Below, one piece after another: positions 1-64,000 of a stretch of DNA of 64,000 nucleotides. The stretch spans positions 64,001 to 128,000 of the IMG/VR virus record IMGVR_UViG_3300045738_001212. One strand, given 5' to 3'. The stretch is from a virus. Within the stretch, counting starts at the first letter, position 1. Every line of letters starts with the position of its first letter. Position numbers and translations under genes: made by a program. Below the pieces are notes generated by a model, which made no database searches, was not told the origin of the DNA, and saw only the letters and a program-made list of their open reading frames with translations.

Positions 1-422
1 GACAAATATGGTTTTCCCTCACAAAGTTCTGTCGCCATTGCAATTGCTCCGTCAGCGTATTTTCTTGCGAGTCTTGATTCGGTTGCTCTTTCTTCTTCGG
101 TAAGTTCTTCGCCTTCTACTCCAATGTCCACCTCGTAGTAGAATCTTAATTCGCCGAATTTTATTTTTACTTGTTTCGCAATGAACTTGGGTTTAATTAT
201 CTTGCCACCCCCAAGTCCCACTCTATATGGATTAGTTAGGACATGACTTAATTTGTCAATTACTGGCAACCAATCTTCGGGTACATCCAAGCCCCAATGC
301 ATACAAGACTTGTAGTAGTAGGCCCAAGCTCGGGAACTGTAGGCCTCAGCGTAATCCGGCTTTAGCCCTATGGCTTCCCGATAGAGGCTGGGGTATTTTT
401 CTAGTATTTCTTGTTTTTCCAT
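1..422 (-). CDS. hypothetical phage protein, truncated by the window edge
   Basis: ATG at 420-422, frame open to position 1 (MEKQEILEKYP...QVKIKFGELRFYY); not in the ORF track. Confidence 0.6.
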   Translation of the reverse strand, partial: MEKQEILEKYPSLYREAIGLKPDYAEAYSSRAWAYYYKSCMHWGLDVPEDWLPVIDKLSHVLTNPYRVGLGGGKIIKPKFIAKQVKIKFGELRFYYEVDIGVEGEELTEEERATESRLARKYADGAIAMATELCEGKPYL

Positions 423-456
423 TTTGTCCCAACTGTAAAGGAATCCTTGTCAGTTG

Positions 457-1059
457 CTAATCCCACAAATTTAAATAATATTTACCAAACAAGTCCAGCC
501 CCTCTTGAGTTCTCTTGCCGTGCTTGTCGCATAGTGTCCAATCCCACTTTCTCTTATCCAATCCATCATACGCAACGCTACCATCGCTATAAGTGGTCTT
601 CTTGTGCCTTTCGTCATAGTCCTTGGGCTTAATTGGCTCAATTGGGTCATCCCAGTGCTTGAACGACCAAATCATTTTATCTAAAGTTCTCTCCCATTTA
701 CGCATGGCCCTGTCCATAGCTAACGCGCTCTCATTTCTGCTTAATTCAGAGTCGGCTGCATGGTCATAATCCTTTTCAAACATCTCGCTAGGACAACCGT
801 TAAGATTATTTCGGAGGTACTTCAAGCGGGGCAAAACCGTCTTTGAGTGCCAACTATGAAAGTTCCACGCCTGTTCATGTGGGAAGCCCGTTTGCCAAGT
901 CTGACGTTTATTACGCCACCAACCCGCAATCACTTCATACTTCCAGTAGAATCGCCACCAGACTCTTGTGTACCAAGGAGTCTTTGCCCTATCGGCAATA
1001 TCTTCCATGAATCGTCCAACGATTTCTTCTTTTATGATTGTTCTTTCTTCTTTACTCAT
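457..1059 (-). CDS. hypothetical phage protein
   Basis: ORF 457-1179; start moved to MSKEER at 1059, which overlaps the upstream stop. Confidence 0.65.
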   Translation of the reverse strand: MSKEERTIIKEEIVGRFMEDIADRAKTPWYTRVWWRFYWKYEVIAGWWRNKRQTWQTGFPHEQAWNFHSWHSKTVLPRLKYLRNNLNGCPSEMFEKDYDHAADSELSRNESALAMDRAMRKWERTLDKMIWSFKHWDDPIEPIKPKDYDERHKKTTYSDGSVAYDGLDKRKWDWTLCDKHGKRTQEGLDLFGKYYLNLWD

Positions 1060-1342
1060 CGCTTGTCTTATGCTTGTCTTTCGCTCCACAGCACTCCGGT
1101 GACGGAGTAACGGTTTCTTCAGGGGTTTCCCTCTGTAACCCAAGTTGCCACGCAAGTTCTTCATCGAGGTATTTTGCAATGCTCTCGTTGTGAAATCCCC
1201 ACGCTTGCAGAGCTTTCACTACTTGCCCCATTGTCTCACCAATATCCAAGTCGTCGTTGGTAATACTTATGCTTACCTTCGAGTGCATAGTGTCCGCACT
1301 TAAGCGAGACTGATCTTCGGTTGGTTCAATTGTTATTTTCAT
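1052..1342 (-). CDS. hypothetical protein
   Basis: ORF tiled with neighbours, GGAG upstream. Confidence 0.6.
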   Translation of the reverse strand: MKITIEPTEDQSRLSADTMHSKVSISITNDDLDIGETMGQVVKALQAWGFHNESIAKYLDEELAWQLGLQRETPEETVTPSPECCGAKDKHKTSDE

Positions 1343-1716
1343 TATACTCCCCCGTGCTCATGGGTTATGTCCTTTTCTAAAGCTGGGTCGAGGGACACGG
1401 CTTTCAGGAGAGCGGCCTCATCTTCGGACTCCTTGTCTATCTCCCTTACCCACGTCGTAACATCGTCATGTTCTTCTTGAATCCACAGGGCAAGTTCTAT
1501 GGCTTTTTCTTTATTTAGAATAACTTCGTCTTCGAAGTAATTGCCTTTGATTAGCACCATCCAGCACAGTCTCAGTCGCATCCACCAAGATAATTTGATG
1601 GGATTGATGCCCTGACGCCAATAGCTAAAGTACATCTCTTCCTCACCGTCGAACTTGGTAATGAGCATACCTTCGCCCCAACAGTCACACTTTATGAATT
1701 TTTCTCTGTCCGCCAT
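1342..1716 (-). CDS. hypothetical protein
   Basis: ORF downstream of a TTGACA-17-TACCCT promoter-like site. Confidence 0.6.
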   Translation of the reverse strand: MADREKFIKCDCWGEGMLITKFDGEEEMYFSYWRQGINPIKLSWWMRLRLCWMVLIKGNYFEDEVILNKEKAIELALWIQEEHDDVTTWVREIDKESEDEAALLKAVSLDPALEKDITHEHGGV

Positions 1717-1771
1717 CTAAATAGGGTAACAGAATTCTTCAGACGTGTCAAGCTTAAATCGACCACTTTAC

Positions 1772-2197
1772 TCATAATTCTAATTGCCGTTTTAACTCTC
1801 GCCAACCGTCCTTTACGTTTCGATCTGTATTCATCTCGTGGTTTGGAGCCCCGTCTTCAAAATCTTCTACATGATGTTCTTTTCTTAGCCTCCTGTTCGA
1901 TCTTAGTAAAATTTCTATTATTTGTCCCTTATTATTGCTTCTTAATTCTTTTCGCAGATGCTCATAAGGGTTTACTAAGCACATAACTACATGAGCACTT
2001 TTTTTGTTTAAATAGGTCGCCACAGCGTTTGCGTTTCTTATATTTTCTTCACGACCTTCTCTGCCGTAGTTTATATTCGTAAACATTTCTCGAAACTCGT
2101 CTCCATCAATGACGAATGGAGTTTGAAGACGTTCCGCTAATAGCTTACCCAAGGTCGTTTTGCCCGACCCCGGTTGCCCATACAACAGATAGATCAC
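1772..2197 (-). CDS. adenylylsulfate kinase-like P-loop kinase
   Basis: GQPGSGKTT Walker A, IDGDEFR and REENIR motifs typical of the CysC family. Confidence 0.75.
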   Translation of the reverse strand: MIYLLYGQPGSGKTTLGKLLAERLQTPFVIDGDEFREMFTNINYGREGREENIRNANAVATYLNKKSAHVVMCLVNPYEHLRKELRSNNKGQIIEILLRSNRRLRKEHHVEDFEDGAPNHEMNTDRNVKDGWRELKRQLEL

Positions 2198-2200
2198 CTG

Positions 2201-2275
2201 TTATTTGCCCTTTTTCTTCTTCTCTTTTTTGGGCTTCTTTTTTTCTCTTTTTGGTTTTGCTTTATCTCTTCCCAT
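2201..2275 (-). CDS. 24-aa Lys-rich micropeptide MGRDKAKPKREKKKPKKEKKKKGK
   Basis: AAGGAG RBS then ATG; fills the gap between flanking genes. Confidence 0.55.
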   Translation of the reverse strand: MGRDKAKPKREKKKPKKEKKKKGK

Positions 2276-2287
2276 GATGTTTCTCCT

Positions 2288-2653
2288 TTATTTTACAAAT
2301 CTATCTACATTATATCCACTATCTTCAACAGCTTTTATGATGCGCGTCTTGTCGTGTTTTTTGATACCTTTGGGGTCAATGCGCGGATGTATTTCATATA
2401 TTAAAACCAAGCCAGTTTTATAATTAACATGTATTGATTTAATAAAGGACAATTTCATCAATCCCTTTTTCAGTCCAACCGCGCAAGATGGACACACCAA
2501 CCCCTTTACGTAAACTTTATATGCGAGTATGGAATCAATTTCACCAGTCACCGATATCGGACCCAAGGGGTGTAGCTCTGGGCGTGATTGCTGTTGGGTT
2601 GACGGACAACCCGCCACAAAAACTGCCGCAATTAATAATAGTAATTTTTTCAT
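2288..2653 (-). CDS. lipoprotein with heavy-metal-associated (HMA) domain
   Basis: signal peptide with lipobox FVAGC; GLVCPSCA metal-binding motif. Confidence 0.75.
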   Translation of the reverse strand: MKKLLLLIAAVFVAGCPSTQQQSRPELHPLGPISVTGEIDSILAYKVYVKGLVCPSCAVGLKKGLMKLSFIKSIHVNYKTGLVLIYEIHPRIDPKGIKKHDKTRIIKAVEDSGYNVDRFVK

Positions 2654-2843
2654 TTAATAGTGTCCTCCCTCGCATCCTTCATCGGGTATATTATGTAAAT
2701 TATTTTTTGGGTCTTGTTTCCCCCACATTTCAGCAAACCCCTTAAAGAACAAGTAGGCGATTAACCCCCACAAAGAAGCAGCTATACAAATCAGAGTCCA
2801 TTTGATAATTCCTATTTCTTTTAATAATTCTTCCCACATAATT

Positions 2844-3152
2844 TTAATATATTTTAGTTTTTGTAAAGGTTCCATCGTCTTCCAGCACCCAAACTACATC
2901 TCCTTCTCCACAGTCTTTAGTTAATTTTATTTCGTATTCGCCCTTCTCGTTTATAATTCCTACTGTTTTCGTGCAGTGCCGTAAATATTCTGCCTTTGCT
3001 GTCCTTATGCCTTCGTTTACCGTTCCCTCTTTTAATTTCTTTTCCGTTATTTTTTTAGCCTTGGGCTTCTTCTTGGTCTTGGCGGGTTCTTTCTTCTTTA
3101 GGCTACCTACTATACCTACTCCTAAATTTTTATGTTCTCCGGTGTCTTTCAT
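2844..3152 (-). CDS. hypothetical basic protein
   Basis: ORF tiled in operon. Confidence 0.5.
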   Translation of the reverse strand: MKDTGEHKNLGVGIVGSLKKKEPAKTKKKPKAKKITEKKLKEGTVNEGIRTAKAEYLRHCTKTVGIINEKGEYEIKLTKDCGEGDVVWVLEDDGTFTKTKIY

Positions 3153-3159
3153 TTGTGGT

Positions 3160-3390
3160 TCATCCGTCGTCTCCTATAGCGTCAACTGGGCAACCGTTCA
3201 TGGCCTCGGCGCACAAAGCTTCTTCTTCCTCGTTCTCGGGTTGTTTGTAGACGAACGAATAGCCGCCGTCTTCATTACGTTTATAATTGTCCGGGGCCGT
3301 TTCGCGGCACAGGTCGCAGTCGATACACTCGGTATCGCAGTAATATTTCCCCGCAACGTTATCTTCGTATTTGTCCTCTTTGAATGCCAT
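3160..3390 (-). CDS. ferredoxin (single 4Fe-4S/3Fe-4S cluster type)
   Basis: CIDCDLC...CPVDAI motif, acidic 76 aa. Confidence 0.9.
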   Translation of the reverse strand: MAFKEDKYEDNVAGKYYCDTECIDCDLCRETAPDNYKRNEDGGYSFVYKQPENEEEEALCAEAMNGCPVDAIGDDG

Positions 3391-3391
3391 A

Positions 3392-3991
3392 TTATTCTCC
3401 TAACGGATTCAGCAAGCTCGCTGGTAATTCATTGATTTCTACCACTTTTCCGTTCTCGTCTGTCCTAAAGCGGAAGGCTGTTTTCTCGTCGCCCGTTGCG
3501 TTAAAAATTTTTTTCTTTAATACTATTTCTTTGTAAGGCTTAATTCTTATTAGCGTTATCGTCGCCTCTATAGGTTTTTTGTCTTTCTTGGAGTAGACGT
3601 GGACATTAACAATGTTGTCTCCCTGCACTGCCCCGCGAAAAGCCACAATTTCCTCATTGAACCCAATTATCTTGCCTTTCTCATCTTTTGCTAGGCTGTT
3701 ATTCCTAGACTTACCAAGGGCATCATGATTCAAACTAATCAAGCTACCCTCTCCTCCTTCCCTGTTATTAAAGCTTACGACATGCCCCGACGCTGCTTGC
3801 ACATAAAGGTCTAGGTCATCCTCACTGTCCCCAGCCCACGTTAATGTCACTTCGTATAGAGTATTCGGAGGGCGCGTCTTCGTCTTCTCTTCCTCGTTTT
3901 TAAGTAAGAAAAGAATAGCTACCAACATCAACAAGCAACAAAAAAGCACATCGATGAATGGCCTAAATGAAAAATATCTTCTAATCGTCAT
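3392..3991 (-). CDS. ExbD/MotB-like membrane anchor fused to a YfaP/DUF2135-like domain
   Basis: N-terminal PFIDVLF TM helix with Asp; LTW..DLDLYV motif. Confidence 0.6.
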   Translation of the reverse strand: MTIRRYFSFRPFIDVLFCCLLMLVAILFLLKNEEEKTKTRPPNTLYEVTLTWAGDSEDDLDLYVQAASGHVVSFNNREGGEGSLISLNHDALGKSRNNSLAKDEKGKIIGFNEEIVAFRGAVQGDNIVNVHVYSKKDKKPIEATITLIRIKPYKEIVLKKKIFNATGDEKTAFRFRTDENGKVVEINELPASLLNPLGE

Positions 3992-4466
3992 GCTCTAACT
4001 TAGACTTTAAAATCATTAGCTGCACTTGAAGTGGCAAACTAAAGACTATACCACAAATAGTGGTATAAAATGCAGTATTTAAACCGATCTTAAGTCCGGC
4101 CACTATGCTACTTACAGACGCTTCCTCGTTAAGATTAGTAGCTGTAGCTAAACACAGCCCAAAGACCGTACCCAGCAAACCGAGGGAAAAGAAATGCTCG
4201 GCAGCAAACCAACCCACATCTGAACGAGCAATCAATTTCGCTCTGTCGTCCTTTTCTCCGATTGTGCTTCCGCTCCCTATCCTGTCGGCTAGATAGCATA
4301 GCCTTCCCACTAAACCAGAAACAGCCACATACAGGGTCATTATCACGATACTCAAGTAACTAACGTCACCCTTGATCATTAATGAAACAACCCCCTTTGT
4401 CTCAGCAAAGAAAATTGCCGTTAACATAACGGCGTTTAACAAGAACCATTTTACAAAAGTAGTCAT
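3981..4466 (-). CDS. MotA/TolQ/ExbB proton channel family protein
   Basis: LGLLGTVFG...GLNTAFYTTICG helix pair. Confidence 0.8.
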   Translation of the reverse strand: MTTFVKWFLLNAVMLTAIFFAETKGVVSLMIKGDVSYLSIVIMTLYVAVSGLVGRLCYLADRIGSGSTIGEKDDRAKLIARSDVGWFAAEHFFSLGLLGTVFGLCLATATNLNEEASVSSIVAGLKIGLNTAFYTTICGIVFSLPLQVQLMILKSKLEHDD

Positions 4467-4651
4467 TTGTTTCCCTCCCCTTTGTCGAAAAAGTCTATCT
4501 CTATTTCGCCTTTAGCTTTTTTCCATTTTGAGTGACAGACCGCTGCCCTTTGCTTCGGGTCTGCGAATTCTTTTCTCATTACTGGATCGCTCATGCATTT
4601 GCTTATGAAACCCTTTTGGTCTTGGTTTCCCTTCGGTGACGGTAATGGCAT
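4463..4651 (-). CDS. small hypothetical phage protein
   Basis: ORF with FISKCM...QRAAVC pattern, tiled in operon. Confidence 0.5.
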   Translation of the reverse strand: MPLPSPKGNQDQKGFISKCMSDPVMRKEFADPKQRAAVCHSKWKKAKGEIEIDFFDKGEGNK

Positions 4652-4652
4652 T

Positions 4653-5048
4653 TTATAGTTCCTCTATTCTTTTAGATTTGTCATCTATGATTAAATCACA
4701 AGCTGGCTTGATATACTTACCCTTGGAACCTGTCGATAAATCATGAAATTTACAACCCCAAGATTCCAACTGCCCCCAAGTAAATTCATAATAACACCTC
4801 TCTAGTGCTCTAGATTTCTTAGAACCACCCCTAGCGGTCCAATAGATAACGTACCAACCTTCGTCATATAGTTTGTTTATTTTTGCAATATTAGCCGTGT
4901 GCCCAATGGCTTTATCATATCTTCTTTCGCCCTCATAAAAACATATCGTTTCGTCTACGTCTACCAATACGACCCGTCTATCATCAGAAGAAAGCTTCTT
5001 CGACTCATGGAATTCTGCGTTTTCGGTGCTCTTCGGGTGTTCTGTCAT
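4653..5048 (-). CDS. HAD-superfamily phosphatase (capsule-biosynthesis phosphatase-like)
   Basis: DVDETI motif I, WTARG motif II, KP..IIDDK. Confidence 0.8.
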   Translation of the reverse strand: MTEHPKSTENAEFHESKKLSSDDRRVVLVDVDETICFYEGERRYDKAIGHTANIAKINKLYDEGWYVIYWTARGGSKKSRALERCYYEFTWGQLESWGCKFHDLSTGSKGKYIKPACDLIIDDKSKRIEEL

Positions 5049-5155
5049 TTTTCTCTCCTCTTTCCACGTTTTTCATAATGCTAAGGCAATTATTTAACAT
5101 ACCCCAACATAAAAAAGCGACTACCACGGCTACTACGAAAAGAACAATCTCCATC

Positions 5156-5470
5156 TTATTCATCCTTACGCTTGAACTTTTTCATTCCATACCTTACAGC
5201 CAACAAGACCGCTAAAGTAACGACGCAATACCAGAGTAAATTCCCCACTGTTTCTGCTGTGATAGGCGGATTGTTCGAGACGGGAAGCTTTATCACCTTA
5301 CCATTTTCGTCAACGACAGGCTCGGATTTTGTTTCGTTTTCCTTTTTCAAACCTATCGCTTCGCCAATGTCTTCCCCAACTGATTTTGCAATCGTATAGG
5401 GAAGCTTTATGATCTTGCACCCAGATAAACAAATCAAAATACAAAATAAATATACACCTACATTTTTCAT
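5156..5470 (-). CDS. lipoprotein with C-terminal TM helix
   Basis: lipobox CLSGC; hydrophobic C-terminus. Confidence 0.6.
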   Translation of the reverse strand: MKNVGVYLFCILICLSGCKIIKLPYTIAKSVGEDIGEAIGLKKENETKSEPVVDENGKVIKLPVSNNPPITAETVGNLLWYCVVTLAVLLAVRYGMKKFKRKDE

Positions 5471-6948
5471 TTCATTCCTTGCGGGAAGCTCAACCCCTCT
5501 CCGTGATTAATAGTCCAACTAATTTCATGAGTTACGGCTCTAAATGTTCTAGCCGCACTTGGAAAACCGTTACCTGATTTCTTTACGCCACCGAAAGCTA
5601 GGTGAGATTCCGCAGCGATAGAGCCACCGTTCCAATAGATCATCCCAGCGTCACATTCGTCTCGCATGATTCTGGCTTTCTTAAAGTCTTCCGTCACAAC
5701 CCCGAGAGCTAATCCATAATCAGTATCATTATAGATTCTCATGGCGTCACCAATGTCTCCGAATGGAACTATCGCTATGTGAGGACCAAACACTTCTTCC
5801 TTCAAATAAGGGACATCTCTCCACTCCGTCCCATAGATGGTCGGGCTCATAAAGAAACCCTTTGAGCCTATCCTTCCTCCCTCCCTCATTAATGTTGCCT
5901 TCGGGTCGCGGACTACCATTTCGTTATACGCTTTAACTTTCTCCATTCCCTGCCTGTTAATTAGCGGGCCGTAATAAATGCTTGCGTCAGGCTTTCCGTT
6001 AGGTAAGAAAGGGTTGCCCGTTTTGACTTTATCGACTTCAGAAACAAACCTCTTAGCAAATTCATCAGCAATTCCCTGCTGGACAATAAGCCTTCCAGAA
6101 GAAACGCATCTCTGACCTGAAAGTTTCAACGCGCTTGATAAACACGCATCTAAAGCTAAGTCCATATTGGCATCATCGAATACGACAACGGCACTTTTAC
6201 TTCCCATCTCGCAAGAAGTTGTCTTGTGCCAGCTTTCGGCTGCCACTTTCCTAATGTGTTGTCCTACTTCCGCGCTCCCAGTAAAACAAATGTGATCAAC
6301 GTCTGCGTGAACAAGGGCGTCACCAGCTTCACCCTCTCCATGAATAACATTAAAAACCCCATCGGGTATCCCAGCTTCATTATATATCTCAGCACACAAC
6401 TGGCTCGAATAGGGAGCGTCCTCGCTTGGTTTTAAAACGACAGTGTTACCTTCTACTATGGCAGGAGCAGCGCACCAAAACCCCCCTATGGCTACGGGAA
6501 AATTAAAAGGACTAATAATTGCGATAACTCCTTTAGGCTTACGCAACATATAACTATCTTTTTCCGCCAATTCAGAAGCTAACGCTTCGCCTTGTGGCGT
6601 CCTCCCTGAGCCAAAGGTGTACTGAGCCATATGAATAGCTTCATTAATCTCCGCGATGCTTTCGTTAAAATTTTTGCCTGTTTCCAAAGATATAGCCTCG
6701 GCGACTTCCCAAGTCCTTCTCCCAAGTATTGCAGCTACCCTAAGCATGTATTCGGCACGTTCTATTCGGCTGACCCTCTTCCACTTCTCAAAAGCTTCCC
6801 GAGCAACGCCTACCGCTCTGTTAACTACGTCCTCTGAAGACTTTGGAAACAACCCCAGTACTTCTTCTGTCGCGGGATTTATGTTTTCATAGTTCTCGGA
6901 TTCCTCCTCAAACTGCCCATTGATATAATTTTTTCCGTTCCAGATCAT
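5467..6948 (-). CDS. aldehyde dehydrogenase
   Basis: SPFNFP, KPSE, FTGSAEVG, EMGSK, GQRC, EEVFGP, FGGVKKSG. Confidence 0.95.
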   Translation of the reverse strand: MIWNGKNYINGQFEEESENYENINPATEEVLGLFPKSSEDVVNRAVGVAREAFEKWKRVSRIERAEYMLRVAAILGRRTWEVAEAISLETGKNFNESIAEINEAIHMAQYTFGSGRTPQGEALASELAEKDSYMLRKPKGVIAIISPFNFPVAIGGFWCAAPAIVEGNTVVLKPSEDAPYSSQLCAEIYNEAGIPDGVFNVIHGEGEAGDALVHADVDHICFTGSAEVGQHIRKVAAESWHKTTSCEMGSKSAVVVFDDANMDLALDACLSSALKLSGQRCVSSGRLIVQQGIADEFAKRFVSEVDKVKTGNPFLPNGKPDASIYYGPLINRQGMEKVKAYNEMVVRDPKATLMREGGRIGSKGFFMSPTIYGTEWRDVPYLKEEVFGPHIAIVPFGDIGDAMRIYNDTDYGLALGVVTEDFKKARIMRDECDAGMIYWNGGSIAAESHLAFGGVKKSGNGFPSAARTFRAVTHEISWTINHGEGLSFPQGMK

Positions 6949-6950
6949 TA

Positions 6951-7520
6951 TTATTTTCCTTTTGTGCTCTTCATGAGCTTCTTAACGCTATCTCTACAAA
7001 AGCCATCACCTTCTCTGCTGATAAGCTCGTAAACTACCCCAGTCAATTCGCTAGGTTTGGTAAATACTTGCACTAGATTGGGAGATTCACAAGTAATAGG
7101 TTCCTCAGAATAAAATTCAGCGAACCCTTCTTTTTCCCACTTGCTCATAACGGCTTCTACGTCATCTGTTTGATAAGCTATATGATGTACGCCGCCCACG
7201 CCTCCTCTTTCCGCTACCCAATCATCTACGATAGAACCAATAGACCCATCACTAACAAAAATCTCAGGTGGAGCGTGATACGAATGAAATTCGACTTCCA
7301 CATCCATCGGTGTCGTAGGCCGATCCGCCAATAATATATCCCACTCTCCCGTGTCGATAGGGCGATCCTCCGGTGGAAGCAAGGCTAAACAATCGGCTGT
7401 AGAATCATCTTCAAACTTTATCTGAAACTCCGTCCCAACCGAATAACCGAAAGCTTTTTCAAAAAAAACAGCAGTTTTACGCCTATTTTTCACTCGGTAC
7501 GCGATATGGTCGAGTCTCAT
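6951..7520 (-). CDS. VOC (glyoxalase/HPPD-like) metalloprotein
   Basis: LDHIAY, GGVHHIAY, QVFTKP...YELISR.G. Confidence 0.8.
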   Translation of the reverse strand: MRLDHIAYRVKNRRKTAVFFEKAFGYSVGTEFQIKFEDDSTADCLALLPPEDRPIDTGEWDILLADRPTTPMDVEVEFHSYHAPPEIFVSDGSIGSIVDDWVAERGGVGGVHHIAYQTDDVEAVMSKWEKEGFAEFYSEEPITCESPNLVQVFTKPSELTGVVYELISREGDGFCRDSVKKLMKSTKGK

Positions 7521-7605
7521 ACTTATTATATTAGTCTCACTTTCGTTTTCTACTTAGAAATAGCCAACTCCCTAAAGTATTATAGGTATACCTTCGGGGA
7601 AAGGA

Positions 7606-7947
7606 ATGAAAAGGAATCCTTGGAAAAAACTGCTGAGAAAAGTGGAGCTATGCGGTAGTGCGAAAGCAAATAGATCGCGGATAAAAGACGTGACAATCAC
7701 AGAGGAAGACCTCAAAGAGCAATTCCTAGCTCAAAATGGCTGTTGTTACTGGTTCGAAATCCCAATTGATATCGATGACGTATATACGTCTAACAATCCT
7801 ATGGCCCCTTCCGTGGATAGAATCGATAACGACAGAGACTATCACAAAGACAACATTGTTATCTGCACCATCTTCGCGAACATGGGGCGCGGCAAATGCG
7901 AGTTCGAAAAATTTAAAAAAATTATCCAATCACTCCGATGGAACTAA
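7606..7947 (+). CDS. HNH-like endonuclease
   Basis: QNGCCY..SVDRIDN..Y.KDNIV.C...N motif. Confidence 0.7.
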   Translation: MKRNPWKKLLRKVELCGSAKANRSRIKDVTITEEDLKEQFLAQNGCCYWFEIPIDIDDVYTSNNPMAPSVDRIDNDRDYHKDNIVICTIFANMGRGKCEFEKFKKIIQSLRWN

Positions 7948-8489
7948 AAGGAAAAAAATCCAGAAATATTATTAACGTTCTTTGGCTCATCGCTATATTG
8001 CTATTTGTTATTTGGGCTATGATAGGACACAGATACCGCTTCACCCACAACAGAGGAGAAAGCATGGAACCTGCTCACTCTGATGGCGAGTGGATGATTG
8101 TCGAAAAAAGAAACAGGTTGCCGAAAGACTGGACGCCCGATAGATATGATGTCGTCGTTATTGAAAACAGGGGGGAGAAAGAGAACCTTGTCAAAAGAGT
8201 GATAGGCTTACCCGACGATACAATAGAAATTAAAAAAGGATATATTTTTCTAAATGGAAAAAAATTAGAAGACCCCTACGGGAACAACCAAAGGCTGTCC
8301 TTTTTTTTGACTGACGAAAATGGAAAAGATTTACACTACTGGGGCACAAAAGAGAAAGTGATCCAATACGTAAACCAAAAACGAATCACCATAAGCAAGG
8401 GATTCGTCTGGGTTATTGGAGACAACAGAGCCATTTCTTGGTTTGGTGAACTACCCCTAGTCGATATTAAGGGACTGGTAGTCCTCTAA
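7938..8489 (+). CDS. lepB: signal peptidase I
   Basis: N-terminal TM, GESMEP (Ser), VKRVIGLP (Lys), GDNR. Confidence 0.9.
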   Translation: MELKGKKSRNIINVLWLIAILLFVIWAMIGHRYRFTHNRGESMEPAHSDGEWMIVEKRNRLPKDWTPDRYDVVVIENRGEKENLVKRVIGLPDDTIEIKKGYIFLNGKKLEDPYGNNQRLSFFLTDENGKDLHYWGTKEKVIQYVNQKRITISKGFVWVIGDNRAISWFGELPLVDIKGLVVL

Positions 8490-9154
8490 TCGGTCTTCGG
8501 CTGTGGTCCTCTAGACATAAGGCTCCAAGAAAAATATATGTTTTCAGTCATCTCTTTCGAGAAGGTCGCTTGATACTGAAGCCAAGCGGGAAACACCATG
8601 ACTTTCCCTTCTTTAAGGTCCATCGAAAAAGCGTCAGAATTAAAAATATTAGGTGAAGCGACAGGAGGCTTGATTATCCACGCTTGGGGTCTGGGGTCAT
8701 AAAACGTGACTTTACCTCCTGTTCCCTTCAAGCAATAAATGCCCGCCAACAAGTTATTCGGGCGCATTTCCATCGGGGAAAACTCAGGCTCCTTGACTTT
8801 ATATCCCTTCAGCGATGTCACCATCAAGCTTTCGAAACGAATTCCCACAAACCCAAGCACCCTCTGGGCACTTTCCGAAAGAACATGAGCCAAGGGTTTG
8901 TACTCTTCGAAAGTCTGAAGATTAAAATCGGTAGTCCAATTCGGAGAGTCTTTGGCTCTCATCTTTTCCAAGCTCTCGGGTAAAGAAGAATCCAATTTCT
9001 CCTTCTCTTCCTTGTTGAACTCAAATTCGAAAAGATTCGTCGGGAATATCGGAAAATGCTTTTTGTCCTCAAAAATGGTATCTTCATCTGGTTTTGGAGG
9101 CTCGACGGCTTTCATGGGTTTGATCTCTTCTGGTGCTATTTCTTCAGTATTCAT
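8486..9154 (-). CDS. 2OG-Fe(II) oxygenase-like protein (TIGR02466-like), iron ligands apparently lost
   Basis: IFPT, PNN.LAGIY, F.DPRP, G..MVFPAWL motifs but no His at the expected positions. Confidence 0.65.
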   Translation of the reverse strand: MNTEEIAPEEIKPMKAVEPPKPDEDTIFEDKKHFPIFPTNLFEFEFNKEEKEKLDSSLPESLEKMRAKDSPNWTTDFNLQTFEEYKPLAHVLSESAQRVLGFVGIRFESLMVTSLKGYKVKEPEFSPMEMRPNNLLAGIYCLKGTGGKVTFYDPRPQAWIIKPPVASPNIFNSDAFSMDLKEGKVMVFPAWLQYQATFSKEMTENIYFSWSLMSRGPQPKTD

Positions 9155-9543
9155 TTGTATGCCTTATTTTTCCGCCCTTTATTTCTCTTTTTTTGATGTT
9201 TTTTATACTTCTCTATGCGATCATACACCTCTTGATCTTCGGTTTCATACTCAGGAAACAAAAGGCCAAACGTGTCGCAATATTTTATAAACCAATCCAC
9301 GCACTCATGCAAGACTAAATTGGTATGATTTAACATCAACTTAACTGGGACATGGCTCTTGGAAATGGTACTAATCATCTGATCTGCGGCGTTAATGTTC
9401 ACGAAGTCCTTCGTGAAAACAAAACCGTCATTACTGACAGACAAAACGTAATCCTTCGGATAAATACGCATATTCCAAACGCAATCATTAACTAAGTCTA
9501 CGCTGCCCCTGATCTTCTTCTTCTTATCCGAGGATTTCCGCAA
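9151..9543 (-). CDS. hypothetical protein
   Basis: ORF tiled in operon. Confidence 0.55.
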   Translation of the reverse strand: MRKSSDKKKKIRGSVDLVNDCVWNMRIYPKDYVLSVSNDGFVFTKDFVNINAADQMISTISKSHVPVKLMLNHTNLVLHECVDWFIKYCDTFGLLFPEYETEDQEVYDRIEKYKKHQKKRNKGRKNKAYK

Positions 9544-10450
9544 GCTCTTTCTTTCTCCTCTCTAAGGTAAAACGTAATTTACGAAAAGCTATTGCTTCAA
9601 TTTGGCGAATACGTTCTCTGGTCACCTTATACTTTGCCCCAATTGTCTCTAGGGTACTATTGTCTCTCGTCCCGAACCCAAAACGAAGTTTCAAGATATC
9701 TACTTCCCTTGGGGTAAGTCTTTCTTCCATTAGCTCACGTAACTGCGTGAACCTATCATTCATCTCCACTTCCTTATCTGGACGCATGAAAACGTTATCA
9801 GGAATAATTTCTGCCATATCCTGATCTTCACTTTCTCCGATTTTCTTATCCAACGAAACTACAGAGTCTCTTGCGAAAAGAATGTTCTGCACTTGCAAAA
9901 CTGATATTCCTATTTCGTGAGAAATTTCTTCCTGAGAGGGTTCATGCTTAAACTCTTCCTTATATGTATTAATGAAATCAAAGACTTTCTTGGTCTTTCC
10001 TTGGTAGTGGACAGGAAGCCTGATTAAATTAGCTTTATTCGCTATAGACCGTAGGATATTTTGCTTGATCCACCAGACCGCGTAAGTAGAAAACTTTACA
10101 GTTACTCCGCTCTTAGCCTTCACTCCGGGTAGATACTTGTCTACCGCCGTGGCTAGACCAATGTTTCCTTCGCTTATTAAATCAATAAAATCCATCCTGC
10201 CTTTGTATCTTTGAGCGATGTTAACCACAAGACGTAGATTTGCCAGTATCATTTTTTCCCTAGCTGCCGCTCCAGCTTTGCGGGTGTGTTGTCCGGCCCT
10301 AGCGTTAGTTTTCCATTTTTGGATTTTAGTCGCAAGAACTTGCTCTTCTCCCCTAGATAAAAGGGGGGCGTTTAGAGCTTCCGAACTATACATCCCCATA
10401 AGGCTGCGATCTTGATATATACTATCCTTGATTTTGGCCTTTTTTTTCAT
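9524..10450 (-). CDS. RpoD/RpoS-like sigma-70 factor
   Basis: ANLRLVVNIA, DLISEGNIGL, KFSTYAVWWIKQ, TLETIG..VTRERIRQIE. Confidence 0.95.
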   Translation of the reverse strand: MKKKAKIKDSIYQDRSLMGMYSSEALNAPLLSRGEEQVLATKIQKWKTNARAGQHTRKAGAAAREKMILANLRLVVNIAQRYKGRMDFIDLISEGNIGLATAVDKYLPGVKAKSGVTVKFSTYAVWWIKQNILRSIANKANLIRLPVHYQGKTKKVFDFINTYKEEFKHEPSQEEISHEIGISVLQVQNILFARDSVVSLDKKIGESEDQDMAEIIPDNVFMRPDKEVEMNDRFTQLRELMEERLTPREVDILKLRFGFGTRDNSTLETIGAKYKVTRERIRQIEAIAFRKLRFTLERRKKELAEILG

Positions 10451-10986
10451 CGTAATTCCTTTTTTAGTAATCTCCATCTATCGCTATCTATCTTTTTCTC
10501 TCCACTGTCAATGCTCTTCAACATGGCTACTACTTCTTCAATGTTATCGTAAATATAATGATGAGGCAGCATCCCCATCATCCATAGAGGAGTCGCGTGT
10601 TTGCCCCCCTCCATAGAAATGAAAATGGGCTTCTTCATTCTAACCGCTGTGACTATCTCCTCCGCGCTACCCCAGCTTGCTATCTCTGGTAAAAGGTGAG
10701 CTATAATAAAATCGCATCTATCAACAAGATTCAAGTCGTAGCTGCGAACGGTCTTCATTCTCTCGGCTACGTCATTAAAGTAACCATGCTTCTGGCAATG
10801 ATCTAGTGAAAGACGAGTGTCTTCATCCTCATTTACATCCTTTACGAATGGCTTTTTGTAGGGGTTAAAAATTCTAATATCTAGGGGGGCGAGTTCTCCT
10901 TCTACATACTCCCTCCAATCGCGACCATTCGCATATTGCATATGGCCGACCAAATAAGTCCTAGTCTTATATAAGAGGTTTTCCAT
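10447..10986 (-). CDS. nucleoside 2-deoxyribosyltransferase-like protein
   Basis: YLVGHM, FNP, DL..VDRCD, GSAEE pattern. Confidence 0.65.
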   Translation of the reverse strand: MENLLYKTRTYLVGHMQYANGRDWREYVEGELAPLDIRIFNPYKKPFVKDVNEDEDTRLSLDHCQKHGYFNDVAERMKTVRSYDLNLVDRCDFIIAHLLPEIASWGSAEEIVTAVRMKKPIFISMEGGKHATPLWMMGMLPHHYIYDNIEEVVAMLKSIDSGEKKIDSDRWRLLKKELR

Positions 10987-11028
10987 AGGTAATACTTATG
11001 GAAAGTATAATCCTCTTCAAGGAAAATG

Positions 11029-11238
11029 TCAAGAAGAAAAGTTGCTATCCAATGACTCCAAACAGTCCTCGGCATTAGCCAATATTTCTAACTGTTTAGC
11101 CATTTCGTCTACTATTTGTGGGTGTTCCCCGATTCCAGCGGCATTTGAGGAGTAAACATCTAGCGTAGCAAGGGCAGAAGCTTTTTCAGCTTCGTACCTT
11201 TGTCGTAGGGCGTTGAATAATAATTTATTTTTTTTCAT
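11029..11238 (-). CDS. small hypothetical phage protein
   Basis: GIGEHPQI motif recurrent in phage ORFs. Confidence 0.6.
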   Translation of the reverse strand: MKKNKLLFNALRQRYEAEKASALATLDVYSSNAAGIGEHPQIVDEMAKQLEILANAEDCLESLDSNFSS

Positions 11239-11239
11239 T

Positions 11240-11779
11240 TTAAAAAGACTGTTCGAGTTCGTCGATTCTTAGATTGTACATATCTACTAGGGTTGTAAAG
11301 TCATTTGACTCATCCCTGTCCCCTTTCTCGAAGAGCCTTGCTTTCTGAAAATACTCTTCTGCTGACATATCCCCGCAATACCAAACATTTTTCAATCCGT
11401 GATAGTCTACTCCCCCCTGTCTCTCTAGACCATCCGCTGCTTTCCCGTAAAAATTACGTCCAGAAAACTCCAGACTAATGAAAACGTACCTATCGGGAAG
11501 CTGGTGCCTACTGGTCTTAGCTACTGAGACATCATAATGTGGAAGTGGAGCAACTGTTCTCCTTTTTGTTTTCACTTCGAGTTTTTCGGAATCATATTCC
11601 AAGTCATGGTCTTTATGATCTGCCACCTCGACCCCAAGGTGCTTGCAGAGAGCAAGTTCCCCTAATCTACCAGCAGCATTACCTTTTCCTTTGACTATGG
11701 AATCTTTAATGCCGCCCAACTGTCTGGCCCATTCATTGGCCGACCTTATCATCTCTCGGTTGTGCGGAAGAATTTTCAT
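11240..11779 (-). CDS. hypothetical protein, possible PD-(D/E)XK fold
   Basis: G.LGE.A...D..LEVKT pattern. Confidence 0.5.
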   Translation of the reverse strand: MKILPHNREMIRSANEWARQLGGIKDSIVKGKGNAAGRLGELALCKHLGVEVADHKDHDLEYDSEKLEVKTKRRTVAPLPHYDVSVAKTSRHQLPDRYVFISLEFSGRNFYGKAADGLERQGGVDYHGLKNVWYCGDMSAEEYFQKARLFEKGDRDESNDFTTLVDMYNLRIDELEQSF

Positions 11780-12160
11780 TTATATTGTATGGGCGATTAA
11801 ACTCGATGGCGTTTGAATTGGTGTTGTCATCCTCTTTAACTATTACTTCTTTTAAAACCACCAGCGATGAAGGAATCTTCCCTTGGGATATCAAATAAAG
11901 AAACACTGATTGAAATGTCGCTAAAAATAGCAAAAAACAAACTAATACCCTTAAGTTCCTAACTTTTTTCCTTAGCTCTTCCACAGTCTTGTTTCGATTT
12001 AATACATACGTCTAAACTGTTCATAGCATTCCTAAGATATAAGCTCTCACTCTTGGAATGCTTACCCACCTCCACTATTCTCTCAATTTTGGAATAAACC
12101 TTTTCCAACGCTGGAAGGTGTACCTTTTGTCCTCTAATCATAACAAGTGGTAGTAACCAA

Positions 12161-12242
12161 TGTCGTAATCCTCTGTATTTAGAATCAATAAATTTGCAGT
12201 ATATTGATAGCTACTCCAGTGGTGTCGCATGTCGTAATCCTC
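12161..12242 (-). CRISPR. mini-array D: 2 copies of the 13-nt repeat
   Basis: TGTCGTAATCCTC at 12161 and 12230 (+ strand), intergenic. Confidence 0.7.
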
Positions 12243-12252
12243 TTAACTGTCC

Positions 12253-12486
12253 TTAACGAGCCTTTTTGATATCGGCAGTTACCTTATCGAAAGGCTCCTT
12301 GACGTAATGAGAGTTAGCTTCAGTAACGACAACCGTTCCTTCTTTATCGGTCTGCTGCCCGTCGGCTTGCCCCGCAAAGGAGTAGTACTCGATGATTTTG
12401 TCAACTCTGACAGCTAACTGTTCGGTAGCTGCGCGGAGTGTCCCATGTACGTTGGTTTTATACTTATTTAGTTTTAGTGTTTTCAT
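12253..12486 (-). CDS. hypothetical protein
   Basis: ORF; start moved to MKTLK at 12486. Confidence 0.55.
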   Translation of the reverse strand: MKTLKLNKYKTNVHGTLRAATEQLAVRVDKIIEYYSFAGQADGQQTDKEGTVVVTEANSHYVKEPFDKVTADIKKAR

Positions 12487-12579
12487 AAAATTTAAGCGCG
12501 AGAGACAGAGCAGAAAGGTATTAACGACCCCGCCTCTCGCAAGTGTAGTTCCGCGTGACACTTCCCTACACTAAATTAA

Positions 12580-12745
12580 TGGGTGAGAGGATTCTCATTT
12601 ACCTCTATCGTTTCGGAGTCACAGCTTGAGTTTCAGTGAGAAACCCTACTTTGAACCAGCCCTTGTAAGCCCCCAGAGACGGTAATCTCCTGCAAACAAG
12701 CCCTGTACCTTAACTGCCGCGACAGCAGTTTATTCGGTCACACCC
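12580..12745 (-). ncRNA. structured ncRNA candidate with tRNA-like ends
   Basis: intergenic; 5' GGGTG pairs with 3' CACCC-A; T-arm-like AGAGG..AATCCTCT hairpin; internal hairpins. Confidence 0.6.
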
Positions 12746-12774
12746 TTCGCTGGCGATCAACCAGCAAAATTATT

Positions 12775-13107
12775 TTAAAGAACAAATATTTTAGAATCTT
12801 CTATGAAGACTCTGGGGTGATATTGATCAATATCTTTCCCGTCTTTTACATTTACAAATTTTCTTTTTTTGTTTACCCGCACTTGATGTTTCCATTTGGG
12901 GCGAGAAGACTTCTTTTCCTCTAGGGAACGAATGTCGCCCAAGTCTACGCAACCCGTAAGAGTTCGCTTGGTGATAGCGACATCCCCCATGTGCAAAGCG
13001 TGTGTGCGCTTAAGCACTACAGGTTTGTCGCCGTATGCGTGTGCTCGCTTACTGCCCTTAACCTCTAGGCACTTCTTCTTTGAATTGTAAATTACTACTA
13101 CTTGCAC
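12775..13107 (-). CDS. hypothetical basic protein
   Basis: GGAG RBS, GTG start. Confidence 0.55.
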   Translation of the reverse strand: MQVVVIYNSKKKCLEVKGSKRAHAYGDKPVVLKRTHALHMGDVAITKRTLTGCVDLGDIRSLEEKKSSRPKWKHQVRVNKKRKFVNVKDGKDIDQYHPRVFIEDSKIFVL

Positions 13108-13124
13108 GTTGTTATTTCTCCAGT

Positions 13125-13171
13125 TGTCGTAATCCTCTATAAATCGGTTAAGGGGTATTGTTGTAATCCTT
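13125..13171 (-). CRISPR. mini-array C: 2 repeats, 21-nt spacer
   Basis: TGTCGTAATCCTC at 13125 and TGTTGTAATCCTT at 13159, intergenic. Confidence 0.75.
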
Positions 13172-13662
13172 CAATTAACTCGCCAACTTGACCCTGCCAA
13201 GCCTTGATCCTCGTAATCGCTCTCTGATAAATACTGCTGAACTTCCTCATCGGAAGCGAAAAGCATATTCTTCTCATCAATGTAAAAAATACTTTTGTGG
13301 TAAGCCATCTTGCGAATTACGCCTCCATGAAAGCCTACTCCGCTATCTTCCTTACCGTGAACGCAGGTTATTTTAACTACGTTAGCTGCGTCACTCATAT
13401 ATTTGGCGCATAAGCCCAGCCCTTTCACTTTATAAATCCTGCCTCTGACGGGCTCATGGACGCTTTCGAACGCGCTCTTGATTTCTTCAATATCCTTATC
13501 AACACCATCATCCAGCCAATCGTCCTCATCATCTCCGTACTTCCAAGCTCCTTCAACCCCCTTGGTTCCTTCGTGGCCTACTGGACAGGAATGCTCCTTG
13601 GGCTGCTCTTCCGGCTTGTCCTCGTAAAAAACTTCAATTCCTAAAAGATGAGACTTTTTCAT
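13171..13662 (-). CDS. hypothetical acidic protein
   Basis: ORF translationally coupled to the ECF sigma gene. Confidence 0.55.
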   Translation of the reverse strand: MKKSHLLGIEVFYEDKPEEQPKEHSCPVGHEGTKGVEGAWKYGDDEDDWLDDGVDKDIEEIKSAFESVHEPVRGRIYKVKGLGLCAKYMSDAANVVKITCVHGKEDSGVGFHGGVIRKMAYHKSIFYIDEKNMLFASDEEVQQYLSESDYEDQGLAGSSWRVN

Positions 13663-14303
13663 AACAGATTTCTATTTTTTATTATCTTCCTTGCTCTTCG
13701 TCTAGCGTAAAATACCCTGCTCATAATCGTTCCTATCGAGCACTTCATTATTTTAGCAGCTTCGGCATAAGATTTTTCTTCTTCTATCACTAGCTCAATA
13801 ACCCTTTTTTGTTCGGGGTTCAGGCTCCCTTTTATCTGCGCCAAAACCTTCTTAAAGTGCTCAAAGCTTTCTTTCTCTTCAAGTCGGTTGCTGGGGCTTT
13901 CATCGTTAAGTAAGAGTATACCAGAACCTTGTAAGAAGTCAAGAGGATTTTTATCATTTTCTAAACAAAAATCTGCACAAAAATCTGAATAGGAAATCTC
14001 CTTAGATTTACGTCTTTTGTCCTGCCTGTAGAAATCATAGAAAGAATTGCGCCCAACCCTGAAAAACCACGTAGCAAAGGCACTTTTGAACTTAAAGGTC
14101 TTTATCCTCCTCCAAGATTTTACGCATGTAAGCTGCAAGATGTCTTTCGCGTCGGCTTCAGATACCCCCATTTTGAACAAAGAAGAGCGCACTAGGGCAC
14201 TATGACGCCCAAGAAGAACCTCGAATGCCTCCTTGCTACCTCTTTGACTCTTCTTTACTAAAGCTTCGTCTTTGAGGTTGGAAAGTTGAACTTTTTTGCT
14301 CAA
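13659..14303 (-). CDS. ECF (RpoE-like) sigma factor
   Basis: AFEVL, DILQ, F.TWFFRV..N, SYAEAAKIMKCSIGTIMSRVFYAR. Confidence 0.92.
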   Translation of the reverse strand: MSKKVQLSNLKDEALVKKSQRGSKEAFEVLLGRHSALVRSSLFKMGVSEADAKDILQLTCVKSWRRIKTFKFKSAFATWFFRVGRNSFYDFYRQDKRRKSKEISYSDFCADFCLENDKNPLDFLQGSGILLLNDESPSNRLEEKESFEHFKKVLAQIKGSLNPEQKRVIELVIEEEKSYAEAAKIMKCSIGTIMSRVFYARRRARKIIKNRNLL

Positions 14304-14324
14304 TTTTTCTTAAGCTACGGCGAA

Positions 14325-14556
14325 TGTTGTAATCCTCTATACCGATTGGAAGTACTATGTTGTGATCCTCTCAAATACTGGAACAACTCAAATGTTCTAA
14401 TCCTCTGTGCTTCTTTCATTCGGTGGTGTCGTAATCCTCACGCTTATCAAACGAGATGTCGTAATCCCCTTACTTGATACTAGGCTGTGCATAGTTCATC
14501 CCATGTTCTAATCCTCATCCTAATCCTAATCGATTTCGTGGTGTGTCGCAACCCTA
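14325..14556 (-). CRISPR. array B: 7 degenerate 13-nt repeats directly 3' of the tmRNA
   Basis: repeats at 14325, 14358, 14393, 14427, 14457, 14504, 14544 with unique 17-34-nt spacers. Confidence 0.85.
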
Positions 14557-14561
14557 AAAAA

Positions 14562-15020
14562 TGGTGGAGGCGGCGGGAATCGAACCCGCGTCTTTGGAGC
14601 CATCGGCTCAAATATACTACAAGCTTAATCAGTGCCATGTTCCTCGTATATAGCAGGTCACTGATTAAACCAACCGGGCCGCTCAAAGAGCGACTGGGAC
14701 TAACGTAAAACGTTAGACGCCTACACGAGTTTGAAGTCACATTTTATACTAGCGTTACAACCGCCCTAGTTTTTTGCTCGCTATCGACGCCCTAGCTCCT
14801 TAACGAGCATCCAGAGTAGGACGGGGCAGAACTTAAGCTGCCAGCGTGGCCTCTTCGGCCCAACCGAAACGAGCGAGAATCTCGTCTGCTTCAGCCAGAG
14901 AAGGAGCCATGTCAATATTACTATTGGCATATATGTTTTTAATGGAAGTTTTAAGAGGCCAACCATCATCCTCTGCTTGCAATCTGGCGTAAGATTCCAA
15001 ATCGAATCCAGTACGCCCCC
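14562..15020 (-). ncRNA. ssrA: tmRNA
   Basis: 5' GGGGGCGTACTGGATTCGA, 3' GGGTTCGATTCCCGCCGCCTCCACCA with G3-U pair; tag ORF 14833-14928 ANSN...ATLAA. Confidence 0.95.
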
Positions 15021-15534
15021 ACAAATATTACACTATAATTCACACCGATGGATTAATTGTTTCGCCTGTTTTGGGCTTTTTTTATTTCTTTTACTCCGTT
15101 TTTGGCAAATTCCTGACAGTGCTTTGCAAAAAAACCGTCCATCCCACATTTTTCCGCCCCTAAATATGAGTATAAGACTATAGCTAGGTTATTTTGCCCA
15201 GCTATCTGGCATTCGTCCGCCATGTCTTCAAGCACCGTCGCCAAAGTCTCTTCTCTGTTCTTCTTCCTCATTTAATTATTTTTAAAAAGATTTTTATCCT
15301 TCAACTCCGCTTTAAAGTTCCGTATCCCTTCCCATCTATAAACAGTGATCGGTATGGTAACGGGCGTCAACAATACATACCATTTTACTGTAAAAAACAC
15401 AAGATACAAAAGGTTACCCAATCCAAATAGCCAAGGATTTGATAACCAGCCCCAATCGTACTGAAACTGCTGCCATAAGAAGACCGAATAGGCGTCTAAT
15501 ACTCCTGAAAGATTTTCTGGATTCATGTCGTTTG

Positions 15535-15897
15535 TTATTTGATTTTTTTTGCGTGTCCCGCTTTTACCAAGAATTCGTTTACGGATTTGCCGTGGTATTT
15601 TCTCGTCCTTATGAAATTTTTAGTTAGTTGAACCTCGCCCAAGCACCTTCCGTATTTTCCGACACCAAGGGAAATCAGGGAAATTTCATTGTCACTGTTC
15701 TCAAGTATCTCCTTGAGCTTGGCCTTGGCTGCGAGCCCTTTCTTTTTCTCCACCTTGTCTCTCGTCCTGCTTTCGTAGGCGTCTATACCCGCTAACCTAA
15801 TGCGCTTCTTAACCCAAGTCTCAAAACCAAGGTCAATCATAGCGTCAATAGTGTCTCCGTCAACTACTTTAACTACTTTAGCTTTGTAGCGATACAT
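15535..15897 (-). CDS. thermonuclease (SNase-like)
   Basis: VVDGDTID, IRLAGIDAYE, GKYGR.L. Confidence 0.9.
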   Translation of the reverse strand: MYRYKAKVVKVVDGDTIDAMIDLGFETWVKKRIRLAGIDAYESRTRDKVEKKKGLAAKAKLKEILENSDNEISLISLGVGKYGRCLGEVQLTKNFIRTRKYHGKSVNEFLVKAGHAKKIK

Positions 15898-15902
15898 CTT
15901 AG

Positions 15903-16094
15903 CTATTCCCCAGCCCACTCTTCTTGTATTACGTGGTCTATTAAGCCCTCTATCCAGTCATTAAACGTATCTTGATCGAAGTCAGTCTCCCCCGTTTCCG
16001 CCCTGTACATGTCGAGAAACTCTTCATCCACCTCCATGAGGAGTTCTCTCTTGTTGCCCTTCACTTCTAGTTCTCTTATTACTTTTATTTTCAT
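15903..16094 (-). CDS. small acidic hypothetical protein
   Basis: AGGAG RBS, ORF tiled. Confidence 0.5.
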   Translation of the reverse strand: MKIKVIRELEVKGNKRELLMEVDEEFLDMYRAETGETDFDQDTFNDWIEGLIDHVIQEEWAGE

Positions 16095-16263
16095 TAATAG
16101 CTCCTATTTTAGCCAGAAGTTCGTCTATCAAATCAAGCTGAGACATTGCGTAGACGAATCTCGTTCTGCTTAGATTGCTACCATGAGGGCTATATTTGTG
16201 CAACTCTTTTGTTCGTAGTTTTTTCCTTTTTTCAAGGATTTCTATAATCTTGTGTTTATCCAT
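16024..16263 (-). CDS. hypothetical protein immediately downstream of array A
   Basis: start moved to MDKHK at 16263 because the longer ORF runs into the array. Confidence 0.5.
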   Translation of the reverse strand: MDKHKIIEILEKRKKLRTKELHKYSPHGSNLSRTRFVYAMSQLDLIDELLAKIGAINENKSNKRTRSEGQQERTPHGGG

Positions 16264-16272
16264 ATACTCGTA

Positions 16273-16894
16273 TGTCGTAATCCTCTTAATATCGTCGGGA
16301 CGAAGCATGTCGCAATCCTCTTGTGCAGTCCAACCATATTTGTGTTCTAATCCTCTTAAAATCAGACTATGCGTACCCTGCGTGTTCTAATCCTCTTAAA
16401 ATATACAGGAGCAATCATGTTGCAATCCTCACTCTTAAAAGTTCACTACGGCGTGCTGTGTTGTAATCCTCTTTAAATCGCAAGCTGCTCATGTGTTATA
16501 ATCCTCTTGGTCCAAAGTATGACTGATGTTGTAATCCTCTTATACTTAAATTCGGTTACATGAGGTGCGTGTTGTAATCCTCGCTGGTTTTGTTGGTAAT
16601 GTTTTAATCCTCTTATACTTAAAAAACGCGCACAGCTTGAAATGTTTTAATCCTCTCAAATTTTACCACGATACTCCATGTTGTAATCCTCTCATGCTAA
16701 AATTACTTCTTCTGTTGTCGTAATCCTCTTTAACAGCCGTCGCAATGTTTTAATCCTCATACTTAAACTGTGCAGATTGACTCCCTGTGTTGTAATCCTC
16801 TTATACTTAAATTAGGATAAATCCGAATTATGTTTTAATCCTCTTACTTAAATTGTCAAATTCAGTCATCAGTAGGGTAAGTGTTTCAATCCTC
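16273..16894 (-). CRISPR. array A: 17 degenerate 13-nt repeats (minus-strand consensus GAGGATTACAACA) with unique spacers
   Basis: repeats start (+ strand) at 16273, 16308, 16343, 16383, 16418, 16459, 16494, 16527, 16570, 16600, 16643, 16679, 16716, 16746, 16788, 16831, 16882; period 30-51 nt; the first copy reads GAGGATTGAAAC. Confidence 0.9.
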
Positions 16895-17137
16895 TTATGC
16901 TTGTTGATTCCTTATTTGCCTTATGGCTCTACGATGCATCCTCATGTGCTGGGGGTGAGCTTCGCACTCGCCATCAATTAATTCCATATCACATATCTCG
17001 CATTTAGGCTCGTTTAAGTCAGTCGAATGGTGTGTTTCACGGTAATGTTGTAATCCTAAATCTTCTGCTGTCGAAGGAAACTTGCAGTTAGCCCTTTCGA
17101 GTTCAAGAATAGTTATGTTTCTTTCTTCTTCAGTCAT
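16895..17137 (-). CDS. 80-aa protein with CxxC-x8-CxxH putative Zn finger, between nuclease and array
   Basis: start overlaps the nuclease stop (ATGACTGA); its TAA abuts repeat 1 of array A. Confidence 0.6.
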   Translation of the reverse strand: MTEEERNITILELERANCKFPSTAEDLGLQHYRETHHSTDLNEPKCEICDMELIDGECEAHPQHMRMHRRAIRQIRNQQA

Positions 17138-18608
17138 TCTTACCTCCCAGCACGTAATTCTTAATGTTCATCGCCGCCAGCTTGTCGCGGTCATTCACCA
17201 CTCCACACTCAGGACACTCCCACACGCGCTGTGAGAGCTTTAAATCGTTGTAGATGTACCCACAGCCACACTTTTTAGATGTAGGCTCAAAACGGTCAAT
17301 TCTGATCATGTGTTTACCCGAGTGGTCGGCCTTATATTGGAACTTCGTGAAGAAGCTCCCCCAAGCAACGTCACTGATTCGGCGACTCATACCTCGCTGC
17401 TGGGCTCGACCATTGCGCTTATATTTTCCGTCCTTACCCTTTATGGGAGCTTTCTTTTCCTTCATTTGGGCAATGTTCAAATCCTCAACCGCAAAAGCAT
17501 TGAAGGGCATGTCTACTAGCGATCTGCTAAGTTCATGAGTGAAGTCGTCTCTCTTGTTTTTAATAGCCTCATCGATCTTCGCGCAAACCAGTCTTTGCTT
17601 ATTGTAGTTCTTACTCTTGAACTCCTTTCTAGCGAGCCGCCTTTGTCGAATTTTCTTTCGACGCAAGAGTCTTTGGTCGGTTTTGTACGGAGATAGCTTA
17701 TCGTCCGAGTATTCAAGCCCGAACTTGTCTAGGAAAACAGAGTTCTCAATTTTCGATTCGTCTGAAAGAGTTATGTAGTTTTTAATCCCTACGTCAATCC
17801 CAACAGTATTGGACTCATCAAATTCTTTCTTCTCTGGCATCGGAACTCCAGTATCCACGGGAATGAATACGTAATATTTATTCGTTGGAGTCCGAGTGAA
17901 AACGCACATGCCGAGTTTGGCCTTTGGGTGCTTCTCCAAAAACTCTTGCATGTTGATGTGCTGCTTAAACTTAATCCAAGTTTTGCACAGGGGCAGCTTG
18001 AATCGATTTTTTTCCCACTCCCATTTCATTTGGTTCGCTTCGCAATCAAAGTATTGGTTGTCCATCCAACTTCTAAAACGGGGGAATCCTTTATTTGGTT
18101 TTTTTGCAAAGTCTTTTTTGCTCTTCCAAAAGCCCTTAACTCTACGCTTTTTAAAACCCTCCCTATATGAAACTGCCAGCCTTTTGTATTGCCCTCCGAC
18201 AAGCCTACTCGGTGTTTCTTTTATCCAGTTGTATTCTTTGTCGTCGCCCTTTCTAAGCTTACGAAAATCTTTATCGGCCTGAGCAATGTCCAGCAACGGA
18301 AACCCAGAACATCTAATCTCTTTCTGGACTGCCTTATGTTCGTCTGACTTCTCTTCGTATACCCCGTCAGCAAGGTCTTTTTTCATTTTATCCTTAAGGT
18401 CTTGAAGATGTTTTTCGCCCCCAGACTTTTTCCATTCCTCGGTTCGTTCGTTTCTGGTATCCCAGTTTTTGGTTTGTCGGTCTACTTGCCAATTCCAATA
18501 CTTGCGGGCAGCGGCGAAGCTTTTGCTGAGAAAGTGGGTGCCGTCTTTATTTGTGTCAATTCGGTATTTTATGGCGATGACGATATTCTTAAGTTCTTTT
18601 TTGTCCAT
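17130..18608 (-). CDS. tnpB: TnpB/Cas12f-like RNA-guided RuvC endonuclease
   Basis: RuvC-I VGIDVG, RuvC-II AVEDL, Zn ribbon CGCG...CPEC, RuvC-III DRDKLAAMNI; GFPRFR motif; 492 aa. Confidence 0.92.
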   Translation of the reverse strand: MDKKELKNIVIAIKYRIDTNKDGTHFLSKSFAAARKYWNWQVDRQTKNWDTRNERTEEWKKSGGEKHLQDLKDKMKKDLADGVYEEKSDEHKAVQKEIRCSGFPLLDIAQADKDFRKLRKGDDKEYNWIKETPSRLVGGQYKRLAVSYREGFKKRRVKGFWKSKKDFAKKPNKGFPRFRSWMDNQYFDCEANQMKWEWEKNRFKLPLCKTWIKFKQHINMQEFLEKHPKAKLGMCVFTRTPTNKYYVFIPVDTGVPMPEKKEFDESNTVGIDVGIKNYITLSDESKIENSVFLDKFGLEYSDDKLSPYKTDQRLLRRKKIRQRRLARKEFKSKNYNKQRLVCAKIDEAIKNKRDDFTHELSRSLVDMPFNAFAVEDLNIAQMKEKKAPIKGKDGKYKRNGRAQQRGMSRRISDVAWGSFFTKFQYKADHSGKHMIRIDRFEPTSKKCGCGYIYNDLKLSQRVWECPECGVVNDRDKLAAMNIKNYVLGGKND

Positions 18609-18621
18609 AATTATAATCCTT

Positions 18622-18788
18622 ATTAAGTTTGGGGGTGGGAGGGAGGATTATTTCACTCCCACCCCCGAGGATTTTGTTGCCCCGAAAGCGACCCTTATGT
18701 AGACGAGCTATATAAGAAATCTTAATCTCTCGTATCTGACAACCGTAACTTCCCGTCCAACCGACGGTAGAGTTCGTATCAGCGAACT
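18622..18788 (-). ncRNA. tracr/scout-like structured RNA (5' leader of the nuclease gene)
   Basis: several hairpins plus anti-repeat segments AATCCTC (18667-18673), TAATCCTC (18643-18650) and GTTGT (18739-18743). Confidence 0.6.
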
Positions 18789-18794
18789 ATGAAG

Positions 18795-18822
18795 AGTATA
18801 CCTGAAACTGTTTTGAAGTCAA
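18795..18822 (-). promoter_or_regulatory. sigma70-type promoter for leader RNA, nuclease and array A
   Basis: TTGACT-16-TATACT. Confidence 0.75.
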
Positions 18823-19979
18823 GAGTTTTTTCCGAAAACTTCGTTCGACTGTTGGGTAACGCGAACGAAAGTGGCGCACTTGGGCATATCCTTTAGCCTT
18901 CTTGCTCCGATGTAAGTGCAGGTAGAGCGTAATCCACCAAGAATATCTTCTATCGTGCGCTTAACAAGTCCTCTATGTTCTACCCTAACCGTTTTCCCTT
19001 CGGACGAACGATAGTCCGCAACGCCACCGTTGTGCTTTTTCATGGCCGTCTCGGAACTCATTCCGTAAAAAGTCTTATATTTTTTGCCATCTATTTCTTC
19101 TTCTTGTCCTTCGCACTCCGTATGTCCAGCCAACATCCCGCCAAGCATGACAAAATCAGCACCTCCACCAAAAGCCTTGGCAACGTCCCCAACACAGGTA
19201 CAACCGCCATCAGCCATAATATACCCGCCAACGCCATGAGCGGCGTCGGCACACTCAACCACCGCGCTAAATTGGGGATAACCAACACCAGTCTGAATAC
19301 GAGTAGTGCAAACAGAACCACTTCCAATACCAACCTTGACGATATCTGCTCCATTTAAAATTAATTGCTCCGTCATCTCGCCAGTGACAACGTTCCCAGC
19401 AATGATAATAAGTGCTGGGTGCTCTTCCCTGACCCGTTTAATAAAGTCACAAAACCTCGCGGTATAGCCATTGGCTGCGTCAATACAAACAAATTGAGTA
19501 TGATAAAAATTCCAAGTAATATTATGGAGGTAGTCCATATCGTCAAATTTATTTTCGTCGTATTTAATGCCAATAGAGGGAGATATATGTTCATAAATTC
19601 TATTTTGCCAACAAGCTGAGTCTGGATCATGTTTCCAGTCCGCTGAGTTAGCTTCCTTGCTTTCCTGTGTTTTGTAAACTCCGTAGCCATCCATCTTGTG
19701 TAGCCATCTTTTTATATCGTTGTGTTTGCTGATGCAGGTAAGCATACGGTGTCGAGCGAAAGCCTTTGCCATCTCAAAGGTTCCGACTGTATCCATATTT
19801 GAAGCTACAATTGGAACGCCTTTCCAACCGTAAGCTTTTGGGTCAGCACCTTCCCCGCCAGCGTTAGGAAAAGTAAACTCGCGAACCAAGTCAACTTCCT
19901 TACGAGAAGTTAAGGTGGAACGCTTCGGGCGAAGAAGAACGTCCTTGTAGTCTAATTTTATTTCTGGTTCAATTCTCAC
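18819..19979 (-). CDS. guaC: GMP reductase
   Basis: [48 protein letters not shown]. Confidence 0.95.
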
Positions 19980-20248
19980 TATGAATTATCTAAAGGATTA
20001 TTTTCATTTGGATTATTTTCCATACCACTCCCTAGCTCTATTTGGGTGGTGACAGGAAAGGGGGCGTTCATTTGTCGGTGTTTTTTCGAAATGATTCGTC
20101 TGAGATTTTTTCATTTTCCTCTGTTTCTTTTCAATTTTTTGATCAAGCAACCAGCCTTTAACAATCTGAGACTTGGTGAGGTCAGGGAATTCCTTCCTTA
20201 ACCGAGACATTTTTCTCTTGGATATCTGCGATTTCCCTTTCTTAGTTT

Positions 20249-20920
20249 TCATTTACGAACCAGTGGGGTTAAAATGAGGTATCCTGTATCGGAAAAAGAT
20301 TTCGTGATGTTATGGGTATCCTCAAATAACCTATATACGAAATCACTACCTCCAGAATTACTGAACTGATGCCTATCGGCCCAATTTCCCTCCTCAAACG
20401 CTCCCTCCTCGTAAATTCTCAAATCGTCAATGATCAAAACGTCTCCAGAGACATTTTTGTGTTCAACGATCATAGTTAGCTCGCTCTCAAGAGGTAACTC
20501 AATTTCATCTTTTTTGTTCTCGTCTCCGTCATGGTGATGAGTAGGCAAGTGAGCATCTAGCCAAAAGAAAGTCGGAACGTCTTTATTGTCCTCTAGTATC
20601 TTAGGCAAAACATCTGCGGAATGACCCAAATGAGAACGAACGCTTGGGACACTAGAGAAGTCATATTTATTGAAAGAGCTTTCTACCAACTCAACCGTGT
20701 AAATCTCCTCAAATGGCTTAATGTCATTTAAGCCCCATTCGCGAGTCGGACACCAATCATTTTCGAACTCGGCGTGAACCTTGACCCTTTCCTTCTCGTC
20801 ATTTATTCCTGCTAAAAATAGTGCCCCACGCGGAGGGCAACCCGTGCCTGTCTCAATGGCAATTTTAAGGCCGTGGTCGTCCTTGATCCTTTCAACTTCC
20901 CATTTCCATAGTACTCCCAT
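20249..20920 (-). CDS. SAM-dependent methyltransferase-like protein
   Basis: IETGT, G.S..VL, FWLDAH, IIDD.R. Confidence 0.6.
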   Translation of the reverse strand: MGVLWKWEVERIKDDHGLKIAIETGTGCPPRGALFLAGINDEKERVKVHAEFENDWCPTREWGLNDIKPFEEIYTVELVESSFNKYDFSSVPSVRSHLGHSADVLPKILEDNKDVPTFFWLDAHLPTHHHDGDENKKDEIELPLESELTMIVEHKNVSGDVLIIDDLRIYEEGAFEEGNWADRHQFSNSGGSDFVYRLFEDTHNITKSFSDTGYLILTPLVRK

Positions 20921-21171
20921 GCTTAAATAATATTAAATAATTTTAATAGGATCACCACCTGAAGAGTTAGGGTGCAGAAGCCCAAAAAGGTACGCAAAAA
21001 CTCCATTAGGTGATTATACCTGTCCAGTTTGTACTCCGTTTTTCTTAGCCAATCTGGACTATTTTCGTACTTACCCTCTCCAATTCCGACATTTTTGAGC
21101 TTTTTCCGAAATTTTGCCGCTTTTTTCTTCTGTTTTTCCTCTTCCATCTAAGGATTATGCTCCAGTTCTTC

Positions 21172-21444
21172 TTACATGTCAAGCCAATTTAAATAACCAT
21201 AAATATTTAAAATCACCAAAGCGAAAGACATCGCCGCTGTCGGATACGCTTCTTTCTTGAGGCAATAGATTCCTATAAGAGTATTTCCGACCACCCAGAC
21301 AAGCCAAGAACTTATCATCTGATTAGCGTTCAGGTAGTACCCGACAAGAACGAACAACGCCCCTATCCACCCTAACATGTGCGTTTCGTAATACTTCTTC
21401 ACACGGTTGTGACTCCCCTCTTTGCGACCACTCGGGAGGCGCAT
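21172..21444 (-). CDS. PnuC-like small membrane protein
   Basis: three TM segments, W..W..GN and N.YGY.NW. Confidence 0.6.
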   Translation of the reverse strand: MRLPSGRKEGSHNRVKKYYETHMLGWIGALFVLVGYYLNANQMISSWLVWVVGNTLIGIYCLKKEAYPTAAMSFALVILNIYGYLNWLDM

Positions 21445-22151
21445 TTATTTGCGAAATCTAAAGCTCTGGACGCGCTCTTGCAGGACATTATGTTCACGGC
21501 GAATGAGGCTAGAAAAGTATCTCCTGCCCCCGACAAGTCTTGGACTTCTCTCGCTTTAAATGATGGGTGTAGTTCTTTTTGGTAACGGCAGCCTTTCTCT
21601 CCTTGGGTAACTATAAGTTTATCCATCCAGACGTTATCAAAGTCTTCATTATCTTTCTTGTAGTGTTCCTTGCTTTTTTCGTACTCTTGCTGGTTTATAA
21701 CGAAGAATCTCATATCGCGCCCCAAGGGCAAAATAAAATTTTTCTTACTATGCACGAAGGTATTCGGATGGCTCTTACAAATCCAAGCAATATCTAGATT
21801 AGTAAGGAAGCCCTTATTATAGTCTGAGACGATTACCCCGTCATATCCCTCTAGACACCCCGGAGTTTGCTCGAACTTCTCCTTGGTGTGATCGTTTTCA
21901 TCAACCCTAAGAAGCATTTGGTTAGTTTTCATATCAACGTATCTTGATTTGATGATATGATTTTTGTTAGTAAATATGTCGCATTCGACACCGTGAGCCT
22001 CGACATTAGCTTGCACGTTTTTCGCCATCCCCCCGTTTGAAATTTCCTCTACTGGATTAAAAACAGGAACAGGTGCCTCTGGGCAAATCCTATCGCAGTC
22101 TCCATACTTAAACTTATCCGTGCAACTATCGCCTATTACTAAAAATTTCAT
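21399..22151 (-). CDS. HldA/RfaE-like heptose-7-phosphate kinase (PfkB family)
   Basis: VIGD...D, RICPEAPVPV, GGMAKNV, SDYNKG, DLSGAGDTF. Confidence 0.85.
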   Translation of the reverse strand: MKFLVIGDSCTDKFKYGDCDRICPEAPVPVFNPVEEISNGGMAKNVQANVEAHGVECDIFTNKNHIIKSRYVDMKTNQMLLRVDENDHTKEKFEQTPGCLEGYDGVIVSDYNKGFLTNLDIAWICKSHPNTFVHSKKNFILPLGRDMRFFVINQQEYEKSKEHYKKDNEDFDNVWMDKLIVTQGEKGCRYQKELHPSFKAREVQDLSGAGDTFLASFAVNIMSCKSASRALDFANKCASRVVAKRGVTTV

Positions 22152-22759
22152 ATTAACCTTTGGCTTTCTTTGTCTTTGAAAAGTTTTTTCTCCGTGCAGT
22201 AATAACACCTAAGCAGATCGCTGTCTATCCCTAGCAGACGCCTTATTTCTACCAATTCGTATCCCGACAACGCCCTAAAGTCTGCTGTAGAAAGGTCTAC
22301 GTTACACCTACTGCCCGCCATTACGCCATTGTAAAAGACAAACCTCTCTTCTTCTCCAAACTCGTATCCCTCTGGATACAGATACTTGCAAACCCACATG
22401 AACAAATTTCTGCGCCACCTTCTCATCTTCTTAGCTGACCCCATCGTGTAGCCGATAACGAAAGCTTCATCTTTGACCAGCAGCCCCCTGCCTAAAACAA
22501 TATGTATACAATCATGAGTAAATAAATCTACTGCTCCAGTAAATAATCTAGATGTAAAATATTTAGGATTTTCAGTTAACTTAATCATTAATGGAACATC
22601 TTCTTGGGCCAGCGCAAAAGACTTCATGCTGTCTTTCGCTTTGCCTAACGTGATCTCCCTGCCTAAGCGGATATGCCACGCTTCAGCCCTTTCTTGGGCT
22701 ATCCGTTTCTGCCACCTCTCTTCTCCCTTAGCATACGCTTTGTGTTGTAGAGGGGTCAT
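22148..22759 (-). CDS. hypothetical protein with HD..H..E motif (Coq4-like)
   Basis: HDCIHIVLG...DEAFV. Confidence 0.5.
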   Translation of the reverse strand: MTPLQHKAYAKGEERWQKRIAQERAEAWHIRLGREITLGKAKDSMKSFALAQEDVPLMIKLTENPKYFTSRLFTGAVDLFTHDCIHIVLGRGLLVKDEAFVIGYTMGSAKKMRRWRRNLFMWVCKYLYPEGYEFGEEERFVFYNGVMAGSRCNVDLSTADFRALSGYELVEIRRLLGIDSDLLRCYYCTEKKLFKDKESQRLI

Positions 22760-22761
22760 TT

Positions 22762-23499
22762 CTACTCATGTGCCGACTCGTCTGGCTTTAAATGAAAACC
22801 CCTAAACTCATCCCACCCCATCGCCTCAAGCTCCTCCTTAGTCCATTCGTGGGCCTTCCAATCTAAGGCTTCACTTGTACTTGGGAATTCTTCGATAAAG
22901 ATATTTTTTATGGCATTAGCTACGTCTCTATGTTCTTTCTGGGTATTTTCTTCTGTCCTTAACTGGATGTAATGAATCCAACTACGAACAGTCCCATTCA
23001 TGTACATCGTGGTCTGTGTGCCTAACGGAAGAACGGCTCTGGCGCATTCTTTAGCTACGCCAGATTCAATAAGCCTGTCGTAAACCTCTTTCGCTTTGTG
23101 CATTGAATCTAAAGCTAGGTCAATCAACGCGCTGTCTTTAACGGGAACCAAGCTGCTTTGCCTGTTTTTTGTTGCTGGAGAACGAAGCTCTAGGGGCTCA
23201 AGGTCTGTAGCTTGACTGTATCGTTGGCTAAATTCTTGAAAACTAAAGCTCCTATGTCTTAATATTTGCGCCGCTATCGCTCTGCTGGTGACTATCCCCA
23301 CGCACATGCTCGCGAGTTCGAATGGCGACCAATGCTTATGTTTGATAAGAAACTTAAGTAATTTTGGTGCGGTTTTTGTATTTGATTGATTCTCCGGGTT
23401 AGAGACTCTCGCGCAGTAGGCGATAAGGTCTTCTGCCGTTTTAGGCGAATGATGCAACGGGCGACGAGGTTTCGTAATTGAGATTAGCTCAACTTTCAT
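22762..23499 (-). CDS. thyX: FAD-dependent thymidylate synthase
   Basis: HWSPFE, QILRHRSFSFQEFSQRY, KECAR.VLP. Confidence 0.95.
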   Translation of the reverse strand: MKVELISITKPRRPLHHSPKTAEDLIAYCARVSNPENQSNTKTAPKLLKFLIKHKHWSPFELASMCVGIVTSRAIAAQILRHRSFSFQEFSQRYSQATDLEPLELRSPATKNRQSSLVPVKDSALIDLALDSMHKAKEVYDRLIESGVAKECARAVLPLGTQTTMYMNGTVRSWIHYIQLRTEENTQKEHRDVANAIKNIFIEEFPSTSEALDWKAHEWTKEELEAMGWDEFRGFHLKPDESAHE

Positions 23500-23503
23500 A
23501 AGA

Positions 23504-23782
23504 TTAGAACCCGTTCTCTCTCATCCCTTCGGCAACTTCCCAAAGGCAGTCTTCTATCTTCGCTTCTACGCTATAGGTCTTTTTTACTGCATCTTTAAAT
23601 TCGCCCCACTCACTACTGCTTTCCCCAAACAAATCTGAAAGCTGGGTATCGTCATCAATATCAAATTCAAGCTTACCCGCCAAAAAGAGTAATTCTTCAA
23701 TTTGCCTATGGAACCTTTCGCTTGCGTAAGAGGGGTTCTCGAAATCGTGGATCGGTTCATCGTCTTCTGGGAAAATTGGCAT
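23504..23782 (-). CDS. small acidic hypothetical protein
   Basis: GGAGG RBS, ORF tiled. Confidence 0.5.
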   Translation of the reverse strand: MPIFPEDDEPIHDFENPSYASERFHRQIEELLFLAGKLEFDIDDDTQLSDLFGESSSEWGEFKDAVKKTYSVEAKIEDCLWEVAEGMRENGF

Positions 23783-23785
23783 GTT

Positions 23786-24037
23786 TTAGTCCTCCTTTTT
23801 GCTGTATCTAACCTCTTTGAATTTTTCTTTTTTGTAGTTTTTTCTTTTTATCACGAGGTCACGGTCATAATGGTCCATCATGTTCCCAATTCTGTAAAGA
23901 ACATCCCCCATTTCTTCTACTATGCCCTCGGAAAGGTCTTTGTGAGGCTTGTTTATTTGCTGCATCAAGACCGTGGCGAGTTCATTTAGCTCTTCCACGC
24001 ATTTGCGAAAATCATATTCTTTTAGGTCGTTAGGCAT
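23786..24037 (-). CDS. MazG-like NTP pyrophosphatase
   Basis: EELNEL...EEMGDV. Confidence 0.7.
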   Translation of the reverse strand: MPNDLKEYDFRKCVEELNELATVLMQQINKPHKDLSEGIVEEMGDVLYRIGNMMDHYDRDLVIKRKNYKKEKFKEVRYSKKED

Positions 24038-24614
24038 ACTCTACTTTGCTCCAGTCTGTAAGTCTCTCGCCTGTTTGGGCGTTAACGAGGAAGGCTTTGC
24101 CCTCCTTGTCTTTGAGTTCGGCAATTTCGTCTACCTCCCAATGAATTTGTCTACCCGTATCTCCATTGAACCAATAGTGAGCAATGTGATACTCGGTAGG
24201 AGGCGCACCTTGGGACAAACTCTTGTCGTAATGATATACATTCCTGTAAAAAATATCATAAATAGAATCCATAAGATTTATGTCGTCTTTAGTTCTAACG
24301 TGCATATCAACAAAATCTGTAGCATCATCAAAGGCCCGAAAATGTAGGACGCCGCCGTCCATCCAGCCAGCGTAAGGCCAACCCTTATCTTCTTCAAAAG
24401 TCATATACTCTCTTTGGTGGGCAAAGCTACCTCTGATGTTCTTACTAAATGTCCATTCTCCCTGTCCTCGCTCATAACAGTAGACCCTGTAAGGCCAATC
24501 GCACTTACTTTCTTTCTCTGGCCCTTTTTCGTCATCTTCATATTTACAGGTAATTGCGATAGCTGGAATTGCCACCACAGGAACCGCCGATTTGATGAAT
24601 TGTCTTCTGTTCAT
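24030..24614 (-). CDS. protein with twin-arginine (Tat) signal
   Basis: MNRRQFIK followed by a hydrophobic stretch and Cys. Confidence 0.65.
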   Translation of the reverse strand: MNRRQFIKSAVPVVAIPAIAITCKYEDDEKGPEKESKCDWPYRVYCYERGQGEWTFSKNIRGSFAHQREYMTFEEDKGWPYAGWMDGGVLHFRAFDDATDFVDMHVRTKDDINLMDSIYDIFYRNVYHYDKSLSQGAPPTEYHIAHYWFNGDTGRQIHWEVDEIAELKDKEGKAFLVNAQTGERLTDWSKVEYA

Positions 24615-24949
24615 GATTTATAGACTTTATAGAATTTACGTTTTCTGAGAGCTTTAAGCTCCTTGACGGAAGTCCCTTCTCCCAGCTTGTTATTTGCTCG
24701 GTCCATAAGAATCTTCGTGATAAATGTATGCATTCCTTTTTGGGTAACTCGCTTTTTTCCGGTCTGTTGCTTGTAATATTCCTCAAACATTTTATCCCAA
24801 ACATATCTAACAGTTACCGTCCCATCTTCCTCCACTTCATTTTCTGCTACTTTGAAATGCCCAGCGTTGCCAGCATCTTGATAGGCGGCTCCAGCCTTCA
24901 CTATCTTGTCTATCCCCGATCCTTCCTTATTTCTTTTTTTTCGGGGCAC
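24611..24949 (-). CDS. hypothetical protein
   Basis: ORF tiled. Confidence 0.5.
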   Translation of the reverse strand: MPRKKRNKEGSGIDKIVKAGAAYQDAGNAGHFKVAENEVEEDGTVTVRYVWDKMFEEYYKQQTGKKRVTQKGMHTFITKILMDRANNKLGEGTSVKELKALRKRKFYKVYKS

Positions 24950-25092
24950 CGCTGTCTCCTGTTAAAATTCTGTTAATTCTAAATATGTGGAATTTAGCTT
25001 TTATTCTTTCCTCTATTTTCTCGGCCAAATCCTCTCGACACGCTTCAGAAGCCAAATTTAGCTGTTTGGCCGATTCGTCCTCAAACACCCCT

Positions 25093-25380
25093 TCAACAAT
25101 TTTTCTGAATTCGCGTGTCATATCTTTTTAAAAAAATAGGGGTGTGTTCACCGACGTATGCATCTATCACATTAAAAACAAAATACTCTTCCGCTTCCTC
25201 ATAGGACATCCCGTCACTTCGCAAAACCTCAAGGCACTTATCATAATCGTAACAAGCTTTCGGGACTACATCTTTCCCCGAAGCAATCCCCAAAAAAGCT
25301 TTTTCAAAATTATCAGCGAAAAGAACATTGTCCCTATCGTGGGGATAGTGCTCTTCAACGAAATTTAATATATCGTCCAC
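25093..25380 (-). CDS. hypothetical phage protein
   Basis: YDYDKC...EEAEEYF.FN...YVGE.TP motif recurrent in phage ORFs. Confidence 0.65.
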   Translation of the reverse strand: MDDILNFVEEHYPHDRDNVLFADNFEKAFLGIASGKDVVPKACYDYDKCLEVLRSDGMSYEEAEEYFVFNVIDAYVGEHTPIFLKRYDTRIQKNC

Positions 25381-25680
25381 TATAGCTAAATTTCCCCGTC
25401 GGGGAAAAAATCATTTTTTTTCTTTGTCAAAAATTTTCTTAATTTCGCTAAGGAGCTCCGTCCTTTTCGCTTTAGACAGTTCCCCCTCCGACGCTTGCAT
25501 GGCTCTCACACAAGGGGCAACCTCCGCCAAAAGTTCTGCCAAAAATTGATCTTCTTCGCGTAACTCCTTGGGGTATGGGAATTTGGCCTGTTCTCCCTCT
25601 CTATCTTCGGTGTTAAACTTAAATGTATTCATAATCTTCCCAGAATAGTAACCTAATCTGGCTAAAAGTCAAGAAGAGAA

Positions 25681-25787
25681 TCCATGCCCCCGTTGGCAAT
25701 CACCTACAAACAGCAGGAAATCTACGCCTGTAACCCTAGACCGCGTAGCTTCCGCTGCGGCAACATCTTGCTTCCAGAGGGCATGGA
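25681..25787. ncRNA. rod-shaped ncRNA candidate
   Basis: TCCATGCCC...GGGCATGGA closing stem and inner CAGCAGGAAATCTACGC/GCGTAGCTTCCGCTG stem; intergenic. Confidence 0.5.
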
Positions 25788-25930
25788 CAGGGGGCTAGTC
25801 GCCCCCTTAAATTTTTTCTAACCCTTCAACTACCTCATCCCTTTCTACAATTGATTGAAATTCATTAACGCAAAGAATTGATGTCACTAAAGCCCTTGAA
25901 GCGGCCTCTTCGTGTTCTGAAGAATAAAAC

Positions 25931-26896
25931 TCATAGTCTAGGCTCTCGATTAGCCCAGCTATATGATTTACTTTCTTGTCTAGTTGCCGTGGAGACATTT
26001 TGGTTTTTTATCCAATTTTTAAGCCTGTCCTCTGGTGGAGATTTCAATAGTTTTTTTAGTCTATTTGTGTCTGCCCTGCTTGTCCTGACTTCTCCGGTTC
26101 TCCCCGGTTCAAATTCTATTGGCCAATCTACAGCCTTCGCTATGTCTAAAATGCTGTGACTCTCGCCTGTCCCTATGTTTATTATACCTCCCAAGATTTC
26201 TTTATTATCAGAAAAAGCGCACAAAATATTGTATCTGGCTACGTCTCCCACGTATATAAAGTCTCGCTCCTGCAAACCGTCTCCGTAAATCTTGAGCGAC
26301 CTACCTCCATCCTTAGCGTCTAAAAACGTCCCGATTACTGGAACGTAAGCCCCTCGTACTGGTTGCCGTTCTCCGTAAACATTGAAGTACCTCAAAGAAA
26401 CTGTCCCCAAACCGTAAACCTTATAATATGATCTCACCGCATTTTCACCCATGACCTTGCTTGCCGCGTAAGGATTCAACGGATCGGGAGCAAGGCTCTC
26501 TGTTAAGGGCGGATCAAGGGAACCGTACACGGAAGCAGAAGAAGAAAAGATAAGCCGCTTGCCTCCGTAAAGCCAAGTGCAATCTAAAACATTCATCGTG
26601 CTAGAAAAATTATTCTCTAAGGTCCGCCTTGGGTTTTGTATCGCTTCCTGAATATTGGAATAAGCGGCAAGGTGAAAAACATACTCTGGTTTTTTTTCAC
26701 GAAAAAGGGCAGCGGTCTTAGAGTAGTCGCATAAATTAAAACGATGATTGTCTGATTTTTTATTCCAATAAAACGAGTCGTGAGATGAAGACGATTCGTT
26801 ATCTACAACAGTAACCTCATGCTCCGACGAGATAAGAGCGTCTACTACGTGGCTCCCTATGAAACCAGCACCGCCAGTTACTAGGCATCTACTCAT
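25931..26896 (-). CDS. NAD-dependent nucleotide-sugar epimerase/dehydratase
   Basis: TGGAGFIG, HLAA, SSASVYG, YAASK, LRYFNVYG. Confidence 0.92.
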   Translation of the reverse strand: MSRCLVTGGAGFIGSHVVDALISSEHEVTVVDNESSSSHDSFYWNKKSDNHRFNLCDYSKTAALFREKKPEYVFHLAAYSNIQEAIQNPRRTLENNFSSTMNVLDCTWLYGGKRLIFSSSASVYGSLDPPLTESLAPDPLNPYAASKVMGENAVRSYYKVYGLGTVSLRYFNVYGERQPVRGAYVPVIGTFLDAKDGGRSLKIYGDGLQERDFIYVGDVARYNILCAFSDNKEILGGIINIGTGESHSILDIAKAVDWPIEFEPGRTGEVRTSRADTNRLKKLLKSPPEDRLKNWIKNQNVSTATRQESKSYSWANREPRL

Positions 26897-27569
26897 CTTG
26901 TTTAGGCGTGATTCTAGAGTCGGGGTTTAGGTCTATCACTTTTCCGTCTTCAGCAAGATGCCGCCAGAAGGTGAGTTCTGTCTTTGGTCTGTGATTTCTC
27001 CCAAGAGTTTGCCTGTCTCCCAGATGATGCTTGTCGTTACTTTCTAAGTCCCACCAATCAAAACCAAGTAAAGTTATTTGATCACATTCTGGCGGCGGAA
27101 CGTCTTGGGTGTAACGTTCTCTGGGGCGATATTTTTTATCGAGACTTTGACTTGTGAACCACCAAGCTGCTATGGCTCCTGTTGACCAAGCTAAGTAATC
27201 TACATGGTGATCTAGTCGTTTTGGTTGTCCGGCCTTCATCCTCATGTAGTTGTCCATGTCGTAGACCATTTGCCTCTTTGTTTTGTACAGCAAATCCACC
27301 GACTCATGCCCCTTGAATTTCTTGTAGGTTTTGTCTGCCCGTGGGTTCCACTCCCAAGAGTGTTCGTAAATTGCGTCATACTTTTCCCGCATCCTTACGG
27401 CATCAAAAACGGTAGTAAACCAAATATTTGTTTTGGCCCCCACCTGTTTTTCAAACCCCTTAATGTGGTACCAATTGAAACGAACAACGATATCAAAAGA
27501 GTCTACTACCCCTCCAAACTCGTGATCCATGACGGACGGGCCATTTCCAACTAGAATAAGACTGCTCAT
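26889..27569 (-). CDS. GT29 (sialyltransferase-like) glycosyltransferase
   Basis: sialylmotif-like LVGNGPS...D.VVRFN...VG.KT; STG..A; GFD; H. Confidence 0.7.
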   Translation of the reverse strand: MSSLILVGNGPSVMDHEFGGVVDSFDIVVRFNWYHIKGFEKQVGAKTNIWFTTVFDAVRMREKYDAIYEHSWEWNPRADKTYKKFKGHESVDLLYKTKRQMVYDMDNYMRMKAGQPKRLDHHVDYLAWSTGAIAAWWFTSQSLDKKYRPRERYTQDVPPPECDQITLLGFDWWDLESNDKHHLGDRQTLGRNHRPKTELTFWRHLAEDGKVIDLNPDSRITPKQDE

Positions 27570-27577
27570 GTTAGCCT

Positions 27578-28144
27578 CTACATTAACCAACGCTCTATCT
27601 TCCACGTTAGTTTTATCCCCCATCCAAGTATCCACCGCGAACAAAACGTCGCTCTTCTAACGCACAGAACGTAAAGAAAGTGCACCTTGTACCACCACTT
27701 GTCTTGTTTTTCGGTTTCTTCTTTAACAAATTCGAGAAGCTTTTTCTGAGCGTTTAACCTGCTAGAGTTATCTTCCTTATCGCACTCCATTAGACGCACC
27801 TCTTTGACTTCCCCCTTCCAAAATAAAATCTTATACTGAACCCAGTAGTCGTATTTTTTTGCAAGATGAACGGCTCCGAATGTCATTTCTCCTGAATAGT
27901 CCTGTTTTTCAAGTTCTCTTGATTTTTCTTTTATTTCTGGGCCGTATTTCCCGGCGACAACTTCTTTTTCTATCTTCCATAGGTAAACTTGTCCATCGTC
28001 TGTTATCTCATATTCGTCCAAGGAAGCGGGAGGCATAGAGAAGGTCTGGAATTCTATCTTCTCGGGTTTAAAGGTCTTGCTGCCCTTGAGCTCGTCTGGC
28101 ACGGGCAGGGGGTATTCGCATTTTACATAATCAAACAACATCAT
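27578..28144 (-). CDS. hypothetical phage protein
   Basis: FDYVKC..PLP, FQT, YEI..DG motif. Confidence 0.6.
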   Translation of the reverse strand: MMLFDYVKCEYPLPVPDELKGSKTFKPEKIEFQTFSMPPASLDEYEITDDGQVYLWKIEKEVVAGKYGPEIKEKSRELEKQDYSGEMTFGAVHLAKKYDYWVQYKILFWKGEVKEVRLMECDKEDNSSRLNAQKKLLEFVKEETEKQDKWWYKVHFLYVLCVRRATFCSRWILGWGIKLTWKIERWLM

Positions 28145-28479
28145 GTCGATATCTCCTCGGCGTCAACAATCGCTTGATCTAGGGGTACACGACAGGTGTT
28201 GTCGGATTTTTTCCACTCATGCTTTTCTCTCCAAGGCTCTCCCTCATCAATACACTTAATGATACGATATATCGTGTCACATGACTCTATGCCAAACCAA
28301 TTACCTTCTCCGTGTACATTTTCATCCCAAATAACCTCCCCCCCATAACTTACCACAACTCTGTTCTCTGAAGTTTCTATCCCTATCTTGCGTTGAGCAA
28401 CCCAAATAAGTATGGAGATGTCCTGCTTCAAAGCTCTAGACATAAACTCTAACTCTTTGACTAGACCTACGGTGATCAT
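28141..28479 (-). CDS. hypothetical protein
   Basis: ORF tiled. Confidence 0.5.
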   Translation of the reverse strand: MITVGLVKELEFMSRALKQDISILIWVAQRKIGIETSENRVVVSYGGEVIWDENVHGEGNWFGIESCDTIYRIIKCIDEGEPWREKHEWKKSDNTCRVPLDQAIVDAEEIST

Positions 28480-29031
28480 TCTTCGTCAACAATCTCCTTT
28501 AACAACTTCAGGTGATGGAGTATCCAACTGTCTCCAACCCTATCCTCTGCCTTGGAATTAAGCTTTGCTCTTGCCTCCATTATCTCTTCGTGTTCGATCA
28601 TTTGATCGAGTAGTTTGTAGAACTCTGGTTTCATGATTCTTCAACAACGAAATCTTCGTTATGCTCTCCCTTAAGAATCTTAACATAGTCTTTGGCTTTC
28701 TTTCGTCCTTCTTTGGTTAGGGGGAACGCTCCGTATCTGTGTCTTCTTTTCTTTGAGAGAACCAGATAGCACCTCTTTGAGGACTTTCTTTTAGCGGGCT
28801 TCTTCATTATTTTTCATGTATTTTACAATATTGTTTTCTTCAATCTGAAGTTTTCGCAAAATCTGCCATATTTCCTTCCTCTTTTCCTCTGTTTCTGGCG
28901 AGTCTTCTGGCAGCTTCTCTATTTCTTCGATCCTTTTATCGAGTTTTTTTTCCCACCAGTTAACACTGCTCTCAAGCATCGAGTGTTGAAATAAGGCTTC
29001 TCTTAATTTTTTCTTTTGGGAATCAGTCATA

Positions 29032-29358
29032 TTAAAAGTTCATCACTATTTCTTCGTCTCCCAAGTCAAGCTTGACTAGGATTTTCTTAGCTTGGAGTTC
29101 CTCCTTCATCTTACGCGCTATATTATACAAGCACTCATGACAAACCCTAACTTTCGGGTTGTTTTTGTCGAAAAAGTAACTGATCTTGCGGTTATCAAAT
29201 AGAATCCTGTACTCTCTCAGGCTATAGGTTATCCCGCATTCAGAACAAACGAACTTTCTCTTACGAGTTTCGTGGGGCTGGATCAATCCAAGCTCTACTA
29301 TGGGAATCTTCTTTGCCATTTGCCTACTATATTTTAATTTTAAATTAATAAAAATCAA
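29032..29358 (-). CDS. Zn-ribbon protein
   Basis: CSEC...CHEC. Confidence 0.55.
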   Translation of the reverse strand: MIFINLKLKYSRQMAKKIPIVELGLIQPHETRKRKFVCSECGITYSLREYRILFDNRKISYFFDKNNPKVRVCHECLYNIARKMKEELQAKKILVKLDLGDEEIVMNF

Positions 29359-29631
29359 CTAAATTTAATTTTCCGAGATGATTTCCAAGATAATTTGCTC
29401 CTGATTTTTCAAAAACCCCTCTGTATGGAGGTATTTTATGATCAAAATAGCTTCAGGCTTGGACAGGTCACCTGCCACATCGTAAATTTTCACCCTATCC
29501 TCAAGGACATCAACACTTAAGCCGTTAACAACTATTTGTTTCACATGGATAATTACACTTGACTTTCCGCAAGGTCTTGACATAATTCTCGAATCCTGAC
29601 TTTCAGTCGGGGTTTTAATAAGAAAACATAT

Positions 29632-29823
29632 ATGAAAACACTAATAGCTATAGCAACAATCGCGCTCCTCGGAGCGGGTTGTACAAGTACCGTAACCCTT
29701 GGACCAGAGGCTAACGCAGATGGAATCATTGGAGCTTCGGCTAACGAATCAGGAGCAAGCCTAACCTTGCCACTCGTTAAGGCTGAACTCGGTACTACTA
29801 CCACGACCACTAAGAAAAAATAA
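29632..29823 (+). CDS. small lipoprotein
   Basis: lipobox LGAGC; own promoter near 29559 (TTGACT..CATAAT) and terminator. Confidence 0.75.
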   Translation: MKTLIAIATIALLGAGCTSTVTLGPEANADGIIGASANESGASLTLPLVKAELGTTTTTTKKK

Positions 29824-29856
29824 ATTAATTTAATTTAATTTTTCTAAAAGAACACA

Positions 29857-29884
29857 CCCTCGCCTTTTCGGGCGGGGTTTTTTC
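29857..29884 (+). terminator. intrinsic terminator
   Basis: GC hairpin followed by a T tract. Confidence 0.7.
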
Positions 29885-29909
29885 GTTTTTAGGTGTAATT
29901 ACTTCTAAG

Positions 29910-30332
29910 ATGAAGAATGTCGTTCTAAAAATCAAAAATTTACTGCTCGGCTCACTAAGAACCCTCGAAAAACACCAAGTCACCGTATACGCATCAATTA
30001 TCTTAACGATTTTCTTTGTTTCGTTTTGGACCCTCCAAAAAGTTAATCACGCAAAAGAAATGGCTCAAATAAAAAAAGAAAATATTTCATTACGAGGAGC
30101 TCTAAGCGAGTCCGACAAAGCTATAGAAGATTCTTGGGAAGTGATTCAGCTTCAAGCCAAAACCTTACAAAAGTATGAAAACATCGTTGATAGAGCTCAA
30201 AACGCTCTGAATACTCAAGCTAGATTTATCAACGACCTAGTAGAATACCTAAAAAAAATCAAACACTGGCCGCCGAAAGAACCAAGACCAGAAAGTGACC
30301 CTAGCAAATGGATAACCTTTACAAAGGAATAA
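29910..30332 (+). CDS. membrane-anchored coiled-coil protein
   Basis: TM helix then heptads; GTGTAA motif upstream. Confidence 0.6.
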   Translation: MKNVVLKIKNLLLGSLRTLEKHQVTVYASIILTIFFVSFWTLQKVNHAKEMAQIKKENISLRGALSESDKAIEDSWEVIQLQAKTLQKYENIVDRAQNALNTQARFINDLVEYLKKIKHWPPKEPRPESDPSKWITFTKE

Positions 30333-30336
30333 AAAA

Positions 30337-31065
30337 ATGAGCGAAGAAAAAGACCACAGATCAAAAAAAGAAATCGCCGCTGATATTCTTCTCAAAGAGG
30401 CCGAGGCAGCACTAAAGGTGGCCGAGGCAACCAAGGTGAACGCGGAAGCAAAAAAAGCCCAGTTCCACGCCCACGAAGCCGAACTCAAGTATCACGAGAC
30501 ACGACTAAAGTATGACCGCGATCAAGCGGTAGACGAAAGAAACTTCCTTTACAGATTCGACGGTGGCGTCGATGCAAGCTCCGTGAAAGCGTGTATGAAA
30601 AAGCTCACAGAATGGTCAAGGCTAAATTCGAAATGCGACATCGAAATTGTTTTCTCCTCCCCCGGAGGAAATATTATTGATGGGTTTGAATTATTTGATT
30701 TTATCCAAGAGTTAAGAGCTAAGGGGCACCACATAACAACAGGTTCCTTGGGCTATGCGGCGTCAATGGCTGGAATTCTATTGATGGCTGGAGACACTCG
30801 TTGGATCGGACATCAAAGTTGGATGATGATTCACCGAGCAGCCTTCGGAGCTTATGGAAAAACGTTTGAAATCGAAGACGAAGTTAAGTTCGTCAGAAGA
30901 ATTGAATCCAGAATCGTAAACATCTTTGCCCTAAGATCAAAGCTGACGAAACAAAAGATCAAGAGAAACTGGGATAGGAAAGACTGGTGGATTTCGGCAG
31001 ATGAATGTCTAGAACTCAGCCTAGTTGATGAAATCAGAGGGATGATGCCTGAGTATAAGAAGTAA
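30337..31065 (+). CDS. clpP: ClpP-like serine protease
   Basis: SPGG, AASM (Ser), MIH (His), DWWISADE. Confidence 0.85.
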   Translation: MSEEKDHRSKKEIAADILLKEAEAALKVAEATKVNAEAKKAQFHAHEAELKYHETRLKYDRDQAVDERNFLYRFDGGVDASSVKACMKKLTEWSRLNSKCDIEIVFSSPGGNIIDGFELFDFIQELRAKGHHITTGSLGYAASMAGILLMAGDTRWIGHQSWMMIHRAAFGAYGKTFEIEDEVKFVRRIESRIVNIFALRSKLTKQKIKRNWDRKDWWISADECLELSLVDEIRGMMPEYKK

Positions 31066-31066
31066 G

Positions 31067-31420
31067 TTACTTCTTCTTTTTCTTTAGCCACGGTGGGAGA
31101 TTATTTCCGCCTTCCTTCTCCTCTCCCTTCTTGTCTCCCTTCTTGTCCCCTTTCTTGTCCCCTTTCTTGTCTCCCTTTTTCTTGAAGGGGTTTTCTTTGT
31201 TCTTCTTCGCGCTATCCTCTACAATTTTAACGCACTTCGTTTTGTCTTCGTTTACCTCGTAGCCCGAATTACATTTAGGTGGATAGCCCGCTTTCTGTTC
31301 AGCCCTAAGCTCCTCGATGGCCATTCGGACGCCCTCAACGTCCTCGGTAAAATCAATTTCCAAAGTGCCGCGTTCGTCCACTTTTTTTAACCAAGTCTTT
31401 TTGTTTTTATAGTCCCACAT
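31067..31420 (-). CDS. hypothetical protein with (KKGD)n tandem repeat
   Basis: ORF with 12-nt tandem units; GTGTAT 8 nt upstream. Confidence 0.55.
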   Translation of the reverse strand: MWDYKNKKTWLKKVDERGTLEIDFTEDVEGVRMAIEELRAEQKAGYPPKCNSGYEVNEDKTKCVKIVEDSAKKNKENPFKKKGDKKGDKKGDKKGDKKGEEKEGGNNLPPWLKKKKK

Positions 31421-31534
31421 AATATTTTATACACAAAATTACCCACTTAGGGAAGAGAAGGGCACGGTACATAGAACTGGGTATGCACCGCACCCTCCTC
31501 GTTTACTCGCCTACATGTCTTATTTCGGGCCTGT

Positions 31535-31699
31535 TTATTGGCCTGAATCTTTAGAACAAGAACACCCACAATCAGCCACCGAACAAGCACCAGACTCACA
31601 ACAATTTGCTGCGTCACAGTTACAGTTGGAACAACCAGAGCTTCCCCAGTTACAACCAATAGCCAATGCCATTACGAATAAAACTAAAATCTTTTTCAT
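31535..31699 (-). CDS. 54-aa Cys-rich metallothionein-like lipoprotein
   Basis: MKKILVLFVMALAIGCNWGSSGCSNCNCDAANCCESGACSVADCGCSCSKDSGQ; 10 Cys; TAATG coupling to the protease gene; missing from the ORF track. Confidence 0.75.
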   Translation of the reverse strand: MKKILVLFVMALAIGCNWGSSGCSNCNCDAANCCESGACSVADCGCSCSKDSGQ

Positions 31700-32640
31700 T
31701 ATCTTTTATCCTGAATGATTATTACTTTAGGATAAATTACGCGCAACATGAATGGAAACATCTTCTTCACGGCTTCCTCCTCTGCGTCTTTGACCTCTTT
31801 TTTCTCTTTCGGCGTGTTTTCGACGGGCATTTTCTCTAATTCATCTTCGCTAGGCATTTCCACTGAACCGTCTAAGGCCCACATAATTTTGTGCTCCTGA
31901 CAATACCCAACCATGCGGCGTATAGGTACGATTAAATTAAACCCTTCTCCCGCTCCTCTCACCAACATCCCCACGTATTTTGCATTTTCATCACGCTTTA
32001 AGAACACTCCGCCGCCGCTAGAGCCCGGAAACGCCGTACAAGTAGTCTGATCGAAGATGCGCTTGTTTAAATTTTTTAAAATTCTACCATGCTGAGAATA
32101 GATTCCGTCCGTCATACTGTTTGCGCCTAATTGGCCTAGTAGAGAGCCAACGTGCAGAAGGTCTACGCCCAGTTCGGGAAGTTTCTTGTCGAGATAAAAC
32201 GTTACTGAATCAGTTACGAAATTGAACTTACGAACTCGTAATAGTGCTAAATCATGCCCATCCGTAGCGTCACTATATTTTAATACTTCCGCATCCATTT
32301 GAAGACGGCCAACGGTTCTGCCGTTTTGCCTGATTTCCTTAATGATTACTGGGTCTTTGAATTCTACTAGAGTTTTGGTTAAACCTTCAACTAACACCTT
32401 CCTTTCGGATCGAAGATTGCCCACAACATGAGCGGCGGTCCAAACAAAGTTCACCAAGTCCCCTTTAGAGTTCTTCCTAGAGAAGATCACCCCCGAGCCT
32501 TCGCTCGCGCTAAATGCGCCTTCTGCCCTAATCGTTACGGATACGTTTTGGAGATGTTCTGCTGTAGACTGCTTTTTCTCTGCTCCGTACAGTGTTCCTG
32601 TAAGGATGAGACCTAACGTAAAGGCTTTTAGAGCTTTCAT
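31699..32640 (-). CDS. secreted trypsin-like serine protease
   Basis: signal peptide; TAAHV, DLALL, PGSSGGG triad motifs. Confidence 0.88.
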   Translation of the reverse strand: MKALKAFTLGLILTGTLYGAEKKQSTAEHLQNVSVTIRAEGAFSASEGSGVIFSRKNSKGDLVNFVWTAAHVVGNLRSERKVLVEGLTKTLVEFKDPVIIKEIRQNGRTVGRLQMDAEVLKYSDATDGHDLALLRVRKFNFVTDSVTFYLDKKLPELGVDLLHVGSLLGQLGANSMTDGIYSQHGRILKNLNKRIFDQTTCTAFPGSSGGGVFLKRDENAKYVGMLVRGAGEGFNLIVPIRRMVGYCQEHKIMWALDGSVEMPSEDELEKMPVENTPKEKKEVKDAEEEAVKKMFPFMLRVIYPKVIIIQDKR

Positions 32641-32714
32641 AGTAAAAGATACTCCTTATTCTAGGGAAACTCTTTGCAAAGTTCTAAGGAAAATGCGTGT
32701 AATTAAAATTAGAG

Positions 32715-33053
32715 ATGAATTTAATTATAACTGCCAATCTATCTACAGACCCCCCCTCTGAAGGGCTTTACTTTCGTTTCCTTACGATGGTGGCCAAAAA
32801 AGACCTGAGTTATGATATAGCCTTGGAAGCGGACAAGGAAATTATTGATTTTTATTATCATTTTTTGAAAAAAAGAGGCTGGTTTGATTTCGTGGACGGT
32901 TTCGTAACTCCAGAAGAAAAAGAAGAAGGAATAAGAATCGACACTGAACTAACTTATCCGATGACAATACGAACAAAGAATATCAGGTGTGAAAATACGC
33001 CCAACCTGATAGGGCAAATAAAGTCCTTAAGGGATATAGATATTAATTTTTAA
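32715..33053 (+). CDS. hypothetical protein
   Basis: ORF with GTGTAA motif upstream. Confidence 0.55.
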   Translation: MNLIITANLSTDPPSEGLYFRFLTMVAKKDLSYDIALEADKEIIDFYYHFLKKRGWFDFVDGFVTPEEKEEGIRIDTELTYPMTIRTKNIRCENTPNLIGQIKSLRDIDINF

Positions 33054-33175
33054 GAGCGTCAATTTTTTCTTCTTAAGAGGCCAATATTGTTAATACCCAC
33101 GCTAGAAAAACGCCAAAGCCAAAGGCTAAAAGTCCAGCTAGTACACAGAGTCTTGCGGTTTTCCAAGACATAGGC

Positions 33176-33460
33176 TTATTTTTTAAGTCCGTCTATCTTT
33201 TCTTCCAGACGGTCAAACCTGTCATTCATGCGCTCTGAGAACATTTTGAAATCTGATTTGCTAACGTACTTTTCTGGTAGGGAAAGAGCTAGGTCGTTGT
33301 GTTTTTCTCTTAGCTTATCGATATCGACGTGATGGTTTTTCATCAAATCATGATGCTCACCTTTGATTTCGTTCAAGGTGCCAAGAATCATTTTGAAAAT
33401 CCACCCCCCCATAAGCGTAATCACAGCTACGGCTATATTGACAAGAATTTGGTAGTCCAT
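33176..33460 (-). CDS. TM plus coiled-coil protein (holin-like topology)
   Basis: N-terminal TM, YVSK.DF..RLEEKID; GTGTAA 8 nt upstream. Confidence 0.6.
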   Translation of the reverse strand: MDYQILVNIAVAVITLMGGWIFKMILGTLNEIKGEHHDLMKNHHVDIDKLREKHNDLALSLPEKYVSKSDFKMFSERMNDRFDRLEEKIDGLKK

Positions 33461-33501
33461 ACCTTTACTTACACTTAAAGAAGAGTGAGCTAAAATATTT
33501 T

Positions 33502-33879
33502 TTAGACCAACTCAAGAATCGATATCGCTGTAGCGTAGTCCGTACAATGAGCCATAGATAGATGACATGTGTAGCCGTTTTTTTTAATTTTTTTTCCTAT
33601 CTCGTTCCTGAATTTGATAAACGGTTTTCCTTTGTCGTTATTGCACACTACAATATCCTTCCAATCTAGGGCTTTACCAAAGCCAACACCCAAAGCCTTA
33701 GCCGTGGCTTCTTTTGCGGCAAATCGAACAGCGTAATGTTGAGCCGAATTGTCATACTGGCCACAGTACTTTTTTTCTGACGACGTGAATACCCTATTAA
33801 GGAACTTGTCGCCATATTTTTGCTCCATTCTACGTACTCTGGGTATGCTTATTGCGTCTGTGCCCGTTCCAATGATCAT
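33502..33879 (-). CDS. acpS: holo-ACP synthase (4'-phosphopantetheinyl transferase)
   Basis: GTD..., F..RVFT..E, RFAAKEA..KALG, GKP, LSMAH. Confidence 0.93.
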   Translation of the reverse strand: MIIGTGTDAISIPRVRRMEQKYGDKFLNRVFTSSEKKYCGQYDNSAQHYAVRFAAKEATAKALGVGFGKALDWKDIVVCNNDKGKPFIKFRNEIGKKIKKNGYTCHLSMAHCTDYATAISILELV

Positions 33880-34213
33880 TTTTTTGTCCTTTTAAGAAGT
33901 TTACCCTGACTTTGGAATAAAAGCAAGAAATTATAAAAAAGTGTAACTGTTAGTATGTATTATTACGCTTGCCCATATTGCGACCCAAGTAGCAAGGCTC
34001 ATCTAAAAATAGTGATAACCGAAGCGGTGGGCTGCAAATATGACAATGAAGATGTTTGCGAAGAAAAGCACAAGTGCAAAGAGACAATGGAATGCAAAGT
34101 GTGTCAAAACCGATTCAAAATCACTAAAAGTTTTTTAAAATCACAGAAGAGGAAAATAAAAGACGGATAAACTCCTTGACAACAGCCCCAAGCCGTGCTA
34201 TCATCCTTGTGAT

Positions 34214-34417
34214 ATGAATGACCCTACGACACAACTACCTCATTACAAGCTAAAGTATCGGAACGCCGAGGGCAAGGTAAGAGAACACGACATCAGTCAA
34301 CCATTCGACTCTGTGATGAACAAAGGCGAACGAGTTGGATTCGTGGCTTACAGCTACGGCAGGGGCATCCGCTCATTCCGAAACGATAGGATTCTTGAGA
34401 TGAGTCCTACGGCATAA
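34214..34417 (+). CDS. small WYL-like protein
   Basis: Y.NAEG..R...RSFR.DRI; TTGACA-17-TATCAT promoter just upstream. Confidence 0.55.
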   Translation: MNDPTTQLPHYKLKYRNAEGKVREHDISQPFDSVMNKGERVGFVAYSYGRGIRSFRNDRILEMSPTA

Positions 34418-34420
34418 AGC

Positions 34421-34495
34421 TGGTAGCCCGTAGGGGAATCGAACCCCTCTCTCAGCCTTGAAAGGGCCGTGTCCTGTCCGCTAGACGAACGGGCC
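34421..34495 (-). tRNA. tRNA-Glu(TTC)
   Basis: cloverleaf, TTCGA T-loop, encoded CCA. Confidence 0.92.
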
Positions 34496-34497
34496 AA

Positions 34498-34573
34498 TGG
34501 TGGAGGTAATCGGACTTGAACCGATGACATCCTGCTTGCAAAGCAGGTGCTCTCCCAACTGAGCTATACCCCC
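34498..34573 (-). tRNA. tRNA-Ala(TGC)
   Basis: cloverleaf, encoded CCA. Confidence 0.95.
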
Positions 34574-34575
34574 AC

Positions 34576-34651
34576 TGGAGCCGAAGACCGGACTCGAACC
34601 GATAACCTGTGGTTTACAAAACCACTGCTCTGCCATTGAAGCTACTTCGGC
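34576..34651 (-). tRNA. tRNA-Thr(TGT)
   Basis: cloverleaf, encoded CCA. Confidence 0.93.
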
Positions 34652-34725
34652 GTCAAACCACCAGCCACACTTCGGGTACTTTCTCACGCGACAAGAGTTA
34701 CTTTAAACTTTCGCTATGTCAAAAC

Positions 34726-34746
34726 AAAAACCCCGCCGAAGCGGGG
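34726..34746 (-). terminator. intrinsic terminator
   Basis: CCCCGC-TTCG-GCGGGG followed by TTTTT. Confidence 0.8.
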
Positions 34747-34836
34747 TCTGGGTTAAGACGCCGATTAGCTAGTCCGGTCTTTCCTTGCCGCAACAAGGAC
34801 GTGCAAGCTCACACTACGTCTGGGGAAAAATGCTTT

Positions 34837-35109
34837 TTACAGCCACTTCCACCTGTCTTTTAGGTCCAGCAATAAACGGACGACCCCAACTAAGAGAGCC
34901 CCCCAAGCGATTACAGTCCAAGGCACAATGGATGGACATAACATAGCCAAGCCAAAGAGCACAAGCCCTATGGACCAAAGCGTATGAGTATTCCATTCGA
35001 GCCAGTTCAGTAAACCTTCTCCCCAGCCCTTGAGTTTGTCCCAGTACCTTCTCAAAATAGAGGGTTTCTGAGCCTTTTTTCTAGTTTTTCTTTTCTTTGT
35101 CGTTTTCAT
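34837..35109 (-). CDS. small membrane protein
   Basis: basic N-terminus, two TM helices, GGAGG RBS. Confidence 0.6.
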   Translation of the reverse strand: MKTTKKRKTRKKAQKPSILRRYWDKLKGWGEGLLNWLEWNTHTLWSIGLVLFGLAMLCPSIVPWTVIAWGALLVGVVRLLLDLKDRWKWL

Positions 35110-35355
35110 GATAAAATACCTCCCGTCAAAGGAGGCTCATTTAATTACACTAAAAAAGTGTAATACTTTACGTGAACCTCACGATAAATTCATATCCTGT
35201 GGTCTTTCAGCCCGATCTAGACAACGGCTTTTGGATGCAGGAGAAGATCATAATTCATGATTCCCAAGGCTCCTTGGGTGAATCAGGGATTAGGTTGATT
35301 ATCCAATACCTATACGATGAGGGCTTCATACTAGACAGAAGAGCTCCTTATGAAG

Positions 35356-35430
35356 TGGTACGAGCGGAAGGGATCGAACCTCCGACAAGCACGGTGTAAA
35401 CGTGCCGCTCTACCTCTGAGCTACGCTCGC
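35356..35430 (-). tRNA. tRNA-Val(TAC)
   Basis: cloverleaf, encoded CCA. Confidence 0.93.
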
Positions 35431-35456
35431 AAAAAAAAAGGCCCGATAAACGGGCC
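35431..35456 (-). terminator. intrinsic terminator-like hairpin
   Basis: GGCCCG-TTTAT-CGGGCC followed by T9. Confidence 0.65.
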
Positions 35457-35468
35457 AGCCCTCTCGGG

Positions 35469-35753
35469 CTACTCCTTCTCTCGCGTGGGAAGAGCGGGTT
35501 GCTCTCCTTGAGATTCGGTAGCCGCTGGGGTCTGTGGAGTTGCCTTTAGGGACAGCGGCGTTGTTGACGCTGATGACTCCGTAAGACTATCAATTTGAGC
35601 TTGAGTGGCCTGAGTCATATTAAGGACTACGTAGCCAGTGAGACAAAAGTTAAGAGCTAGGAGAACTATAGCGGCTCTCGCGTAAACGGTCTTAACTGTT
35701 GTGAACTTGTTGCCGCCGCTAGTGCTGCAACTTTCTGTGTTTGTTGTTGTCAT
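35469..35753 (-). CDS. single-TM hypothetical protein
   Basis: ORF; start moved to MTTTN. Confidence 0.5.
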   Translation of the reverse strand: MTTTNTESCSTSGGNKFTTVKTVYARAAIVLLALNFCLTGYVVLNMTQATQAQIDSLTESSASTTPLSLKATPQTPAATESQGEQPALPTREKE

Positions 35754-36016
35754 GGTTTTTTTTGTTCTACGACGACTGGTCGCAAAGTCTTGTACTTCCA
35801 AATATCCGGGTTCTCCTCTCTTTTCCTCCTCATGTAGTCGCGCTTCTGCTGACGCCTTCTTTCGGGGTCTCTCGAATCATACGCTTTCCTTGCTTTCTGT
35901 AAAGCTTTTTTTCCTTTTATTGTTTTAAAATATTTTTTAGTAGCTCCACTCATGATATATCGTCCACCATGTTTCTTTTTCTTCGTTCGGTTAAAATTTT
36001 ATTTTTTTAATAACGG

Positions 36017-36090
36017 CAGGAGAGGTGGGACTCGAACCCACAACCCTCGGTTTAGAAGACCGATGCTCTATCCAATTGAGCTACTCCCCC
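36017..36090 (-). tRNA. tRNA-Arg(TCT)
   Basis: cloverleaf; followed by CCG rather than CCA. Confidence 0.9.
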
Positions 36091-36096
36091 TAAACT

Positions 36097-36170
36097 TGGA
36101 GCGAGCGAAGGGGATCGAACCCTCATCAAGAGCTTGGAAGGCTCCCGCACTACCGTTGTGCTACACTCGC
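36097..36170 (-). tRNA. tRNA-Gly(TCC)
   Basis: cloverleaf, encoded CCA. Confidence 0.92.
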
Positions 36171-37025
36171 AAGGGCCAAGTGGTCCCTGTATTTTTTTGT
36201 CCCTGATTCTACATCGAACTCAGGCGTCCAGCCAAGTAATCTTTTGTCCTTATCTGCACAGGTGTAGTGCTGGTACCAAGAGGGAATCTTGTCCGACCTG
36301 TGATGTTTATATTCCAATCCCATTCCATCAAGCAGCGACTCAAATGTCCGAGCTTCTCCATAACCAATCTCATAGACTCCCTTTTTAGCTGTTACGGCGT
36401 GAAGGTTAGCCTCGATAACGTCATCGATATAAATAAAATCTCTTTGGGGTTGCGTAGGAAACAGCCTAAAAAAAGAATCCTTTTGAATCAAAGAACCAAC
36501 CTCCTGCCTCAAACGTATCCGTTGGTTCACGGCAGCTTTTCCCATAGCTCTTTCCCAAGCCTGATACGCCACCGAAGCCATGCGCCCCTTGCATTCTTCT
36601 CCCGGCCCGTAAACATTAAAATATCTTAACGAGACAAATTCGTCACACTTAACTATGCCATATTCTTCGGCAATCAACTTAGACCAACCGTAAATATTAT
36701 TTGGGGTGTCGCCGTCGCCAAGACAGGCCGCAGACGACGAATATATAACTTTCTTGTTGTGGGTTTGAGCTAAGTTGAATAACTCTTTGCTCGCGGAATA
36801 ATTGTACCGCATCATTTTCCCCATGTCTTGCAATGAGGTATCTGACATGGCTCCGACATGAAAAATTATGTCTGCTCGCTCTACCATACGACCCAACACC
36901 TTGTCGCGAAGGCCGTTGTCGAAAAGCTGCTTCCCTACCGTGTCTACGGTATAGTTTAAGGCTCTTAGCTTTTCCAACAAACGCTTGCCGATGAATCCTT
37001 CGTGACCCGTTAGCAATATTTTCAT
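36150..37025 (-). CDS. hldD: ADP-L-glycero-D-manno-heptose 6-epimerase-like SDR
   Basis: TG..GFIG, FH.GA.S.T, YSSSAA, YGWSK, YFNVYGPGE..KGRMAS, RDFIY, YQ.YTCAD. Confidence 0.8.
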   Translation of the reverse strand: MKILLTGHEGFIGKRLLEKLRALNYTVDTVGKQLFDNGLRDKVLGRMVERADIIFHVGAMSDTSLQDMGKMMRYNYSASKELFNLAQTHNKKVIYSSSAACLGDGDTPNNIYGWSKLIAEEYGIVKCDEFVSLRYFNVYGPGEECKGRMASVAYQAWERAMGKAAVNQRIRLRQEVGSLIQKDSFFRLFPTQPQRDFIYIDDVIEANLHAVTAKKGVYEIGYGEARTFESLLDGMGLEYKHHRSDKIPSWYQHYTCADKDKRLLGWTPEFDVESGTKKYRDHLALASVAQR

Positions 37026-37121
37026 AACAAAAAGTAAAATTTTAGTATCCTACTCGGAATGAGTTGTCTCATATTAAGACCTTTTTCTCGTATCTACTTT
37101 CGTACTTATAATTACACCTTT

Positions 37122-39467
37122 TTACGAGCCACAGGCTTCACAATTTTGAGGATCGCTTATTGAGCACGATAGGTCCGGTGTTTTTTCAGATTCCACCCCT
37201 AGTCCTTTTAGGGCAAAAGCTTTCGGTTGAGTGCGTAAATAATACATTCCTGTCTTAAGACCCTTCTCCCATCCGTAAAAATGAGCACTGTTTAACATGC
37301 CAACGGTGGGTTCTGCCATGAATAAATTCATAGATTGAGATTGGCAAACATAAATCCCCCTTTCTGATGCCATATCTATAATTGATCGCTGCGGTATCTC
37401 CCAGACGGTTTTATAAAGTTTCTTAACGTCCTCGGGTATAGCAGTGATTTCTTGGACAGACCCATCGTTCTCGTAAAGTTTTAACTTCATTTCCTCGTCC
37501 CAAAGATTCAAGTTAATTAAATCTTGAATAAGATGTTTGTTGATGACGACGAACTCTCCTCCCAAGGTGTTCCTTTTATAGAGGTTACTCGTAAACGGTT
37601 CAAAGCATTCGTTGTTGCCAAGTATCTGAGCGGTAGAAGCGGTGGGCATGGGAGCAATCAAAAGCGAATTCCTTGCTCCATGTTTAAGTAAAGCTTTCCT
37701 TAACTCTTCCCAATCCCACGTTTTAGAAGGTGTCGCTTTCCAAAGGTCAAATTGAAATTTACCTTCTGATAGGGGCGAGCCTTTATAGGAATCATAAGCT
37801 CCTTCTTTTTTCGCTAGGTGCACTGAGGCCCACATGGCTCCGTGATAAATTGCCGCAAACACTTCTTTGTTTAATTCTCTTGCGTCCGGTGAGTCGAACG
37901 CATAACCCATAAGGACGAAGGTGTCCGCTAACCCCTGAACCCCAATCCCTATGGGGCGATGACGTAAGTTGGATTTTTCTGTTTCTTTCGTGGGGTAAAA
38001 ATTAATATCTATAACCCTATTAAGATTAAGAGCTATTTGATATGCTGTTTCTTCCAGCCTCTTCAAGTTGTACGTTCTCTTTGATTTTTTTTGCGAACGA
38101 ATTTGACCACTTGGTATTTCTACAAATTTATTTAAGACAATGCTCGCCAGATTACATACGGCTTGCTCTTTGTGATCTGAGTACTCTATGATTTCGGTGC
38201 AAAGGTTACTGGATTTTATTGTCCCAATATTTTTTTGATTGGATTTATTGTTGGCCGCATCTTTGTATAAAATGTAAGGGGTGCCTGTTTCTATTTGAGC
38301 TTTTAAAATTTCGGTCCATAGCTCTCTTGCTTTTACCTTTCTTCTAGCTAGTCCTTCTTTCTCATATTTTAAATACAGTTTCGTAAACTTTTTGCCCTTT
38401 GGGGTGTCAAAGATATCAGACAACCCCGGAGCGTCGTTCGGACAAAAAAGACTCCACTCTTCATCGTTCTTTACTCTCTCCATGAAAAGGTCTGGAACCC
38501 ACAGGGCGAGGAACAGGTCTCTGGTTCTCATTTCTTCTTTGCCGTGGTTTTTTCTAAGCTCTATGAACTCAAAAACGTCAGAGTGCCAAGGCTCAAGGTA
38601 CACAGCAAACGACCCCTTACGTTTACCTCCTTGATTAATCCATCTAGCTATTTCGTTATAGGTCCGCATCATTGGGACCAGCCCGTCTGACTGCCCACCC
38701 GTCCCAAGAATAGCACTACCCTTAGCTCTTACGTTATGGACATGAATACCTACGCCCCCTGCCCACTTGGAAATGTTTGCTACGTCTTTAATGGTATCAA
38801 ATAACCCGTCAATGCTGTCTCCTTTGTTGGCGATTAAAAAGCATGAGGCTAATTGGCTGGTAGGAGTTCCCGCGTTAAATAAGGTAGGAGTTGCGTGGGT
38901 AAAATACCCTTCAGACAACAGGTCGTAAGTTTTTTGTACGTTCTCAAGATCGTCCCCCCAGATTCCTAACGCCACCCTCATGTACAGATATTGTGGGCAT
39001 TCCGCGAGTTCTCCATCCACCTTTTGTAAATAGCTCCTTTCGAGAGTTTTGAACCCGAAATAGTCAATGTTAAAATCCCTATCTCCCACAATCATAGAGT
39101 TTATTTTCCGAGCATTGGATTTAATTATTTCATATGTCTCCTCTGAAAGCTTCCCTGCTTCATAGATTCTCTTGGAATTCTTAGAGAAGGGTTTCATCAG
39201 ACCCTTATAGAGCCTTGTGATAGCAATACGTGAGCCCAGTAGGGAATAGTCAGGATGAATAGAAGACAAACTCGCCGCTGTTTCAGCCGCAAGGTTGTCT
39301 AACTCCGTGGTAGTAATGCCGTCATGAAGCCCGGAGATGGTCTTTTTAACCACTTCCATGTAGTCCACGTAGTCTGGGTTCAGATCATACGTCTGTTTCT
39401 TTATCCTAGCTGTAATTTTATCAAGCTTTACGGGCTCGGAACTGCCGTCTCGTTTTAAAACTTCCAT
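37122..39467 (-). CDS. nrdA: class Ia ribonucleotide reductase, alpha subunit
   Basis: ATP cone, ATPTLFNAG, SSNLCTEI, PMPTASTAQI, C-terminal CxxC. Confidence 0.97.
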   Translation of the reverse strand: MEVLKRDGSSEPVKLDKITARIKKQTYDLNPDYVDYMEVVKKTISGLHDGITTTELDNLAAETAASLSSIHPDYSLLGSRIAITRLYKGLMKPFSKNSKRIYEAGKLSEETYEIIKSNARKINSMIVGDRDFNIDYFGFKTLERSYLQKVDGELAECPQYLYMRVALGIWGDDLENVQKTYDLLSEGYFTHATPTLFNAGTPTSQLASCFLIANKGDSIDGLFDTIKDVANISKWAGGVGIHVHNVRAKGSAILGTGGQSDGLVPMMRTYNEIARWINQGGKRKGSFAVYLEPWHSDVFEFIELRKNHGKEEMRTRDLFLALWVPDLFMERVKNDEEWSLFCPNDAPGLSDIFDTPKGKKFTKLYLKYEKEGLARRKVKARELWTEILKAQIETGTPYILYKDAANNKSNQKNIGTIKSSNLCTEIIEYSDHKEQAVCNLASIVLNKFVEIPSGQIRSQKKSKRTYNLKRLEETAYQIALNLNRVIDINFYPTKETEKSNLRHRPIGIGVQGLADTFVLMGYAFDSPDARELNKEVFAAIYHGAMWASVHLAKKEGAYDSYKGSPLSEGKFQFDLWKATPSKTWDWEELRKALLKHGARNSLLIAPMPTASTAQILGNNECFEPFTSNLYKRNTLGGEFVVINKHLIQDLINLNLWDEEMKLKLYENDGSVQEITAIPEDVKKLYKTVWEIPQRSIIDMASERGIYVCQSQSMNLFMAEPTVGMLNSAHFYGWEKGLKTGMYYLRTQPKAFALKGLGVESEKTPDLSCSISDPQNCEACGS

Positions 39468-39469
39468 CT

Positions 39470-40429
39470 TTAAAAATCCGCATCAAAGGTTAGTTCTTGG
39501 TTTGGTGAGCCTACGTTAGCTTTAGCGTACTCAGCCACCCTCTTCTCAAAAAAATTAGTTTTATTTTGCAGAGCTATGTTCTGCATAAAATCAAAGGGGT
39601 TCTTGGTGCCGTATGTCTTTTCACACATTAAGTCAGCCAAAAGCCTGTCGGCCACGAACTCAAGATACTGCCTCATCAGACCACAATTCATCCCAATTAA
39701 ATCGACTGGCAAGGAGTCAGTAATGAACTCCTTTTCAATTTCCAACGCCGAGGCAATTATTTCTTTAATCCTGTCTTCTGAAACCTTGTTGACTACGTGA
39801 TGATTATGAAGGTGGCAAGCAAAGTCGCAATGTAAGCCTTCGTCCCTGCTGATAAGTTCATTTGAGAAACTCAGACCGGGCATTAGCCCTCTCTTCTTCA
39901 ACCAAAAAATTGAACAAAAACTACCGCTAAAAAAGATTCCCTCTACAGCGGCAAAGGCGACGAGTCTTTCTGCAAAACTGTCAGAGTCAATCCACTCCAA
40001 AGCCCAGACAGCCTTCTTCTTCACGCAGGTGATCTCCTCTATGGCGTTGAAATATTTTAGCTGCTCTACGGGGTCTTTCACATAGGTGTCGATTAACAAC
40101 GAATACATCTCGCTGTGGACATTTTCCATCATGATCTGGAAACCATAAAAAAACTTAGCTTCTGCATATTGGACCTCACTCACAAAATTTTCAGCAAGGT
40201 TTTCGTTAACTATCCCATCAGAGGCAGCGAAGAAAGCCAACACATTGTTAATGAAATGCTTTTCTCCACTCGTCAAGTTTTCGTACTGGGCCAAATCGTC
40301 AGACAGATCGACCTCCTCCGCTGTCCAAAAGCTTGCTTCTGCTCTCTTGTAGAAATCCCAAATGTCGGGATGCTTGATCGGGAAAATAACGAAGCGGTTC
40401 GGGTTGTTTACGAGGATGGGTTCTTCCAT
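39470..40429 (-). CDS. nrdB: class Ia ribonucleotide reductase, beta subunit
   Basis: [36 protein letters not shown]. Confidence 0.97.
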
Positions 40430-40502
40430 TACTCAAGTATCATATCATAATCTGTTTTGAATGGAAGGAAAAAGAGAAGCGGTCTGGCGTTTTGCCTAAA
40501 GC

Positions 40503-40784
40503 CTAAGAGGGATTGAGCATCTCTTCAACCGTGTCGGACACGAGATTGATGAACTCTGCGGCTGACAGTTCCATTGCCGTTCCTATCTCGATCTTGGATG
40601 AAATCTTCTCGTCTAGCCCAAAACCCTCCTCCACCACAAGAAAGACTTCGAGTATGGCTATCGAATCAAAATCAAGTTCCTTCACCTTTCTTTTCAAAAA
40701 GAAATCTTCAAACTCAAAGTCCTCGAAAGAGTAGTGTCCTTTCAAAATTAAAACGAGCTTTTCTTTGGTCTTGATCGAGTTCAT
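40503..40784 (-). CDS. acyl carrier protein-like
   Basis: acidic 93 aa, L.FDSI..LE....VEE.FG with the phosphopantetheine Ser. Confidence 0.65.
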   Translation of the reverse strand: MNSIKTKEKLVLILKGHYSFEDFEFEDFFLKRKVKELDFDSIAILEVFLVVEEGFGLDEKISSKIEIGTAMELSAAEFINLVSDTVEEMLNPS

Positions 40785-41386
40785 ATCTCCAGAAAAATCT
40801 CTTCATTGGAAGAGAATATAATTTTTTTTGTTTTTAAAATTTCTTTCATCTTGGGCATCAGGGCCGTCTCTTTATTCTGTTGGACAAACTGCACGTAGTA
40901 GTCTTCAACCATCTTTCTCCTCTGCTCAAGTTTACATTTACACCCATTCGTAATCGATTCGACCGCTGACTTCACAGAGTCTATCGCTGGGTGCTGCCAT
41001 TCGTCAAACTGTTCTCTGTTTATGGTAAAAAAATCTCTAAGATCAAAACAATTTGCAAAAGTAAACTCTTCCTTCTCCTCGTCAAGATACTCTCGGACCT
41101 CGGGAGGCAAATCTTCTTTCGTGAGTTCCGGTTCGGGGAGGGGTGGCTCTTCTGGAATCGTCCCTTTAGCGAGCATCCTGCGCTGCATTTCTTCCGCCTT
41201 CTCTGCCGAGTTATTTAAATCCTCCCTTTCTTTTAGCTCGTCTTCAGAAAAAAAGCTCGACACGTCTTCCAAGGGAGGGTCGGGGTCAGAAGGCATCCTG
41301 TGCTCTACGGTATGCTCAGGGCTTTCTAAAACGCCTTTGTTCTGGCCTATCTGTTTTAGGATTCTATTGAGTGCCGGGTGATCCAT
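40781..41386 (-). CDS. hypothetical protein
   Basis: ORF tiled. Confidence 0.55.
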   Translation of the reverse strand: MDHPALNRILKQIGQNKGVLESPEHTVEHRMPSDPDPPLEDVSSFFSEDELKEREDLNNSAEKAEEMQRRMLAKGTIPEEPPLPEPELTKEDLPPEVREYLDEEKEEFTFANCFDLRDFFTINREQFDEWQHPAIDSVKSAVESITNGCKCKLEQRRKMVEDYYVQFVQQNKETALMPKMKEILKTKKIIFSSNEEIFLEI

Positions 41387-41387
41387 G

Positions 41388-41747
41388 TTATCTATCCGAC
41401 GCTTTCACCACAGCCTTCAAGGTAAAAAATAAAAGCCAAGCGAAAACGATCTCTCTAAATATTATAGAGGAAGACATCTCCTTATTATACAGAAAAGACA
41501 CAAGAGGAGCCACCCACACCATCAAACAAACAGGGCAAGTCACGAGCTTCACAAAAAAAGAGCTAGGAAACCTCATCAACAGATGGGTATGATAATCAAA
41601 CATTGGCTTCTCCTCTTTCTCGCTCAGGTATTTCCCCAAGCCGAACCAATAAAGACCGAAGGTCTTGCTGTACACTTCAAATGCGTCCGTCTCAAACCAA
41701 GCGTACATCAAAACAACGGTAATGAAAGTGGGATATAAAAACTCCAT
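41388..41747 (-). CDS. membrane protein (DUF1360-like)
   Basis: L.TCPVC...W motif and TM helices. Confidence 0.55.
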   Translation of the reverse strand: MEFLYPTFITVVLMYAWFETDAFEVYSKTFGLYWFGLGKYLSEKEEKPMFDYHTHLLMRFPSSFFVKLVTCPVCLMVWVAPLVSFLYNKEMSSSIIFREIVFAWLLFFTLKAVVKASDR

Positions 41748-41748
41748 A

Positions 41749-42168
41749 TTAGGTAAATTTCAATAGTTCAATGTTGTAAAATCCAAGTATCTCTTTAGCC
41801 TTGTCGTCGTTCTTGTAGTCCTCGTGGTACAAAACCTCTTTCACTCCATAGGCTGCTATCATAGTAGCGCAAAACGAGCAAGGCAACAAGCTAACAGCCA
41901 GCAGTTCCACCTCCCCTTTCTTGCATAAAGAAAGACAGTTTGTTTCAGCGTGGATCATGTAGGGACGCCGAGCGTCCCTATCCTTCCAGAAAGACGGAGG
42001 AGCATCCCGCCCCGAGGCCAACCCATTATACCCAAGCCCCAAGACCATGTGGTCTTTACCAAAGGCGCAAGCCCCCACTTTGTGGTGAGGGTCTTCGCTT
42101 CTTTTAGCCGCAGCGAAGGCCAAAAGCATGGCGTATTCGTACCAATCTATCCTTTCCTCTTCAAACAT
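41749..42168 (-). CDS. dCMP deaminase
   Basis: RS.DP..KVGA, GYNG, HAE.N, PC..C. Confidence 0.92.
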   Translation of the reverse strand: MFEEERIDWYEYAMLLAFAAAKRSEDPHHKVGACAFGKDHMVLGLGYNGLASGRDAPPSFWKDRDARRPYMIHAETNCLSLCKKGEVELLAVSLLPCSFCATMIAAYGVKEVLYHEDYKNDDKAKEILGFYNIELLKFT

Positions 42169-42235
42169 CAGCTAGGATACTATCACACAGAAACAAAAAA
42201 ACAAATATTTTTTACCCGGAACAAGTACAATAAGA

Positions 42236-42700
42236 GTGACCGTATACGAAGCTTATTCAAAACTTTGGGAGTATTTCAAGGATACGGACTCTTTTGTCAT
42301 GGAGGAAGACTTTCGCAAGGTCTCCCTCGTTTCAGATACCCCGACGAGAGACAGGGCGGCGTTTCAATCAGCCCTTGACGACTGGGCAAAGCAAGACATT
42401 CTAACTCGCCAAGTCCAACACGTCTGGAACAAGGAGATCAAAGACAACGAGACCAAAACAGTCTACGTCCTCAGAAAACCCCTCGACTCAAATGAGCAGT
42501 CAATCAGTGTTCACGCAAACCTCGCAACCTACATGATGAAGGAGATAAACAGTTTCTGCGAACTCATTGATGACAAAACTGACCTCTGCGACCCAACGGA
42601 TTTGCGTAGCAAAGACATTTTGAACTTGATCCATATCCTAAATTTCTACAAAAACAAATACCAAGAAGAGATAGGAATGGACAATGAAAAAGATGATTGA
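42236..42700 (+). CDS. hypothetical protein
   Basis: ORF at the strand switch. Confidence 0.6.
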   Translation: MTVYEAYSKLWEYFKDTDSFVMEEDFRKVSLVSDTPTRDRAAFQSALDDWAKQDILTRQVQHVWNKEIKDNETKTVYVLRKPLDSNEQSISVHANLATYMMKEINSFCELIDDKTDLCDPTDLRSKDILNLIHILNFYKNKYQEEIGMDNEKDD

Positions 42701-42724
42701 CACCGAAACAGGTTCCGGTATGAT
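42697..42724 (+). promoter_or_regulatory. sigma70-type promoter
   Basis: TTGACA-16-TATGAT. Confidence 0.75.
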
Positions 42725-42730
42725 GCTCAA

Positions 42731-43050
42731 GTCAAAAGGGAAGAGCCCCTTTCAGCCCACCGGGAGTAAACGGCAGGGTTTCCCAAGGTGAGTGAATTTC
42801 ACAGGACTTGAGCGTGGGTCCATATCCGAAGGGCAAACCGCTTTCAAAAAAAACTGACAGGTAGTCCCTGTCGCATAACCCCGGCGTGATGCGGGTAATC
42901 ACTGTAATGAGTTTTTAGCACAGTTTCTCACCCTGTAATAAGGGAGGTGATCCAAAGTACTTGGTTGTACGTGGGCTGGCTACCCACTTAAAAAACTTTA
43001 GCCCTCAAAAGGAAATCAATGTACCCTTACCCCCCAAAAGGGGGTATTGT
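42731..43050 (+). ncRNA. large structured ncRNA or leader candidate (~320 nt)
   Basis: non-coding, starts at a promoter, contains a run of 8 or more hairpins. Confidence 0.5.
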
Positions 43051-43107
43051 ACCTATTTGCTAAAAGGAAAGTGCAACATACGATACGTAAGATACGTAAG
43101 ATACGAT

Positions 43108-43749
43108 ATGAGTAACATATACATTGGTCTCGCTGGCGTCGCCGGATCAGGCAAAGACCTTTTCTTTTCCATGCTCTCCGAAAGGATGCAGTGCCAACGC
43201 TTTTCCCTCGCAGACGCCCTTAAGAAAGAAGTGTCCGAGTTCACCAAATGGTCCTACGGCATAGACCCACTCACTTGCTCCCGTAAGGACAAGAACCTAA
43301 TTAGACCCTTCCTTGTCTTTCACGGCTCCATGAAAAGAAGCAGGACTAATGGTAGATATTGGATAGATCAAATGAATAATAAAATTTTAAAAAATAAAAC
43401 AACCAGTAAGATCGTCATAATAACAGACGTTAGGTATGACGACTACCCTAGAGACGAGGCATATTGGTTGAAAAAGGAGCTTGGGGGCTACCTTGTTCAC
43501 ATTTCTTTGTACGATGACATCCCTAGATTAAGTTCATCTTACAAGAAATATAAACCCCCCGCGAACGAGGAAGAAAGAAGGAATGACCCCAAATTGAAAG
43601 CCCAAGCTGATTATTTAATCGATTGGGGAAGGGTCAAAGGAGTCGTTAAGCCGCAACTCATACCGTTTGTAGATGAGTTCATTGAGTGGCTCAATAGAAA
43701 AGAAGACGGACTCTCAGCTTACGAAAAAGCTGAAGAAGGACGGGTGTGA
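43108..43749 (+). CDS. deoxynucleoside monophosphate kinase
   Basis: GVAGSGKD, SLADALK, YWI, IITDVRY..E. Confidence 0.85.
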   Translation: MSNIYIGLAGVAGSGKDLFFSMLSERMQCQRFSLADALKKEVSEFTKWSYGIDPLTCSRKDKNLIRPFLVFHGSMKRSRTNGRYWIDQMNNKILKNKTTSKIVIITDVRYDDYPRDEAYWLKKELGGYLVHISLYDDIPRLSSSYKKYKPPANEEERRNDPKLKAQADYLIDWGRVKGVVKPQLIPFVDEFIEWLNRKEDGLSAYEKAEEGRV

Positions 43750-44287
43750 GCAAAGCTTTCTAGAGCTCTGCCGGAGATATGAAAATGTATACTATAAAAT
43801 CTGCCAAAAATATCGATACACCCTCATTAAAGCTGGCGTTCAACCGGAAGATGTATTCGCAGAGAAAGACATGATCGTGCTAAAATGCGCCCTGTCGTTC
43901 GACCCCTCTAGAAAAACCAAATTCTCCACTTGGCTGGGAAACTACGCTAAATTTACCTGTCTCAACTTTGTAAATTCAAAAAGATATATCTTCAATGCTG
44001 ACACTGAAGAGCTTCACGACTTTATAGGAGAAATCCAATGTGCCCCAAAAGCCGAAGACTTTTCAGAGGAAGCTGGGATAGCCTTGGAGATTTTAAACAG
44101 CCTTAAAGACGAAAGGATAAAAAAAATCTTTAACATGAGGTACTTTCGTGATAAAAAGAAAGATGGCACTTGGAAAAAAATCTCAGAGAAGCTAGGCATA
44201 AGCATTCAAACCGCTATAAACCTACATAAAAAAGGTCTTAGGCTTTTAAGGAGTAGATTAAGCAACAAAATAAACATTGACATGTGA
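43673..44287 (+). CDS. divergent sigma-70-family factor
   Basis: FDPSRKTKFSTWL (region 2) and C-terminal HTH TWKKISEKLGIS. Confidence 0.75.
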   Translation: MSSLSGSIEKKTDSQLTKKLKKDGCEQSFLELCRRYENVYYKICQKYRYTLIKAGVQPEDVFAEKDMIVLKCALSFDPSRKTKFSTWLGNYAKFTCLNFVNSKRYIFNADTEELHDFIGEIQCAPKAEDFSEEAGIALEILNSLKDERIKKIFNMRYFRDKKKDGTWKKISEKLGISIQTAINLHKKGLRLLRSRLSNKINIDM

Positions 44288-44314
44288 CCAGAACAAGGGT
44301 ACATTCTCCCGAGT

Positions 44315-44617
44315 ATGACTGATACAAATACAAATAAAGAACCAAGTGAGTGGACAAAACGCGAAATCGGAGCCTTGTGGATACGGGAAAGTCCTAATCA
44401 AAAATACTTTTCTGGACACTTCACGACTCAAGATGAAATGGGAGTGGAAAAAAAGGTTAAAGTGGTGATCTTCACCAACAAGCATAAAAAGAAAGATAAC
44501 CATCCCGACTTCCGCATTTACCGCTCAGAACCCCAAGCCGCACAGGCGACTGCTGCGACGGAAGAAGTAGCAGAAGTTATGGGAGAAACTAACGTGGTAG
44601 AAGAAGAATTAATCTAA
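44315..44617 (+). CDS. DUF736-like putative ssDNA-binding protein
   Basis: IGALW, Y.SG, PDFRIY, acidic tail; TTGACA-17-TACATT promoter. Confidence 0.6.
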   Translation: MTDTNTNKEPSEWTKREIGALWIRESPNQKYFSGHFTTQDEMGVEKKVKVVIFTNKHKKKDNHPDFRIYRSEPQAAQATAATEEVAEVMGETNVVEEELI

Positions 44618-45718
44618 ATGTCTTCAATCGCCTTCAATGTACCGATAAATTCGGTCTCGTTCGGGCAAATATCGACCCTCCTGTTAAAGACCTATCACAA
44701 GAAGTCTTTGGCAGGAGAGTCCTTGCCTGAGCTTAAGGTTTTCCCTTTGGGTGGGCAGGTTGACCTTTCCTCTCAGAAAAAAGACGACCTGTTCGATCTG
44801 TGGTTGAACAAAAGAAGCACGGAAGCGTTGGAGAGTCATAAAAAAAGCGATCCATGTTTTAAGCTGTGGCATTTAGTTGGATCAATAGAATCTTTCTCCT
44901 GTGATCAAACTCTATTTTCTTTTTATGAACTAAATTCTCCGACCAAGGTTGAAACCAATATAGTAAAGAATAATAGAACTATTTTTAGTTCCCAATACAC
45001 TTGCGACATATTTAAAAGCTCGGGAGTAGACACTGAATACGTCCCCCTAGCATTTGATGACTTCAATTTCAAAAGACTAGAGGGCAAGGAGTACTTTTCT
45101 GACGGAAGAATAACTTTTGGGCTTGTCGGCAAAATGGAGAGAAGAAAGAGGCACGATAAAATCCTTAGTGCGTGGGCTAAAAAATTTGGAGATGATAAAA
45201 GATACGCCCTACATTGCGCTCTATACAATCCCTTCCTCAACCCAGAGCAAAACAACGCCTTCGTCCACAAAGCCCTGAATGGAAAGAAATATTTTAATAT
45301 AAACTTCTTGAATTACATGGGCGAAAATGAAACCTATAATGATTACCTTAATTCAATAGATATAATCATCGGCATGTCAGGCGGCGAAGGGTGGGGACTC
45401 CCAGAATTTCATACGGTTGCAATAGGTAAACACGGAATAATTATGGACGCTCACGGATATAAGGGATGGGCAAATGAAAAAAATGTTACCTTGGTCGGTC
45501 CCTCTGGGAAAATTGATGCTGCTGACGGTATATTTTTCAGTAAAGACGTAAACCATAATCAAGGTCAAATCTTTGATTTCGATGAGGATGATTTTATATC
45601 TGCCTGTGAAGAAACCATAAAGAAATATGAGGCTAACCCCAAAAACGAAGAAGGCATTAAGCTTCAAAAAGAGTTTACAAAAGACAAGTTCCTAAACAAT
45701 ATACTCTCAAAGATATGA
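44618..45718 (+). CDS. GT4-family glycosyltransferase
   Basis: GKME.RK, EGWGLPEF. Confidence 0.8.
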   Translation: MSSIAFNVPINSVSFGQISTLLLKTYHKKSLAGESLPELKVFPLGGQVDLSSQKKDDLFDLWLNKRSTEALESHKKSDPCFKLWHLVGSIESFSCDQTLFSFYELNSPTKVETNIVKNNRTIFSSQYTCDIFKSSGVDTEYVPLAFDDFNFKRLEGKEYFSDGRITFGLVGKMERRKRHDKILSAWAKKFGDDKRYALHCALYNPFLNPEQNNAFVHKALNGKKYFNINFLNYMGENETYNDYLNSIDIIIGMSGGEGWGLPEFHTVAIGKHGIIMDAHGYKGWANEKNVTLVGPSGKIDAADGIFFSKDVNHNQGQIFDFDEDDFISACEETIKKYEANPKNEEGIKLQKEFTKDKFLNNILSKI

Positions 45719-46473
45719 TGACACCAGAATTCACAATCAGAACATTCACCGACGACCAATACGTCCTAGATAAAATCTTCTACGCGAACAACTATAGACT
45801 TAAAAAGTTCCCCGAAGAAGGTGAGTCTGTAGTCGTGGATATCGGAGCACATACAGGATTCTTCTCTCTTCTTTGCCTAATGAGAAACGCCACTCAGGTT
45901 TACAGCGTGGAACCGTTTGGTGAAAACTACAGAATCCTATCAAGAAACACGGAAGCCTTTGCCGACAAATTAACCAGCATGAAGCTTGGCATTTATACAG
46001 AAACAAAATTTGCTAGGCTAAAATATCCCAAACCCGAAAACAACTTTTTCTTTTTGAGCCATATCGGTTTTTACGATGGAGAAGAAGAAGCCTTTTCAGA
46101 GACGTGCCACTTCATTAAGCTGGATACCCTCTTGGGGGGGCTAACGGAGGAAAAGGTTGACCTATTAAAAATTCACATAGGCTATGGAGAGGCGGACATA
46201 CTATTGTCTTCTGAAAAGATTGATAAGTGTAGGTTCGTTTGTGGGGAAACCTCTGCTAACGAAAAGAAACTTAAGGAACTGGTTCAATACATGACCGACA
46301 AGGGGTTTCAAGATTCTTTCTTGTCTAAATCTAAAGAGAAAGAAGAGTTGCACATGTTTGTGTTTGCTAAAGATTCATGCCAAGAACTGTTTGACATATA
46401 CGCCCCCGGTTCCGCCGAAGAAGCAGATCAACAGCAAGCGGAGACTGATCAAATGACGAAATTTTCCCCATGA
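45715..46473 (+). CDS. FkbM-family methyltransferase
   Basis: VVDIGAHTG, VEP, DLLKI. Confidence 0.8.
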   Translation: MMTPEFTIRTFTDDQYVLDKIFYANNYRLKKFPEEGESVVVDIGAHTGFFSLLCLMRNATQVYSVEPFGENYRILSRNTEAFADKLTSMKLGIYTETKFARLKYPKPENNFFFLSHIGFYDGEEEAFSETCHFIKLDTLLGGLTEEKVDLLKIHIGYGEADILLSSEKIDKCRFVCGETSANEKKLKELVQYMTDKGFQDSFLSKSKEKEELHMFVFAKDSCQELFDIYAPGSAEEADQQQAETDQMTKFSP

Positions 46474-46474
46474 T

Positions 46475-46822
46475 ATGCCAGTATATGAGTTTGAACATCC
46501 CGAGACGGGAGAAATCGTAGACGTAGTGCAAAAGATGAGTGGCGAACACGTTTACGAAAACCCCAAAGGAGTAAAATGGAACAGGGTATGGATGTCTCCG
46601 AACGCCGCCATAAAGGACAACCTAATTAACGCGGACACGACAGCCGAAGAATTCGTGAGAAAAACCAAAGAGAAGAACTATAATGTAGGAGAGATGTGGG
46701 ACTTATCTAAAGAACTCAGCGAAAAAAGAAAAAGAGTAGCAGGTAAAGATCATGTCAAAGAAAAAACGAAAAAAGCATACCAAAAAAAATGCGACAAGGC
46801 CCACCCTCATGGAAACGACTAA
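46475..46822 (+). CDS. FmdB-like small protein
   Basis: MPVYEF N-terminus. Confidence 0.5.
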   Translation: MPVYEFEHPETGEIVDVVQKMSGEHVYENPKGVKWNRVWMSPNAAIKDNLINADTTAEEFVRKTKEKNYNVGEMWDLSKELSEKRKRVAGKDHVKEKTKKAYQKKCDKAHPHGND

Positions 46823-47888
46823 AGAAAAACCAGAAGAAACCCCAGCAAGCGCAGAGGTTGTCATAGATGTAGCTGAAGACGCCCAACAAATGGTAGAACA
46901 AGCCCCGCCGGAGCCATCGGACGCTAAAACTTACGAACTTGGTAGCGTAGAGCCCAACAAAATGGCAATTCCGGCAAAGGCTGATGACTCTCGTATGTTT
47001 GGTGAGCAATCAACACTTCAGAATTGCTATGAAAAAATTACAGTAAGAAATTCTCCCATTGAGGGCTTCGGGGTGTTTGCTCTTGTAGATATCCCACGCG
47101 ATACCGTATTGGAAGAGATTCCTTTCGTCATGTGGCCACGATCCTGTCAATTAGGAGACAAGGTGTATGCAATCATGGACCAAGACGGTTTCATCTCTCA
47201 AGATGAAAAACATTACGAACATATGAGGGCTGTGTTCGGTTTTAAACATCCAACCAAATACTATTTCAAATGGTATCCGCCCAACGCCCCAACAAATTCG
47301 GACGGAAAACCTCTCGATTTTCAAGTTCTTCCCCTTGGCTTTGGCCCGATTTATAACTCGTCAAACTCTGAAAATAATGCTGGCTGGAAGGTGAAGGAAA
47401 AGACATTCGTATTCCATACGATGAGAGACATAAAGGCGGGAGAAGAAATCCAAACCTTTTACGGATATTTTGTGACCGAAGACGGGTCAACATTTAATGT
47501 TAGCGACACGTTCGGCTTAGGTCTTGATTTTCAATCTGATCACGAAGGTGTTCTACGGGTTTTTTGCAGGTCGATGAGGTTCTCTGGAGATAAAGAAAGA
47601 GAACTCAGGTTAAAAGAGAGCGGCGTTCAAGAACTCCTCAAGCTTTTTGATCTTAGCAACAGGCAACTCAGGCTTCGCAAGATAAGTGTTATAGACGGAG
47701 CAGAGGAAAAGCACCCCTTCGAGTTCCCAGATGGATTCTCTTTGAAATTTCACTATATGAAACTGAAGGAATTCAAGCAGACCAGATTCAAAATGATCAA
47801 ACTAGTCTTTTCGTTCTACGGTAAAGAAGACTCCAAGCACGAAAAAGAACTAGCCAAGGAAGTCATCCTTCAGAACTATAATGGTTGA
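46809..47888 (+). CDS. SET-domain protein
   Basis: SPIEGFGVFA..DI, G...YNSS...NA, RDIKAGEEI...YG. Confidence 0.8.
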   Translation: METTKEKPEETPASAEVVIDVAEDAQQMVEQAPPEPSDAKTYELGSVEPNKMAIPAKADDSRMFGEQSTLQNCYEKITVRNSPIEGFGVFALVDIPRDTVLEEIPFVMWPRSCQLGDKVYAIMDQDGFISQDEKHYEHMRAVFGFKHPTKYYFKWYPPNAPTNSDGKPLDFQVLPLGFGPIYNSSNSENNAGWKVKEKTFVFHTMRDIKAGEEIQTFYGYFVTEDGSTFNVSDTFGLGLDFQSDHEGVLRVFCRSMRFSGDKERELRLKESGVQELLKLFDLSNRQLRLRKISVIDGAEEKHPFEFPDGFSLKFHYMKLKEFKQTRFKMIKLVFSFYGKEDSKHEKELAKEVILQNYNG

Positions 47889-48850
47889 TGAATATAAGTA
47901 TAAGGCTAGAAGGTGGACTAGGGGATCATTTATTGGGTAACAGGTTTGTCCCTGCTATCCTTGAAGAGTATCCAGACGCACAAATTACGGCCTTCTCTGA
48001 TACGGAGAACAATTCTTTTCAAAAAGAGTGCATAGAAATCCTCTATCCTCATTTCTATAAAGACATAAAGGTAATCCCTCACAAGAAATACAAGGAGTTC
48101 TGGGTAGACTGTCAGTTTGGGGAAGATAATTATTATGGAGCTTTGGAAAACTTACCAGACGAGGTGGTCCATGAAATGGAATCCTATGATAAGTTTTACG
48201 ATCTCCATATCGACTCCTTAAAATGGCTTGATTACGATTTCGATTGGTATAGGTATTTTAAGTTTTTCCCCGCGCCCGCGATTAAGAAAGACAAGAGTAA
48301 AGACCCCTACATAGTCTTTCAACTTCACACTTCTAGATCAGGAGTAAAGAACACCAACCACTATCTAGAGCCTTGGTACGTCAACAAGCTTATCCACACC
48401 CTAAGAGAAAGGCATAAGTGTAAGATCATAGCCACCCCGGAACTGCTAGAAGAATACAAGGAGCTTAAAGACTGTGAAAATGTTGAGATCGTTATTGGGG
48501 AAATTGAAGACATTATAGAAGAGATAAAAGACGCCTCTTTGTTTATTGGTATCGACTCAGGCTTTAGGTTTATCGGTTATTCTTTCGGGGTTCCTGCTAT
48601 TTTGTACGGAATTTGGTACAAGCAACCCTATTGGTGTGTACCTTTTCATCAAATTAGGTGGAGTTTTTATCCTGAGCAGTGCTTTCCGTTGCATCACGAC
48701 TACAAAGAAATAACGTCTCTCGCTTTTAAAATTATGGAGAACAAGGCCATATCAGTATATCCTTTCGTTCAAGATTTTGATATGGAAATGGTAAGGAGAA
48801 AATGGACCATCAACAAAGAGAAGAGTATCTTGAGGGGAGAGTCACATTAG
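47885..48850 (+). CDS. GT-B glycosyltransferase (GT9/heptosyltransferase-like)
   Basis: GGLGD.L, FIGIDSG. Confidence 0.7.
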   Translation: MMNISIRLEGGLGDHLLGNRFVPAILEEYPDAQITAFSDTENNSFQKECIEILYPHFYKDIKVIPHKKYKEFWVDCQFGEDNYYGALENLPDEVVHEMESYDKFYDLHIDSLKWLDYDFDWYRYFKFFPAPAIKKDKSKDPYIVFQLHTSRSGVKNTNHYLEPWYVNKLIHTLRERHKCKIIATPELLEEYKELKDCENVEIVIGEIEDIIEEIKDASLFIGIDSGFRFIGYSFGVPAILYGIWYKQPYWCVPFHQIRWSFYPEQCFPLHHDYKEITSLAFKIMENKAISVYPFVQDFDMEMVRRKWTINKEKSILRGESH

Positions 48851-49572
48851 GGATAGGAATGCCTAGTGTTATCGGGCTTGGAGATGCCATTCAGTTCTCC
48901 TGTATACCGGAAAACTTCTACAAAAACACCAACCAAAGACTGGTAGACTTCAATAACTCTTACGTCTTTGACTACAACCCTTATGTTGTGCGTGATATAA
49001 CACCTCAAAAAATATTTGACCCTTGGGGGTTTAAGTGGAGTTCGGGTCACAATTTCCGTTCAAAATCAGCGAGGTGGTGTGACGGGTTGGGCCTAGAAAA
49101 ATGTTACCTAAGACACCCTCGTCTCTACATATATGAAGATACCCAAAGTCATCTAAATTCCCCTACGGTTTCCATCCATTGCTCTGGCAAAACAAGAGGG
49201 CACCTGTCTGATAAGGTGATAAACGTAATCAAAAAAAACTATAAAGACTTTGACATTATTCAGGTCGGAGGGGCAAACGACAGAGACACCCCCTTTATAG
49301 ACAGGAGAGGGTTAACCTTTTTCGAAAGCGCAAAAATCATAGCCAACAGCCAAACGTTTATTGGTATTGACTCGGCGATGTACCATGTGGCAAGGTGTTA
49401 CCCTCGTGTACGAAAGAAGATCATCATTCAAGACGACCACTTCAGCGAAGAAGAACTGCGGGATTTTTTTCCTTACAAAAAAGGATTTGATGACTGGATA
49501 GATTTTGATTCTGAATATTTTAATGAATTTGATTACGACATAGGTATAACGAACGCGCTACACAAGGTTTAA
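48802..49572 (+). CDS. GT9-like glycosyltransferase
   Basis: GLGD, IIQVG, FIGIDSAMYHVA; true start may be 48859. Confidence 0.7.
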   Translation: MDHQQREEYLEGRVTLGIGMPSVIGLGDAIQFSCIPENFYKNTNQRLVDFNNSYVFDYNPYVVRDITPQKIFDPWGFKWSSGHNFRSKSARWCDGLGLEKCYLRHPRLYIYEDTQSHLNSPTVSIHCSGKTRGHLSDKVINVIKKNYKDFDIIQVGGANDRDTPFIDRRGLTFFESAKIIANSQTFIGIDSAMYHVARCYPRVRKKIIIQDDHFSEEELRDFFPYKKGFDDWIDFDSEYFNEFDYDIGITNALHKV

Positions 49573-49574
49573 TT

Positions 49575-50177
49575 ATGGGAAAAGAAACAAGCAAATCTTA
49601 CAACTACAGACTGAAAAAGGGTTATGATAAATACCTACAAGGGAAAGGGGTAGACATCGGTCACGGTGGAGACCTTCTCTCTATGAGAATGTTTACTGGC
49701 ATATCAGAATTGACCCCTTACGACCTCATTGACGACTCTTCGAACGACGCCGTTACTTGTCACAACTTGCCAGACGAAGCTTTTGATTTCGTATACAGTT
49801 CTCATTGTCTGGAGCATACGAGAGACCCGCACACTACGTTTTCGAATTGGATTAGGATATGTAAAACAGGTGGGCATATCTTCACTAGCGTCCCTCACGA
49901 AGTCTTTTATGAAAAATGCCAATGGCCAAGCAGATTTGCCCCTTCTCAGATTGAGGGCGGTCACGGTCATCATTGCTCGTGGACCTTAGAGTGGAAATCA
50001 AACCTGCCTCAATCAATAAATGTTAAAGATTTTATCAAAAAATTTGAAGACGAAGGCTTGGTCGAATTTGTATTAGCCGAAACCGCTTTGGAACATTTTG
50101 ATTTTCGAAATTTTTTTGAAGATCAAACTCGGAGCAAGGCGATTTGCCAAATAGATTTCGTAGTCAGGAAACGATGA
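49575..50177 (+). CDS. class I SAM methyltransferase
   Basis: GVDIG.G, FDFVYSSHCLEH, W.R..K.GG. Confidence 0.85.
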   Translation: MGKETSKSYNYRLKKGYDKYLQGKGVDIGHGGDLLSMRMFTGISELTPYDLIDDSSNDAVTCHNLPDEAFDFVYSSHCLEHTRDPHTTFSNWIRICKTGGHIFTSVPHEVFYEKCQWPSRFAPSQIEGGHGHHCSWTLEWKSNLPQSINVKDFIKKFEDEGLVEFVLAETALEHFDFRNFFEDQTRSKAICQIDFVVRKR

Positions 50178-50596
50178 AAGTTTTTACCAATGGATGTTTT
50201 GACGTTCTCCACAGGGGGCACTTGGAACTGCTTAAGTACTGTCAGCAGTTAGCTTGCCCCGCGACAGGTGGATGGCTCATCGTCGGTTTGAATTCGGACA
50301 TGAGTGTCAGGGGATTAAAAGGGAAAAACAGGCCCATCAACAAGGAAGAAGATAGAAAATTTATGCTGGAAAGCTTGAAATTTGTTGACGAAGTTCACAT
50401 TTTTTCCGAGGATACCCCATACGAGTTAATCAAGAACCTCCGCCCAGATGTCATAGTAAAAGGGGGAGACTACAAGGCTGAAGATGTAGCGGGAAGCGAC
50501 ATTTGCGAGGTCAGAATTTTTAACCACTTAGAGGGGTATTCTACTTCGAACCTGATTAACTCGTGCGAAAGATTAACTTATGCTAGAAAACTATAA
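50174..50596 (+). CDS. HldC/RfaE domain II heptose-1-phosphate adenylyltransferase
   Basis: FTNGCFDVLHRGH, GLNSD.SV, RPI, VKGGDY, YSTS. Confidence 0.9.
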   Translation: MKVFTNGCFDVLHRGHLELLKYCQQLACPATGGWLIVGLNSDMSVRGLKGKNRPINKEEDRKFMLESLKFVDEVHIFSEDTPYELIKNLRPDVIVKGGDYKAEDVAGSDICEVRIFNHLEGYSTSNLINSCERLTYARKL

Positions 50597-51212
50597 AAAA
50601 CTATCTACCACTGGAGTGATTAGGCAAGTAGATGTAGAGCCCATTGTTTACGATGAGAAATACGTTGTTCATTATAACGCTGGGCTTGGTGGACTATCTA
50701 ACGAGCTATCCTGTCTACGTCTTGGGGCCATACTGGGCTGCCTAAATCAACCAATAAATAAAATTCTAGACGTGGGGTATGGTGATGGGAATTTTTTAGA
50801 ATGGGCTTCCAAGGTTGTTGAAGGGTGTTACGCCTACGACTCTTCCCCTGCGTATCCTCTTCCTTCGAATAGGCTTAAGATGGTGAACGACACGACTAGT
50901 AACTATTATGATGTAGTTACGTTTTTTAACAGTCTCGAACACATGCCTGATATTGATTTTCTTGAAAATTTAAGGTGCAAGTATGTTATTATTACGGTCC
51001 CTTGGTGTCACTACTTTTCAGATGATTGGTTTAAAGGCTGGAAACACAGAAAACCCAACGAACATATTTGGCATTTCAATGATGAATCTTTAAATAGGAT
51101 GATGAGGTCCAAGGGATATTCTTCTGTTTATTATTCTAATCTTGAGGATATTATAAGGGGAGAAAAGATTGGCTATCCGAGTTATCTAACCGCCGTTTTC
51201 TCTAAGGGTTAA
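50580..51212 (+). CDS. SAM methyltransferase
   Basis: ILDVGYGDG, SLEH, EH.WHF. Confidence 0.8.
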   Translation: MLENYKKLSTTGVIRQVDVEPIVYDEKYVVHYNAGLGGLSNELSCLRLGAILGCLNQPINKILDVGYGDGNFLEWASKVVEGCYAYDSSPAYPLPSNRLKMVNDTTSNYYDVVTFFNSLEHMPDIDFLENLRCKYVIITVPWCHYFSDDWFKGWKHRKPNEHIWHFNDESLNRMMRSKGYSSVYYSNLEDIIRGEKIGYPSYLTAVFSKG

Positions 51213-52274
51213 ATGAGTAATGTTATTGTTACGGGTGTGCTTGGGCAAGATGGCTCCAATATGGCGGACTTCTTGCTTAAGAATACTAGACATAAAATTT
51301 ACGGGATGATGCGGCGTAGTGCCACGCCTAACTTTAAAAACATTAAAGACCTAAAGAGCGTTCGATTTGAATTAGTTTACGGTGATCTAACCGACGAAGT
51401 AAGTATCAACAGGCTAGTTAAGAGAATCAAACCTAGATATTTTATAAACTTCGCAGCAAATTCTTTTGTCGGGTGTAGCTGGGACATGCCATTGCAAGTG
51501 TTCGACACCAATACGACAGGCGTTATCAGGTGCTTGGAAGCTATAAGAAATCACAAACCCAACTGTAGATTTTACAGTGCCGGAAGTAGCGAAGAGTTCG
51601 GTGACGTTAACTACTGCCCGCAAGATATAAGTCACCCTTTAAAACCACGAAGCCCTTACGGAGCCTCTAAGTGCGCGGCTAGACACATGGTTAAAGTCTA
51701 TCGAGAAAGCTACAACATGTATGCTGTTCACGGCGTACTATTTAACCACGAAGGCATCAGGAGGGGAGAAGAGTTTGTAACAAGGAAGATCACGAAAGGA
51801 GTTGCTCGCATTTACCACGAAATGAGAGACGTGGATAAATGGAGGCAAAGACACGGAACCAAGCCGGTGTTTGACCCTATAGAACTTGGAAACCTTGACG
51901 CCAAAAGAGACTGGAGCGACAGCGAAGATTTTGTCCAAGGAGTATGGCTGATGTTGAACCAAAAAAGCCCCAAAGACTATATCCTTGCCAGTGGAGAAGC
52001 TCATTCGATCAAGGAGTTTGTCGAAGAAGCTTTTGGTTGCGCTAAGATAGACGGAAAATGGGCTGGTAAAAATGAAAACGCAGCCTTCCTTCACTCTTGG
52101 GACGAATACAAAGTCGCCCTAGTGAAGGTCAATCCAGAATTTTACAGACCAGCAGAGGTTAACCTTTTGATGGGAGATTCCACTCCTATCAGAAAGGAGT
52201 TAAAATGGAAACCTAAAACAAATTTCACGGGGCTTGTCCGAAAAATGGTGGAATACGACATTAAAAATCCTTGA
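51213..52274 (+). CDS. gmd: GDP-mannose 4,6-dehydratase
   Basis: TGVLGQDG, PRSPYG.SK, LFNHE, FVTRKIT, LGNLDAKRDW, RPAEV. Confidence 0.93.
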   Translation: MSNVIVTGVLGQDGSNMADFLLKNTRHKIYGMMRRSATPNFKNIKDLKSVRFELVYGDLTDEVSINRLVKRIKPRYFINFAANSFVGCSWDMPLQVFDTNTTGVIRCLEAIRNHKPNCRFYSAGSSEEFGDVNYCPQDISHPLKPRSPYGASKCAARHMVKVYRESYNMYAVHGVLFNHEGIRRGEEFVTRKITKGVARIYHEMRDVDKWRQRHGTKPVFDPIELGNLDAKRDWSDSEDFVQGVWLMLNQKSPKDYILASGEAHSIKEFVEEAFGCAKIDGKWAGKNENAAFLHSWDEYKVALVKVNPEFYRPAEVNLLMGDSTPIRKELKWKPKTNFTGLVRKMVEYDIKNP

Positions 52275-52326
52275 CTTCATTCTGGATTCGCGCTATACTC
52301 TCATTGTCATTCAACTGACTGAGAGG

Positions 52327-52698
52327 ATGAAGAAGAAAGGTCCAACACCTAAAGGATTCTACCTATTTATGGTGGAAAATTTCCTGAAAGGAAAAGGAAA
52401 TCATCTTACCAGCGCGGGGTGGGCTAGGGAAACTAAAATCGCTAAAAAAATTTTTAATTTATACCCCAACGTGTATCTCTGGCACCAGATAGACCTTGGC
52501 TTTCTTTTAAATTCTTTAGCGTATTTTCTTACCCCCGAAGGAAAGTATACGTTGATTACCCAACGCAAAGGGATAGCCTTTAGACTAAAAAAAATTAAGT
52601 CCTACAAGCTTTCCCGCAGGAAGATAGGCAAAGACAAAAAGATCGTTAGAACGAAAAAAACATTAATGGATTTTTTAAATGAGCAAAAAAAGAATTAA
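52327..52698 (+). CDS. hypothetical protein at the head of the replication operon
   Basis: follows TTGACT-17-TATACT promoter at 52271; GAGG RBS. Confidence 0.55.
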   Translation: MKKKGPTPKGFYLFMVENFLKGKGNHLTSAGWARETKIAKKIFNLYPNVYLWHQIDLGFLLNSLAYFLTPEGKYTLITQRKGIAFRLKKIKSYKLSRRKIGKDKKIVRTKKTLMDFLNEQKKN

Positions 52699-53755
52699 AT
52701 CGCTCCTTGTAGACAAAAGATTCAAGGGAGATCACTACAATCACCTAGAAAAAGTAAAATGGATTTGTAGCACGGGCAGTATACAACTAGACCTTTTCCT
52801 TGACGGGGGACTTAGGCCGGGATTCTTCAGGATGTCTGGCGAACCAGAAAGTGGTAAGACTAGTTTCGCCCTTAACGTGGCAAGAATATTTCAAGAAACC
52901 ATCCCGAATGCTTTTGTGTTCTATATTAATGCGGAGGGAAGACTTACTGAAGAGCTTTTGGAGCGGTCAGGAATCGACACCAGCGAAGACAAATGGTGCA
53001 GTTTCGATTCAAATATTTTAGAAACGGCGATGGGGATGGTAAAAGAACTTATTACCGAAAACGGAAGCGGGGAAGACAAGGAGCAGTATCGATATTTGTT
53101 CGTGGTTGACTCTACGGATGCGCTGATAAAAAAGGCAGACCTTAGCAAAAAATTTGACGAAGGGCAGAAAGTAGCAGGGTCAGCGGTTATCTTTTCTCAT
53201 GTCGGGAAAGTCACGAGCTTGCCTCTCACCAAGAATGGCCACGCGATGTTTATACTTTCGCAAACTCGATATAAAATGAACATGGGTATGGGCACGGGGA
53301 TGGGGACCACCCAATCAGGCGGGAAGGCTCTCAATTTCTACAGTTCCCTTATCGCTGAGATTAAACCTCTTTGGACTGATCTTTATATCTGGGAAAACCC
53401 AAGCGGAGCATCTATAGAGAAGAAGGGTAAAAGATTAGGCCACCAATGCGTTCTTAAATTTACTAAAACCCGCAACGAAAAAACAGGGCAAACGGTAGAA
53501 GTGCCGATCAAATACGGATCGAAAGGAGAAGGCTCAATATGGGCTGAACATGAAGTTATGAATCTCTGTTTGCAATTCGAATTTCTTCACAAGAAAAACG
53601 CTGGGTGGTTTGAATTTGATAAAGAACTGGTCGAAGACGCAAAAAGCGTTGACCTCAAGCCGAAACATCAAGGACTAAACAATTTAATTGGCTACTTAGA
53701 AAAAAACGAAGAGGTGACGCAGTTTCTTATGAACAAGTTTAAACAATTACTATGA
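52679..53755 (+). CDS. RecA/UvsX-like recombinase
   Basis: STGS..LD..L.GG, GEPESGKT, VVDS, GGKAL.FYSS. Confidence 0.9.
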   Translation: MSKKRIKSLLVDKRFKGDHYNHLEKVKWICSTGSIQLDLFLDGGLRPGFFRMSGEPESGKTSFALNVARIFQETIPNAFVFYINAEGRLTEELLERSGIDTSEDKWCSFDSNILETAMGMVKELITENGSGEDKEQYRYLFVVDSTDALIKKADLSKKFDEGQKVAGSAVIFSHVGKVTSLPLTKNGHAMFILSQTRYKMNMGMGTGMGTTQSGGKALNFYSSLIAEIKPLWTDLYIWENPSGASIEKKGKRLGHQCVLKFTKTRNEKTGQTVEVPIKYGSKGEGSIWAEHEVMNLCLQFEFLHKKNAGWFEFDKELVEDAKSVDLKPKHQGLNNLIGYLEKNEEVTQFLMNKFKQLL

Positions 53756-54165
53756 GGCTATACAGCACAGCAGGAAGACTGGTCAACAAAAACGTTAGCA
53801 AGTACCTGATAGACTGGGACAAAAAATCCAGATCGAAAATACAATTTAGAATAAAGCAATTTTTAAAAGAGCACTGGCAGAATCATATTGTTTATGAAGA
53901 GTTTCCAGTGTACGGGACGAGACTGAAAGTGGACATATTAAACGCGACAAAGAAAATAGCGGTAGAGGTGAACGGGAATCAGCACACCTCTTTTAACAAG
54001 TTCTTTCACAAGACTCGCATTAACTTTTTGCAGTCCCTCAAAAGGGACCACAAAAAACTAGAGTGGTTGAAAACAAACGACTTTGAACTAATAGAAATAG
54101 AAGAAAAAGAAGTTCCTTTGGTGACATATAAGTTTATCAAGGACAAATTTGGGATAGAAATATGA
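53752..54165 (+). CDS. PD-(D/E)XK (DUF559/Vsr-like) endonuclease
   Basis: EEFP, VD, AVEVNG.QH, RD..K. Confidence 0.75.
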   Translation: MRLYSTAGRLVNKNVSKYLIDWDKKSRSKIQFRIKQFLKEHWQNHIVYEEFPVYGTRLKVDILNATKKIAVEVNGNQHTSFNKFFHKTRINFLQSLKRDHKKLEWLKTNDFELIEIEEKEVPLVTYKFIKDKFGIEI

Positions 54166-55658
54166 CGGCACTTTATTCATACAACATAGAAAAACACGTA
54201 TTGGGAGGGTTAGTGAAGAACCCAGAGGTATTTGCGGACATTGACACGTTCGTTACGGAGAAAGACTTTTACTCAGATGTACACTCAACAATTTATTGCT
54301 GTGTCAGGGACATCCTGCTTAAGGATTCAAAAATTGATCAAGTCATTCTGGCCCAGAGAATTAAGAACTTAGGGATATCATTCAAGGATGATATTAATAT
54401 TTTCGATTATATTGATTCAATTTCATTTACCCATATCACGGCGAAGGCGACCATAGAATCAGCAAAGGAACTTGTTTCCCTTAGAGTCAGAAGAGACCTA
54501 GATGCGACTGCGGACAAAATCAAGAGGCACATAAAAGACACGCTAGACAAAGGGATATCTACCGTTATATCTGAAGTGGATGCTATTTATGGAGAAAAAG
54601 TTTCGGGCTACTACTCGGAAGAAAACGGTCCACAACGTCTCCTTAGTAGGATCATTGAAGAGATAGAAATCCGAAGCAACTCCGAAAACGAACTGGAAGA
54701 AATAGGATTCGCTGTCCCCTATCCAGAATTCAACAGGCTCTATGGGGGGCTTAGACCCAAATGCCTTTACTCGATAATTGCCCGCCCCGGCAACGGCAAG
54801 ACCACGTTTCTTAATGACCTTGTTTTCAAAACTTGCATAAGCAGCAAGGTGAAAGCTCTTATCCTAGATACAGAAATGCCAACTGAAGATATAGAATTTA
54901 GGATGTTCTCTGCAATTTCTCAGGTTCCCGTATGGCATCTAGAGACTGGGCAATGGAGGAGGAATACTGAGCTAGTACGAAAAACGAATGAAGGGTTTGT
55001 CAAAGTTAAAGAGTATCTCAAAGAAAATCAAGTCGATCACTACTTTATTGGGGACAAGTCAATTGACGAAGTGTGCTCCATTGTGAGAAGGTGGAAGCTT
55101 TCTGAGGTAGGGAGAGAGAACAGGTGCATTATAGCCCTTGACTACCTAAAGCTGACTGGGGAAAAAGTAAACCAGTCGTGGCTTGAATATCAGGCTATTG
55201 GAGAAAAGGTTAACAAGCTAAAAAAACTAGCGATAGAAATCGATTGCCCCATCATCACCGCTGTCCAATCTAATCGGAGTGGGGAAGGTCGAAGGGTGGG
55301 AGACCCGGTTGACTCTAGCGTAATATCTCTTTCAGATAGGATTCAATGGTTTTCTGATTTCACCGCGTTTCTTACTCGAAAAATCAGAGAAGAGATGGCT
55401 TGGGATGGGGAAGATTATGGCACCCACATGCTTGTACCATTCAAAACGAGATATCAAGGAAGAGACGCGGCGGGACATCAAGACCTAGTAAGGAGAAGAG
55501 ACCCCAATGGCAGAGAGAAATACTATAATAACTTTTTAAATTTTCATATTGAAAACTTTAATGTAGAAGAAAGAGGGTCACTACATGACATAGCCGAAAG
55601 AGAAAGAGCGCAGCATACGCCAGATGACGCCAGCGAAAGGGATGGAGAGTTGTTGTAA
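54162..55658 (+). CDS. dnaB: DnaB-like replicative helicase
   Basis: ARPGNGKTT, DTEM, LDYL, AVQSNR. Confidence 0.92.
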   Translation: MTALYSYNIEKHVLGGLVKNPEVFADIDTFVTEKDFYSDVHSTIYCCVRDILLKDSKIDQVILAQRIKNLGISFKDDINIFDYIDSISFTHITAKATIESAKELVSLRVRRDLDATADKIKRHIKDTLDKGISTVISEVDAIYGEKVSGYYSEENGPQRLLSRIIEEIEIRSNSENELEEIGFAVPYPEFNRLYGGLRPKCLYSIIARPGNGKTTFLNDLVFKTCISSKVKALILDTEMPTEDIEFRMFSAISQVPVWHLETGQWRRNTELVRKTNEGFVKVKEYLKENQVDHYFIGDKSIDEVCSIVRRWKLSEVGRENRCIIALDYLKLTGEKVNQSWLEYQAIGEKVNKLKKLAIEIDCPIITAVQSNRSGEGRRVGDPVDSSVISLSDRIQWFSDFTAFLTRKIREEMAWDGEDYGTHMLVPFKTRYQGRDAAGHQDLVRRRDPNGREKYYNNFLNFHIENFNVEERGSLHDIAERERAQHTPDDASERDGELL

Positions 55659-56582
55659 ATGGACAATCCCATTAAAAACATATTAATTGAAATTGGATAC
55701 GACCTGATGGATCGCGGGAAAAACTATAGGGCTAAACCCCTGTACCGCGACTCTGACAGCGGCGATGTATTGTCTATTGATAAAGAGTCTGGGGTATGGT
55801 ATGACTTCAAAGAGAGAAAAGGGGGCAAATTCGAGGAACTCGTTAGGCTTTCCTTGAAGCAAGGAGACGTTTCCGAAACTAAAGAGTGGCTAAAATCTAG
55901 AACGAATGGGTACGCAATCGTTCGTAATAAAAAACCAGAAATTAAAACACCAAAAAAATACTCAAAGGAAATACTCCTAAAGCTGCAAAAGGACCACTCT
56001 TATTGGCTAGGAAGAAACATAGATAAAGAAACGCTAGAGGTTTTCGATGGGGGCTTGGCAAACTCTGGGCAGATGGCGAACAGGTATGTATTCCCCATCT
56101 TCAACTCTCAAGATGACCTAGTTGGTTTTACGGGAAGATACGTGAAGGAAATTCCAAAAGAATTCAAAATACCAAAATGGAAGCATGTAGGGACGGTCTC
56201 TAACTGGTGCTATCCATTAAAGCATAATCTCAAAGACATACGAGAAGCGAAGAAAGTCATCCTAGTAGAGAGCGTGGGAGATATGCTTTCCCTTTGGAAT
56301 GCGGGAATAAAATACTCCGTGGTTACATTCGGCCTAACGATAAGCAAAGCTATTACTATTGTGTTGCTTAAAATGGATGTCCAAAAAGTTATAATCTCTT
56401 TCAACAACGATAGCCAAAATAACCACGCAGGGAACAAGGCGGCAGAAAAAGCGGCCAGTAGACTTTACTATCACTTTGACAAGCAGCAGGTGAGAGTCGC
56501 TCTGCCTACTAAAAATGATTTCGGAGAGATGACGAGAAAGGAAATCCAGCAGTGGTGCTCGACTGCTCTTGGGGATGTCTAA
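55659..56582 (+). CDS. Toprim DNA primase
   Basis: FPI, GFTGR, PKW, LVES..D, FNND. Confidence 0.85.
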   Translation: MDNPIKNILIEIGYDLMDRGKNYRAKPLYRDSDSGDVLSIDKESGVWYDFKERKGGKFEELVRLSLKQGDVSETKEWLKSRTNGYAIVRNKKPEIKTPKKYSKEILLKLQKDHSYWLGRNIDKETLEVFDGGLANSGQMANRYVFPIFNSQDDLVGFTGRYVKEIPKEFKIPKWKHVGTVSNWCYPLKHNLKDIREAKKVILVESVGDMLSLWNAGIKYSVVTFGLTISKAITIVLLKMDVQKVIISFNNDSQNNHAGNKAAEKAASRLYYHFDKQQVRVALPTKNDFGEMTRKEIQQWCSTALGDV

Positions 56583-57549
56583 AAATAAAAAATATCTATC
56601 AGCTTCTAGAATCAAGACCTTAGAGTCCTGTTCTTGGCTGTATTGGTGTCATTATCATTTAAAGATTCCCCAAGGGGGGAACTCTGGCATGTGGATGGGT
56701 AGCGTTTGTCACTTGGTTCTGGAGTTATTACTACTACCCAAGCACAAAAAACATTACGATCTAATTACCGAAGCCAAAACGATAGAAGCTTCGAAGCCCA
56801 TCCAGAGGCTGGTCATAAAGCACCTTAAGTCGTATGGAATATACGAGGACGAGTTCTATAAGATGGTTGACAAGATGCTAGTCATCGGTCTCAACCAAGA
56901 CTTCTTTGTAGAGGGGGCTGAACTGGAAGAGCCAGAAATTGAATTTGATATAGAAAGCGAAGACCCAGAATATAGAATCTATGGGTTCATTGACAAAGCT
57001 GCTCGGTTCGAGAAAGAAAAGAAAATTGTTATCTCTGACTACAAGAGTAGCAAAAAGAAATTTACCGGAGAAGGATTAGACTCTAATGTGCAAGCGTTAA
57101 TGTACAGCTTGGTAGCTAAGAAGATGTGGCCGAAGCTGAAACCTGTCGTTGAATTTATTTTTTTAAGATTTCCGAGAGCCCCCATTCAAAAACTAGAGTT
57201 CAGCGACGATGCCCTGAAGGGGTTTGAGTATTATCTTGAGGCAATGTTTAAGAGGGTGACAGAGTTTAGTGAGAAGGACGCCGCTTCAGATTTCGCAGCA
57301 GTAAAACCCAAGCCTTCTGACGGGGGGTGGGGTGGGTGTCTCAACTGCGGGTTTGCTCGATACGAAGGGCACTTGAAAAAAGACGGCAACCCCATGTGGC
57401 ACTGTCCATATAAGTTTAGCTTTGATTACTATGCGCTGAAGGATAAGGAAGGAGAAATGGTTAAAACGAACCTAGAGAACGTCTTTACCCCGAAAGAGGG
57501 CCAAAAGGTGGTAAGGATGAAGTACAAGGGGTGCCCACATTTTTCTTGA
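56575..57549 (+). CDS. PD-(D/E)XK Cas4/RecB-like nuclease
   Basis: LSASRI....C, G...H, GFID, DYKS, Q...Y, C-terminal Cys cluster. Confidence 0.85.
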   Translation: MSKNKKYLSASRIKTLESCSWLYWCHYHLKIPQGGNSGMWMGSVCHLVLELLLLPKHKKHYDLITEAKTIEASKPIQRLVIKHLKSYGIYEDEFYKMVDKMLVIGLNQDFFVEGAELEEPEIEFDIESEDPEYRIYGFIDKAARFEKEKKIVISDYKSSKKKFTGEGLDSNVQALMYSLVAKKMWPKLKPVVEFIFLRFPRAPIQKLEFSDDALKGFEYYLEAMFKRVTEFSEKDAASDFAAVKPKPSDGGWGGCLNCGFARYEGHLKKDGNPMWHCPYKFSFDYYALKDKEGEMVKTNLENVFTPKEGQKVVRMKYKGCPHFS

Positions 57550-57580
57550 CACAGGCCAGAAACATGGTATAATCTTACCT

Positions 57581-58936
57581 GTGACCGAATGTATTCCATT
57601 ATTTAAGTCTCACTATTCGCTAGGGAGGTCTATCCTTACTTTGAATAGCCCCGGAGAACACGCTGATGAATCTCCGGTCTCAATTTTCGATATCCTTATT
57701 GAGAATAAAATCGAAGAGCTCTTCCTCTTAGAAGATTCTTTCGGAGGCTTCCTGCAAGCGCACCAAAATTGTAAGGAGAATAATATCAAACTTAACTTCG
57801 GGTTAAGGTTTAATTTTCTATGTGACGTTAAAGAAAAAAATGAAGAAGCCCTTAAGTCTAGGTGCAAATATTCCATCTTCGCCAAGAATAACGAGGGCTA
57901 CAAGCGGCTTGTAAAAATCTGGAGCCTCGCAGCGAAAGAGGGCTTTTATTATACACCTAATCTTGACTTTAAAGTCTTACGGGACTTTTGGAATGACGAC
58001 GACTTATTGATGTGCGTACCGTTCTACGACTCGTTCTTACACAGGAACACCCTAGAGGGTGCTGTCTGCATACCCGACTTTGAATACTGTAAGCCTGTAC
58101 TTTTTTTAGAAGATAATGATGTTCCATTTGATTACCTTATAAGGGACAGGGTAGAAGCCTACGCTAAATCTTCCGGTCTCCTTACTCAAGAAGTGAAAAG
58201 CATTTTCTACAAAGGAAAGAAAGACTTCATGGCTTATCTTACGTTTAAATGCGTTAACAAAAGGTCCACGTTAGACAGGCCCAACATGGACCATATGTGC
58301 AGTGATGAATTTTGCTTCGAAAGCTGGGCGAAACAAAAGAAGCTAAAGGTTGCTGACGACAAACCCAAAAAAAAAGTCGCTGTTCCTAAGAAGGAGAAAG
58401 ACAATGTGATAGTTCTGACAAAAGAACAACAGAAATACGCAAACCAAATCGGAGCTAAACGACAAAAATATAACGAATCTATAAACAAAAAAGATGCTTA
58501 CGGCTTTAAAGGCAACGGAGAAAAAATTCACATACAAGGAGCAAGAGCAGAACTGTCCGTATCCCTAATTCTAAAGCAAGATTGGACAGATTTTAAGAAG
58601 AACTATACGTCCATAATGGCTGATGTTGGAAAGAATATTCAAGTTAGAAGCACTAATTACAGAGAGGGTAACCTTTTGGTCCACCCGAAAGACAAGGATG
58701 ATCAGGTTTTTGTTTTGGTGAAATCTCATAACTATCCAGAGATGGAAATTTCTGGTTGGATTCTGGGCAAGGACGCCAAAAGAAAAGAGTTTTGGGAGGA
58801 TGGTACTAACTGGCCCAAGTTTAAGGGGCGAGCTTGCTATCGGTTCCCTTATGAAAGACTAAATCCGATTACAACTTTAGAATCACTGGGTGTAATTACA
58901 AAGAAGGCTGAAGGAATCGGGGGTACCCATGCGTGA
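57581..58936 (+). CDS. stand-alone PHP domain of Pol III alpha fused to an extra C-terminal domain
   Basis: SHYS..S, AKNNEGYKRL, FYY.P..D; Lys-rich linker, then a second domain; TTGACA-16-TATAAT promoter. Confidence 0.75.
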   Translation: MTECIPLFKSHYSLGRSILTLNSPGEHADESPVSIFDILIENKIEELFLLEDSFGGFLQAHQNCKENNIKLNFGLRFNFLCDVKEKNEEALKSRCKYSIFAKNNEGYKRLVKIWSLAAKEGFYYTPNLDFKVLRDFWNDDDLLMCVPFYDSFLHRNTLEGAVCIPDFEYCKPVLFLEDNDVPFDYLIRDRVEAYAKSSGLLTQEVKSIFYKGKKDFMAYLTFKCVNKRSTLDRPNMDHMCSDEFCFESWAKQKKLKVADDKPKKKVAVPKKEKDNVIVLTKEQQKYANQIGAKRQKYNESINKKDAYGFKGNGEKIHIQGARAELSVSLILKQDWTDFKKNYTSIMADVGKNIQVRSTNYREGNLLVHPKDKDDQVFVLVKSHNYPEMEISGWILGKDAKRKEFWEDGTNWPKFKGRACYRFPYERLNPITTLESLGVITKKAEGIGGTHA

Positions 58937-59570
58937 GCACCTACTTAGATTCGACAAGTCTAAGACTTATGTATTCATAGATTGCGAGACGTTCAACCTG
59001 TGTCTAAACAAGGTCTATAATCTTCCTTGGCAAATAGCGATGATCAAGGCTGTTGCTGGTAAAAAAATTGCCGAAAAGAACTTCTATATTAAATGGAAAA
59101 CAGACCTGAAAATAGGAGACGAAGCCGCTAGGATTACCCGCTATAGCCAAAAAACGATGGACGAGAAGGGCATCTCTCCAGAAGAAGCTTTCCCCACGAT
59201 ACGAGACTGGTTGGATAACTCTGATTGGATAATCGCTCATAACATGCTGGGGTTTGATCTTTACCTAATAAAGGACTATTACAGGCTGAATAACCTTGAT
59301 TATAAGCACCTGATGCCCAAGATTCTTGACACCAACTCCCTCGCTAAGGGTGTTAAGCTTGACATCCCCTACAAGGAGGATGAGGGGTCTTTAATTGAGT
59401 ACCAGTATAGGATGACCAATATGCGTAAAAAGGGCGTTAGAACGAACCTGATGGCCTTGGGGAGGGACTATGACATCGAACATGACAGCGACAAACTCCA
59501 CGATGCTATAGTAGATTTGGAACTTAATCTGAAAGTCTGGAACAAGCTAAAATGGCAGATAGAAATATAA
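58929..59570 (+). CDS. DEDDh 3'-5' exonuclease (DnaQ-like)
   Basis: DCET, AHN..GFD, HDAIVD. Confidence 0.88.
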   Translation: MREHLLRFDKSKTYVFIDCETFNLCLNKVYNLPWQIAMIKAVAGKKIAEKNFYIKWKTDLKIGDEAARITRYSQKTMDEKGISPEEAFPTIRDWLDNSDWIIAHNMLGFDLYLIKDYYRLNNLDYKHLMPKILDTNSLAKGVKLDIPYKEDEGSLIEYQYRMTNMRKKGVRTNLMALGRDYDIEHDSDKLHDAIVDLELNLKVWNKLKWQIEI

Positions 59571-62128
59571 ATTTTAAGTCTCACTTTAAAGGCATTGATC
59601 TACCTATTCATGGGGTTCGTTTACCTCGGTTCGAGATAGAGAAGAAGTTCAAAAGAGAGCTCGGGGTAAGTGAAGATATTAGTAACTATGACTTCTTACG
59701 TTCATTAGCTAACGCTGGATTTAAAAATTTAAAAATAAATAAAAAAAGTAAGAAATACAAACTCTATGCCGAAAGAGCGAAGCACGAAATAGACACCCTA
59801 GAAGACTTGGGATTTGTTGACTATGTGCTTTTAGTTTGGGACGTAATTAACTACTGCAAGCGTAGTGATATACCGACAGGTCTCGGGCGGGGCAGTGCTG
59901 CTGGAAGCCTTATCCTTTATTTAATTGGAGTGACCAAGGTTGACCCAATTGAGTACGGCCTTTATTTCGAGAGATTTATTTCAAAAATTAGAGCGAAGAA
60001 GCAGGTCGTTGACGGCATCACTTATCTTGATGGTTCGCTAATGTGTGATGTCGATTTAGACATTTGTTATTACAATCGTGGTAAGGTTATCGATTACCTT
60101 GAAGAAAAGTTTAAAGGGAGGACTTCTAAAATTATAACCTTCAACACCCTTAGTGGGAAGCTGTGCATGAAGGAATGCGGGAAGATTGTAGGGGGGAAGA
60201 CCGAACAAGAAATGAGCCTTGTGTCTTCAATGATACCTAAAGTCTTTGGTAAGGTGAAAGACATAGAAGAAGCGAACGAAGAAGTTCCCGAGTTTAAAGA
60301 GTGGTGCGACAAAAACAGGCGGGCCTACAAGATAGCCTTGAACCTTAGAGGCTTAATCAAAAACAAAGGAGTTCACCCATCGGCCCTTTCCTTATCGTAT
60401 GAAGACATGGAGGACAGTTGTCCCACAGAATTTTCATCAGACAAAGCTTCCATCTCGTCTTTCGACATGAACTGGACCTCGATTTCCAATGTTAAGCTAG
60501 ACTTGCTGGGACTAAGGTCCGTATCGGTAATCGATGACGTTTGCAAAAGTGTTAAAATTAAAATAGAAGACATTAATCCTAACAGCAAATTTATATACAG
60601 GCACCTTCAAGATTTAAGAACGCCTCATGGCTTATTTCAAATTGAAGCCGATACAAACTATGGGGTTTGTAGGAAGGTGATGCCCAAGAATCTTGAAGAA
60701 CTAAGCGCGGTACTAGCCCTTGCTCGTCCCGGAGCATTAGCTTTCGTTAACCAATACGCAAACTACTCAAACAACGGGGTGAAAGAATCCATACACCCAT
60801 TCTTTGATGACATTTTGGCGTCAACTGGTGGTGTTTGTTTATATCAAGAGCAGATGATGCAAATGGCTCACAAGGTTGGGTTCACGCTTGACGAAGCTGA
60901 AATTCTACGTCGTATCGTGGGCAAAAAGAAAGTTACTGAGGTACGCAAGTGGAAGAAGAAAATTAAAAACAAAATCACAGAGAAGAAGCTCGATTCTGAG
61001 ATCGGTAAAATCCTCTGGAAAATCCTTGAGGATTCAGCCAACTACTCTTTCAATAAGTCCCATTCTATTTCATACGCCGCGCTTGCCGCGACGACGATTT
61101 ATCTTAAGTTCAAATACCCTATGGAATTTTTCTTAAGCCTGTTGCGTATGACCAGACACGAACCAGACCCGATTAACGAAATTTCCAAAATCCAGAAAGA
61201 GATGCACAACTTTAATATAAAGTTACTGCCTCCTCATATCACAAAATCACGGATGGATTTTATGTCTGAAGGCGAAGATATTCGATTCGGACTACTCTCG
61301 ATTAAGGGAATTTCAGATAAGTCTATAGAAAAACTAAACAGGTTTAAAAGAGACACCTCCACAAAGTTCGAGGTATTCGAGGCGGCAAACGAAGCCAACC
61401 TAACGATTGGTATACTGTGTGCGCTTATTCAAGCGGGGGCTTTTCAGGGGTTTGTGCAATCCAGAACCAAGATAGCATACGAAGCTCAACTTTGGAATGT
61501 CCTTACCCAAAAAGAAAAGAAGCTCTGCATAAGCCTATCTAAAGAACACAGGCACGATCTGGTTGCCGTTCTTAAAGACATCTTAGGCAAGAAAAACGAA
61601 AAAGGGAAACCCCTTATTAAGCCTTCTCGTTTTGAGACTATCCAAAGAAAATCTCAACCTTACAAGGAAATTTTTAACAAGAACAGGTACTCTGAAAGCT
61701 TTGCGAATTGGTACTACGAAAATCATTTACTAGGATACACCTACGGAAAGACCCTCAAGGATATTTTCGCTAAAGAAAGACCCAACTTGCTTTCCCTTAG
61801 CTCAGTCAACGCCAGAACTAAGGGGGCAGAGGTAGAGTTTATTGCTCCCGTTGGGAGTAAGCCAGCCACGCGCATGTCTAGAAACGGCAACCGTTATCTT
61901 GTCATGGAAGTCCAAGACGAAACAGATAGAACGAAGGTAATGATATTCGGTGACAGACTGGATGGGTGCGAAGAAACGAACGGAGGTCTTCCTCAAGAAA
62001 AGAACATTGTGATAGTCACGGGGCAGAAACAAGATGACAACACGGTCTTTGCCAACTCCATCACTATCCAGACAAATAAAATTTACACCCGCTATTCTGA
62101 AATAGAATCAGAAAGAAAACTTAAGTAG
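59552..62128 (+). CDS. dnaE: DNA polymerase III alpha (family C) lacking the N-terminal PHP domain
   Basis: GRGSAAGSL, FERF, DVDLD, KLDLLGL, YQEQ, YSFNKSH, OB fold. Confidence 0.93.
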   Translation: MADRNINFKSHFKGIDLPIHGVRLPRFEIEKKFKRELGVSEDISNYDFLRSLANAGFKNLKINKKSKKYKLYAERAKHEIDTLEDLGFVDYVLLVWDVINYCKRSDIPTGLGRGSAAGSLILYLIGVTKVDPIEYGLYFERFISKIRAKKQVVDGITYLDGSLMCDVDLDICYYNRGKVIDYLEEKFKGRTSKIITFNTLSGKLCMKECGKIVGGKTEQEMSLVSSMIPKVFGKVKDIEEANEEVPEFKEWCDKNRRAYKIALNLRGLIKNKGVHPSALSLSYEDMEDSCPTEFSSDKASISSFDMNWTSISNVKLDLLGLRSVSVIDDVCKSVKIKIEDINPNSKFIYRHLQDLRTPHGLFQIEADTNYGVCRKVMPKNLEELSAVLALARPGALAFVNQYANYSNNGVKESIHPFFDDILASTGGVCLYQEQMMQMAHKVGFTLDEAEILRRIVGKKKVTEVRKWKKKIKNKITEKKLDSEIGKILWKILEDSANYSFNKSHSISYAALAATTIYLKFKYPMEFFLSLLRMTRHEPDPINEISKIQKEMHNFNIKLLPPHITKSRMDFMSEGEDIRFGLLSIKGISDKSIEKLNRFKRDTSTKFEVFEAANEANLTIGILCALIQAGAFQGFVQSRTKIAYEAQLWNVLTQKEKKLCISLSKEHRHDLVAVLKDILGKKNEKGKPLIKPSRFETIQRKSQPYKEIFNKNRYSESFANWYYENHLLGYTYGKTLKDIFAKERPNLLSLSSVNARTKGAEVEFIAPVGSKPATRMSRNGNRYLVMEVQDETDRTKVMIFGDRLDGCEETNGGLPQEKNIVIVTGQKQDDNTVFANSITIQTNKIYTRYSEIESERKLK

Positions 62129-63998
62129 ACGAGCCGATAGGAACCGACCCCCCCGCTTCGTCAGGCGGTCTTAGAATCGTCTTTTCGGCTGACACGATTC
62201 CTTGTTCAATGTCATTGACGGTTGTTCCTTTCGGGACCACATATCCTCCTCCGGGGAAAAAGTTATGTCCGACTTCGCCTCTTCGCATCCACTCTCTATT
62301 TATTGTGGGGTCGGTAACTACGCCATCGTAAAACATCCAATGCTGGGTTACCACGTAGTGTCTTTGCGTGAAGATACTAGTGTCGTCGTTAGCCGTGGGT
62401 TGTCCAGCGGCAGCAGAACAAAGTAAAGCACTGACCGGATAAGTTTGAGAGTCGCTAGTCGGCAAACTTTCCCAAGATAATAAGTGGCCATTAAAATGAT
62501 GAAGATCGCTTATGGTTGGCCACAAATATCTATTGTAATAATAGGGAGCCCCCCTATATAAGTCATGATAGTTATGCATCCCGCTACCCATCGTTACCAA
62601 TTCATTAGCTCTTACCTGCATCCTTGAAGGAGCAAAGAGGATGTCTTTCGTTACGGGGGCAAAGTCTGGATTAAACAGGCCGAATTGGGCTTCGTATGCA
62701 TCACCAGTCGGGAATGTAACCCCATCTCTCTTGATTACTTCTGAGGCGTAGTGAGGGTAGTCCAAGTCATTTAGGTCAGGGTCTTCTGATACGTCTTCCA
62801 TCACGATACCCTCGGTATATATCGAAGCCTCCTGTTGATGTTGGTATTGCAGGTATCCCGAGACTTGACACGCTCCGCTTTGTTCCATTGCGAAATAAGA
62901 ATCTACAGGCATTCTTCCAAGTCCATCTATTTTTATGTCTGTGATTAGAATTTTTATTCTTGATGTCTCTTTCCATCCCGATACGGGTATTAAAAGACTA
63001 GCGTCCGTTGGGTCTGGCGTCGTAGGCGTTGGAGCGCAAAGGCTTATCTCAACCCCTTGGAAACTTGCGTTAGGCTGTCCGGTCTCGGCGGAACCATGCA
63101 CACCACATGTCCAAGATACCCCATTGGGCAGATGATTCGAGCCATCACCGGGGCACGGCCATTGGAGGGTGGCATTATCCACGGCGAGTGCCCAACATGA
63201 TGCTTTCGAGTAATCGTAATGATTAGGGATATCATCCTTATTTCCAATCAACCAGTGCGTATTGCCACCGGGCACATCTGTACGTCCGAACATACTGACT
63301 CCATTTTCTGAGTCCACCATGTCCCACTCTGTCTGTGAATAATTGAGGTAATCATAAGCGAGTCTCCAGTATCCATTAAGCGATTCATCTTCAAAGCCAA
63401 CAGACTTCAAACATCCAGCGCAACTTCCGGGTATGAATTCAGGAGTGGTAGAAGTAGTGGTAGTAGGGGGGGTGGGATCGACAGTGGTTCCCACCGCTCC
63501 TCCGACAGCTATCCTTGCTCCGTGTTCGAGTAGTGTTTCCCACCGAGTCCCGCCAGCATGAGATTTATAGGCCCACGGTTGGGTTGGTTTTTCAAACACG
63601 ATACCATCTGCGATGGGGAACGCCCCCTCGAAAGAAAGTGTTTTTTCGTCTATCCATGATTCCTTAAACAACTCGATAGGCTTATTGTTTGGGTTTCCGT
63701 ATACCGCCTCTACTCCCTCTGGCAACTCCTCCATCCCTACGCGAGCAATTTGGTCTGTTCCAGTCAAGTAACACAAGACTACCTGCTTGGCCCAGCCCAT
63801 TCCTGCCAACGAACCACCACCCCCGTCATACATGGACATCTCACCTATCGTCCCCACTCCGGTTGGATCATAGACTCTCCCCTCTGTGTCCTCTGATACG
63901 TAGTCGGGTGCCCTAATGTGTATATCGACTTCAGTTGGTCGAATATTAAATAAGTATACCCTTGATTCCGCTTCTCTTAGGGTAGGATATTCGTCGAA
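62121..63998 (-). CDS. large low-Lys protein, probably virion structural; 5' end lies beyond the window
   Basis: frame stays open from 63857 to the window end; Pro/Thr-rich linkers, Cys/Trp/Gly-rich. Confidence 0.55.
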   Translation of the reverse strand, partial: FDEYPTLREAESRVYLFNIRPTEVDIHIRAPDYVSEDTEGRVYDPTGVGTIGEMSMYDGGGGSLAGMGWAKQVVLCYLTGTDQIARVGMEELPEGVEAVYGNPNNKPIELFKESWIDEKTLSFEGAFPIADGIVFEKPTQPWAYKSHAGGTRWETLLEHGARIAVGGAVGTTVDPTPPTTTTSTTPEFIPGSCAGCLKSVGFEDESLNGYWRLAYDYLNYSQTEWDMVDSENGVSMFGRTDVPGGNTHWLIGNKDDIPNHYDYSKASCWALAVDNATLQWPCPGDGSNHLPNGVSWTCGVHGSAETGQPNASFQGVEISLCAPTPTTPDPTDASLLIPVSGWKETSRIKILITDIKIDGLGRMPVDSYFAMEQSGACQVSGYLQYQHQQEASIYTEGIVMEDVSEDPDLNDLDYPHYASEVIKRDGVTFPTGDAYEAQFGLFNPDFAPVTKDILFAPSRMQVRANELVTMGSGMHNYHDLYRGAPYYYNRYLWPTISDLHHFNGHLLSWESLPTSDSQTYPVSALLCSAAAGQPTANDDTSIFTQRHYVVTQHWMFYDGVVTDPTINREWMRRGEVGHNFFPGGGYVVPKGTTVNDIEQGIVSAEKTILRPPDEAGGSVPIGSST

Positions 63999-64000
63999 GT

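What the first reader, a model, noticed from the sequence alone, without database searches (positions are those of the whole stretch)
18622..18788. Leader RNA with a split anti-repeat whose wobble pairing fits the repeat's degeneracy
The ~170 nt between the TTGACT-16-TATACT promoter and the nuclease ATG folds into hairpins (AGTTCG-CTGATA-CGAACT; CCGTC..GACGG; ACGAG..CTCGT; an 11-bp GGGGGTGGGAG/CTCCCACCCCC stem). It carries AATCCTC (18667-18673), complementary to the near-invariant GAGGAUU, and a separate GUUGU (18739-18743), complementary to ACAAC. The observed variants ACGAC, GCAAC and GCGAC are the changes tolerated by G-U wobble with GUUGU; AAAAC, AGAAC and ATAAC give one mismatch. Two-segment repeat:anti-repeat pairing is known for Cas12f tracrRNAs. 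Placement upstream of the gene, instead of at the 3' end as for omegaRNA, is unusual.
Basis: partly seen in the sequence, partly recalled or inferred. Interest (0 to 1): 0.85.

Follow-up and report, generated by a model that had tools for sequence, protein, structure and literature searches.

The report
Conserved small RNA partnering a phage TnpB nuclease

Summary

**What is there.** The region 18627-18791 encodes a ~165-nt structured RNA with its own sigma-70-type promoter.
- I found it in 15 distinct versions from marine metagenomes.
- A homologue of the 492-aa TnpB (RuvC D272/E375/D475 intact) lies downstream in all 20 fetched loci with room, directly in most.
- Six helices are supported, 98.9% of cells are paired, and five pairs show compensatory changes.

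**What holds up.** AAUCCUC occurs twice, at 18667-18673 in a single-stranded linker and at 18643-18649 in the terminal hairpin loop.
- Both copies are invariant in every homologue.
- They are the only perfect complements to the GAGGAUU repeat core in the whole transcription unit.

**What fails.** GUUGU is the 5' strand of a covarying internal helix.
- It reads ACUGU, GCUGU, CUUGU or AUUGU in relatives whose repeats stay ACAACA.
- It mismatches 21 of 40 repeats in this phage.

**Context.**
- In most relatives the terminal hairpin is followed by a U-run, and two relatives have a second promoter after it. There the RNA is an independent gene.
- The 13-nt-repeat arrays are strain-variable, and at least one has its own promoter.

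**Best reading (about 0.5).** A tracrRNA-like half of a naturally split omegaRNA. This would be a new variant of a known kind. The scan noted it only on this same genome.

The parts
18795..18822 (-). Sigma-70-type promoter TTGACT-16-TATACT of the small RNA
   Evidence: 10/12 match. TTGAC and the -10 box (TATACT; CATAAT in L009) are kept in homologues. A near-copy of the same promoter lies at 13915-13942.
18627..18791 (-). Structured small RNA of about 165 nt (ends approximate), candidate tracrRNA-like scaffold of the TnpB
   Evidence: 15 distinct homologues, 86% mean column identity. Six helices, 98.9% paired cells, 5 pairs with compensatory change, 0/500 shuffles reach the covariation score. 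Single copy in the genome. No Rfam family.
18738..18743 (-).
   Evidence: Covariation at alignment columns 53/122 and 54/121. Sequence not conserved in relatives.
18744..18752 (-). Conserved single-stranded linker GAAGUUACG (AAAGUYACG in relatives); untested candidate partner for the RAC end of the repeat
   Evidence: Unpaired in the consensus fold. GUU in all but the L007 phage, which has GUC and whose only repeat has G at position -4. One observation only; inference.
18667..18673 (-). AAUCCUC copy 1, in the single-stranded linker between helix P3 and the terminal hairpin
   Evidence: Invariant in 15/15 homologues, including 15 loci fetched with a pattern that did not contain it. Complementary to GAGGAUU.
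18631..18666 (-). Terminal GC-rich hairpin P6 (11-bp stem). Terminator-like in relatives; no U-run in the window
   Evidence: U-runs of 5 or more in 9/15 relatives.
18643..18649 (-). AAUCCUC copy 2, in the loop of P6
   Evidence: Invariant in all homologues although loop length varies. Mean unpaired probability 0.73.
18615..18621 (-). AAGGAUU, Shine-Dalgarno sequence of tnpB; can pair in cis with AAUCCU copy 1 across the hairpin
   Evidence: RNAalifold on the longer alignment predicts this helix. Absent in L012, L013 and L026.
17130..18608 (-). tnpB-like gene, 492 aa, RuvC D272/E375/D475 and four zinc-ribbon cysteines intact
   Evidence: Pfam HTH_OrfB_IS605, OrfB_IS605, Cas12f1-like_TNB. Nearest natural solved protein is ISDra2 TnpB, E 6e-22. 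Catalytic residues conserved in the clade. Single copy, with no Y1 TnpA and no Cas1 in the genome.
16895..17137 (-). Conserved 80-aa zinc-finger protein gene overlapping the tnpB stop; carries an in-frame insertion with one repeat unit (17046-17058)
   Evidence: Protein alignment A2. Present after tnpB in five of six relatives aligned; the 74-aa ORF in L009 aligns poorly (19%).
16273..16894 (-). Main array: 17 units of GAGGAUU-RNR-ACA plus a 17-30-nt unique spacer
   Evidence: No minus-strand terminator predicted between the promoter and the array. Other spacers between the same repeats in contigs of other metagenomes.
12161..14516 (-). Smaller arrays and single units (12161-12242, 13125-13171, 14325-14516)
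   Evidence: The unit upstream of the ECF sigma gene is conserved in L001 and L004.

Best explanation
The region encodes a stand-alone, highly structured small RNA of about 165 nt. It is the RNA partner of a domesticated, catalytically intact phage TnpB: the tracrRNA-like half of a naturally split omegaRNA.

**Shown**
- The RNA has its own conserved promoter and six helices, four of them with compensatory changes.
- It always sits upstream of this TnpB clade.
- It carries two invariant AAUCCUC motifs, one in a single-stranded linker just 5' of the terminal hairpin and one in that hairpin's loop.

**Inferred**
- One of these motifs pairs with the GAGGAUU part of the 13-nt units GAGGAUU-RNRAC-A. 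These units stand 5' of 17-30-nt variable segments in arrays, at least one of which has its own promoter.
- This would rebuild the stem-4 / pseudoknot / guide geometry seen in the ISDra2 omegaRNA, where the crRNA-like part is only 16 nt.
- TnpB would then cut DNA matching the variable segment.

**Consequences for the finding**
- In this window the terminal hairpin lacks a U-run. The RNA, tnpB, the zinc-finger gene and the 17-unit array are therefore probably one transcript.
- Copy 1 can also pair in cis with the tnpB Shine-Dalgarno sequence, which is a possible secondary autoregulatory role.
For: **Structure**
- 15 distinct homologues give 6 helices with 98.9% paired cells.
- There are 16 compensatory cells in 5 pairs, and 0 of 500 shuffles reach the covariation score. 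Slid controls pair at only 44-55%.

**Linkage to TnpB**
- A TnpB homologue lies downstream in all 20 RNA-bearing loci that have room, directly in most; L026 has an inserted promoter and ORF between. Upstream neighbours differ between loci.
- The RNA is 86% identical across loci where the TnpB proteins are 58-79% identical.

**The AAUCCUC motifs**
- Both copies are invariant, including in 15 loci fetched by a pattern that did not contain the motif.
- They are also invariant in L012, L013 and L026, where tnpB has another Shine-Dalgarno sequence or its own promoter.
- They are the only perfect complements to GAGGAUU in the 1.95-kb unit.

**The repeat units look like guide units**
- 49 of 54 copies are on one strand.
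- Only 1 of 46 precedes a real ORF.
- An array at genome position ~43.2 kb starts about 8 nt after a TATACT box.
- Its syntenic counterparts L049 and L057 keep the promoter and the distal flank. They hold 7-8 and 3 units with unrelated spacers.
- X4 contigs identical to the window across tnpB, and other X4 contigs with different spacers in the array, occur in one metagenome; no contig links them to one strain.

**Protein and relatives**
- RuvC and the zinc ribbon are intact.
- The gene is single copy, with no TnpA and no Cas1 in a genome that is 91% complete.
- A 32%-identical relative (L020) has a classic 37-nt-repeat array directly at its 3' end.

**Precedent**
- In ISDra2 the crRNA-like region is 16 nt: a stem-4 strand, a 5-nt pseudoknot strand and -1A (PMC10097598).
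Against: - There is no expression, processing, binding or cleavage evidence.
- Repeat and anti-repeat are both invariant, so there is no covariation between them.
- The 7-8 bp duplex (-10.3 kcal/mol) is matched by 7.6% of shuffled repeats.
- Relatives that keep the RNA have few units within the DNA I could see: 0-6 in up to 13 kb. The motif's conservation therefore cannot be due to large arrays.
- Some units have spacers conserved across phages whose TnpBs are only about 65% identical. That is unlike fast-turnover CRISPR spacers.
- AAUCCU copy 1 can pair in cis with the tnpB Shine-Dalgarno sequence in 8 of 15 homologues. This is a simpler regulatory explanation.
- No protospacer was found.
- The pseudoknot partner is unidentified.
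Confidence: 0.5

Rival explanations
1. The RNA is a cis-acting leader that controls tnpB expression and has no guide function. The hairpin with its U-run acts as an attenuator, and AAUCCU sequesters the tnpB Shine-Dalgarno sequence AAGGAUU. Complementarity to the array repeat would then follow from the repeat resembling a Shine-Dalgarno sequence.
For: - RNAalifold predicts an AAUCCU/AGGAUU helix bracketing the hairpin.
- AAGGAUU followed by 8 nt and AUG is the tnpB translation start in the window, L010, L014, L021, L022 and L023.
- The hairpin is followed by a U-run in most relatives.
- In the window the RNA runs straight into tnpB with no second promoter.
Against: - L012 and L026 have a second TTGAC promoter after the terminator.
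- L012 and L013 have a different tnpB Shine-Dalgarno sequence, yet both AAUCCUC copies stay invariant.
- About 110 nt of covarying, near-invariant structure upstream (P1-P5) is far more than Shine-Dalgarno sequestration needs.
- In L001, L004 and L007 the AAGGAUU copy is 25-190 nt from the tnpB start, so it is not its Shine-Dalgarno sequence.
Confidence: 0.15
2. The RNA is a complete omegaRNA placed 5' of tnpB, with its guide in cis. The layout would be scaffold, long stem 4 (AAUCCU ... hairpin ... AGGAUU), RAC and guide. The dispersed arrays would be later duplications of its 3' end, or unrelated. The RNA would not normally act as a separate tracrRNA.
For: - In L007, L004 and L001 the post-hairpin copy follows the repeat consensus (GGAUU-ACGAC-A, -AAGAC-U, -CCGAC-G). 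It is followed by 25-190 nt that are not the tnpB start.
- L007/L015 show no other unit in 14 kb.
- The L007 hairpin has only two U after it.
Against: - The cis copy is missing in L012, L013 and L026.
- Where ATG follows directly, the copy reads AUU instead of ACA.
- Strong U-runs (5-9 U) in most relatives would cut the guide off.
- In the window the 'guide' would be the start of the tnpB ORF itself.
Confidence: 0.12
3. The RNA is a trans-acting regulatory small RNA or part of a sponge network unrelated to DNA targeting. Its C/U-rich motifs would bind Shine-Dalgarno-like GAGGAUU sites in phage RNAs. Alternatively, the arrays would titrate this small RNA or a GGA-binding protein such as CsrA. 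TnpB linkage would be co-inheritance only.
For: - The repeat looks like a strong translation start (UUUAAG..AAGAGGAUUACAACAUG).
- It does serve the 94-aa ORF at 16024-16308.
- Two exposed copies of an anti-Shine-Dalgarno motif beside or in a terminator hairpin are typical seed positions. This rests on my own knowledge of staphylococcal small RNAs with UCCC motifs.
- CsrB-type sponges carry about 18 GGA repeats (own knowledge).
Against: - Only 1 of 46 units precedes a real ORF.
- ACA at positions -3 to -1 is nearly invariant (39 of 40 have A at -1). Spacer length is constrained, which a GGA sponge does not require.
- Linkage to TnpB is perfect across varied contexts.
- Relatives with the RNA have hardly any GAGGAUU sites.
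Confidence: 0.1
4. AAUCCUC is conserved for a structural or protein-contact reason, and its match to the repeat is coincidental. The arrays would use another scaffold or none.
For: - Duplex energy is not significant against shuffled repeats.
- There is no repeat/anti-repeat covariation.
- CCUC overlaps the slippery CCUCCCUCCC run of the hairpin's 3' arm.
Against: - Two exact 7-mers fall within 165 nt when only 8 exist in 158 kb.
- No other complement exists in the transcription unit.
- No other conserved structured RNA lies near tnpB, and the zinc-finger ORF region is variable with indels.
Confidence: 0.08

Closest known systems
ISDra2 TnpB omegaRNA (IS200/IS605 OMEGA system; PDB 8H1J, 8EXA)
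   Same: - The protein is the nearest natural solved relative (E 6e-22), with the same RuvC D-E-D and zinc ribbon.
- The ISDra2 omegaRNA is a 'natural sgRNA' whose crRNA-like part is only 16 nt: stem-4 strand, 5-nt pseudoknot strand, then -1A (PMC10097598).
- That matches the size and layout of the 13-nt unit GAGGAUU|RNRAC|A followed by a guide of about 16-20 nt.
   Different: - The RNA lies upstream of tnpB with its own promoter and (in relatives) its own terminator. It does not overlap the gene's 3' end.
- No TnpA and no transposon ends are present; the gene is single-copy and syntenic.
- The guide-bearing part is physically separate and multiplied.
- Whether the folds correspond was not tested.
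Cas12f tracrRNA:crRNA (two repeat:anti-repeat duplexes)
   Same: - A separate scaffold RNA whose anti-repeat sits at its 3' side.
- A non-palindromic repeat.
- The guide lies 3' of the repeat.
- There is two-part contact (stem plus pseudoknot) in the solved complex, as cited in PMC10097598.
   Different: - The repeat core is 13 nt (up to about 24 with an eroding A/U-rich extension), against about 36 nt.
- Only a 7-8 bp anti-repeat could be identified.
- The protein is closer to TnpB than to Cas12f.
- Arrays are scattered over at least 7 loci.
TranC (transposon-CRISPR intermediate) systems; 'functional RNA splitting'
   Same: - A TnpB-sized nuclease that uses a tracrRNA plus arrays without Cas1/Cas2.
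- Some are phage-borne, e.g. CauTranC9 (bioRxiv 10.64898/2026.03.27.714800).
   Different: - Reported TranC repeats are 32-38 bp, in one array next to the gene.
- Here the repeat core is 13 nt, there are multiple dispersed arrays, and the tracr-like RNA is upstream.
- Sequence similarity to LaTranC is limited to the zinc ribbon.
- Clade membership was not tested by a tree.
IS200 tnpA 5' UTR Shine-Dalgarno-sequestering stem-loop (own knowledge)
   Same: A leader element that can mask the Shine-Dalgarno sequence of the downstream transposon-family gene. This is the model for the cis-regulatory rival.
   Different: The RNA here is much larger, independently terminated in relatives, and conserved where the Shine-Dalgarno sequence differs.

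Membership tests
TnpB (OMEGA) system | RuvC-like D-E-D triad and C-terminal zinc ribbon | tested here: met
   D272, E375, D475 and four Cys align to the ISDra2 catalytic motifs and are invariant in 13 clade members. Pfam OrfB_IS605 and Cas12f1-like_TNB are above cut-off.
TnpB (OMEGA) system | omegaRNA encoded at or overlapping the 3' end of tnpB, with the guide at the transposon right end | tested here: not met
   The tnpB stop overlaps a conserved protein-coding zinc-finger ORF with indels. There is no complement to the repeat core there. The conserved structured RNA is upstream.
TnpB (OMEGA) system | Mobile element: TnpA partner, multiple copies, transposon ends | tested here: not met
   No Y1 TnpA in the genome, which is 91% complete, and a single TnpB copy. 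The locus is syntenic in diverged phages. The serine-recombinase type of TnpA was not searched.
tracrRNA (type V / TranC-like) | Separately transcribed small RNA next to the effector gene | tested here: met
   The promoter is conserved in all homologues. The hairpin is followed by 5 or more U in 9 of 15, and L012 and L026 have a second promoter after it. In the window itself there is no U-run. Transcripts were not observed.
tracrRNA (type V / TranC-like) | Anti-repeat complementary to the array repeat | tested here: inconclusive
   There are two invariant 7-nt complements, 8 nt for the loop copy. They are short, show no covariation with the repeat, and have an energy that is not exceptional. 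The second segment, GUUGU, is refuted.
tracrRNA (type V / TranC-like) | Binds the effector and is required for crRNA-guided cleavage | not testable with these tools
   Needs RIP-seq and cleavage assays.
CRISPR array | Direct repeats of about 23-55 bp | tested here: not met
   The conserved core is 13 nt. An 11-nt A/U-rich extension is present in only some units.
CRISPR array | Unique spacers of similar length that differ between related strains | tested here: met
   Spacers are 17-30 nt with no self-matches of 14 nt or more. Syntenic arrays in L049 and L057 have other spacers and other unit numbers between conserved flanks. Contigs of other metagenomes carry other spacers between the same repeats. 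A subset of single units is conserved across the clade.
CRISPR array | Adaptation genes (cas1/cas2) | tested here: not met
   No Cas1 in the genome.
Riboswitch / attenuator leader | Known aptamer family; the expression platform must control the gene directly downstream | tested here: not met
   No Rfam family even at E up to 10. An independent promoter lies between the RNA and tnpB in L012 and L026.

The most novel reading that the evidence does not exclude
A phage-borne, naturally split omegaRNA system that would be the smallest CRISPR-like design seen so far.
- A TnpB is guided by a stand-alone ~165-nt tracr-like RNA plus guide units whose repeat is only 13 nt (stem-4 strand, pseudoknot strand, -1A).
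- These units are multiplied to about 45-50 in at least 7 arrays, at least one with its own promoter. The arrays turn over between strains without Cas1/Cas2.
- Living relatives would span the series from a fused single guide (L007) through a terminated tracr with 1-5 conserved units (L010, L001) to the expanded arrays of this phage.
Probability: 0.4. Interest if true: 0.9.

Novelty: new variant of a known kind. Interest (0 to 1): 0.72.

Why it matters
If the reading is right, four things follow.
- This locus is a natural snapshot of the step in which an omegaRNA splits into tracrRNA plus crRNA, with fused and split forms among close relatives. [quoted passage not shown]
- A 13-nt repeat would then suffice. 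No CRISPR finder would detect such arrays, so similar systems may be widely missed.
- It raises the question of how new guides are acquired without Cas1/Cas2.
- It offers a compact (492 aa) nuclease with a modular guide that could be engineered.

If the cis-regulatory rival is right instead, the RNA is still a new conserved phage RNA family governing a domesticated TnpB.

Tried and rejected
- **Close protein relatives in IMG/VR:** none found with peptide patterns.
- **Whole-record motif counts for L005, L007 and L015:** these records are not held.
- **Relatives of a virus record:** cannot be drawn.
- **RNA evidence:** no RNA holder is listed for this stretch, so expression, ends and processing could not be examined.
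- **Protospacer search:**
  - Three 19-20-nt spacers gave no hit in viral contigs.
  - The conserved 19-mer CACGTACTACCATTGTAGA gave one Chryseobacterium hit in genome contigs, which is the number expected by chance.
  - I had considered and dropped a resemblance of that spacer to the 16S rRNA region around CTACAATGG.
  - No spacer matches the phage's own genome at 14 nt or more.
  - Spacers match the related loci only at orthologous units.
- **Rfam:** nothing at gathering level; only noise at E up to 10.
- **Weak nhmmer hits in GC-rich loci L028 and L040 (E 6e-4 to 4e-3):** treated as chance. These loci were pre-selected by the search pattern, and the 262-aa ORF directly downstream is too short for a TnpB; its family was not checked.
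- **L054:** a different, ordinary CRISPR array, with no TnpB-like gene in that record.
- **'Array of tiny ORFs or gene translation starts':** rejected, because only 1 of 46 units precedes a real ORF.
- **Iterons, partition sites or ECF-sigma promoters:** considered and rejected. The motif shows strict strand bias, irregular 30-51-nt spacing and no bipartite layout.
- **The 94-aa ORF at 16024-16308:** no similarity to the ORF at the same position in L010.
Full report
**Setting**

The window is part of a 157,997-bp virus record that is 91% complete.
- It carries a tmRNA (14562-15020), a manA RNA (12576-12766) and six tRNAs. DNA runs that hold it are marine or seawater metagenomes.
- Genes around the finding lie on the minus strand.
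- GMP reductase occupies 18819-19979. A 492-aa TnpB-like protein occupies 17130-18608 and matches Pfam HTH_OrfB_IS605, OrfB_IS605 and Cas12f1-like_TNB.
- An 80-aa ORF (16895-17137) overlaps the tnpB stop.
- About 17 copies of GAGGATT-RNR-ACA follow at 16273-16894.

**Observation check**

- The promoter TTGACT-16-TATACT is the best sigma-70 match in the 7-kb scan.
- The 165-nt RNA (18791 down to 18627) folds at -56.9 kcal/mol, z = -3.24, and no shuffle of 200 folds as well.
- AAUCCUC occurs twice, at 18673-18667 and 18649-18643.
- In the whole genome this 7-mer occurs 8 times in minus sense, against 63 for its complement GAGGATT.
- The two copies are the only perfect complements to GAGGAUU between the promoter and the first array repeat.

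**The RNA is a conserved gene product**

- Homologues of the protein at 58-79% identity were found in metagenomes, and their contigs were fetched.
- All carry the same upstream sequence.
- A metagenome scan used a pattern from the middle of the RNA that did not include AAUCCUC. It returned 28 loci, of which 15 are true homologues and the rest are unrelated.
- Fifteen distinct RNAs align with 86% mean column identity, which is better conserved than the proteins next to them.
- RNAalifold gives six helices.
- On that structure 98.9% of cells pair, five pairs show compensatory changes in 16 cells, and 0 of 500 shuffles reach the covariation score. Partners slid by 1-3 columns pair at only 44-55%.
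- nhmmer finds one copy in the phage genome. Rfam has no matching family.

**Linkage to TnpB**

- All 20 RNA-bearing loci with room downstream have the TnpB homologue downstream, directly in most; L026 has an inserted promoter and ORF between. Three further loci end at the RNA.
- Upstream neighbours differ: GMP reductase, small ORFs, or a 164-aa ORF.
- The small zinc-finger ORF after tnpB is also conserved as a protein in most relatives.
- The conserved module is therefore small RNA, tnpB, zinc-finger gene.
- RuvC D272/E375/D475 and the four zinc-ribbon cysteines align to the ISDra2 TnpB catalytic motifs and are invariant in the clade.
- The genome has one TnpB copy, no Y1 transposase and no Cas1. 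This is a domesticated, probably active nuclease.

**GUUGU is not an anti-repeat**

- GUUGUC (18743-18738) pairs with GGCAAC (18681-18676) in helix P3.
- The first two pairs of P3 covary: ACUGUC/GGCAGU in most homologues, GCUGUC/GGCAGC in L007, CUUGUC/GGCAGG in L010, AUUGUC/GGCAAU in L039.
- Relatives that read ACUGU still have ACAACA repeats. There is no co-variation with the repeat.
- Within this phage, 21 of 40 exact units mismatch GUUGU, including the commonest variant AAAAC.
- The ACGAG/CUCGU hairpin is also not conserved.

**AAUCCUC holds up**

- Copy 1 lies in the single-stranded linker AAAAUCCUC(UA) between P3 and the terminal hairpin P6. Copy 2 lies in the P6 loop.
- Both are invariant in all homologues, although the loop length varies.
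- They stay invariant in L012, L013 and L026, where tnpB has another Shine-Dalgarno sequence or its own promoter. Cis pairing with the tnpB Shine-Dalgarno sequence therefore cannot be the only reason for their conservation.
- The limits are clear. The duplex is only 7-8 bp (-10.3 kcal/mol) and 7.6% of shuffled repeats do as well. Both partners are invariant, so they give no covariation test.

**Leader or separate gene**

- P6 is followed by 5-9 U in 9 of 15 relatives, as in an intrinsic terminator.
- L012 and L026 have a fresh TTGAC-N17 promoter after it. In those phages the RNA is an independent gene.
- The window copy has AAACUUAAU instead of a U-run, and no minus-strand terminator is predicted down to the array.
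- Here the RNA, tnpB, the zinc-finger gene and the array are probably one transcript.
- The AAGGAUU after P6 is the tnpB Shine-Dalgarno sequence in the window and several relatives, and it can pair with copy 1. This is a plausible autoregulatory side function.
- In L001, L004 and L007 the AAGGAUU copy is far from the start codon. There it follows the repeat consensus (…ACGACA, …AAGACU, …CCGACG), as a fused single guide unit would.

**What the repeats are**

- Across the genome, 49 of 54 GGATTNNNAC sites are on the minus strand. Further arrays lie at genome positions 42.8-43.2 kb (9 units), 44.6-44.7 kb and 46.7 kb.
- Only one of 46 units precedes a real ORF, so they are not gene starts.
- The 43-kb array begins about 8 nt after the -10 box of a TTGACT-N17-TATACT promoter like that of the small RNA.
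- An IMG/VR scan for two adjacent units found syntenic arrays in two other phage fragments, L049/L060 and L057.
- Their promoter and distal flank are conserved (about 77% identity for L049 and about 70% for L057 over the flanks). Unit numbers differ (9-10, 7-8 and 3) and the spacers are unrelated.
- The X4 metagenome holds contigs identical to the window across parts of tnpB and separate contigs with other spacers between the same repeats; X5 and X6 contigs also carry other spacers (tables 5, 5c, 7, 8). No contig links an identical tnpB to a variant array.
- A subset of single units is conserved across the clade.
  - GGAUAACAACA plus YYGGAGAWUCACACUU (16 nt) follows the zinc-finger ORF stop directly in L010, L014 and L004. 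It also occurs downstream of tnpB in L023, L030 and L001, in L001 after a methyltransferase gene.
  - UUCGCCGUAGCUU lies upstream of the ECF sigma gene in the window, L001 and L004.
- A 32%-identical relative (L020) has an ordinary 37-nt-repeat array abutting its 3' end.

**Mechanistic reading**

- In the ISDra2 TnpB structure the omegaRNA is a 'natural sgRNA'. Its crRNA-like part is 16 nt: the 3' strand of stem 4, a 5-nt pseudoknot strand with three Watson-Crick pairs, and -1A before the guide (PMC10097598).
- The unit GAGGAUU | RNRAC | A has this size and layout, and A at -1 is present in 39 of 40 units.
- I therefore read the small RNA as the tracr-like half. The anti-repeat (most simply copy 1) lies at the 3' end of the scaffold, and P6 stands where ISDra2 has a tetraloop.
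- The pseudoknot partner is unknown. A candidate is the invariant single-stranded AAAGUYACG. It is GUC only in L007, whose single repeat has G at -4. That is one observation and remains an inference.

**Comparison with the known**

- Reported TranC and type V arrays have 32-38-bp repeats in one array beside the gene (bioRxiv 10.64898/2026.03.27.714800).
- Altae-Tran et al. describe arrays arising by duplication of omegaRNA segments (PMC10691335).
- A 13-nt repeat core, many dispersed arrays and an upstream tracr-like RNA are new variations on that theme.
- Membership in the OMEGA family fails on RNA position and on mobility. Membership in CRISPR fails on repeat length and on adaptation genes.

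**Verdict**

- Confidence that the RNA is functional and structured is about 0.97.
- Confidence that it works with TnpB is about 0.85.
- Confidence that it is the guide scaffold pairing through AAUCCUC is about 0.5.

Noticed in passing
window 16895-17137 (-); L001:4422-4673; L010:2009-2215; L014:7136-7351: The small ORF overlapping the tnpB stop is a real conserved zinc-finger protein (MTEEERQKTILELE...KCExCGExLxDGKCxDH). In the window, L001 and L013 it carries an in-frame insertion of 14-17 aa holding one or two repeat units (AGGATTACAACA plus about 20 nt). Repeat units can therefore be inserted into coding sequence.
   Followed up: partly
L020:3815-4200: A 443-aa relative (P0042, 32% identical) has a classic CRISPR-like array starting inside its last codons. 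It has six units: four copies of the 37-nt hairpin repeat CTACGAGTGGTAGTTAAGGCTATAGTACCACTCTGAC plus two degenerate ones, with spacers of about 30 nt.
   Followed up: no
genome 42,930-43,060 (outside the window) and window 12180-12205 (-): A second repeated element, GCAAATTTATTGAYTCYAAATAYA, directly precedes three of the repeat units. It also occurs in L049. It contains a TTGACT-like hexamer, and its function is unknown.
   Followed up: no
window 13915-13942 (-): A near-copy (80% over 40 nt) of the small RNA's promoter region, TTGACT-16-TATACT with a TG extension. It suggests a shared class of phage promoters, also used by the 43-kb array.
   Followed up: partly
window 14516-14562 (-): The tmRNA 3' end (CCACCA) is followed by TTTTTT, a degenerate unit (AGGGTTGCGACA) and then five to six repeat units running up to the ECF sigma gene.
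   Followed up: no
L054:395-2003 (IMGVR_UViG_3300028920_000027, 182 kb): An unrelated, ordinary CRISPR array (repeats spaced about 70-73 bp apart, at least 22 repeats) whose repeat ends in GAGGATTTCAAC. No TnpB-like gene was found in that record.
   Followed up: partly
L007:6419-6736: A thioredoxin gene lies about 1 kb downstream of tnpB in the L007 phage. A preprint reports that host thioredoxin activates a phage Cas12 'hacker' nuclease (bioRxiv 10.1101/2025.01.20.633832). This may be coincidence.
   Followed up: no
window 31104-31180: A 12-nt tandem repeat (CCTTCTTGTCTC, about 5 copies), probably within a coding region. It was not examined.
   Followed up: no
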